NCBI GenBank assembly: GCA_018304385.1 | Contig: JAGVWJ010000010.1 | Location: forward strand, 1 to 32,350 | DNA length: 32,350 nucleotides | Source: Candidatus Micrarchaeota archaeon | GTDB taxonomy: Archaea; Micrarchaeota; Micrarchaeia; Anstonellales; Bilamarchaeaceae | Reading direction: 5' to 3' | Shown: positions 1 to 32,350 of the stretch, piece by piece | Numbering within the stretch: position 1 is the stretch's first letter | How the letters are laid out: each line of letters opens with the position of its first letter | Translations under genes and position numbers: made by a program | Notes under the pieces: model-generated | What the model saw: the letters and a program-made list of their open reading frames with translations, nothing else | The model's database searches: none | Told to the model about the DNA's origin: nothing

Positions 1-558
1 ACTGAAAATCGCGAAAAAGTAATGAAAGAATGCGAGAAAATAAAAAAAATGCTTAGCGAAACTTACTCGATTAAGCTTGATGATAGTGAGAGTACTCCTG
101 GATATAAATTTAATCACTGGGAAATGAAAGGCATTCCATTTCGTATAGAACTAGGCGAGCGCGACATTGCAGATAATTCATGTATTTTAGTTAGGCGGGA
201 TAATAGGGAAAAAATAAAAGTAAAGATTAATGATATACCAAAAAAAATTAATGAATTGAAAGAAATTTATAATAAAAGTTTGCTAGATCGAGCAGATAAA
301 TGGTTTAAAGAAAAATTAAGTAAAGCAAATTCAATTGATGAGTTAAACACTACTTTAGATAAGAACGCTGGCTTCGTTCGTGTTTCATTTTGCACAGATC
401 AAATGCAAAGCGAGGCATGTGCTGATATCGTAAAAGATAAATGCAAAGCAAATGTTCGTGGTTCGCTTTATAGTAGCAAAGATGTGCCGAAAGCAGAGAA
501 ATGCATTGCATGCGGCAAGAAAGCAGAGATTTATTTATATGCTGCGAGGCAATATTAG
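1..558 (+). CDS. proS: Prolyl-tRNA synthetase, archaeal/eukaryotic type, C-terminal part (5' truncated by window edge)
   Basis: Frame is open from base 1. Anticodon-binding motif 'PGYKFNHWEMKGIPFRIELGERD', Zn-binding CxxC 'KCIACGKKA' and terminal 'YAARQY' are typical of ProRS. Confidence 0.92.
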   Translation, partial: TENREKVMKECEKIKKMLSETYSIKLDDSESTPGYKFNHWEMKGIPFRIELGERDIADNSCILVRRDNREKIKVKINDIPKKINELKEIYNKSLLDRADKWFKEKLSKANSIDELNTTLDKNAGFVRVSFCTDQMQSEACADIVKDKCKANVRGSLYSSKDVPKAEKCIACGKKAEIYLYAARQY

Positions 559-589
559 TTATGTTTTATAAATACCGAATGGTGGGCTT

Positions 590-2902
590 ATGTTAGAAAT
601 TATCTCAGGCTTCATAAACCAAAATTTAAAATTCATAAATCTTTTACTTATTCTTATTATTCTATTTTTTATAAAAGATTTTCTTTATGAAGCTGCTTGG
701 CTAGCAGCAATATTAATCCCTTATTTTCTTTTGACCTATAAGTGGGATCTTAGTTTGTTAGAACGCGCTTTGCTCTCATTACCATTGGCAGCACTTTCTA
801 TGAATATTCTATATCTGCTTGCTGTTTGGAGCATCCCAATAACAGGTTTTCTGATTTATGCTGCGGTATTCGGTTTGCCTTTGATTGTTGCATTTGCTTT
901 TTATAGGGATAAATTTCTTGCTGATATTAAAATTATTATGGTCAACCATCTAAAAAATGTAAATTTTATGTTTGTTGCTATAATTATAATAGTAGTTTTA
1001 TTTAGTTATCATCGTCTTTTAAATTTTGAGCTTATTCCGATGGGGGATGCACCAGGACACATTGCAAGATTATACTTTGTAACAGATTCCCTCCTATATC
1101 ACGAAACAATATTTGATTGGTACGACAAGCAACAACTTGGTTACCCTATATTCACATTTGATCCGCCACTATCTTTTCTTTTTGGAGGTGTATTCTATTT
1201 CTTTGTAGGTGGAGATGTTATAAAAAGTTTTAATTTTTTGTTTTTGTCATTTATTGTTTTTATTGCACTTGGCATTTTTCTGCTATCTCGTTATATTTTT
1301 AGAAGTAGCTGTTGGGGGTTTGCAACTTCCTTGGTATTTAATATAACCCCCCTTTTTGTATTCCTTTTTTATGTTTCAGGGATTTATAAAAATTTATTTG
1401 GATTTGTTTCAATGCCAATATTTTTATATTTTCTAAAATCAATAAATAAGAATCAGCTGGATAGATTTTGGTTGATCTTACTTCTCCTAGTGTTTGCTTT
1501 TTTGGCTCACCCCTCGGTTGGCCTGGTTCTATTAATATTCATTCCATTCTTTTGTGGTGATAGTTATAAGTCTACCTTAAAAAATCTTTTTAGTGTGGTC
1601 AGTTATTTATTTAAATTATACTTCTTTTTCTTTTTTTTAACTGTCTTTTTCTTTGTACCAATAATCACTTATTTTGGGTATACTGCTGTGTCACCTGAAG
1701 CCAGTTTTAATGTTGATCTAGACAACGTCTATCAAATCATAGTAAGATCTCTGTTTTCTGAACCAACAATTAGTGATTTAAATTTTAATGTAGGGTTTCT
1801 TTACGGTTTATTTTTTTTAGCTTCATTTTTTATAATAATTTATGATCATTTTGTTGCTAAAATAGAAAAAGAATTAACTACCACTATACTTTTCTCTATT
1901 CTTGGCTTAGTATTTGTAACTTTGGTAAGTTGGCTAGAACTAATCGAAAGAGTCTTTGTTGGTATTGAGAGAACATTGCCGTTTTTTATTCTTTCTTATA
2001 GCTTTGTGATCATTTATCTATTCCGTAGGGTTTTCTATTACTTTAAGAGTAAGGTTAATACCTACTCTATTCTTACTATCTTTGTATTATTCTTATTTGT
2101 TGCGCATTACATTTTTCTAACAAATGAGAAAATTGGTATTTTTGGCGACGAAGTATTTTATTTGATGAAGCAGACTATAACAGCTAATCCTAGTTCTTTT
2201 AACTGGAGTTCAAGGTTGATATATTATGGTACCCGCGTTAGTTCTATATATAGTGCATTTAATATTTTTGCTCACGCATCTACTAACGGGAGAGATTTTT
2301 CTCAAGGTCAGCATACAAATATAAATATGCGGCTAAGTAGGAGTGAATACACCGGAGAAATTCTTCCAACTAGCATAAGTGAGGGGGATGCTGTAAAATT
2401 ATTTAGAATGACAAATACTAACTATATATTATTTAACACCTGCTACGCTCCAGGTGTAGATTCATTTATAAAATTTTCTTCATGCGAAAACTGTAAGTTT
2501 AAGGAAAAGATAATCTTTAGTAATTGTCTACATGTTTTGGTTCTGGATTCTTCTTTTCTAGAAGGTTCGAACATTATCCCAACAGAAGCCAATTATGATT
2601 CTTTAAATTTAGAAAAAGTTGATTACACAAGAAAAAATCCAGAAGAGATTCTAATCAAAAATCCAAAATCAAAATATTTATTTGTAAAGGAGGAATACTT
2701 CCCACGTTGGCATGCCTTTCAAGAAGGTATCGGTGAAGTTCCAGTAACAATGTCAGATTTAGGTCTTATGATTGTTGAGAATAAGAATGGAAAGGATATA
2801 GCTCTAAAATATGAATTATTTTTATGGGAAAAACTATTATTTCTTATTAGCATCGGTAGCATGGTTATTTTAATTTATTATCCTAATGAAAATTTAATTT
2901 AA
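590..2902 (+). CDS. Polytopic membrane protein, PTPS-related/YfhO-like, probable GT-C fold glycosyltransferase
   Basis: More than 10 hydrophobic segments. Loop 'MGDAPGHIARL...WYDKQQLGYPIFTFDPPL' and C-terminal 'LFVKEEYFPRWHA' followed by a final TM helix fit this family. Confidence 0.62.
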   Translation: MLEIISGFINQNLKFINLLLILIILFFIKDFLYEAAWLAAILIPYFLLTYKWDLSLLERALLSLPLAALSMNILYLLAVWSIPITGFLIYAAVFGLPLIVAFAFYRDKFLADIKIIMVNHLKNVNFMFVAIIIIVVLFSYHRLLNFELIPMGDAPGHIARLYFVTDSLLYHETIFDWYDKQQLGYPIFTFDPPLSFLFGGVFYFFVGGDVIKSFNFLFLSFIVFIALGIFLLSRYIFRSSCWGFATSLVFNITPLFVFLFYVSGIYKNLFGFVSMPIFLYFLKSINKNQLDRFWLILLLLVFAFLAHPSVGLVLLIFIPFFCGDSYKSTLKNLFSVVSYLFKLYFFFFFLTVFFFVPIITYFGYTAVSPEASFNVDLDNVYQIIVRSLFSEPTISDLNFNVGFLYGLFFLASFFIIIYDHFVAKIEKELTTTILFSILGLVFVTLVSWLELIERVFVGIERTLPFFILSYSFVIIYLFRRVFYYFKSKVNTYSILTIFVLFLFVAHYIFLTNEKIGIFGDEVFYLMKQTITANPSSFNWSSRLIYYGTRVSSIYSAFNIFAHASTNGRDFSQGQHTNINMRLSRSEYTGEILPTSISEGDAVKLFRMTNTNYILFNTCYAPGVDSFIKFSSCENCKFKEKIIFSNCLHVLVLDSSFLEGSNIIPTEANYDSLNLEKVDYTRKNPEEILIKNPKSKYLFVKEEYFPRWHAFQEGIGEVPVTMSDLGLMIVENKNGKDIALKYELFLWEKLLFLISIGSMVILIYYPNENLI

Positions 2903-2939
2903 AAACATGAAAAGATAAATTTGCAAAGGTGTTTCTTAA

Positions 2940-3800
2940 ATGTTAACTGAACTTATAGAAGTTGCAAGGCCCAAACAATGGTATAAAAATCTCATTGTAT
3001 TTGCCGCGATTTTCTTTTCTGTAAATATTTTTAATTTTGACATGTTTTATGCTACTACCTTAGCTTTCATAGCTTTATGTTTTCTTTCTAGTGGTTCTTA
3101 TGTTATAAATGATATAATTGATGCTGATACTGATAAGTATCATGACAATAAAAAGAAAAGACCTATCGCAGCAGGCAAAATATCTTCCAAGATTGCAATA
3201 TTGTGGGCAGTTCTACTACTCCTAATTGGATTCATAGTGTCTTCATATATCAATAGATCTTTTTTCCTTATTTCAGCTATTTTAGTATTACTTATGCAAT
3301 CATATAACCTTATTTTCAAAAATATTCCATTTGCAGATGTTTCAGTACTATCCACTAACTTTATGTTAAGGGCATTTGCTGGAGCTGTTGCAATAGATGT
3401 CCCATCTTCACCATGGCTTATACTGGGTGCTTATCTACTTGCATTATTTCTTAGTATCGCAAAAAGGATCTCTGATATGCGCGCATTAGGAAAAAAAGCA
3501 ATATATTATAAGAAAGTTTTTAGTGTTTATACTCCTGAGATATTGGATAAATTCCTTATTATGTCTGCCACACTTTTGTTTATAACCTATTGTCTATATT
3601 TGTTCCTTAGGGCACATCTTAATTTATTATTAGTTATGGCAACAATCCCAATAACCTTTTTTCTTATTTTTAGATACTATTATATTTCTATTCATAATGG
3701 AGATCTAACCCGCGACCCAGAAAAAGTATTTAGCGATATACAAATGGTTATTGGGATGTTATTATGGCTCGTTATACTTTTCATTGGTTTCTATGTTTAG
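2940..3800 (+). CDS. UbiA-family prenyltransferase, polyprenyl-phosphate phosphoribosyltransferase (DPPR synthase-like) subgroup
   Basis: 'RPKQWYKNLIVF' N-terminus, 'NDIIDADTDKYH..KKKRPIAAG' Asp-rich motif and 'FLSIAKR' motif. Confidence 0.85.
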   Translation: MLTELIEVARPKQWYKNLIVFAAIFFSVNIFNFDMFYATTLAFIALCFLSSGSYVINDIIDADTDKYHDNKKKRPIAAGKISSKIAILWAVLLLLIGFIVSSYINRSFFLISAILVLLMQSYNLIFKNIPFADVSVLSTNFMLRAFAGAVAIDVPSSPWLILGAYLLALFLSIAKRISDMRALGKKAIYYKKVFSVYTPEILDKFLIMSATLLFITYCLYLFLRAHLNLLLVMATIPITFFLIFRYYYISIHNGDLTRDPEKVFSDIQMVIGMLLWLVILFIGFYV

Positions 3801-3838
3801 TTTATATGTTTTATTGAAAATAATTACAGTGATTCAAC

Positions 3839-4912
3839 ATGTCAAAACCAATAGTTGCCACTGTTAAAACAACCCCAGAAACAATCTTAGATGATTACGC
3901 TAAAGTTATGCACAATGCCAATTATAATAAAAAAATAAAAAAAGATATAACAACACTCCTAAAGCTTAATTTATCCTGGTCCCTATACTTCCCTGCTTGT
4001 TCTACGCAGCCTTGGCAACTTGAGGCGGTTATCCGCACCATGCAGCTTGATGGATACAAGAATACTTTACCAGTGGAAAACGAAACAGTAGTAACAATAC
4101 CAAGAAAAGGTGCAGCACTTAACAAATGGGATTCTATATTCAAAAAATATAAGCTAAATTTTCAGCCTCTTAATGAAGTAGAATGGGTTAGATATAAAGC
4201 AAAAGGAGAGATACTTGCACTTTATGATATTTTTGGTGAGAATGGACACGAAATACCAAAGATGTTTATTGGCAAAAATGTAATTCACCTACCTACTATG
4301 AAATGCCATGGGCACACAGTAATAACAGGCGCAATAAAAAATGCATTTGGTGGTTTGATAACAAAAAAAAGACATCATTGCCATAAAAGAATACATGAAG
4401 TGCTTGTTGATTTACTTACCATTCAGAAAGAGATACATCCATCAATATTTGCTGTAATGGACGGTACTATCTGCGGCAGTGGTGCCGGGCCAAGAACAAT
4501 GATCCCAGTTGATAAAGGATATGTGCTAGCTAGTGAGGATCAGGTTGCGATTGATGCTATAAGTGCAAAAATGATGGGTTTTGATCCAATGCAAATACCT
4601 TTTCTTAAGATTGCGCATGATAAAGGATTAGGCTGTGCTGATTTAGACCAAATTGAAATTGTTGGAGAGCGAATAAAACATATTAATTTTGGTTTTAAGA
4701 CTGGTAAAAGTCCAATTATATTTTGGGACCAGGTATTCAGAAAAGGTGCACTTTCCTTTTTAGAACCGTTGCTATTTCATACACCATTGTTTAAGTTCTG
4801 TATTTGGGCTTCAGAAACTTACCACGATAACATATGGTACCCAACAATCGGTAAAAAGAGAATAGCGGATTTTTCTAAAACAAGATGGGGCAGGCTGTTT
4901 GATAGATACTAA
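3839..4912 (+). CDS. DUF362 domain-containing protein
   Basis: 'LPTMKCHGHTVITGAIKNAFG' and 'DQVAIDAISAKMMGFDP' motifs are characteristic of DUF362. Confidence 0.78.
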   Translation: MSKPIVATVKTTPETILDDYAKVMHNANYNKKIKKDITTLLKLNLSWSLYFPACSTQPWQLEAVIRTMQLDGYKNTLPVENETVVTIPRKGAALNKWDSIFKKYKLNFQPLNEVEWVRYKAKGEILALYDIFGENGHEIPKMFIGKNVIHLPTMKCHGHTVITGAIKNAFGGLITKKRHHCHKRIHEVLVDLLTIQKEIHPSIFAVMDGTICGSGAGPRTMIPVDKGYVLASEDQVAIDAISAKMMGFDPMQIPFLKIAHDKGLGCADLDQIEIVGERIKHINFGFKTGKSPIIFWDQVFRKGALSFLEPLLFHTPLFKFCIWASETYHDNIWYPTIGKKRIADFSKTRWGRLFDRY

Positions 4913-4913
4913 A

Positions 4914-5567
4914 CTACAGAAGTTTTTTTATCATCTTGACAATTTTTGTTCCAACATGATAGAAGATGCTATTTTGTTTTCCCTGTATCAAGGTTCTTCT
5001 TGATAACAAATGTTTTCTTAGCTCTTCTTCATCACTAAATTCAGGTATAATTGTGATGCCCTTTCCAAGCTCTGATACGAAATGAGAATCGCTACCAGCG
5101 GTTATTGTCTTATTATGTGATTTAGCAAATGATAATGCCTTATCAACATCTTTCCATAAAACTATTCTTGAATTATAAGCTTCTATTCCATCAATTCTTT
5201 TAAGATCGCTATCGTTTATATTCGTAGGATCAAGATGTTTCCTTAATCTATCAAAAGGATGTGGGATTATTGAAATTGCACCCTGTTCTTTTATTCTGTC
5301 TAAAACCTCTGTTAATGTTCCAGGTTTGATTTTCTCGTTAACAAACAATGCAATAATCTCGCCATTATCAATATCAATCTCTTCCCCACAGATAAGACGA
5401 ATTCTATTTTCAGATTTTAAACTAAGATAACCTTCTATGCTATTATGATCGGTTATGGCAATTCCATTCAATCCTATTTTTAATGCTCTATTGACGAGTT
5501 GTTTTGGGTCAGTAAATGAATCTCTAGAAAATTTAGTGTGATTGTGAAGATCAAATCTCGAATCCAT
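4914..5567 (-). CDS. PHP-domain metal-dependent phosphoesterase
   Basis: 'DLHNHT', 'AITDHN', 'PHPF' and 'GSDSH' PHP motifs. Confidence 0.87.
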   Translation of the reverse strand: MDSRFDLHNHTKFSRDSFTDPKQLVNRALKIGLNGIAITDHNSIEGYLSLKSENRIRLICGEEIDIDNGEIIALFVNEKIKPGTLTEVLDRIKEQGAISIIPHPFDRLRKHLDPTNINDSDLKRIDGIEAYNSRIVLWKDVDKALSFAKSHNKTITAGSDSHFVSELGKGITIIPEFSDEEELRKHLLSRRTLIQGKQNSIFYHVGTKIVKMIKKLL

Positions 5568-5629
5568 TTAAAAGATTAGTTACGTAACATATTTAATCAG
5601 TTCTTGTTCTAAATAAAATAAATCCTATT

Positions 5630-5782
5630 AGCCCCGTCGTCTAGTGGTCTTGTTGTTTAACACCATAAAAGGATGCCAGCCTTTGGAGCTGGATACATCG
5701 GTTCGAATGAACTTTTTTAGGGAAAAAAGTTCACAAAAAACTGCTTCGTTAATGGAAGCATATGAAAATCCGATCGGGGCTA
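5630..5782 (+). tRNA. tRNA-Gln(UUG) with two non-canonical introns: D-loop 5650-5668 (19 nt) and T-loop 59/60 5708-5768 (61 nt)
   Basis: Acceptor stem AGCCCCG/CGGGGCT plus A73. Anticodon arm CCAGC-CTTTGGA-GCTGG. T stem ATCGG/CCGAT. Cutting at the BHB bulges (GTGG/CCAT helix; TTCG/TGAA helix) restores GTCTAGTGGTCAAGGAT and TTCGAAT. Confidence 0.92.
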
Positions 5783-5794
5783 CTTATTTTTTCC

Positions 5795-5836
5795 CTCACA
5801 CAGTAGAGACATGGGGTTCAATTCCTCACGAGCCCA
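5795..5836 (+). pseudogene. Orphan 3' half of a tRNA-Val(CAC)-like gene (anticodon loop to discriminator)
   Basis: Parses as CT-CAC-AC / AGTAG / AGACA / TGGGG-TTCAATT-CCTCA / CGAGCCC-A. I did not find a matching 5' half (GGGCTCG...) in the window. Confidence 0.6.
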
Positions 5837-5865
5837 TTTTTAATTTTATTTGAATAAATCAAGTT

Positions 5866-6444
5866 ATGCAAAAAAGGCTTCTTTCTATTTATAAAGAATT
5901 GTTAAATCAATTCGGCCAGCAAAAATGGTGGCCTGCTGATTCTGCTTTTGAAGTAGTTGTTGGCGCGATATTAACTCAGAATACTAATTGGAAAAATGTT
6001 GAGAAGGCGATAGCAAATTTGAAAAATGAAAATAAGTTAAATGAAAAAGCGATATTGGAAATAACTATTAGCGAATTGGAAAATTTAATCCGCTCCAGCG
6101 GCTTCTATAAACAAAAGGCAGAGCGGTTAAAGCTTGCTACTAAAAAATGGTTCGAACTTAAAGATAAAAATGATCTATCTATTGATGTGCTTCGCAAAGA
6201 ATTATTATCAGTTAAAGGAATAGGAAAAGAAACGGCAGATTCTATCATTCTTTACGCCTTCGAGAAGCCAATTTTTGTTATTGATGCGTATACACGAAGA
6301 TTTTGCAAAAAATATTTTAATTTTGAATCCAAAAATTACGATGAATATCGCACTTTTTTCGAAGATAACCTGTCGCAAGATTTAGAACTATTCAAGGAAT
6401 ATCATGCGCTTATTGTGGAATGGGCGAAAAATACAAAATCATAG
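5866..6444 (+). CDS. HhH-GPD family DNA glycosylase (endonuclease III-related, no Fe-S motif)
   Basis: 'WWPADSAFEVVVGAILTQNTNW', HhH 'LLSVKGIGKETAD' and 'FVIDAYTRR'. No C-terminal Cys cluster. Confidence 0.85.
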   Translation: MQKRLLSIYKELLNQFGQQKWWPADSAFEVVVGAILTQNTNWKNVEKAIANLKNENKLNEKAILEITISELENLIRSSGFYKQKAERLKLATKKWFELKDKNDLSIDVLRKELLSVKGIGKETADSIILYAFEKPIFVIDAYTRRFCKKYFNFESKNYDEYRTFFEDNLSQDLELFKEYHALIVEWAKNTKS

Positions 6445-6445
6445 T

Positions 6446-6898
6446 TCAATCTATACCTAATTCTTCCTCTAATCCTGCAATCTTAACAGCTAAATAGAGC
6501 TGCCTCACCCTACTAACTATCTCAAATCCAATCGCGTATATTACTGGAAGTAAAGGGGGTGCAAAAAGCACTGGATCCCCTAATTCGTGCTGTATAAGTT
6601 TATTTATTGTAAATGGGTTTCTAAAGGCTTCTTCGATACCAACAATAACTTCTAGGAATAGCATACTTGCTGAAACCTTAAGTGCAATATCCCAAACTCT
6701 AAACATCTGTCTCTCGACGTCGAATTCTTTTCCTTTTGTTTCTATTAATTTTTCTCTTTTTTCAGTGCGGATTTCCACCATATCTCTATTATCTGGCTGC
6801 TTTTCTATCTTCTCTTTGAATTTACCAGCTATTCTGCTGAATGTTGGAGCGTATCTTCTGATTCCGGTTTGAGTTTTATCAGTAAATATTAGTTTCAT
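6446..6898 (-). CDS. Hypothetical protein with two hydrophobic segments; shares N-terminal leader with 6909..7757
   Basis: 150-aa ORF with AAGGTGG RBS upstream of the ATG. Confidence 0.7.
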   Translation of the reverse strand: MKLIFTDKTQTGIRRYAPTFSRIAGKFKEKIEKQPDNRDMVEIRTEKREKLIETKGKEFDVERQMFRVWDIALKVSASMLFLEVIVGIEEAFRNPFTINKLIQHELGDPVLFAPPLLPVIYAIGFEIVSRVRQLYLAVKIAGLEEELGID

Positions 6899-6908
6899 TT
6901 ATGCCACC

Positions 6909-7757
6909 TTATTTCGTTCTATAATCAAACTTTCCTTTGTATCTTTTTATTGCTCTATTAAGTTCCTCTACTTTTTTAGTTGTAAATGCGTTAGCCTCAA
7001 CAATATAATTGTTAAAAGCCGGAGAACCAGTAAAATCAATGTTAGTTGACACATGTCCTGTAGAAAGAGTGACTGCAAGGCCGTGCATTGCTTCCATTGC
7101 CCGCTTCGTACTATCGTCCATACGTTCTGGTATTTTCAAACTTTCAGTCATTCTTTTTTGAAAGTTCCTCACTTTAGCTCCTTCCGTTGGTTTGTCTTTA
7201 GAGGATAATAGATCTGTTATCTGTGTCCTAAGCTGTGTGTCTGAAATTCCATTTTCTCTCGCCGTGTTTCTTGCGGTATATAATAACAGTTCTTCAAGAA
7301 GTACAAGTAACTCATCAAGATCACTAATCAAACTATGAAATATGCTCCACCCGGTTTGACCATTAGAAAAAGTATCTTCTCCATGTTCGTATAAATAAAG
7401 CTGATAATCGCCTGCTTCGATACTTGCCTCTATGAATTTTACTTGTTCCCCAGTTAGATATTCCTTGTATTGCATAATTTCTCTAAGTGACTCAATTGCT
7501 CTTTCCATCTCAGGTCTAAAATAATTTGCATTCGTAAACATTCTTGAATATTTAAAACAGTTTTCGTGTAAATCAATCGATGCTTTAAGTAGAGTACTAA
7601 GGAACTTTGCCCTTTTCTCTTTTACTGTTTCCTCGACCTTCTCAATTTTTTGCTCTTTTTTAGTTGTTTCTTCTTTCAAAACACCGAATGCTCTAGCGAA
7701 TGTCGGAACATGTCTCTTAATTCCGGTTTGATTTTTATCAACCAGTAACAATTTCAT
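6909..7757 (-). CDS. Hypothetical helical protein; shares N-terminal leader with 6446..6898
   Basis: Long ORF. The GTG at 7766 lies in the AAGGTGG RBS, so the ATG at 7757 is the preferred start. Confidence 0.75.
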   Translation of the reverse strand: MKLLLVDKNQTGIKRHVPTFARAFGVLKEETTKKEQKIEKVEETVKEKRAKFLSTLLKASIDLHENCFKYSRMFTNANYFRPEMERAIESLREIMQYKEYLTGEQVKFIEASIEAGDYQLYLYEHGEDTFSNGQTGWSIFHSLISDLDELLVLLEELLLYTARNTARENGISDTQLRTQITDLLSSKDKPTEGAKVRNFQKRMTESLKIPERMDDSTKRAMEAMHGLAVTLSTGHVSTNIDFTGSPAFNNYIVEANAFTTKKVEELNRAIKRYKGKFDYRTK

Positions 7758-7927
7758 TTTAACCACCTTATTTAATCTTCTCTAACACTAACGGCGATTC
7801 TTATATATTTTAATATTTCTAACAAAAATTTCAACAAAATTAGAAAGATTTATATACTTTTTCTTATTATGTAGTATACCTCCTCGGATAAAAGAGGCAA
7901 GGGAACCCAGTTATCCTCCCCTCCCCT

Positions 7928-7960
7928 TGAAGCTTTTAGGAAAAGCTTCACCAAAACTGC
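7928..7960 (+). repeat. Family A hairpin element, intergenic copy
   Basis: TGAAGCTTTT-AGG-AAAAGCTTCA perfect 10-bp stem followed by CCAAAACTGC. Matches the copies at 5708, 22561, 24197 and 31966. Confidence 0.8.
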
Positions 7961-8000
7961 GAGTAAAAAGTTCATTTTCATAAAATCCTCCCGAAATAAG

Positions 8001-8035
8001 AATCAAAACTCACGACTCAAAACTCAAGACCCATG
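8001..8035 (+). repeat. Family C heptamer array (ACTCAnn variant, 5 units)
   Basis: AATCAAA ACTCACG ACTCAAA ACTCAAG ACCCATG, just upstream of the Lrp start. Confidence 0.6.
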
Positions 8036-8059
8036 ATTAGCCTTAGACCAGTTGGCTGA

Positions 8060-9043
8060 ATGCATGTGAAACCTCCCACTGTGCCCAAGCTAGATAAGCT
8101 AGATTGGCGCATACTCTACGAGCTCGACCGCAACGCGTCACAGTCACTCGCAGAAATAGGAAAAAAATTACATGTTGGTCGGGATGTAATGCACTATCGC
8201 GTTAAGCGATTGGAGCGCGAGAGAATAATAAAAAATTATATAACAATAATAGATTATGGAAAAATAGGCTACATGAGTGGTTCGATTTATCTTAAGCTTC
8301 AACATGATACCCCAGAAATCCAAGAAGAAATAATGAACTATTTCAAAAACGATCCGCGCGTATGGTGGCTAAGTTTTCGTGATGGTAATTATGATATTGC
8401 GCTAACTTGGTGGGCAAAAGATATTGTTGAACTAAAAGAAGCGGAAAAAAATTTACTTGCAAAATATAGAAAATATTTTAAAGAAATAAAAACACGACCG
8501 TACAACTCGCTTACAATTTTTCCAAGGAATTATTTCATAAATTGGGAAAGAAAAAAAACTGACTCATTTGTTATAAAAACAAAGGTTGAAAAAATCACCA
8601 ATGAAGATGACGAACGAATATTAGCGCTAATTGCAGAAAATGCGAGATTAAGTTATGTGGAAATCGCAAATAAGCTTAAATTAAGCGCAGCGCAGGTTTT
8701 CTATAAACTAAAATTATTACGTGAAAAGAAAATAATTCTAGGTTCGCGCGCGGTAATTGATTGCGAGCTTTTAGGTTACCAATGGTTTAAAATTGATTTT
8801 TATCTCGATGATTTCACGCAGGCTGAAAAAATATATTCTTATGTTGCATCGCATCCAAACGTAGTTTATGCATACGATAGTTTAGGAGGTGCGGATGTAG
8901 AATTTGAAGTGGAAGTCAAGAATTATGACGAATTGCTAACAATCGAAAATGAAATTAAAAAGAGATTTGGAGATTCAATTCGCTATACTGAACATTATAT
9001 GTTTTTCAAAGAACAAAAGATTTTGTATTTTCCTTCTTTTTAA
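8060..9043 (+). CDS. Lrp/AsnC-family transcriptional regulator with two tandem wHTH+RAM units
   Basis: 'LDKLDWRILYELDRNASQSLAEIGKKL' and a second HTH 'DERILALIAENARLSYVEIANKL'. Confidence 0.88.
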   Translation: MHVKPPTVPKLDKLDWRILYELDRNASQSLAEIGKKLHVGRDVMHYRVKRLERERIIKNYITIIDYGKIGYMSGSIYLKLQHDTPEIQEEIMNYFKNDPRVWWLSFRDGNYDIALTWWAKDIVELKEAEKNLLAKYRKYFKEIKTRPYNSLTIFPRNYFINWERKKTDSFVIKTKVEKITNEDDERILALIAENARLSYVEIANKLKLSAAQVFYKLKLLREKKIILGSRAVIDCELLGYQWFKIDFYLDDFTQAEKIYSYVASHPNVVYAYDSLGGADVEFEVEVKNYDELLTIENEIKKRFGDSIRYTEHYMFFKEQKILYFPSF

Positions 9044-9140
9044 ATAAATTCAAATTAGCACACTTATAGCAACTAAAAAACCTCACCTTTAAAAACCTTG
9101 TTTTTGTTTGCATAAGTCCGATTAATAGGAGGTGTTTCCC

Positions 9141-10340
9141 ATGCAGGTAGTATCGCCTCATCGTGCTGCCCAATCTGTAACAAGGGATGGCGTTGGCAAG
9201 TTAGTGCAAGCTAGAGTTCCGCTTGCAGATGCACATTTATCTTATTTTGATCGCTTATCAAGTTACTATAATGACCAAGTAGCTCCTAAATGTACTGCCG
9301 CGGGATATAGACCCCCAGCACTTCAGGATCTAGCTGATGAAAGAAGGAAAAGATTAGCTGTCGATTCTTATATAATAGGTGATATAGGGCATATAAGCGT
9401 ATTAATCCATGCAGCGCAAACTGGAGGAACTAACGAAGTTCAGCTATTGCGTTCCAAACTACTTAATGCATCTGATAGCGAAGTATGTACTAGCACTGTT
9501 ATAGACGGTCCAGCGTTGGGCAAGCAGCGAAATGAGCATATAGAAGCAATTGATAGATTTCTTGAAGGCCTTGTTCGCCTTGCAAGTAATATTCCATCAC
9601 ATGAACTTCCAGTTATAACCGGTCAGGTTCTTAATGGGGTTTATGTGGAAAAATATCTTGCTGCTGGCGCTTCCTCTGAAGTTTCTGGAAGGCAAGTATC
9701 TGTAGTTGGTCAAAATACATTTCCCCTTTATAGAGTTCAAATACCTAAAGGTAATGGTAGCAGTGTTCATAGGTTAGGCACAGTCGTGTTCAAATTAGAT
9801 ACGCTAGCCGTAGAGCAGACAAGTTTAGACGGTACTGCAATACATAGGAGAACTACCATGAGTAAGGTTGATCTTGCTGCAGCAATAAGAGCAGGAGCTA
9901 ATGGAAATGGGCGCAAGGATAGTCCACAAGAAGATATTTCTATTACATTAACGGTAACATACGGACCAGAGGGTATATCAGTTAGAACAGCATATGAAAA
10001 ACAAGGTAGAAGAGAGACTGCTGCAGATTTGGATTATGCGAACGCTTTAGTTTCATTTACCAGCGCAGGTAGCGAAACATTTAGAGATACATTTGTCGCA
10101 CGAGCTGAGTTAAAACCGGAAACATGGATGAGCATTGGTTTGCCAAAATCAGGTGCTAACCCAGATCTTCCCATATTTTTATTTGCAAATAATACAGACG
10201 GCGCTCTATTCTCAGTTTTAGGCGCTTTCAGATCGCGTATTAGCAGGGTAGAATTTCTAACAGCAGTATATGATGATGTTGCATTGCTGGCGCACGTTGG
10301 GGCATCGGATATTTTTAGAGCAGTGAATAATCAGCCGTGA
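9141..10340 (+). CDS. Hypothetical protein
   Basis: ~400-aa ORF. GGAGG RBS precedes the ATG at 9141. No motif recognised. Confidence 0.75.
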   Translation: MQVVSPHRAAQSVTRDGVGKLVQARVPLADAHLSYFDRLSSYYNDQVAPKCTAAGYRPPALQDLADERRKRLAVDSYIIGDIGHISVLIHAAQTGGTNEVQLLRSKLLNASDSEVCTSTVIDGPALGKQRNEHIEAIDRFLEGLVRLASNIPSHELPVITGQVLNGVYVEKYLAAGASSEVSGRQVSVVGQNTFPLYRVQIPKGNGSSVHRLGTVVFKLDTLAVEQTSLDGTAIHRRTTMSKVDLAAAIRAGANGNGRKDSPQEDISITLTVTYGPEGISVRTAYEKQGRRETAADLDYANALVSFTSAGSETFRDTFVARAELKPETWMSIGLPKSGANPDLPIFLFANNTDGALFSVLGAFRSRISRVEFLTAVYDDVALLAHVGASDIFRAVNNQP

Positions 10341-10385
10341 GCCAACGTTTCGTGTCTACGGCCCACTGCTCAGGGCTCAAGGCTT
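10331..10385. repeat. Family C heptamer element (TGAGC units - AACGTT - GCTCA units)
   Basis: TCAGCCG TGAGCCA ACGTT ... GCCCACT GCTCAGG GCTCAAG GCTT. Overlaps the stop of 9141..10340 and precedes rnz. Confidence 0.72.
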
Positions 10386-10412
10386 TAATTCTATATTATC
10401 AGATAAATATTT

Positions 10413-11297
10413 ATGTCAAACTTACAAATAACATTTCTCGGAACAAGCGGTGGTGTGCCAACACCAAAGCGTGGCATGCCAAGCATCGCAATAAAATGGA
10501 ACGGAGAAATTTATTTATTTGATTGTGGCGAAGGAACGCAACGCGCAATGATGCAAAGCAAAGTTGGTTACGGCAGTATAAACTCAATTTTCATTTCGCA
10601 TTTGCATTTAGATCATTTTCTCGGTGTTTTCGGATTAATTGAAACACTGCATCTTTTGCAGCCTTCACCAAAGCCAATTAGTATATACGCACCAGAATAT
10701 TTCGAATTGATTAACAAATACAAATTTATTACTCTGGACAAAATAAAACCTCGTGGCGGATTGCTTTTACAAGGAAATGATTTTTCTATAAGTGCATTTA
10801 CAGTTAAGCACACTAAAAATTCTTACGGATTTATTTTCAAGGAAAACGATCGAAGAAAATTTGATGAAGAGAAAGCGCATGCGCTTGGTTTGCAAGGAAG
10901 AATGTTTTCAGAGATTCAAAAGAAAGGTTCTCTTGTAATAAACGGAAAAAAGATTTTACTTGACGATGTAAGTTGGATAAAACCAGGTCGAAAAATAGTT
11001 TATTCTGGTGATTGTGCACCATCAGAGAATTTAATAAAAGTAGCAAAGGATGCAGATTTGCTTATTCACGAATCAACATTTGCAAACGATAAAGAGGACG
11101 AAGCAAAAGAAAGAATGCATACTACCTCAAAGCAAGCAGCGATGATTGCGAAGCAATCAAATGTAAAGAAATTAGTTCTTACTCATATTAGTCCGCGATA
11201 CAGCGAGGAAGAAAGTATTAAAAATTTACTCGGAGATGCTAAATCAGTATTTAATAATACCATAGTGGCTAACGATGGTTTGATCGTCGAGGTATAA
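10413..11297 (+). CDS. rnz: Ribonuclease Z (tRNA 3' endonuclease)
   Basis: 'FLGTSGGVPTPKRG', 'FDCGEGTQ', 'SHLHLDH', 'YSGD', 'HEST' and 'LTHISPRY'. Confidence 0.95.
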   Translation: MSNLQITFLGTSGGVPTPKRGMPSIAIKWNGEIYLFDCGEGTQRAMMQSKVGYGSINSIFISHLHLDHFLGVFGLIETLHLLQPSPKPISIYAPEYFELINKYKFITLDKIKPRGGLLLQGNDFSISAFTVKHTKNSYGFIFKENDRRKFDEEKAHALGLQGRMFSEIQKKGSLVINGKKILLDDVSWIKPGRKIVYSGDCAPSENLIKVAKDADLLIHESTFANDKEDEAKERMHTTSKQAAMIAKQSNVKKLVLTHISPRYSEEESIKNLLGDAKSVFNNTIVANDGLIVEV

Positions 11298-11389
11298 CTC
11301 ATACGACGATAATCTAATATTCGCTATTAAGCGTAATTCGCTCTTTAGCGAATAGTTTATACGGCTATTGTCTACCTACTATTAGTTTA

Positions 11390-11409
11390 TTATAAACAAT
11401 TGTTTATAA
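11390..11409. promoter_or_regulatory. Perfect 20-bp palindrome TTATAAACAATTGTTTATAA upstream of the S-layer gene
   Basis: Self-complementary sequence read directly. Function is inferred only. Confidence 0.45.
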
Positions 11410-11527
11410 CGAAGCAAAACCTTTATAAACATTGTGTTTGACAACTTTCTAGTTTCAATATACAATGATAGAGAGGTTTCTCTATCATATTTTGGACCTT
11501 GTATCCTCGAAATGAGTGGTACTAAAC

Positions 11528-11570
11528 TCCGTCGGTAATTATTATATATAAAGCGGTCCATTGCGACGGA
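11528..11570 (+). promoter_or_regulatory. Putative S-layer promoter: TATA-like TATATAAAG bracketed by inverted repeat TCCGTCG/CGACGGA
   Basis: Inverted repeat at 11528-11534 and 11564-11570 surrounds a TATA-like box ~80 bp upstream of the ATG. Confidence 0.5.
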
Positions 11571-11626
11571 ATTAAATTGAGGGAAATACGATACGTACGT
11601 ATTTCTGAAAAATCTGAGGTGAAAAG

Positions 11627-14500
11627 ATGAAAGTGAATTTAAAGAAAATAGGCGCAATGGTTGCAGGTGCAACTATATTAGCAAGCTCTGTAGCATTTGC
11701 AGGCTTGATGTATGGAAATACAGTATTAGTAAATGACCAAGGTAACACAGCAGCTAAAGTAGTTGTTGGTGAAAAAGCATTAGCAAGCGATGGTGTTGCA
11801 GCAGCAAACATAGCAGCAGCAATCGCATCAAATGCATGGAAATCAACAGTATTTACAGCATCAGTTAGCGGTGATCCAACATGTGCAGTAGGTGGTGCAG
11901 CAGGTGAAGCAGGTGCATGTGCAATTTCAAATGAAAAAGCAAAATTAGAAATTTCTGTTCCAGGTTCTGCAACTCCAGGTACTTATACTTTAAAAACATT
12001 AGTTGGGGATCTTACAGATAGAACACTTTTAGATAGAGGTTTAGCCTCACAGGGTAACTATACATTGTCAACTACAGAAACAAATGACGTCGATGCACAT
12101 CCATTCACGGTGAGTGGTTCAAATACAGGTTTAAGTGGTGTTTCAGATCAGGAAATATATAAGATTGGTTCAGATCAGTTTTCTCCATTTCAGGAAGTAG
12201 CTGTCACTGACGCGGATGCTGGTAAAACTTATAAGGAAAAACAAGCTTTATGGATAACAGCACACTCTCAGTACCGAGATGTTTTAGATGCAGTTGGCGG
12301 CAGATTCAAAAACTTTGTTTATCAAGTAAAGTTTACTCAGGATCAATACGGTATTCCGGTGTGTACCAAATCAGTAAATGGCAGCTGGGAATATAACAGT
12401 GCTGCATGTACTACTGCAAATACAGATGCAACCCAAAATCACAAGGTAAAGATTAAGTTCTTAGGAAGTGATTGGGTAATTACCAAATTAGATAATACCG
12501 GTGTAGCTAATTCAAACAATGAAACAGGAGTACAAAGCGGTGGTGAAATTAACCTTGCTAAAGAATCTGTGGGTGGCATTATAAATGTAGGTGAATGTTT
12601 GGATGCTGCTGGCGGTTTGAAGGTCTGCCTTGACGACATTAAAGAAGGTTCAACATCATCAGAACAAAGCGCAATAATTAGTATAAAAGATGCAAACGGT
12701 GCTTTACTAAAGCAAACAACGGTTGCACCAGGAACAACACAGACAATATCAACAACAGGTGGTACACAAGTACGTGTTCGTGTATTCAAGACAGCTCCTG
12801 GTTATACATTTGGTGCAAAATGGGCAGATATGTCTGTTATTAGTAATGAATTAGTACTAAAGGATGGTGACAGTGTAGAAGTAAATTCTGATAGAGATAA
12901 AAACACCAAATGGAAAGTTAGATTAGCATGGAAGAATAGAGATACCACCTCTACTGGAATGGCTAACTATACAGATCATTTAAGATCTATATTGATATAT
13001 AGAGATGTTTCAGATTTCTTTAAGGCAGGTGAAGGATACAACCTAATGGAAGACCCAATTGGATTTAAATTTACATATAAAGGTGTATCCTCAGCTACAG
13101 AATACGATACACTAAGATATGAGTTTGTTGACATGGGTGGATCTTCGTTTACTTATGTCGCAGATGGATCAACAGCAACTACAAGAGAAGTAAATGCAAG
13201 TTATCTAAAAATTTCAACTGGTGTTTCTGGTGGATTTACTCCAACAGTTGGCAGTGGTAGTGAAGTAAGGATACTATTACTAACTGGTACTAGCGATGCT
13301 ATTAATCAGACTGCGGGCAACGTTTCAAAAGGTGCAAATACAGGTTTTAGTACATTGGACGGAGCTGGCGCAGGAGGATTAATGTCTGGAAGCGTAATTA
13401 TGAAACTTGAAGGTTCACCGGAAAGATGGGTGTTTGTCGGAAACCTAACTCAATACGCAGGACTTTCACCTGGTTTTGGAAATGATTCATATGTTAACCT
13501 GCCATACACTACTGGTGGTTCAGCAGGTACAATTGGCGGTGGCGGTTTAGTAAGAATAGGCTGGGGTTCTTCAGGTAACGGATCAAGTTTTGAAAACTGG
13601 GATATCCAAAACGGCAACTACTCTACAGCTACACATGCACAATTAGGCATTAATAGTCTAATTGCTTCTACAGGTGGTGTAGTTATCTTACTATCTGAAG
13701 ATTCTGGTGAAGGTTTATCAGCAAGTAAACCAAGCGCAGTTGCAGCATTTTTTAACATAACTGCAAAGAGCTTTAACAAGGATTCGCCAAATAGCAGATA
13801 CTTAAAAGATAAATGTACAGTATCAAGCCCTGCAAACTACAGCAACACACCACTACAAACACATGACCTTGAAGGTAGCATGTTAACTCAAAAAGAAGTT
13901 AATTATGTAACACACAGAGGTACAATTTGTAAAGAACTAAGTGACAATGTGTTTACTCTGAAAGTTCCGAAAGGAGCACCAGCAAAGGTAGAATACCTAT
14001 TAAGTACAGCAGAAGCAGCAACTAGTGAATCATCTGGTTACCAAGCAACACTTGGTGAAGGAGAAAGCTATGAAATACCAGGCACAGGCGGCATTTCAGT
14101 AAAAGTAAAAGAAATTACTGAAGACGTTGGCGCATGCGGCGTTGGTACAGGTGCAGCTCCAGCATGTACAGTTGACAGCTCTGGATTAAGTGCAGTAGTT
14201 CTTGCTGATGGAAAGAGTCCAAAGGCATCATACGATGGCGCAACAGCAGGCAGCGTTCCACGCAGCCTAGTTGTTCTAGACAGAGATGCATCTGAAACAG
14301 ATGTATATGTAACTGTCGGTGGTCCAGCAGTAAACGAAGTAACAAAGAAAGCATTGGAAGGTGCAGCAGTAAACTTCGCAACAGACAAGAAAGTAGTTAA
14401 AGAGGTTGCAAACGGTAAGAGAATCGTTGTAGCTGGTTTAACTGCAGCTGATACATTAGAAGCAGCACAAGACTTCATAGCAGCATTAAAGAGACAGTAA
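11627..14500 (+). CDS. S-layer protein (Methanococcales/DPANN-type conserved N- and C-terminal domains)
   Basis: Signal peptide 'MKVNLKKIGAMVAGATILASSVAFA', 'VVVGEKALASDGVAAANIAA', C-terminal 'VGGPAVNEVT...IVVAGLTAADTLEAA' and many N-x-S/T sequons. GAGGTG RBS. Confidence 0.88.
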   Translation: MKVNLKKIGAMVAGATILASSVAFAGLMYGNTVLVNDQGNTAAKVVVGEKALASDGVAAANIAAAIASNAWKSTVFTASVSGDPTCAVGGAAGEAGACAISNEKAKLEISVPGSATPGTYTLKTLVGDLTDRTLLDRGLASQGNYTLSTTETNDVDAHPFTVSGSNTGLSGVSDQEIYKIGSDQFSPFQEVAVTDADAGKTYKEKQALWITAHSQYRDVLDAVGGRFKNFVYQVKFTQDQYGIPVCTKSVNGSWEYNSAACTTANTDATQNHKVKIKFLGSDWVITKLDNTGVANSNNETGVQSGGEINLAKESVGGIINVGECLDAAGGLKVCLDDIKEGSTSSEQSAIISIKDANGALLKQTTVAPGTTQTISTTGGTQVRVRVFKTAPGYTFGAKWADMSVISNELVLKDGDSVEVNSDRDKNTKWKVRLAWKNRDTTSTGMANYTDHLRSILIYRDVSDFFKAGEGYNLMEDPIGFKFTYKGVSSATEYDTLRYEFVDMGGSSFTYVADGSTATTREVNASYLKISTGVSGGFTPTVGSGSEVRILLLTGTSDAINQTAGNVSKGANTGFSTLDGAGAGGLMSGSVIMKLEGSPERWVFVGNLTQYAGLSPGFGNDSYVNLPYTTGGSAGTIGGGGLVRIGWGSSGNGSSFENWDIQNGNYSTATHAQLGINSLIASTGGVVILLSEDSGEGLSASKPSAVAAFFNITAKSFNKDSPNSRYLKDKCTVSSPANYSNTPLQTHDLEGSMLTQKEVNYVTHRGTICKELSDNVFTLKVPKGAPAKVEYLLSTAEAATSESSGYQATLGEGESYEIPGTGGISVKVKEITEDVGACGVGTGAAPACTVDSSGLSAVVLADGKSPKASYDGATAGSVPRSLVVLDRDASETDVYVTVGGPAVNEVTKKALEGAAVNFATDKKVVKEVANGKRIVVAGLTAADTLEAAQDFIAALKRQ

Positions 14501-14555
14501 ATTTAGTCTCTTTTTTCTTTATTTTTTATTTTTCTTTATTTTTCTAATTTTTTAA
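14501..14555 (+). terminator. Oligo-T tract terminator after the S-layer gene
   Basis: Several T5-T7 runs immediately after the stop codon. Confidence 0.6.
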
Positions 14556-14639
14556 TTGTTTGCGGGCGTTTAGGTTGTTTTAGGTAATAATTTTTAGTTG
14601 TTGGTTTTTTTTATCGTAATAACAGTTACTTTTATCATT

Positions 14640-14664
14640 GCTCACTGCCAAAGGCTGAGGGCAG
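14640..14664 (+). repeat. Family C heptamer array
   Basis: GCTCACT GCCAAAG GCTGAGG GCAG, upstream of the TATA-like TTTATAAA of ORF 14704. Confidence 0.55.
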
Positions 14665-14703
14665 TAACTCCCATTTATAAATATTTCGTAACAACATACT
14701 ATT

Positions 14704-16119
14704 ATGCAATTTCGCACTTTTTATAATTCTAATAAACCAACGACCAGGAACCAAAGACCCATTAGTGAGAAGGGAGGTTGCGCTAGGAACCGTAGGTTCC
14801 TGGCATTTCGCAATGCATTTACTACAGCAGCAGTTATTTTCGCTTCTTTATTGCCATTTAAAGCGCAAGCAATAGACGTAGGTAGATCAACTGGTTCAGC
14901 TATTTCTGGAGTTAATACTTTAAGAAACGATGATGGAAGCGTTACCTTTGCATTTACAGGGCAAGAAGGCGAGGTAGTTAAATTTACATTTACTAAAGAA
15001 GAATTCGCTGAATTAGTGCGTAAAAAACCTAATAAAAGCGAGTTTGATGCATATTTAAAAGCAAAATTAGATGAAGCAGAAGCTAGGTTAGCTGCATTGA
15101 GAAAAGAAGCAGAAAAAGCGCAACCCCCCAGAGAAATAAGATCACCACCTCAGCCAGTTCCACCTCCGCAAGTTGCACCAGAACCAATGCCAAGACCAGA
15201 ACCACCAAAACCACCCGAACCTGCTCCGCCAACAGAAGTGGCGCCACCACCACAACCTCCACCCGCAGCTCCACCTGAAAGAAGACAAGAACCACCTCCA
15301 TCTTTACGTGAACCAGGTGAATTTTCTTTTGCAGGTAATGTTCGTGATAAACTCCTTAGAGCAAGAGATGCAGATCAAGTAAGGGATGCTTTGAGATCAT
15401 ATGGTGGAGGGGATATAGCAGATGATGCCATATCTACATTGTCTCCTACGGAAAGAGGACGTCTTGTTGCAATGTTAACACCTGCTCAGCAAAAAGAATA
15501 CGGAATATCAAGTATCGCAGGACCACTTTTATCCATGCCAAGTGTATTTCCATTTAAAACTGGTGGTAAGGATGGTGCTATGGGGTTTACAATTGCAGGC
15601 GTAGTAGATCTTAGTATACCAGAAGATGTTATTCTTGCTAAAAATTATAAAAAAATGTTAGAGTTGGTACGTGCAGGTCTTAAAACAGCGCTTAGTGAAG
15701 AACAAGCCCAAATGCCTGCTGATAAGCGTATGTCAAATAGCGATGTCGATGAAGTAGTAGAACGGGTTATGGAAAGTATTGATGAAAAAACACTAGTATC
15801 GCCAACTAATAAGATACTAAAGCAGCTTAAAAAAGATGACGCAGCAACAAAAGCATCGCAAAGATGGACAATTCGTTTTGAATACCCGCCAGAGAGTAAA
15901 ACTGAATATTCTTTAACAGTTACATTCGCTGAAATACGTAGGAAATCAAAAGCAGATATAACAAAAATATTCGAAGCAAAAGTAGAAGAAGCATTAAGCA
16001 GTGTCATATCGGATGGTGGAGAGAGAAAAAAAGCAGTTAGAAAAGTTACAAGGGATCTTAGTTCTGTAGTAGAAGAACTTCATGCGAAAGCAGTAAAATT
16101 AGATCGAGAATTAAACTGA
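14704..16119 (+). CDS. Hypothetical, probably exported protein with a long Pro-rich linker
   Basis: Basic n-region, hydrophobic stretch ending in 'AQA', and a ~60-aa Pro/Glu-rich segment (PPQPVPPPQVAPEPMPRPEPPKPPEPAPP...). Confidence 0.75.
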   Translation: MQFRTFYNSNKPTTRNQRPISEKGGCARNRRFLAFRNAFTTAAVIFASLLPFKAQAIDVGRSTGSAISGVNTLRNDDGSVTFAFTGQEGEVVKFTFTKEEFAELVRKKPNKSEFDAYLKAKLDEAEARLAALRKEAEKAQPPREIRSPPQPVPPPQVAPEPMPRPEPPKPPEPAPPTEVAPPPQPPPAAPPERRQEPPPSLREPGEFSFAGNVRDKLLRARDADQVRDALRSYGGGDIADDAISTLSPTERGRLVAMLTPAQQKEYGISSIAGPLLSMPSVFPFKTGGKDGAMGFTIAGVVDLSIPEDVILAKNYKKMLELVRAGLKTALSEEQAQMPADKRMSNSDVDEVVERVMESIDEKTLVSPTNKILKQLKKDDAATKASQRWTIRFEYPPESKTEYSLTVTFAEIRRKSKADITKIFEAKVEEALSSVISDGGERKKAVRKVTRDLSSVVEELHAKAVKLDRELN

Positions 16120-16160
16120 ATAGCTTCTAATTTTAAATTTTCCCAATTGGAAACCTAGTG

Positions 16161-16250
16161 TTTTCTCATTCTTTTAAAGCCGTCGTCTTACTTTTGTTCT
16201 CTTTAGTGACGATGCACTATTATTTTTATCTTGGCATCGTCGGTCGTTTT
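16161..16250 (-). repeat. Family B ~87-bp structured repeat, copy 1
   Basis: Minus strand reads AAACGACC-GACGATGC-N18-GCATCGTC-ACTAAAG-AGAACAAAAGTAAGA-CGACGG-CTTTAAAAGAATGAGAAAA. Confidence 0.82.
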
Positions 16251-16313
16251 GGTATCTTACTTATACAAATTTTGCGAGTATTTTAAACTATTACACTATA
16301 TAATTTATATCGT

Positions 16314-17078
16314 ATGTTATGCACTCGCTGTGGCGCAGAGGCCCATGATTATGGCGCAGATGGCTTAGTTTATTGTAGTAGTTGCTTATTCTATGGCATG
16401 AACAAGTCATGCTGGAAATGCAGAATGTATCTCCCAGCATCAGAATTGCAAACGTTCAATGGCCAGTTAACATGTCCTTATTGTATAATGGATCTTAGAG
16501 ATGAAAATAAACGCATTGAAGAACGTTATAAGGAAAGAGAAAAGAAAAAAGATAAATATGCAGAAGCGTATGCAACCGGCGAGCAATGCGAACGCTGTGG
16601 TCGCAATCTTAATACTGTTTTCTATTACAATGGTAAAAAATTATGCTCCACATGCATGGAAGAAGAGAAGAAGGATTGGAAAACCATAGGTGGTGAGCAC
16701 CCACCAATGGGCATGTATAAAATTAAGCAGGACAAGGCAAAAAAATCAAGTATTGTTGTTGCAGTTCATAAAAAATTAAACGAGTTTTTCGGCCATCTTG
16801 TAAAAAGATTCAGGGAAGAAGAGAAAAAAGAGGATGAAAAGAGCGAACAAACAAGAAAAGAAAAAGAAAAAACAAGGCTAGAAGAAAAATTCGGCCAGAT
16901 GAAAGATAAAGTATTTTTAGAACGACTGCCGAAGGCAAGTGAAAAGATTGAAAAATATAAAATCGAAGAACCAGACAAACTTCCAAAGATAAAAAAAGGT
17001 AGAAAGAGAAAGGATAAAAAAGAAAAAGGAAAAAAACTTGGTTTTGAAAAGTTTTCTGATTCAAATAGTAGAAACTAA
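16314..17078 (+). CDS. Cys-rich protein with three CxxC...CxxC zinc-finger units and a charged C-terminal tail
   Basis: Six CxxC pairs: CTRC/CSSC, CWKC/CPYC and CERC/CSTC. Lys/Glu-rich C-terminus. Confidence 0.75.
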   Translation: MLCTRCGAEAHDYGADGLVYCSSCLFYGMNKSCWKCRMYLPASELQTFNGQLTCPYCIMDLRDENKRIEERYKEREKKKDKYAEAYATGEQCERCGRNLNTVFYYNGKKLCSTCMEEEKKDWKTIGGEHPPMGMYKIKQDKAKKSSIVVAVHKKLNEFFGHLVKRFREEEKKEDEKSEQTRKEKEKTRLEEKFGQMKDKVFLERLPKASEKIEKYKIEEPDKLPKIKKGRKRKDKKEKGKKLGFEKFSDSNSRN

Positions 17079-17096
17079 TGCGATAAGTAGGACATT

Positions 17097-17194
17097 AAAC
17101 GACCGACGCGAGCAACGCGAGCGCAATTATTTTCTGCGGAAAATAATGCGCATTGACAACCTTTTTGGTTGTCAATTGCGTCTTGACGCTATAG
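17097..17194 (+). other. Multi-hairpin element; possible expanded family B variant
   Basis: Starts AAACGACCGACGCG like copy 1. GACGC/GCGTC outer stem encloses two hairpins (17121-17151, 17152-17176). Ends in CTATAG. Confidence 0.5.
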
Positions 17195-17348
17195 TACATT
17201 TTTATAAGCATAATATATTGAAGTTAGAGCGAATAGGTGCAATGCACCGTGTTAGAGCGAACAATAGAGATATTAGTTTGAGAAGTTGACTTATACAATA
17301 GTTAGCTTTTTTAATAGAACAGACATATATCTTATGCTTTTAAGGCAA

Positions 17349-17414
17349 TGAGCCTTGAGCCGTGGGCAGTGAGCAAACGTTGGCTCAATGCTCAAGGCCG
17401 AAGGCTCAAGGCAG
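17349..17414. repeat. Family C palindromic heptamer element (4 TGAGC units, AACGTT centre, 4 GCTCA units)
   Basis: TGAGCCT TGAGCCG TGGGCAG TGAGCAA ACGTTG GCTCAAT GCTCAAG GCCGAAG GCTCAAG GCAG. Confidence 0.85.
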
Positions 17415-17422
17415 TTGATATT

Positions 17423-17932
17423 ATGATTTCTTATTCTTATCTTCGTGAAATTCAGAAAAAAGAGGTAGAGTCAGCTGCATTAACAAAGTTAGATGGTAGC
17501 TTCTATGAGCAGGTTGCAGAATTCTTAAAAAAGAAAAAAGAAGAGGCATTATCTACAAATTCTATTCTTTCTATAAAGGAATATGAAAACATAAAGAAGG
17601 TTGTAATTTCTATTCAAAGTAAAAGAGAGGAGAAATTATTTTTACTATCGCTTCGAGGTCAGGCAGTTGATGGCTTGACAGAAAGTGAGAGAACGTTATT
17701 TGAAAATATCTCTACTACTGTGCAAAAATACCGCGATAATGTGTTTGAGGTTTTATCAAAGGAAGGTCATGATGCTCCTAGGATCAAAAAGATAAAAATA
17801 GTGAAAGATGTGGAGCAGTATAAAGGATTGGATAATAACGTTTATGGTCCATTTAAAACAGGTGAAGAGGCTTTACTACCAATGCAAGAAGTAGAATGGT
17901 TGCTTAAGTCACACCTAGCCGAGTTATTATAG
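17423..17932 (+). CDS. GINS complex subunit (Gins15/Gins51 family)
   Basis: Helical A-domain plus C-terminal B-domain 'YKGLDNNVYGPFKTGE...LP..EVEWL'. Lies directly upstream of rpl44e as in the conserved archaeal cluster. Start moved to ATG 17423 because the upstream 25 codons are the heptamer repeat. Confidence 0.75.
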   Translation: MISYSYLREIQKKEVESAALTKLDGSFYEQVAEFLKKKKEEALSTNSILSIKEYENIKKVVISIQSKREEKLFLLSLRGQAVDGLTESERTLFENISTTVQKYRDNVFEVLSKEGHDAPRIKKIKIVKDVEQYKGLDNNVYGPFKTGEEALLPMQEVEWLLKSHLAELL

Positions 17933-18006
17933 AGGTTTTATAAACCCTACGTCGTACTATCTATTTACAACTTTTATAAGATTTATATGCCCAGAGATGA
18001 TTATGT

Positions 18007-18288
18007 ATGAAATTTCCAAAAGAGATTAAGACATACTGTCCATTTTGCAGAAAACATCACCCACACAAGGTAAAAGTAGCCAGCAAAAGCAAGGCAAGAA
18101 CAATGGCAGAAGGTAATCGTGCGCACAATCGCAGTTTAGAAGGCCATGGCGGTAAGCGAGCTGGTGAAAAAACAGTAAAAAAACAGGGAAAAAGGCAAAA
18201 GCTCGTATTAGAATGTTCAAGCTGTAAGAAAAAGCACGAAAAGGTTCTTTCTGGAAGAACAATGAAGAAAGTGGAATTGAAATCATAA
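18007..18288 (+). CDS. rpl44e: 50S ribosomal protein L44e
   Basis: 'MKFPKEIKTYCPFCRKHHPHKV' and 'LECSSCKK' zinc ribbon. Confidence 0.95.
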   Translation: MKFPKEIKTYCPFCRKHHPHKVKVASKSKARTMAEGNRAHNRSLEGHGGKRAGEKTVKKQGKRQKLVLECSSCKKKHEKVLSGRTMKKVELKS

Positions 18289-18296
18289 GTTGGCCA

Positions 18297-18324
18297 TGGG
18301 CAATGAGCCCTGAGCTTTGGGTAA
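18297..18324 (+). repeat. Family C heptamer array (TGAGC sense) directly after the rpl44e stop
   Basis: TGGGCAA TGAGCCC TGAGCTT TGGGTAA. Confidence 0.72.
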
Positions 18325-18375
18325 GTTCGTCTAGAGTTCCCAGTTGGAGAACATGAAATAAGGCTTCATAGATCC

Positions 18376-18416
18376 AGAGACCTGCGGTCTCTAGCTCTTC
18401 AAGAAAATCTTGAAGA
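18376..18416. other. Pair of perfect hairpins
   Basis: AGAGACC-TGC-GGTCTCT (18376-18392) and TCTTCAAGA-AAA-TCTTGAAGA (18396-18416). Confidence 0.65.
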
Positions 18417-18500
18417 ACGGTCGACGCGGCATAAGAAAAACAATATACCGCGTCACTATAGAAAATATAGGTAAACGACGGATACGTAATAAAGAGAAAT
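18415..18500 (+). repeat. Family B repeat, copy 2
   Basis: GAACGGTC-GACGCGG-N18-CCGCGTC-ACTATAG-AAAATATAGGTAAA-CGACGG-...AATAAAGAGAAA. Confidence 0.8.
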
Positions 18501-18527
18501 CAGAAGGAAAATATAGTTGGTGAAAAC

Positions 18528-18692
18528 ATGAGTGGAAAATTTTTAAGGGTAAAATGTAAATGTGGGACTGAGCAAACGCTGTTTAGCCATGTTACTTCTT
18601 CTATAACCTGTACTTCTTGTAATGTCGCTTTAGCAGAGCCCAGTGGTGGAGAAGCAGTAATTTTTGGGAAAATCATTAAAGAGGCTGGCTAA
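18528..18692 (+). CDS. rps27e: 30S ribosomal protein S27e (not in ORF track, 54 aa)
   Basis: Translated by hand: MSGKFLRVKCKCGTEQTLFSHVTSSITCTSCNVALAEPSGGEAVIFGKIIKEAG. GGTGA RBS upstream. Confidence 0.93.
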   Translation: MSGKFLRVKCKCGTEQTLFSHVTSSITCTSCNVALAEPSGGEAVIFGKIIKEAG

Positions 18693-19436
18693 TTGGATCT
18701 TCCAGAGCAAGATGAGCTTGTTATTGCTATAATAAAAAAGATTCTTCCATACGGAGCATTTTGTAGTCTACCAGAATATAATATAGAGGCATTTTTACAT
18801 GTTAGTGAGGTTGCCCCACGTTGGATAAAAAATATCCATGAATTTATATCTGAAGGCCAGCGCTTAGTTGTAAAAGTATATCACGTGGATAAGCAAAAGA
18901 ACCAGGTTGATGTTTCTTTAAAACGCGTAAGTGAAGAAGAGAAAAGGAAAAAGCAGGAGCAGGTTAGCCTAGACAAAAGGGCAGAAAAACTTTTAGAGGT
19001 TTCAATATCTGAATCAAAGGTCAAGCTTGATTATGAAACTGTTAAGAAAACAATTATTGATCATTTTGGAGATTTGTTTAGCTGTTTTCAATCTGCATTT
19101 GATGATGAAAAAAACATTAATGATTTAGATGTTCCGCAAAGCTTGAAGAATGCAATCATTGAAGTTGCTAAGAAAAATATAAAAAAGGCAGTTATTGAAA
19201 TCTCTGGAATAGCAAGTATTACATGTTATGATAGCGATGGTATAGATAAAATAAAAGAAATGCTTAATTTGGGCAAGAATATTTCTGTTACTTATCTGGG
19301 CGCGCCAAGGTATAAATTTTCTGTTACTAGTGATAACTATAAAAGCGCAGAAAAATCATTGGCTAGTGCAATAGAGCATATAAAAAGTTTTGCAGATAAA
19401 AGCAATTGTGATTTTAGCTTTGAGCGGAGCGAGTGA
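18693..19436 (+). CDS. eif2a: Translation initiation factor aIF2 alpha subunit (TTG start)
   Basis: S1 domain 'LPEQDELVIA...YGAFCSL.EY..EAFLHVSEV' and C-terminal 'YLGAPRY'. Confidence 0.95.
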   Translation: MDLPEQDELVIAIIKKILPYGAFCSLPEYNIEAFLHVSEVAPRWIKNIHEFISEGQRLVVKVYHVDKQKNQVDVSLKRVSEEEKRKKQEQVSLDKRAEKLLEVSISESKVKLDYETVKKTIIDHFGDLFSCFQSAFDDEKNINDLDVPQSLKNAIIEVAKKNIKKAVIEISGIASITCYDSDGIDKIKEMLNLGKNISVTYLGAPRYKFSVTSDNYKSAEKSLASAIEHIKSFADKSNCDFSFERSE

Positions 19437-19437
19437 A

Positions 19438-19614
19438 ATGAAAAAAATGAGATTTTGTGTTGTTTGTAAAAAATACACGCTTGAAAGAATTCACTGTGAG
19501 CGCAATTCTCTCTCTGCACATCCTGCGCCATTTAAACCAGAAGATGTTTACGGTGATTTTAGAAGGGTTATGAAGGGTTTTAATATTACAAAGAATGATA
19601 GATATGCAATATAA
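19438..19614 (+). CDS. nop10: H/ACA RNP protein Nop10
   Basis: 'MKKMRFCVVCKKYTLERIHC...SAHPAPFKPED.YG.FRR'. Syntenic after aIF2alpha. Confidence 0.9.
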   Translation: MKKMRFCVVCKKYTLERIHCERNSLSAHPAPFKPEDVYGDFRRVMKGFNITKNDRYAI

Positions 19615-19623
19615 GGTGAAAAT

Positions 19624-20385
19624 TTGAGAGAAACTATTATTATAGAAAAAGAAAAGATAAAAGTTAAGAAAGGTGTTCTAGTTGTTGGTCTACCTGGTAT
19701 AGGACTCATAGGGCGAGTGGTAGGCAGATATTTAGCAGAAGAACTTAAAGGAAAGAAGATTGCAGATTTATATTCTCCTCATTTTCCGCATCAGGTTTTT
19801 ATGACTAAAAAAGGTGGTCTTAGATTAATTAATAATCGATTTTACTGGGTTAAGGGGAAGAAATATGATTTAATTGTTCTTACTGGGGACATACAAGCAA
19901 TGTCTACTGTTGGGCAATATGAAGTAGCTAGCGCAATAATAGAATATTCAAAGCGCATTGGCATTAATCTTATTGTTACTGTTGGGGGGTATAGCACTGG
20001 TCGCGTAAACGAACATCGCAAAATTTTTGCTGTTACAACCTCTAAATCGCTATTATCTAGATTTAAGAAACTCGGTGTTGTATTTGGCGAGGCGCGCGGT
20101 AGTATTGTTGGTGCAGCAGGTTTGCTTCCTGCAATGGGCAAGTTGCAAGGCGTACATGGTATATGTGTTATGGGAGAGACCCATGGCGGCTATGTGGATG
20201 TTACTGCAGCCAAAAATATTGTTGAGTTATTATCTACTTACTTAGACTTTGAAATAGACCTTAAGAAACTAGAAGAAAAGGCTAAGGAAAGCGAAAAGGT
20301 ACTAAAGAAAATAGAAGAGGAAGTACAAAGAAGCATGATAGCACCTTACGAGCCAGGTAAGAAAGGCGTTTCTTATATTCGTTAG
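19624..20385 (+). CDS. PAC2-family (proteasome assembly chaperone-like) protein
   Basis: 'VGLPGIGLIG', 'LYSPHFPHQV', 'GSIVGAAGLL' and 'CVMGETHG'. Syntenic after nop10. Confidence 0.88.
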   Translation: MRETIIIEKEKIKVKKGVLVVGLPGIGLIGRVVGRYLAEELKGKKIADLYSPHFPHQVFMTKKGGLRLINNRFYWVKGKKYDLIVLTGDIQAMSTVGQYEVASAIIEYSKRIGINLIVTVGGYSTGRVNEHRKIFAVTTSKSLLSRFKKLGVVFGEARGSIVGAAGLLPAMGKLQGVHGICVMGETHGGYVDVTAAKNIVELLSTYLDFEIDLKKLEEKAKESEKVLKKIEEEVQRSMIAPYEPGKKGVSYIR

Positions 20386-20427
20386 GTTTTTATTTGTTCT
20401 TTTCCTATATTCAAAGGGAGGTCTTAT

Positions 20428-20670
20428 ATGCGTGCTCAGCTTTCGGCTGAAATGCTTATTCTAATTGTAGTTATTCTTGCGATCGTTGCGCTAGTGGCAT
20501 CGCAATTAACTAAAACAACAGAAAAAACTGGTAAAAGCATTGAAACGCAAAGCGATATAATTGTTAATCGTTCTGAGGCAGCAGTTAAAGGCAAACCTGG
20601 CGAGTTTTGTAATGATGATATTCAATGCTTATCTGGTTATTGTGATAAGGATAATTTTAAATGTCAGTAA
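20428..20670 (+). CDS. Class III signal-peptide (type IV pilin-like) protein with Cys-rich tail
   Basis: 'MRAQLSAEMLILIVVILAIVALV' fits (K/R)-(G/A)-Q-x-S-x-E plus a hydrophobic helix. Confidence 0.8.
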   Translation: MRAQLSAEMLILIVVILAIVALVASQLTKTTEKTGKSIETQSDIIVNRSEAAVKGKPGEFCNDDIQCLSGYCDKDNFKCQ

Positions 20671-20675
20671 TGTTT

Positions 20676-21056
20676 ATGCGCGCTCAGCTATCATTCGAAT
20701 ATCTAATTATTGCGTTAATTGGTCTAATTCTAATTTCAATATCAATATTTGCTTTAAATAAAATAAGATCAAACGCAGATAACTCTTATGAGAATGTTAA
20801 ATTTAAAGCAATGAAAGAGGATTTTTTTAATATGGTTGATGAGATTTGCGCACTTGGCAATGGGAATAGTAAAGCGATTAATCTTGCGCAGCAAATAACA
20901 ATACAATCCGATTCGCGTAATAATATTTTCTTTTTAACTATCTCGAACAATAGAAATTCTGCTGCACACGAAACAAGTTGCGAAATAGATATTAATGGAC
21001 AGTTTGATAGCGAGATTACAATAGCGAATGATAATGGAAAAATAATAAATAAATAA
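20676..21056 (+). CDS. Class III signal-peptide (type IV pilin-like) protein
   Basis: 'MRAQLSFEYLIIALIGLILISISIF'. Start placed at the MRAQ methionine. Confidence 0.8.
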   Translation: MRAQLSFEYLIIALIGLILISISIFALNKIRSNADNSYENVKFKAMKEDFFNMVDEICALGNGNSKAINLAQQITIQSDSRNNIFFLTISNNRNSAAHETSCEIDINGQFDSEITIANDNGKIINK

Positions 21057-21059
21057 AAA

Positions 21060-21164
21060 AGCCCTAGAAGAGATTTGAACTCCTAACTTCCTCCTTACAA
21101 GAGAGGCACTCTACCGATACTCGCTCTTTATAATTAGTAATAAATAGCTTTGAGTTACTAGGGC
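21060..21164 (-). tRNA. tRNA-Thr(UGU) with a 33-nt D-loop intron (21117-21149, position 15/16)
   Basis: Acceptor stem GCCCTAG/CTAGGGC plus U73. Anticodon arm CCTCT-CTTGTAA-GGAGG. BHB ACTC/GAGT with AAA and ATC bulges. The spliced D-loop AACGGTA gives A15, matching U48. Confidence 0.9.
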
Positions 21165-21255
21165 ATTATACGTAAAAAATATGTGTGAAGATAGCTATTT
21201 AAAGACTTGTTAGGATAGAATATTTAACTATTTTTACTACTTTAGAGGTTTTAAT

Positions 21256-21408
21256 ATGGGTAAGTTTCCTGAAGCAGATGCTCGCATAATGCAGTTTGTT
21301 GTTTGCAGACGATGCAAGTCTAGAAATAAGAAGACATTGGATAAATGCAGAAAATGCGGATCTGTTTTCCTTAGGCCAAAAAGAAAGGACATAAAGGCTA
21401 AGAAATAG
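21256..21408 (+). CDS. rpl40e: 50S ribosomal protein L40e (not in ORF track, 50 aa)
   Basis: Translated by hand: MGKFPEADARIMQFVVCRRCKSRNKKTLDKCRKCGSVFLRPKRKDIKAKK. Confidence 0.93.
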   Translation: MGKFPEADARIMQFVVCRRCKSRNKKTLDKCRKCGSVFLRPKRKDIKAKK

Positions 21409-21423
21409 CATTGATAGAAGGAA

Positions 21424-22302
21424 TTACTTGCCTCGTGCAAGGGCGCTCATTGTATCAACTAGTTTTATTAGATCCTGTAAGGAAAGGCTTCCTAATTTCT
21501 TTTTTATCTCTTTTAAGAAGGAAATGTCTTTTTCGAGCAATAAGATAATTACTGTTCTTGATAATTGTTTTTTTCTAAGCGCAGCAATAAATCTAGCACG
21601 GGTTAATGGAGGTAATTTTTCCAATGCCTTTTCTGCTGTTTCATCCTTTCTGAGCGTTTTAACTACCTCTTCCAATACAACTATTTCCTGGACTATCTTT
21701 GATTCTACTTTCTCCTTTCTCTGCAATGTTTCAACAAATGCCTCTTTTGCTTTTTCCTGCTGTGTAATGGCAATTATCTCGGCTGTTGTATGCTGGTCAC
21801 TTACTTTTATTTTTGTTGGTCCGTGATAGTCTGGAGGGGTAGAATATTCTCTTTCATTTAATATTTTTTCCAGAAGGTGTGGGTCTACAACAGTATAAAT
21901 TAGCGGAGCAGCAATCATCGAGTATAAAGAATATCCAGAATGTGTACCTACTGCCTCTTCTATTTTTTTCTGTGTTTCATCTTTGATCGTTACGTTATTT
22001 GTTGTTGCTAGTTTTTCTACAGTATTTGTTTCAGGATTATAATAAGTTAAAATGTAGGTTTGTTGAGATCTTGTCTCATCCTTTGTCTCAGCGATTGTTT
22101 TTGTTCCTTCGGCTTCTTTAGTTTTTGCCTCTGCGATTATCTCTGCAGCGCCTTGTTTTTTTGTATGCTCCTCTATCATCTCTCTCCCGACAAAAAATTT
22201 TATTATATCCTCTGGAAAGAATAGCATTTTTATATCTACTAAAGGTATAATCTCTCTAAAATTATAGCTATATGTAATAGCTGCAACAAGCTTCATTGCC
22301 AT
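21424..22302 (-). CDS. Hypothetical protein (start uncertain)
   Basis: 292-aa ORF with no recognised motif. Confidence 0.65.
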   Translation of the reverse strand: MAMKLVAAITYSYNFREIIPLVDIKMLFFPEDIIKFFVGREMIEEHTKKQGAAEIIAEAKTKEAEGTKTIAETKDETRSQQTYILTYYNPETNTVEKLATTNNVTIKDETQKKIEEAVGTHSGYSLYSMIAAPLIYTVVDPHLLEKILNEREYSTPPDYHGPTKIKVSDQHTTAEIIAITQQEKAKEAFVETLQRKEKVESKIVQEIVVLEEVVKTLRKDETAEKALEKLPPLTRARFIAALRKKQLSRTVIILLLEKDISFLKEIKKKLGSLSLQDLIKLVDTMSALARGK

Positions 22303-22389
22303 AAGTTATGTTAGTAGGTGATATTTATAAATAAAATTGCAGGCCTGATTGGGTTGAGCTCAATAGCCCTTCATTTTTGTAAACAAAAA

Positions 22390-22559
22390 TGCAGGGGACA
22401 GGATTGACAGCCTTGTTGTCAAATCTTGTGCGACAGCACAAGGCTTTTGAACCTGTGTAGGTACTAAACCACGGAGTCCTAAGCCCCGCGCATTTGGCCG
22501 CTTCAGCCACGTTCCGGTCGGTTTTTTTGTCGCCCGTCACGAGTCTCTGCCACCCCTGC
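22390..22559 (-). tRNA. tRNA-Leu(UAG) with D-loop intron (~22501-22544, 44 nt) and T-loop 59/60 intron (22404-22445, 42 nt)
   Basis: Acceptor stem GCAGGGG/CCCCTGC plus A73. Anticodon arm CGGGG-CTTAGGA-CTCCG. Long variable arm. T stem ACAGG/CCTGT. Both splice motifs are relaxed, so the junctions could shift by 1-2 nt. Confidence 0.88.
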
Positions 22560-22560
22560 T

Positions 22561-22653
22561 TGAAACCCTTTTAGAACGCGGATGTCGCCAAAGGCGACAT
22601 AGCGCCCATTGTTCGATGCGTCGAACAATCGGGAAAGGGTTTCATCCCAAAAC
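22561..22653 (+). repeat. Family A element with two extra hairpins nested in its loop
   Basis: TGAAACCCTTT...AAAGGGTTTCA-TCCCAAAAC encloses ATGTCGCC-AAA-GGCGACAT and ATTGTTCGA-TGCG-TCGAACAAT. Confidence 0.72.
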
Positions 22654-22713
22654 TCCCAGTATAACTAGAGCTAAGAGAGAAATAAAATTAGAACCCAACT
22701 TCTTAAAAATAAA

Positions 22714-23814
22714 TCACTTATTCTCACTCTTTAGATATTCCAGCGTTTCATCAGTTCCAATAACTAGTTTATCAAATAAATCTCTTGGAGAGAATAGTTT
22801 TATCTTATCCTTAATCTTTTCTTCTAATTCTTTGATTGCCAGTTCTTTTACTGATATTTTTTGATCCTTAATTCTCTTTATTCTTTCTAATTTGTCTTTA
22901 AGCGTTGTTGCGTTTAGATGATTATCTAAATATACATCATCTCTGTTCACAAAGGTTATGTCAGATGATGTTAACCCTTCTCTTGCAGTTCCTTTAATTT
23001 TTATCCTTATTATTGCAGAGTTATCTAGTTTTTTAAGTTCCTTTATTTTCTCTTCAACTATCTTTTTTATCTCCTCAATGCCTGCATCTTTAAATTCTAA
23101 TTCTTCATAGAAAAACTTTCTGCAAGTAATCTCAACAAACTCATGTGTTTTTGCTTTTGTATCATATAATACGTAGCCGCGTGGTGCAGTTTCATCTTTT
23201 TTTAGCTGCGTTACAACTGTGCTACCTGGAATTATAAATCGACCGCCAAGTTTTGTTAGCTTACCGTGAATATGTCCATTTATTATAAGATCAAATGGTA
23301 ATGTTTCTAGCTCTTCAAGCGATATCTCATTTTCAGCATTGGGGATTAATTCTTTTATTGATTGGTGTAGAACTAGAATTTTCAATGCGTTCGGATTTGG
23401 CTTAAAATTTTCCAATGCCTTCTTAAGCGCAATACTTGCAAGCTCTTCTGGAACATTACCAAGACCAAATATCTGTACTTTCTCCCCTAAATTATCAAAT
23501 TCAGCTGCTTCCCCGTGCAAGTACCTAAAAGCGCCCATTGTTGCAAGCAGTTGTGCAGGATTAACCATCCCCTTACTTCGTCTTTCGTGGTTCCCATGTA
23601 TTGCAAAAATTGGTTTTTTTACTTTCTTTAGTATTTCTACAGCGCGATTAAGTGTTTCTAGCTTAGGCGTTTTTGTATCAAATACATCGCCTGCGTAGAT
23701 AATTAGATCTGCCTTTTTATCAGCATCTAAAAATGCATTCTCTGCCTGAATGTAAGAGTCTTCTTCGAATCTTGCATAGCCAAAATGAGTGTCAGAAATG
23801 ATTGCCAGTTTCAT
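22714..23814 (-). CDS. mre11: Mre11/SbcD-family DNA repair nuclease
   Basis: Phosphoesterase motifs 'ISDTHFG', 'AGDVFD', 'IHGNHE', 'LVLHQ' and 'NGHIH'. Confidence 0.85.
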   Translation of the reverse strand: MKLAIISDTHFGYARFEEDSYIQAENAFLDADKKADLIIYAGDVFDTKTPKLETLNRAVEILKKVKKPIFAIHGNHERRSKGMVNPAQLLATMGAFRYLHGEAAEFDNLGEKVQIFGLGNVPEELASIALKKALENFKPNPNALKILVLHQSIKELIPNAENEISLEELETLPFDLIINGHIHGKLTKLGGRFIIPGSTVVTQLKKDETAPRGYVLYDTKAKTHEFVEITCRKFFYEELEFKDAGIEEIKKIVEEKIKELKKLDNSAIIRIKIKGTAREGLTSSDITFVNRDDVYLDNHLNATTLKDKLERIKRIKDQKISVKELAIKELEEKIKDKIKLFSPRDLFDKLVIGTDETLEYLKSENK

Positions 23815-23864
23815 TTTTATTGCCCCTTGCCAAGGTATTTAAGAATTCTGATATAGATAATATT

Positions 23865-23942
23865 ATGCTAGAAGAGCTTTTATTGACTATTGTTATTATT
23901 GTTATAATTCTTGTTGTAACCTACTTTGTCACAAGGCCATAA
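23865..23942 (+). CDS. Candidate 25-aa single-TM small protein
   Basis: MLEELLLTIVIIVIILVVTYFVTRP. Followed by a TGAGC heptamer array, as other genes in this window are. Confidence 0.42.
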   Translation: MLEELLLTIVIIVIILVVTYFVTRP

Positions 23943-23944
23943 TT

Positions 23945-23979
23945 CTGGCTTTGAGCCTTAAGCACTGGATCATGAGCAT
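23945..23979 (+). repeat. Family C heptamer array (TGAGC sense)
   Basis: CTGGCTT TGAGCCT TAAGCAC TGGATCA TGAGCAT. Confidence 0.6.
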
Positions 23980-24037
23980 ATTTTTAATTTGTTTTATTCT
24001 TCTTTATATCTACTGTTTCTGGTGTTAGAAATACATA

Positions 24038-24123
24038 GAACTGTCGACGTGGCCTAAGTAATATATTAGTCCACGTCACTATAGAGAACATAAGTAATAC
24101 GACGGTTTTAGAATAATGAGAAA
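24038..24123 (+). repeat. Family B repeat, copy 3 (ends ~20 bp before tRNA-Ile)
   Basis: GAACTGTC-GACGTGG-N18-CCACGTC-ACTATAG-AGAACATAAGTAATA-CGACGG-TTTTAGAATAATGAGAAA. Confidence 0.82.
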
Positions 24124-24142
24124 CCAGAAGTAGTACATAGTT

Positions 24143-24282
24143 GGGCCCGTAGCTCAGCCAGGTTGGAGCGTTCGTGCAAAAGCGACGAAACTGATAGAAA
24201 CTTTAGTAAAAGTTTCATCAAAACTGGCACCTTAAGGTTTTCAGAGATCGAAAGGTCTTGTGTTCAAATCACAACGGGCCCA
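24143..24282 (+). tRNA. tRNA-Ile(GAU) with introns at 30/31 (24175-24189, 15 nt) and 37/38 (24197-24246, 50 nt)
   Basis: Acceptor stem GGGCCCG/CGGGCCC plus A73. The spliced arm reads TTCGA-CTGATAA-TCGAA. BHB helices CGTT/GACG and CTGA/TCAG each have two 3-nt bulges. Confidence 0.92.
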
Positions 24283-24291
24283 ATATTTATA

Positions 24292-25254
24292 TTATAGCGC
24301 GGGTAGGTAGTTTGTTTTGTAATTCTTAATCATCGTATAGTATTCGTATCTCTTTATGTCTTCGGGGAACTCTTTTTCAAATCCATCCATTATCAATATG
24401 AACTCTCTGAAATCCTTTACTTCTAAATCGAATTCAAAATGCGAAGTGATCAATGTTCTTTCTGTATATATAACGTTAGAGTGTGAAAGGATTCTCTGCA
24501 TTATCTGGCTATATCTTGCCATGTTGCTAAACCATAAATCTACTTTATAGTATTGATAACCTAATTTTTCATAATTAAGCATAGTCCTGAATCCTACAAT
24601 TACTTTCTTCCTTATTAATTGCTTTAGTCTATCTCTTGCAGTTACTACTGAAGTTCCTGATTTCTTTGCTATGTCTACTAATGATTCTCTAGCATCTGTA
24701 GAGATAATTGTCAATATCTTGAAATCCAACGCATCCATATCTTCTTTTCCTGTTTTTTGGGATATCGTGAATTGTAACTTTTCTTTGCCATCATTAGCCA
24801 GATAATTTCTGCTAAATTCAGTGTATCTGGTTTTTAGTGCTGAGTGATAGTTGGAAAAATAAACACCAAATTTTTCTATTAGCCCATACCAAAATTCTTC
24901 ATATTGCCAGGTATCCTTTACCCAAACATCAAAACTTATATGATAAATTCCTGTAATTCTGAAAAGAAGATTAACATTCTTATGATCTTTTAGATATTTT
25001 AGTAGTTCCTGTTTTTTAGTTTCCGGTATTCCTTCTGTCTGGATATAAAGACGAAATAGTAGAAATCCAAGCTTGGAATAATCTATGACCGTATAAAAAC
25101 CATCAATTATTTCATTCTCTATTAGTCTATCTATTCTGTATTTTACAGTATCCTTCTTAGTTCTGACTTTCTTTGCAAGTTCCGAGTAAGCCTGTCTGCT
25201 ATCCCCGTCCAGCTCACTTAAAATTTTTCTATCTAAAGAATCTAATTGGTACAT
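24292..25254 (-). CDS. Lrp/AsnC-family regulator with two tandem units
   Basis: 'LDSLDRKILSELDGDSRQAYSELAKK' and 'DALDFKILTIISTDARESLVDIAKK'. Same architecture as 8060..9043. Confidence 0.88.
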   Translation of the reverse strand: MYQLDSLDRKILSELDGDSRQAYSELAKKVRTKKDTVKYRIDRLIENEIIDGFYTVIDYSKLGFLLFRLYIQTEGIPETKKQELLKYLKDHKNVNLLFRITGIYHISFDVWVKDTWQYEEFWYGLIEKFGVYFSNYHSALKTRYTEFSRNYLANDGKEKLQFTISQKTGKEDMDALDFKILTIISTDARESLVDIAKKSGTSVVTARDRLKQLIRKKVIVGFRTMLNYEKLGYQYYKVDLWFSNMARYSQIMQRILSHSNVIYTERTLITSHFEFDLEVKDFREFILIMDGFEKEFPEDIKRYEYYTMIKNYKTNYLPAL

Positions 25255-25362
25255 ATTCCTATTTATTTAAGTAAACTAATTAAAAACTTTGTGTTTTTCT
25301 GAAAAATTGAGGTGGTATTTATTTATATAAGATTAGTTATAGTTTGTGTATCTTAGGTGATT

Positions 25363-26529
25363 ATGATGGTACAAAAATCAGTTGGAACGGATTCAGTAAA
25401 AAGATTAGGCTCACGAGAGGCGCAAACGCATCTAGATAAGCTTTTTGAAAAATTCGATAAGCCAAGACCAGTTCATTTAATTTCAACTGGCGGAACTATA
25501 GAATTCCAGTGGAATCGGAAAAAAGATTGTATGGCCATAGGAAGCGAGTCTGTACTTCCACCTTATATTCAGAGTCTTAAACCATATACTACGTTTGATT
25601 TTACTACAGTTTGTCTCAAAGATGGTCGCGAAATAACTCAAAAAGACAGAAGGAATATTCGCGACACTGTTTTAGCATCCTCACATGAAAGAATATTAAT
25701 AGCCCATGGCTGTTTTACTGCCCCCGATACAGCAGAGTATCTTTTGGATGAACTTCCTGCAAATCATGGTAAAACAGTGGTCGTTTTTGGATCCAAGGAT
25801 CCTTTTGCAGAATTGCTATCAGAGGGTCCATTTAATTTTGGATTTGCAACTGCTTGTTCTGAAATATTAGAACCAGGGGTATACGTCTCCATGGAGGGGA
25901 GAATATTTAGGGCTGGAGAAGTGAGCGTAAATAGTACAAGAGCATTTGAAGAAGGCGCTATAACCGCTGATGAAGCACAGCAGAGACTTGATAGCATTTT
26001 TGGAAAACTCAACAAACCAGAAACACTGCATGTAGTAAGGACTGGCGGTACAATTGAATCTAGGTGGGAACCTACGCTCGATACCGCAGTTACAGATGTA
26101 AATCCTTGGCTTCAGATATACCTAGAGAGAATTGGCCTGCAATTAAAGTTACAATTTACTACTGCCTGTCTTAAAGATAGTAGAGATATAACATACAGAG
26201 ATAGAAAACAAATTGTTGAAGCTATTACTTCATCTCAAGCTAAAAAAGTAATCGTTCCTCATGGAACATATACTATGGCTGACACAGGTCAGTTTATAAA
26301 TGAACGATTACCGGAAGATCATGATAAATCAGTTGTTCTTTTCGGAGCAATGATACCGTTAAATGGGTTTGTTCCTTCAGATGCACCGTTTAACTGTGGG
26401 TTTGCTACTGGTGCAGCCTTAGTTCTAAAAGCAGGGGTCTATGTTGCGATGAATACGCGACTCTTCAATGCTGAAGATGTTGAAAAGAACAGAAGTGAAG
26501 GAAGATTTGAAGAAGCAGAAAACCAATAG
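25363..26529 (+). CDS. Protein made of two tandem asparaginase N-terminal (catalytic-type) domains
   Basis: Two 'TGGTIE' motifs, 'LKDGREIT'/'LKDSRDIT', 'HGCFT'/'HGTYT' and 'GVYVSM'/'GVYVAM'. AGGTGA RBS favours the ATG at 25363. Confidence 0.8.
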   Translation: MMVQKSVGTDSVKRLGSREAQTHLDKLFEKFDKPRPVHLISTGGTIEFQWNRKKDCMAIGSESVLPPYIQSLKPYTTFDFTTVCLKDGREITQKDRRNIRDTVLASSHERILIAHGCFTAPDTAEYLLDELPANHGKTVVVFGSKDPFAELLSEGPFNFGFATACSEILEPGVYVSMEGRIFRAGEVSVNSTRAFEEGAITADEAQQRLDSIFGKLNKPETLHVVRTGGTIESRWEPTLDTAVTDVNPWLQIYLERIGLQLKLQFTTACLKDSRDITYRDRKQIVEAITSSQAKKVIVPHGTYTMADTGQFINERLPEDHDKSVVLFGAMIPLNGFVPSDAPFNCGFATGAALVLKAGVYVAMNTRLFNAEDVEKNRSEGRFEEAENQ

Positions 26530-27627
26530 TTATCTTATTATCTTTTTGATCTCTTCAATTCCAGCATCTGTCTTTATCCCAGTTTTAGTAAAATGTGTTC
26601 TCCCAGTCTTAAATCCTCTCGTCTTTAGCTTTTTTATTACATCATCAATCTTCGGCACACTCGTCTTAATTCTCTTGCAAGTTACATGTAAATCATAAAA
26701 ATAAGCTGGCATGTTAATTTCGTTAAGCATCAACTTAAGCTTTTTTTCTATCTCTTCTGCATGTTCGTATTTTCTTTTCTTGTTTAATTTAATCATACTT
26801 TCAAGAAATTTTTTATCATGCAATTCTCCTAACCAAACAGGCCCAGAATAATCAGTAGTTACTTTGCATAATTTACATTCATTTTGCATGCGTTTGCCGC
26901 TGCTGCGAAAACCACATTTATTGCAATAACTAATAAACCCGAATTTTTCAATATTCTGGTGTGCTTTAGCCGCGCCTTTCTCAATTTTTAATAAAACCTT
27001 TATGTAATGCCTATCAGAAAGCGAAAATAAAGGAATAGTGCCAAAGTCAAATTCGTTTGCGCTTTCAGCAATGCGTTTAATTAAAATCCTTGTTCCGGTT
27101 TCATGCGTAAATTCGTTATTAAGATTTTTACTATGATAATTTTTCAAGCATGCCTTTGCTTCTGGTCCGCAAAGTACGGCAGTATCAGTAGCAGTAACTG
27201 ATAAATAAAACTCTTTTTTCTTTACCTGACCATAAAAAGTGCTCCATAGATACGGTGCTGGGGTGCCAAATGGGTCGATCTCAACAAAATCATAAGAAAA
27301 AAAACCACTAGTAAAGTATTTTTCATATAGTTTTTTGATGGCACTCGCTTTTTTTATTTTATTTAGTTTTAAATTTCTTTTCAATACTGGAGTTGCAGCA
27401 TCATTTGCTTCTAGGAAATCAATCTTCGCTAAGTTTCTGTTTTCTTTAGCATAGCGAATACCCCGGATTCCGCTAGCAGAAAATGCATCTAAAACAGTTA
27501 GTTTTTTACCAATAGCACCAACTGCAAGAGAGCAAAAGCTTCTGCAGAATTGCATTTCTGGGTTATAGAATACGTTTTTGGCAAGATTAAAACTAATAGA
27601 CCCTTCTTTCATAATCTCACTTTTCAT
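26530..27627 (-). CDS. trm1: tRNA (guanine-26-N2)-dimethyltransferase
   Basis: 'VFYNPEMQFCR', 'DAFSASGIRGIRY', 'IDPFGTP', 'VTATD' and 'GPVWLGEL'. Confidence 0.95.
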   Translation of the reverse strand: MKSEIMKEGSISFNLAKNVFYNPEMQFCRSFCSLAVGAIGKKLTVLDAFSASGIRGIRYAKENRNLAKIDFLEANDAATPVLKRNLKLNKIKKASAIKKLYEKYFTSGFFSYDFVEIDPFGTPAPYLWSTFYGQVKKKEFYLSVTATDTAVLCGPEAKACLKNYHSKNLNNEFTHETGTRILIKRIAESANEFDFGTIPLFSLSDRHYIKVLLKIEKGAAKAHQNIEKFGFISYCNKCGFRSSGKRMQNECKLCKVTTDYSGPVWLGELHDKKFLESMIKLNKKRKYEHAEEIEKKLKLMLNEINMPAYFYDLHVTCKRIKTSVPKIDDVIKKLKTRGFKTGRTHFTKTGIKTDAGIEEIKKIIR

Positions 27628-28732
27628 CTAAAAATTCCCTCAACGCAACAGTTGCATAGCTTCCAGCAGGCAAAGAAAATTTAAAGGTATTATTTGAGAA
27701 ACTAAAATCTTTTAATTCAACTAACCATGCTCGTTTTGTTCCCTTAGAGCTGATCTCTGGTAAACTTCTTATTTTGAAATCCTCTTTTCTAATGCCCAAC
27801 TCATCAAGCAATTCATTTTCTCTTTTAGTTAATTCTGTTTCATACCCGATTATGTTTCCGTTTCCATCCGATTTTTCAACATTTTTTATTTTTTCAGATA
27901 ATAAAATGTTAAACATGTGACTTTGAAATGCATGGATAAATAAAAGCAAAATATTTCTTGGTAACTTTCTAAATGCGCCAGCAAAATCATTTTCATTTTC
28001 CGCAAGGTGTGCAATGACAGTTCGCTCTAGGCGAAGATGGGTTGGAAATTTTTTAAGTGCAGTCTCAAAATCACCAGTTGCCTGCAATTCTTTTCTTGCT
28101 AATTTTGCTTCAACATGCTCTTCTCCTTCTGAATCACAAATAAATGTCATCATTGCGTCCTTAAGTCTTGCACGAACTAATTTTTCTCCTATGATGTGCG
28201 TGTTTCTTCTAGTTGTACCAAATCTTTGCTCTCCAAAGTAATTTGGTATAGTACCATTTAACTCAGAGTAAATCCTATTTACAATTTCCTCTGCATTTTC
28301 TTTTACGCCTTCAACTTTAATTGTGAATCTATTTCCTAGTAAATCACCGAGCTTAACTTTATCGTTTGCGTACCAAGCGCCATTTATTCGAATGTCTTTA
28401 ATTTTTAATTGTTCAACTTCTTCTTTTTCAATTCCAAAGCATGAGCAAAGCTGGGTGCTAATTGCAATCTTATCTTTAGTTCCAGCAAAATTAAATCTTT
28501 TAAAACTTATGCATAATTTTTTTGCAATTGTTTTTATTGCATCGCTTGTGGACCAATCACGTTTTTGGAGAATAAAGTGGACAAATTTATTTTCCTTAGT
28601 TTCTTTTTCTATTTTTTTGTTTATCTCTAAAATCTCGCCACTAGTTGTAATCTCCTCAACGATAAAATCCTCTGGAGAATTTTTTATAGTGCCGCCTATC
28701 CCAGGAGTCTTAGATATGTAAGATAATTCCAT
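27617..28732 (-). CDS. truD: tRNA pseudouridine(13) synthase
   Basis: 'PEDFIVEE', 'FAGTKDKIA', 'GNRFTI', 'PNYFGEQRFG' and 'FSLPAGSYAT'. Confidence 0.95.
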   Translation of the reverse strand: MELSYISKTPGIGGTIKNSPEDFIVEEITTSGEILEINKKIEKETKENKFVHFILQKRDWSTSDAIKTIAKKLCISFKRFNFAGTKDKIAISTQLCSCFGIEKEEVEQLKIKDIRINGAWYANDKVKLGDLLGNRFTIKVEGVKENAEEIVNRIYSELNGTIPNYFGEQRFGTTRRNTHIIGEKLVRARLKDAMMTFICDSEGEEHVEAKLARKELQATGDFETALKKFPTHLRLERTVIAHLAENENDFAGAFRKLPRNILLLFIHAFQSHMFNILLSEKIKNVEKSDGNGNIIGYETELTKRENELLDELGIRKEDFKIRSLPEISSKGTKRAWLVELKDFSFSNNTFKFSLPAGSYATVALREFLDEK

Positions 28733-28737
28733 TTATA

Positions 28738-29184
28738 TCACCCGTTAACAATAAATTTTTCACAGTCTTCAAACTGAATCCTTTTATTTTCATTGTTAAG
28801 ATATATAAGAAGTTTTTCTATGTCCTTATTTTTGTAAAGGGCGACACTGTTTATTATCAGTACTAGAGTTCTTTCCTTATTATAAAAGTACAAATAATCT
28901 ATTTCATCAAATGATTTGGTATACAGAACTGTAGCGATATTTTTTATCTCTATTTTTTGTGGTTTTTCTATATTTTCGAAAATAGATGCCTTGTATAGTT
29001 CTCCACTTCCGAACATTATTGGGAATTTCTCGATAAAAAACCTTTGAAATATCTGTTCTAAGGACATGCCAGAAAACAAGACCATGGCAAAAAGCATACC
29101 CCCAAATATTACTAAAACAAAAAATAATGGAATTATTATAATTCCAGTATTATTTTTTCTAATTAACATACTATCTGAATTCAT
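28738..29184 (-). CDS. Hypothetical membrane-anchored protein
   Basis: N-terminal hydrophobic helix. ATGA overlap with the vapC stop. Confidence 0.6.
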   Translation of the reverse strand: MNSDSMLIRKNNTGIIIIPLFFVLVIFGGMLFAMVLFSGMSLEQIFQRFFIEKFPIMFGSGELYKASIFENIEKPQKIEIKNIATVLYTKSFDEIDYLYFYNKERTLVLIINSVALYKNKDIEKLLIYLNNENKRIQFEDCEKFIVNG

Positions 29185-29555
29185 ACTAACTTCAATCCTT
29201 TTATTCCTTCATATTTTTTTCTCTCTTTCGTGAATAAGAATGCATTATTTGAAATGCATATGGCAGCATTAAGAAAGCTATCCATATTTTTATGATTATA
29301 TCCTTGTTCTTTAGATTCTTTAATTAAACGTGCAGCAATACTTGCAGATTTTTTATCAAGATCAAGAATAGTTACACTATTTATTAGAGAACTTGCGATC
29401 TCTTGTTTTCTTATTGCAGATAATAATTGTATAAGCGCAAGCGTAGTTATGCAAATCTCTTCTCGATCCGCATAGTATCTTAATTTTTCTACTGCTGCTT
29501 TTTCACCGCGTAAAAAATCAATAGCTACCTCAGTATCCAAACATATCTTCTCCAT
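29181..29555 (-). CDS. vapC: PIN-domain (VapC-like) protein
   Basis: 'ICLDTEVAIDFLRG', 'LDLDKKSASIAA' and 'DSFLNAAIC'. GGAGG RBS upstream. Confidence 0.82.
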   Translation of the reverse strand: MEKICLDTEVAIDFLRGEKAAVEKLRYYADREEICITTLALIQLLSAIRKQEIASSLINSVTILDLDKKSASIAARLIKESKEQGYNHKNMDSFLNAAICISNNAFLFTKERKKYEGIKGLKLV

Positions 29556-29570
29556 CTGTTATACCTCCTA

Positions 29571-29657
29571 TTTTCTCATTCTTGCAAAGCCGTCGGTTTC
29601 TTTATGTTCTCTATAGGGACGTGGTCCATTGTTTCTCTTATGCCACGTCAGCCGTCT
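29571..29657 (-). repeat. Family B repeat, copy 4 (between vapB and vapC)
   Basis: Minus strand reads AGACGGCT-GACGTGG-N18-CCACGTC-CCTATAG-AGAACATAAAGAAAC-CGACGG-CTTTGCAAGAATGAGAAAA. Confidence 0.82.
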
Positions 29658-29686
29658 GATATATTCCTTATGCAAATAAAACCTAG

Positions 29687-29707
29687 GCTGATTGCTCATG
29701 GCCCACT
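29687..29707 (-). repeat. Family C heptamer array directly after the vapB stop
   Basis: Plus strand reads GCTGATT GCTCATG GCCCACT, which is TGAGC-sense on the vapB strand. Confidence 0.58.
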
Positions 29708-29711
29708 GCAA

Positions 29712-29939
29712 TCACACATACTTTCCCCACTCATGCATTCCTTTTTTTATTCCTTCCATTGCTTTTCTATCAAGGTCTTCATCATTAATACTACCTGCGA
29801 GTGATATTATATTCTTGCTTTCCTTTTCTTTTTCTTCCATTAAGTATCTAATTACTCCACTAAAACTTAATCCTTTGCTCCTTTTTATACGATATAACTC
29901 GGCGTATACATCGTCCATTATCGTTATTACTTTAACCAT
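29712..29939 (-). CDS. vapB: Putative antitoxin (DUF217/VapB-like)
   Basis: 'MVKVITIMDDVYAELYRIKRSKGLSFSGVIRYLM' is typical of archaeal DUF217 antitoxins. Start moved to ATG 29939 (RBS-like GGGCGAT upstream). Confidence 0.8.
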   Translation of the reverse strand: MVKVITIMDDVYAELYRIKRSKGLSFSGVIRYLMEEKEKESKNIISLAGSINDEDLDRKAMEGIKKGMHEWGKYV

Positions 29940-30211
29940 ATGATCGCCCCATGCATTGTGCTGATAAATGTATTTAGTAAATGCATTTAAATGTTTCACT
30001 CGATCTTTACGTCAGTGTGTTTTATTCTAAACAATTGCGAATTATTTTATCAGACGTAAAAACGAATGTATTTAAATCAAAAACTATCGACGTTACTAAG
30101 TTAAGTTCCTCTCGAAAAATTTAGACAACATGCACAAAGCTGTTATGGTTGAGGGGAACCTAACAAAAAAAGGCGACCACACGTGAAAACGTGTCCCAAA
30201 GGTGATTTAAA

Positions 30212-31294
30212 ATGGAAGATTTGGTAAAGAGTGTTATAGGAGAAAGTACTCCAGCAACAGATAGCAATATGGATGATGCTCTTAGTTCTGAGCAGATTAA
30301 GATTGTTACAGTTGGTGTTGGTGGTGCAGGAAATAATACAATAAATAGATTAGTCAAAGCAGGTGTAAAAGGTACTGACCTAATTGCAGTTAATACTGAT
30401 AAGCAACATTTGAATCTGATCCACGAGCGCTCGAAAAAGGTATTAATTGGTAAAAGTGTTACGCGAGGCTTAGGCGCAGGTGGTTATCCTGATGTTGGTA
30501 CAAAGGCAGCAGAAGTTGATCGTCCGCTAATTGAAAAAGAAATTGAAGGAGCACATTTAGCATTTGTATGCTGCGGTATGGGTGGCGGTACAGGTACAGG
30601 TGCTGCACCAGTTGTTGCACAGATTGCAAAAGAGCAAGGTGCAATTGTTGTTGCAATTGTAACTTACCCATTTAAGCATGAGCGTGTTCGATTGAAAAAG
30701 GCAGATGAAGGTATTAACAAATTAAAGAAATTCTGCGATTCAGTTATTATCTTGGATAACAATAGACTAGCGCAATTAGTTCCAAACCTACCAGTACAAG
30801 AGGCATTCTCAGTTGCAGATGAAATTCTATCACGTGCAATTAGTGGATTAGTCTGGACAATTACACAACCATCATTAATTAACATAGATTTCGCAGATGT
30901 TCGCGCAATCATGGAAGGCGGCGGTGTTGGTTTCATTGCAGTTGGCGAAGGTAAAGGAAATGACAAGGTAAGAAGCGCAAGCGAAGGCGTTATCAAAAAC
31001 AGATTGCTTGATGTTGATTTCGAAGGCGCAAAAGGTGCATTAATCCACATAACTGGTGGAAGCGATTTAACATTAGGTGATGCAATTAAAGCTGGCGAAT
31101 TGATTACAGAAAAAATGGACGCAGAAGCAAACGTAAAATGGGGCGCAAGAATAATGCAGAACTACGAAGGCAAACTAGAAATAGTTGCAATAGTTACAGG
31201 TGTTAAAGGCGCAAGCGTTGCAGGCGGCGGATTCCCAGAAGAGGAAACAAGCATGTTGCCTGTTTACACGTCAGACCTGGAAGTCCTTGGATAA
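30212..31294 (+). CDS. ftsZ: Cell division protein FtsZ
   Basis: 'VGVGGAGNN', 'RGLGAGG', '[12 protein letters not shown]' and T7 loop 'INIDFADV'. Confidence 0.97.
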
Positions 31295-31330
31295 ATTCCA
31301 AGTTCTTTTTTTTCTTTTATTTTCTATTTT

Positions 31331-31816
31331 TTATAATATTTCGAATTCTCCAGTTTTTTTATTCTTTTTAACATTATTCCAAATAAAATATTTTCCATTC
31401 ATGCAGATATAAACACCGTTAGGTAATGCCTGAACAAAAGCTAATGCACTTCCTAGGTTGAATAATCCATCTGAACTTCCGAATTTGTATGGCACCATTG
31501 CGCCAGTCAACACAATTGTTTTATCCTTTATTGTTTGCCCAATGGCTTTTGCTGTTTCAGCCATCGTATCTGTGCCATGCGTTATAACTATTTTGTTTTC
31601 CTTTGTATTCTTGCAGTTCTCCAGAATAATTCGTCTGTCAGAATCATTCATATCTAAACTATCGACCATCATTAACGTTCTAATATCTAATTCGACCCTG
31701 CATCTTCCTAATTTTAACATTTCATTGATATGTGTTTCTTTAAAGAACAAAGTACCATCTAATTCATTATATTCTTTATCAAATGTTCCACCAGTTACAA
31801 AAATTTTGATATTCAT
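31331..31816 (-). CDS. Stand-alone asparaginase N-terminal-domain protein
   Basis: 'TGGTFDK', 'VDSLDM', 'HGTDTM', 'TGAMVP' and 'GVYICMNG'. Confidence 0.88.
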   Translation of the reverse strand: MNIKIFVTGGTFDKEYNELDGTLFFKETHINEMLKLGRCRVELDIRTLMMVDSLDMNDSDRRIILENCKNTKENKIVITHGTDTMAETAKAIGQTIKDKTIVLTGAMVPYKFGSSDGLFNLGSALAFVQALPNGVYICMNGKYFIWNNVKKNKKTGEFEIL

Positions 31817-31965
31817 ATTATCAACTATCCTGATCCTCCAAAAAAAGTCGGATCGATCTATTCACAACCAGACCAAAAAATATAATTGGTTGTGAATATG
31901 CGAAATCTACGAGGTAATAAAGGGCTAGGTACATTTATATTCTTTTCCTTGTATATCCTATCAAT

Positions 31966-31999
31966 TCAAACTTTCGGGTTGCCAAAGTTTGATCAAAAC
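31966..31999 (+). repeat. Family A hairpin element, intergenic copy
   Basis: TCAAACTTT-CGGGTTGCC-AAAGTTTGA-TCAAAAC. Confidence 0.68.
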
Positions 32000-32003
32000 G
32001 ATC

Positions 32004-32017
32004 GGCCAGGGCTCAAG
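32004..32017 (+). repeat. Short family C heptamer array before the second ftsZ
   Basis: GGCCAGG GCTCAAG (GCAGG). Only two units. Confidence 0.4.
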
Positions 32018-32030
32018 GCAGGTGAGATAT

Positions 32031-32350
32031 ATGTTTGATGATATTATTCAAGCTGCGAAACAAAATAACCAAACTGATTCTGTAGAACAAAAAGTAGTTG
32101 AACCTGTTGATGAATTTGATTCATCTAACGTTCGCATAAATGTAATTGGCGTGGGCGGAGCAGGCTGTAATTCTGTTGATAGGTTAATGCGACAGGGTAT
32201 AAAGAGTGCGAGAACAGTTGCAATAAATACAGATGGCAAACATCTAAAATTTGCAAATGCCCATAAGAAAATTTTGATTGGTAAAACAATAACACGAGGC
32301 TTAGGCGCAGGCGGATATATGGATGTTGCCAAAAAATGCGCAGAATTAGA
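32031..32350 (+). CDS. ftsZ: Second FtsZ paralogue, N-terminal part (runs off window; not in ORF track)
   Basis: Translated by hand: MFDDIIQAAK...RINVIGVGGAGCNSVDRL...AINTDGKHL...[35 protein letters not shown]. Confidence 0.95.
   Translation, partial: MFDDIIQAAKQNNQTDSVEQKVVEPVDEFDSSNVRINVIGVGGAGCNSVDRLMRQGIKSARTVAINTDGKHLKFANAHKKILIGKTITRGLGAGGYMDVAKKCAEL

Follow-up and report, generated by a model that had tools for sequence, protein, structure and literature searches.

In the genome of a Candidatus Micrarchaeota archaeon, a short cassette consisting of a hairpin and a C/A-rich tail (33–45 bases) recurs approximately 35 times within 1.53 Mb. The cassette forms a lineage-specific family with a patchy distribution in Micrarchaeota. 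On balance, these cassettes are probably building blocks of protein-spliced (bulge–helix–bulge, BHB) introns that spread at the DNA level, with no involvement of HUH enzymes. The assembly studied (G000; 65 contigs, 36 % G+C, 89 % complete) contains the window, i.e. the whole analysed stretch of 32,350 nt, as contig C26.

Cassette anatomy and distribution of the family

Each cassette is built of two or three flanking bases, a hairpin of 8–11 bp with a loop of 3–4 nt, and a tail in which C residues are followed by A residues; the stem interior is formed by a T-run opposite an A-run. Five copies are present in the window, all at the positions given by the original prediction, with perfectly paired T-run/A-run stems and C–A tails (Table 1). 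Their loops read AGG, AGGG or AGTA, except for the 9-nt loop at 31966, which is shared with a copy in an insert of the 16S gene, while their tails comprise one to three C or T bases, then A4–A6 and a final C. The two host introns that had been named, in the T-loop of tRNA-Gln and at position 37/38 of tRNA-Ile, agree with the hand-read exons. The copies described as intergenic do lie outside introns, although those at 7928 and 31966 are more precisely placed in gene leaders downstream of TATA-like boxes, and the expanded copy at 22561 is not plainly intergenic, being antisense to a minus-strand tRNA gene and directly abutting its 5′ end.

Table 1. Cassette copies in the window and the tRNA genes that host or adjoin them (E, covariance-model E-value)
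Feature	Position	Strand	Structure	Setting
tRNA-Gln(UUG)	5630–5782	+	D-loop intron and T-loop intron; exons hand-read	hosts copy 1
Cassette copy 1	5708–5741	+	hairpin 5708–5733, 11 bp, loop AGGG; tail 5734–5741, C-A6-C; E=4.6e-4	5′ end of tRNA-Gln T-loop intron; second hairpin downstream at 5743–5759
Cassette copy 2	7928–7957	+	hairpin 7928–7950, 10-bp stem, loop AGG; tail 7951–7957, CC-A4-C; E=4.9e-7	leader between TATA-like box (7849) and start of Lrp/AsnC-type gene (8060)
Intron-containing tRNA, long-arm Leu/Ser type	22390–22559	−	acceptor GCAGGGG/CCCCTGC; hand-read	
Expanded cassette	22561–22653	+	arms 22561–22571 and 22634–22644 pair (11 bp); tail 22645–22653, TCCC-A4-C	
Nested module	22572–22633		62 nt, two hairpins	loop of expanded cassette
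tRNA-Ile(GAU)	24143–24282	+	15-nt intron at 30/31 and 37/38 intron; hand-read, compared with three relatives	
Cassette copy 3	24197–24224	+	hairpin 24197–24216, 8 bp, loop AGTA; tail 24217–24224; E=0.004	5′ end of canonical 37/38 intron of tRNA-Ile
Cassette copy 4	31966–31999	+	9-bp stem, 9-nt loop; tail 31993–31999; E=0.0026	leader between TATA-like box (about 31933) and ATG at 32032

A covariance model (CM) built from 28 copies yielded 32 matches in G000 at E<0.02, with the best E-values down to 2e-7, as would be expected of a real family. In a search of 40 relatives, the model matched 33 and 26 times in two genomes of the same genus (G001 and G002, respectively) and 59 times in a genome from another genus of the same taxonomic family (G004), while the remaining 36 relatives gave 0–5 matches. 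No match at E≤0.01 was obtained in 29 of the 40 relatives, which are of similar size, and most members of the taxonomic family contain no cassette copies. When one genome from each of 185,579 species was scanned for the exact pattern, 114 stretches were obtained; nearly all of the matches listed come from MAGs named Candidatus Micrarchaeota, Micrarchaeia or Bilamarchaeaceae, and the few bacterial ones are to be expected by chance. None of the Rfam 15 families matches the cassettes, whether in the window or at 29 cassette loci (gathering score or E≤1), and no published description of the cassette was found in the literature.

In a genome of 36 % G+C, hairpins of this kind might be attributed to chance in AT-rich DNA, and indeed a loose hairpin-plus-A-run descriptor yields hundreds of matches (519, mostly spurious), for which reason the CM was used instead. 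The controls for chance were the CM E-values and the cassette-free relatives. The chance explanation is refuted by the low E-values, calculated per genome, by the 29 relatives without a match, by stem covariation well above that of shuffled and slid controls, and by an enrichment of copies at tRNA genes that exceeds 100-fold. The family recovered by the model, together with its placement, bears out the view that a dispersed, non-coding, structured mini-element is common to tRNA introns and non-intron DNA.

Stem covariation and the mirror relation of the tail

Among 112 copies from three genomes, 91 % of the stem cells are paired, and changes on both sides of the stem occur in 212 cells compared to 75 in shuffles. 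The covariation score reaches 0.498, in comparison to 0.145 for shuffled stems and at most 0.09 with slid partners. The stems therefore vary in sequence yet stay paired, as had been noticed in the five copies of the window.

The tail follows the stem. The A-run has the same length in the 3′ arm and in the tail in 73 of 88 unique copies (permutation mean 43, although the copies are related to each other and permutation tests overstate their independence), and a 4-nt spacer between the two A-runs (an even-length gap) fits 77 of the 88. At the first mirror position, G in the arm is accompanied by C in the tail (74/77), while at the second T corresponds to T (21/22), C to C (12/14) and G to C (25/26). 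The relation can be followed at single loci. In the T-loop intron of tRNA-Gln, the arm has A6 followed by G and the tail C followed by A6, while the G002 orthologue has A4 followed by GG in the arm and CCC followed by A4 in the tail; in the leader copy at 7928, a G–C to A–T change of the stem relative to G004 is coupled to a C to T change in the tail.

Since such a mirror relation cannot be produced by Watson–Crick templating, it fits a fold-back third strand, and the pattern of changes suggests that the tail probably folds back on the stem to form a triplex. Three of the four stem-to-tail rules correspond to canonical triples, while the fourth, C over a G–C pair in antiparallel orientation, is non-canonical. 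As a rule, the 4-nt spacer is made up of stem bases already engaged in pairing, and thus the full hairpin and the fold-back would be mutually exclusive. Intramolecular triple helices are represented by H-DNA at mirror repeats, alternate-strand triplexes and RNA triplexes such as ENE/MALAT1. The cassette resembles them in its mirror-repeat logic (purine-rich arm versus tail) and in its constant short turn, but it offers only 5–7 potential triples and its turn overlaps paired stem bases.

Several other partners of the tail were considered and rejected. Pairing with the T-run and loop in an alternative hairpin would leave the flanking bases mismatched. When the tail and the 5′ flank are read as the central helix of a BHB motif, the bulge falls on the wrong strand in the sense RNA; the antisense RNA has the right handedness but would imply exons that do not fit. 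Pairing of the tail with a downstream GTTTTG holds for only about seven copies.

A second hairpin family was also noted in G000 (C20:87348, C51:14541, C33 about 8118, C55 about 2780 and C20 about 26450). It sits in T-loop introns, and its C4-T3-C-T3 arm pairs with A3-G-A3-G4, while C5-A3-G-A2, located 12 nt later, mirrors the purine arm; here the inner G corresponds to G, unlike in the cassette family described above.

Placement at interrupted genes and the splicing context

The placement of cassettes was annotated by hand at 39 listed sites, with 170 nt read on each side and with exon edges and sense or antisense orientation called by hand. Neither ARAGORN nor Rfam found a tRNA in the window, introns being the cause. 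In the whole of G000, only four tRNAs pass the Rfam threshold, indicating that nearly all tRNA genes are interrupted, and searching 29 cassette loci by E-value gave just three tRNA pieces. By hand annotation, 28 of the 39 sites are in or against tRNA genes, 17 in sense and 11 in antisense orientation. All sense copies lie within tRNA introns, as do nine of the antisense copies, while the other two, among them the expanded copy at 22561, immediately precede a tRNA 5′ end. The affected positions include D-loop, 37/38, variable-region and T-loop sites. One further cassette starts a 102-nt insert in the 16S gene, as defined relative to the Rfam model, and another is internal to the 23S gene (4783 nt, compared to a model of 2987 positions). 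Approximately seven to nine of the listed sites fall within leaders or between protein genes; they occur in both orientations, and splicing is not known at such places. The two or three weakest of these leader or intergenic matches are probably due to chance.

The 16S insert (gene C3:29610-30251) is at about model position 423, and the 23S gene (C21:7217-11999) exceeds the Rfam model by about 1.8 kb; both rRNA genes thus carry several inserts or introns.

The polarity of the cassette with respect to the exon is strict. In all 28 tRNA-associated copies, as annotated by hand, the tail-less end of the hairpin is 0–3 nt from the exon edge. Sense copies are found at the 5′ ends of introns, whereas antisense copies occupy the 3′ end of an intron or the 5′ end of a tRNA; in G002 and G004, antisense copies likewise abut tRNA 5′ ends. 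Orientation relative to the host gene therefore varies across the genome, contrary to the shared orientation initially assumed. The idea that introns serve as a safe harbour for a passenger element is not consistent with a hairpin that in 28 of 28 cases stands where the splicing enzyme needs a helix. The cassette is not a REP/MITE passenger in introns; more probably, it forms the helix that adjoins the cleavage site.

The tRNA copies (28), together with those in the 16S and 23S genes, correspond to gene sequence that the mature tRNA or rRNA lacks, as is characteristic of a component of BHB introns. BHB folding was modelled for the Gln, Ile and antisense cases. For the T-arm and intron of tRNA-Gln, RNAfold predicts a three-way junction composed of the T-stem, a 3-nt bulge, a short UUC/GAA helix of 3–4 bp, a second bulge and the cassette hairpin. 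In the Ile intron, a CUGA/UCAG central helix with bulges can be read by hand but is absent from the minimum-energy fold given by RNAfold. Antisense introns can refold such that the A-run pairs with a T-run at the opposite intron end, and they fit the relaxed motif only. Taken together, these three cases suggest that the hairpin would take the position held by the intron-side helix in a relaxed BHB motif.

A candidate enzyme is encoded in G000, in which one ORF of 416 aa contains two splicing-endonuclease domains and a further ORF of 167 aa contains one; these ORFs fit the three-unit enzyme described for ARMAN-2 (PMC3239211). The tRNAs of ARMAN-2 are heavily interrupted at non-canonical sites such as 59/60, with relaxed BHB motifs (PMC3239211). 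ARMAN-2 (Candidatus Micrarchaeum) belongs to the same phylum as the organism studied here and shares with it the non-canonical interruption of tRNAs and, by prediction, relaxed BHB motifs, next to which stands the two-domain ORF. The enzyme and the intron positions are set out in that paper, and term searches of it found no shared hairpin-plus-tail cassette and no antisense or non-intron copies (PMC3239211).

In the favoured explanation, the hairpin beside the splice-site bulge would provide the intron-side helix for a broad-specificity, three-unit (epsilon2-type) splicing endonuclease. A sense cassette would serve the 5′ splice site, an antisense cassette would serve the 3′ splice site or the tRNA 5′ end, and the tail would lead from the hairpin into the following intron helix. 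A replacement of RNase P by the endonuclease at tRNA 5′ ends is not argued, as an RNase P RNA candidate is present in G000 (a sub-threshold but significant match in an Rfam search).

The leader of copy 2 has a feature of its own. Approximately 80 nt (7850–7927, from the TATA-like box to the 7928 hairpin) are 78 % identical between this genus and G004 (contig C41; L061:1501-1620), exceeding the flanking coding DNA (about 70 %), and the stretch ends in a CCUCCCCUCCCC tract adjoining the hairpin. At the C58:205 copy, the complementary GGGGAGG followed by ATG is found on the other strand. The conserved stretch may represent a small RNA, or else a leader carrying an anti-Shine–Dalgarno-like tract.

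Copying, turnover and probable mode of spread

Similarity between unrelated loci is confined to 30–45 nt and has a sharp edge at the base of the hairpin. Within these limits, identity between unrelated loci is often 97–100 %, and cassettes in unrelated tRNAs are 93–100 % identical, while orthologous coding DNA of the same genus is only 67–78 % identical. The 23S copy matches the 7928 copy at 32 of 32 positions, and a sense copy in tRNA-Ala matches an antisense copy in another tRNA at 33 of 33. Such identity could have been maintained by gene conversion or selection rather than reflecting recent movement.

Comparison of orthologous tRNA introns (Ile and Gln), which had been proposed as a check, revealed presence or absence of the cassette as well as turnover of stem and tail. 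In the Ile 37/38 intron, G000 has a cassette, G001 and G002 have unrelated sequence, and G004 has a head-to-head doublet with a nested insert. In G001, the orthologue of the gene downstream of the 31966 cassette has a short, cassette-free leader, and the leader copy at 7928 is found at the same place in G004, a different genus. At the tRNA adjoining 22561, G002 has a different, uninterrupted cassette on the exon side and, beyond it, the remnant of an older tail; within this tRNA gene, a stretch of 62 nt is 100 % identical in G002. Turnover at orthologous sites is thus evident.

A non-mobile motif recognized by a protein or RNA (for processing, stability or localization), kept by selection and homogenized by gene conversion, would account for the leader copy whose position is kept between two genera with compensatory changes, for the conservation of loop and tail with three-way covariation, and for the occurrence in mRNA leaders as well as stable RNAs. 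Such a motif seems improbable to us, since cassettes come and go at orthologous sites and are lacking in most members of the taxonomic family, since nested insertions occur, and since the polarity of the cassette (loop AGG, one-sided tail) is fixed on the DNA strand, so that 11 of the 28 tRNA copies would show the complement.

The arrangement of copies suggests building blocks that are combined within introns. In G004, two tRNAs have a D-loop intron made up entirely of a doublet of about 85 nt, which runs hairpin, tail, small stem, inverted tail, hairpin; the two introns are roughly 96 % identical by eye. A third tRNA has a T-loop intron in which the same two hairpins flank a central segment that differs. 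In G000, one intron on contig C3 holds a head-to-head cassette pair. Opposite halves of one palindromic unit are kept in two D-loop introns, one on contig C38 of G000 and the other in a tRNA of G002. Cassettes may also be interrupted, as the module nested at 22572–22633 recurs, reversed, inside another hairpin of cassette type on contig C50. These doublets, which form whole introns, and the nested inserts (at 22572–22633 and in the Ile intron of G004) support the view that the element lengthens tRNA introns. The doublet appears to be the full unit, with many singlets being its decayed halves, and the sequences suggest that new cassettes arrive at the gene boundary. A complete intron would consist of two head-to-head cassettes, their hairpins at the two intron ends and their tails directed towards the middle.

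Further repeats and remnants were observed near these loci. The nested module is a second repeat with two GC-rich hairpins (G000 C50, about 2770–2840), its host stems differ between the two loci, and part of it is found in a tRNA intron on C15 (about 7330–7370). The 15-nt Ile 30/31 intron of the window (24173–24187) resembles a deletion remnant of a 39-nt G001 intron at the same site, in which a degenerate cassette-like hairpin and a C-A5-C tail are retained. Right after tRNA-Gln, positions 5793–5850 (+) contain only the 3′ part of a Val-like tRNA, from the CAC anticodon loop onward with T-arm and acceptor; at the same place, the Val-like gene of G002 is complete and carries antisense cassettes at two points, in the D-loop intron and at the 5′ end. 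When G000 was searched with a simple pattern for a matching 5′ half, as in a split tRNA, none was found.

The doublets could also be taken as evidence of mobility at the RNA level, in which whole cassette-built introns, above all doublets, would move by reversed endonuclease and ligase splicing at BHB-like sites and become fixed in DNA through reverse transcription and recombination, a route already proposed for transposed introns, leaving single sense and antisense cassettes as decayed doublet halves. The doublet intron in three tRNA genes of G004 keeps one orientation relative to the tRNA, the decay of a palindromic doublet explains why sense copies are at the 5′ and antisense copies at the 3′ ends of introns, and G000 encodes an RT-domain ORF of 242 aa (C2:18553-18969, −; E=1.9e-13). 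However, the RT domain is found in 12 of 41 genomes, with similar short ORFs in 11 of the 40 relatives, and does not track the number of cassettes; it is missing from the cassette-rich G001 (33 copies) and G004 (59 copies) and present in four cassette-free genomes. A link to RT, as judged by copy number in the 41 genomes, was therefore rejected. Antisense cassettes outside introns, at tRNA 5′ ends and before protein genes, also argue against the RNA route, as does the sharing of only the 30–45 nt cassette, not the whole intron, between unrelated loci. We regard RNA-level movement as rather unlikely.

A different route would be that of REP/REPIN- or IS200/IS605-type elements, moved as single-stranded DNA by an HUH (Y1) transposase and surviving in introns that are spliced out. 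Bacterial REP/REPIN (RAYT) elements are short palindromes scattered over the genome; they have a conserved flanking motif and covarying stems, inverted doublets being the likely unit and singlets its remnants. The cassette is similar to them in all these aspects of anatomy, as well as in its dispersal. The original prediction of a REP/MITE-like element driven by HUH enzymes nevertheless finds no counterpart in the gene content, in which no Y1 HUH gene (PF01797) is found in the four cassette-rich genomes G000, G001, G002 and G004 (75–92 % complete) and no TnpB domain in G000, the one genome searched for it, while the same Y1 search detected 3–4 genes in G012, which has only five cassettes. No HUH/RAYT gene was found, and the cassettes number tens and not hundreds; instead of being extragenic, most copies are inside RNA genes and adjoin splice junctions, with the hairpin abutting the exon edge, which is not the behaviour of random passengers. 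A mobilizing enzyme was not identified, and no target-site duplications or flanking direct repeats were seen by eye around the copies. Movement by an HUH transposase is accordingly very improbable.

Spread of intron building blocks at the DNA level thus remains the preferred reading, and we infer that cassettes would have been copied between tRNA, rRNA and leader sites by a process that probably acts on DNA and involves no HUH transposase. The closest precedent is provided by Thermoproteales, in which near-identical introns occur across tRNA types and positions together with a broad-specificity endonuclease, and spread is presumed to take place at the DNA level (Fujishima et al. 2010, as summarized in PMC4090602 and 10.64898/2026.10.13.758758). 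The 'transposition' of these introns is described without a known mechanism (PMC4090602), and a 2026 preprint on Asgard introns tested several routes of arrival and left the question open (10.64898/2026.10.13.758758). The Micrarchaeota cassettes share with transposed introns of the Thermoproteales type the near-identity of sequence across tRNA types and positions (93–100 % between unrelated tRNAs, and the doublet of about 85 nt in G004), the broad-specificity endonuclease and the presumed DNA-level spread. They differ in host phylum and in that the unit is 30–45 nt and not a whole intron, occurs in both orientations with fixed polarity to the exon and a tail mirroring the stem, and extends to rRNA inserts, tRNA 5′ ends and mRNA leaders.

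As a tentative extension, the cassette may be a vehicle of archaeal intron gain, i.e. a hairpin/triplex module, protein-free or driven by host enzymes, that would insert at RNA-gene boundaries in either orientation and create a BHB site by placing its own helix beside a bulge. If this were the case, the origin of non-canonical tRNA and rRNA introns would become directly testable.

The cassette is a short, well-defined unit with recognizable sequence and structure, fixed splice-site polarity, nested and doublet forms, and gain and loss between relatives. As copies are present both inside and outside introns, the birth, growth and decay of introns can be traced at base resolution, and the cassettes offer simple substrates to test recognition by the epsilon2 endonuclease. 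The stem–tail mirror rule is unusual in itself and may mark a natural triple-helix motif. In Micrarchaeota, the cassette looks like a copy-and-paste building block of introns, and it provides a lead on how archaeal introns arise.

Follow-up and report, generated by a model that had tools for sequence, protein, structure and literature searches.

Repeats that carry promoters are known from bacteria and from one archaeal virus. The putative mobile promoters (PMPs) of Matus-Garcia, Nijveen & van Passel (2012), as summarized in later work, are sequences of at least 50 nt and at least 80 % identity situated between −150 and −50 of a start codon (PMC3575422). Like the repeat described here, which we refer to as the cassette, PMPs are highly similar non-coding sequences found upstream of non-paralogous genes within one genome, but most PMP families are pairs, whilst the cassette family has approximately 42 members (PMC3575422). 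Nineteen pairs of cassettes, involving 17 of 21 protein-linked copies, fall within the PMP definition, and the coding sequences downstream of them are non-paralogous, belonging to unrelated Pfam families. The cassette nevertheless departs from PMPs in several respects: it also precedes tRNA genes, it reaches the start codon with a ribosome-binding site of its own, it bears a covarying hairpin on the sense strand and it has a TATA-like box that tracks genomic context. PMP is, moreover, an operational label without a mechanism, and the promoter activity of the cassette is itself a prediction, drawn from the fit of one of its segments (box 3, below) to native promoters.

Among mobile elements, the Correia repeat enclosed elements of Neisseria are dispersed intergenic repeats of ~100–150 bp that can supply promoters, whose transcribed RNA hairpin alters mRNA fate and whose copies differ between close strains (PMC2649163; PMC2229807). 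They have 26-bp terminal inverted repeats, a TA target duplication, an IHF site and a fold-back of the whole element (PMC2649163; PMC2229807), whereas the cassette has no terminal inverted repeats, contains one short internal hairpin and a putative promoter of archaeal TATA type, and ends at the start codon. By analogy, the cassette would work most like a Correia element, but without the inverted ends that define those elements. REP/REPIN sequences and IS200/IS605-derived palindromic elements resemble the cassette in being short, multi-copy, hairpin-bearing, strand-specific and non-autonomous; they depend, however, on a RAYT/Y1 transposase, which was not found here, lie mostly after genes and are not known to carry either a ribosome-binding site or a TATA box (PMC3116915; PMC8049555). 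The intergenic repeats of halovirus HF2 are, like the cassette, archaeal-type repeats that place promoters before successive genes, but they are viral, 29–58 bp long, not known to carry a hairpin or ribosome-binding site and not dispersed in a cellular chromosome (PMC8707807). On the tests applied, the cassette matched neither IS200/IS605-derived elements nor any Rfam family, and it lacks the terminal inverted repeats of classic MITEs. A coarse literature search turned up no account, from Micrarchaeota or any other cellular archaeon, of a repeat that delivers a whole gene front.

The window, by which we mean the whole 32,350-nt stretch of DNA that was analysed, comes from a tiny groundwater archaeon (Micrarchaeota) and contains four copies of the cassette. 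We put at roughly 60 % the probability that the cassette is a portable gene front, comprising a context-dependent TATA box, a ribosome-binding site and a sense-strand leader hairpin, which is copied and pasted within the genus. If this is true, a very small and packed genome can rewire its transcription units fast, even those encoding ribosomal proteins and toxin–antitoxin pairs. The family would also offer a natural series of ~40 near-identical leaders, with one TATA-like box and the stem allele as the main differences, and thereby a test set for archaeal promoter strength, leaderless versus Shine–Dalgarno-led translation and RNA protection at the 5′ end. For annotators, it would account at once for dozens of 'conserved structured leaders' in this genome.

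Anatomy, copies and distribution of the cassette

Alignment of 39 copies defined a unit of ~127 nt with seven parts. In 5′ to 3′ order these are box 1, an AT-rich stretch; a hairpin with a 7-bp stem and a 17–18-nt loop; 28 strongly conserved nucleotides (CTATAGAGAA...GTAGTACGACGG) that end in CGACGG; box 3, of ~10 variable nucleotides; the motif AATGAGAAA; a purine-rich tail; and, directly before the start codon or tRNA, a terminal ATAG or ACAG. In approximately 32 of the 42 copies in the genome, a gene begins on the same strand shortly after the cassette, the gap being 0–4 nt to an ATG or 1–4 nt to the 5′ end of a tRNA. One of two related species (G001) carries two units head to tail, the second of which has no box 1, indicating that the minimal repeated core extends from the hairpin flank to the ATAG.

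The first-pass annotation of the window had described an ~87-bp element in four copies, all of which were found again by reading of the sequence and by alignment. It had located the core correctly but missed the continuation to the start codon or tRNA 5′ end, and its length estimate accordingly fell short of the ~127 nt of the full unit. The four window copies align over ~130 nt with a mean column identity of 77 %, and each comprises a stem of 7–8 bp, an 18-nt loop and a CGACGG tail, followed by AATGAGAAA or AAAGAGAAA. CGACGG lies 21–22 nt 3′ of the stem in these copies, as annotated. The 18-nt loop, which had been considered constant, holds for 4/4 window copies, but loops vary from 17 to 18 nt genome-wide. 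The window stems are GACGATGC/GCATCGTC, GACGCGG/CCGCGTC and, twice, GACGTGG/CCACGTC.

Copy 1 (16145–16274, minus strand; covariance model match of 92.5 bits) includes the stretch originally annotated (16161–16250), with the hairpin at 16208–16241 and an intact, TATA-like box 3 (5.6 bits) at 16171–16180, both on the minus strand. It is aimed at the 3′ end of a 471-aa ORF (14704–16119, plus strand), with no gene downstream, and comparison with the sister species showed it to be absent from the syntenic stretch in both G001 and the second related species, G002. The stretch 14527–16313 corresponds to only ~210 nt in G001, and the 471-aa ORF, which has no Pfam family, is therefore a variable gene with copy 1 at its 3′ end.

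Copy 2 (18391–18516, plus strand; 110.6 bits) occupies the junction between the genes for L44e (18007–18288) and S27e (18528–18692), identified by Pfam matches to L44 and S27e. Its hairpin is at 18423–18454 and its box 3 at 18480–18491 (plus strand), and a native GGTGA ribosome-binding site has been retained 3′ of it, at 18519–18523. Judged against the empty sites of the sister species, the remainder of the insert is the block 18289–18390 (plus strand), which holds a heptad array (18290–18324), an AT-rich 'box 1' stretch that has been displaced and a nested pair of mini-hairpins (~18374–18416) that extends into copy 2.

Copy 3 (24014–24140, plus strand; 129.8 bits) lies 2 nt 5′ of an interrupted tRNA gene (24143–24283), which was read directly and was also called by ARAGORN with introns allowed. 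The hairpin (24046–24077) and a TATA-like box 3 (24104–24117; 4.2 bits) are present on the plus strand, without GGAGG, and an orthologous copy exists in G002 (C27:733–859). A heptad-like array (family D7; 23947–23979, plus strand) is located 5′ of this copy. With introns allowed, ARAGORN called only four tRNAs in the whole assembly, the one after copy 3 being interrupted by ~70 nt, so most tRNA genes here must be heavily interrupted.

Copy 4 (29556–29681, minus strand; 117.7 bits) is found between vapB (29712–29999) and the PIN-domain gene vapC (29181–29555), both on the minus strand and supported by Pfam matches to VAPB_antitox and PIN. On the same strand are its hairpin (29618–29649), its box 3 (29581–29590), a GGAGG (29564–29568) and the ATG (29553–29555). 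Box 3 of copy 4 carries a TATA-breaking G and C, and its score of −3.7 bits is the lowest of all copies. The vapB–vapC pair (29181–29999, minus strand) is split by a 156-nt insert that consists of the cassette and a heptad array (29685–29711, minus strand), the latter lying between the vapB stop codon, which it follows directly, and copy 4. Three of the four window copies are sense to the downstream unit and the element follows heptad arrays, both in agreement with the first-pass annotation, and the element is cis-acting.

A hidden Markov model built from the four window copies identified 42 copies (E<1e-3) in the organism's own 1.53-Mb assembly (G000; 65 contigs, 89 % complete), and a covariance model of 28 trimmed copies recovered the same 42. 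The covariance model found 11 and 4 copies in the two same-genus species but gave no match in 38 further genomes from the same family and order. When 185,579 species genomes were scanned, the two congeners alone were recovered, labelled Candidatus Micrarchaeota (isolates nzgw32 and SRP093185_co1_148), and a metagenome scan returned one near-identical contig; the pattern used for both matches 18 of the 42 own copies. Pattern scans of viral, phage and plasmid collections gave no match, the first viral scan having used a pattern of low sensitivity that matches only 6 of the 42 own copies. All other matches in public collections failed when re-scored with the model, and the leftover single bacterial matches fit the number expected by chance. 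Comparison with Rfam yielded no match for the window at the gathering score and none for 14 copies even at E≤1, consistent with the earlier failure to recognise a known RNA. The cassette family is confined to one Micrarchaeota genus.

The genes served by the cassette have little in common. Downstream products assigned by Pfam are PIN/VapC, S27e, GlmS, Spt4, a T2SSF-like protein, a KH protein, aIF2-gamma, FEN1, an FAD/NAD oxidoreductase, RpoN, L30, PyrI and S8e, alongside several proteins without a family and several tRNAs. They belong to unrelated families and share no pathway, and about half function in transcription or translation.

The hairpin and the expression signals

Covariation in the stem was significant. 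Stem positions were paired in 98.2 % of cells, compared to 88.0 % in shuffles (0/500 reached the observed value), and sliding the stem partner reduced pairing to 21–50 %, confirming genome-wide the compensatory changes first seen in the window. RNAalifold predicted the 7-bp helix as the sole structure. An alternative pairing with the downstream CGACG, which had been suggested previously, did not hold up: RNAalifold keeps the single hairpin, and the third CGACG is unchanged where the stem arms change (alignment row L031). Stem positions 5–6 occur as TG, CA, CG, AT or TC, each with a matching partner, and at least six alleles exist when G·A is included. Seven copies from three species, the seventh being alignment row L030, carry a tandem G·A/A·G at positions 5–6 within outer stems GACG, GAGC and GTGC. 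In single strands, tandem G·A/A·G pairs form a stable mismatch motif, and the opposite strand would have C·T/T·C at these positions. The strand that folds is therefore the sense strand of the downstream gene. The coexistence of many arm sequences in one genome likewise indicates that base-pairing is selected, rather than the site of a protein in duplex DNA.

Hairpins are intact in 37 of the 42 own copies and are fully Watson–Crick less often in the two relatives; intact hairpins in the expanding genome would also fit a hairpin needed for copying rather than for expression. Orthologous sites in G000 and G002 can carry different stem alleles, which suggests replacement, turnover or conversion between copies. 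Outside this helix the unit showed no consistent fold; z-scores for the four window copies were −0.3 to −2.9. Extension of the stem into the loop was rejected as a family feature, as it pairs in only 50–70 % of copies, and a K-turn reading of the tandem G·A alleles was rejected on direct reading, there being no 3-nt bulge beside the G·A pairs. Bacterial mRNA-stabilizing stem-loops of the ompA 5′ UTR type place a short stem in the leader, 5′-terminal or nearly so. These resemble the cassette stem in that they are maintained by base-pairing rather than by sequence, but for the cassette such a role is a proposal, and the archaeal decay machinery differs.

The presence of a ribosome-binding site depended on the type of gene downstream. 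Within the 20 nt after AATGAGA, a GGAG, GAGG, GGGG, AGGT or GGTG tetramer was observed in 19 of 23 protein-linked copies, but in 0 of 9 RNA-linked copies drawn from G000 and G002 (Fisher p = 2.5e-5). RNA-linked copies are scattered on the copy tree (seven changes), so the contrast is not that of one sub-lineage; the tree has no well-supported branch and was used only to show that these copies do not form one clade. The GGAGG-type site in protein-linked copies implies that at least some of their transcripts must include that stretch.

A survey of native gene starts, covering 716 cassette-free genes with at least 60 nt upstream and based on simple ORF heuristics, placed the maximum of TATA-like hexamers at −30 to −27 relative to the ATG and that of Shine–Dalgarno-like words at −13 to −9. 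Native starts fall into two nearly exclusive classes, with TATA only in 185 genes, Shine–Dalgarno only in 142 and both in 13. The leaderless-type class (185 genes) shows a T-run/A-run TATA at −30 to −23 and T at −1, and the Shine–Dalgarno-led class (142 genes) shows GGGGT/GGAGG at −13 to −9.

The native BRE/TATA profile, which was trained on genes chosen by TATA-like hexamers, fits the cassette best at box 3, with the terminal ATAG as the predicted start, and weakly at box 1, with the first hairpin base as the predicted start. Box 3 exceeded a lenient cut-off in 16 of 34 copies against a background of 20 %, a modest excess, and a strict cut-off in 7 of 34, which was not significant. Box 1 was rejected as a native-type TATA box (10 of 34 copies against a 20 % background, not significant), as was box 2, at which no copy ever scores. 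The box 3 score correlates with genomic context. Its median was 0.2 bits in copies that follow a co-directional ORF (n=20) versus 4.2 in the others (n=13; one-sided Mann–Whitney p = 3.5e-4), and 0.15 (n=18) versus 3.3 (n=5; p = 0.003) when only protein-linked copies were considered; these p-values are overstated, since sub-lineages share box 3 variants by descent. Stand-alone copies have a CTTTATAA- or TTTTATAA-like box 3, whilst operon-internal copies have a G or C in mid-box. That the lowest score belongs to the copy at vapC makes sense for a toxin that should not receive its own promoter. In G002, by reading of the unscored sequences, box 3 has a TATA-like appearance in the tRNA-linked copies but not in the pyrI copy. 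Stand-alone protein-linked copies combine an intact box 3 with a strong GGAGG between the box and the ATG, a combination that requires a second, putative start further upstream; in native genes the TATA and Shine–Dalgarno signals hardly coexist (13 of 198).

On the reading of the cassette as a portable gene front, box 3 would be a TATA box from which transcription starts at the terminal ATAG, preserved in cassettes that have to provide the promoter and mutated in those that precede an operon-internal gene. In transcripts that start upstream, whether by read-through or from a start near box 1, the cassette would form a 5′ leader or intercistronic spacer, and its GGAGG would serve translation of the downstream gene. 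The hairpin would fold in the sense transcript, most likely as a 5′-proximal stem that protects or marks the RNA. The way in which the unit is copied we likewise infer, and one extension of the model, which we regard as rather doubtful, is that the gene-front module spreads without a recognizable transposase by using the sense hairpin as a copying handle, through an RNA or ssDNA intermediate or through recombination between copies. Point changes in the 10-nt box would then switch the promoter, converting ancient operons such as L44e–S27e, vapB–vapC and pyrB–pyrI into separately tunable units.

Empty sites and rival explanations

Empty sites in the sister species indicated that the cassette is a non-autonomous, copied element, as the first-pass annotation had considered. 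The spacer between L44e and S27e is 22 nt in G002 and 9 nt in G001 versus 239 nt here, and the spacer before aIF2-gamma is 1 nt in G001 versus 214 nt here. Further empty sites in the sister species correspond to three sites on contig C33, to glmS and to two genes on C24, with spacers of 1–22 nt overall. In several cases the cassette has taken the place of the native spacer, together with a native TATA box or ribosome-binding site, rather than being added beside it. Sites in common with G002 lie predominantly at RNA genes, in addition to pyrI and spt4, so the family may have begun at RNA genes and spread to protein genes in the present genome.

Hallmarks of a conventional transposon were sought at these sites and across the genome. 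At S27e the block is bordered by the 5-nt sequence GTTGG, and the same letters occur in some cassette ends; no target duplication was seen at the aIF2-gamma, C33 or C24 sites. Terminal inverted repeats are absent, the ends of the 39-copy alignment not being complementary. The 89 %-complete genome contains no match to the Y1 transposase family PF01797, for which controls matched in six genomes, and none to TnpB (PF07282), which was matched in control genomes. No copy found with the covariance model lies next to a large repeated ORF, and the genome yielded no multi-copy transposase-like ORF. The only family of large paralogous ORFs was considered as a hidden transposase and rejected, having no Pfam match and a weak likeness to DUF4046. 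It comprises at least six members of 330–530 aa with 60–65 % identity (G000 C24:32553–34079, C24:36757–38094, C39:11680–13278, C49:2301–3338, C60:18681–19667 and C62:32998–34134), and its Atlas model is weakly DUF4046-like (TM 0.45).

These results bear on the alternative that survives best, although we consider it unlikely, namely that the cassette is a selfish miniature mobile element in which the hairpin is an ssDNA copying signal and the expression parts only neutralize the harm caused by insertion between closely packed genes, with no gain to the host. Recent expansion in a single genome (42 copies versus 11 and 4), the empty sites, the splitting of operons and the nesting of other mini-hairpin repeats inside cassettes are all in keeping with such an element, as are the copies aimed at the 3′ ends of genes, the dominance of fully paired hairpins in the expanding genome compared to their rarity in relatives, and the turnover or conversion implied by different stem alleles at orthologous sites in G000 and G002. 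The selfish reading is countered by the lack of a Y1 TnpA, a TnpB or a multi-copy transposase-like ORF in the 89 %-complete assembly, and by the lack of terminal inverted repeats and of a consistent target duplication. It is countered further by the strong sense-oriented bias towards gene starts, the ribosome-binding-site contrast and the context dependence of box 3, which together show selection on the expression parts.

A non-autonomous element of IS200/IS605 type (REP- or PATE-like), moved by an HUH transposase, was among the candidates of the first-pass annotation and now appears very improbable. A strand-specific hairpin with a conserved flank and many dispersed copies would suit it, but PF01797 and PF07282 are unmatched in a genome set against matching controls, there is one hairpin per unit instead of a subterminal pair, the unit includes a ribosome-binding site and stops at start codons, and nothing similar occurs in the phage, plasmid and viral collections. 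Further still down the scale is a structured cis-regulatory RNA of riboswitch or attenuator type, or a small RNA gene repeated 40 times. The stem does covary and no known family was matched; a multi-helix structure was, however, not found, the conserved structure amounting to one 7-bp helix in a unit that otherwise folds inconsistently and whose inner helix pairs in 50–70 % of copies, and the downstream genes share no pathway, nor does the family extend beyond one genus. Equally implausible is a set of operator sites for one DNA-binding regulator, with the inverted repeat as a dyad site in duplex DNA: a conserved inverted repeat does stand 5′ of many genes, roughly half with roles in transcription or translation, but at least six arm sequences occur in one genome with both arms changing together, more than one regulator could read, the tandem G·A/A·G pairs are strand-specific mismatches that would be meaningless in duplex DNA, and the sister species have the same genes without the site.

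Reversed copies, heptad arrays and nested repeats

Some cassettes are convergent with the neighbouring gene, with examples at G000 C12:67417–67960, G001 C10:8917–9396 (row L041) and G002 C201:709–950 (row L056). A tandem pair common to G000 and G001 directly follows the SRP RNA gene and is aimed into its 3′ end, and one G002 copy likewise points into the 3′ end of a 5S rRNA gene. Since the purine-rich tail becomes T-rich when reverse-complemented, copies in this orientation might be candidate oligo-T terminators; convergent copies could reflect either antisense transcription or terminators of this reversed, T-rich kind.

The heptad ('family C') arrays, which consist of 3–7 heptads of the form T-G/T-R-G-Y-N-N, number 156 in the genome compared to 1.4 in shuffles. 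Besides those mentioned above, arrays are present in the window at 17349–17376 on the plus strand, as is the array at 18290–18324, and at 8006–8033 and 10359–10379 on the minus strand. Many begin 0–11 nt after a same-strand stop codon and they often form facing pairs between convergent genes, whilst 12–20 are located just 5′ of a cassette. One possibility is that the arrays mark gene ends in this lineage.

Cassettes also harbour nested mini-hairpin repeats of at least three other families, which occupy three places: the interval from box 1 to the hairpin, the region 3′ of AATGAGA and the hairpin loop itself. Nested mini-hairpins were found in the window at 18374–18416 and elsewhere in G000 at C12:67417–67567, C46:24634–24783, C51:12175–12326, C44:2753–2905, C33:24522–24670 and C33:21049–21199. 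In G002, mini-hairpin repeats fill junctions that hold a cassette in G000.
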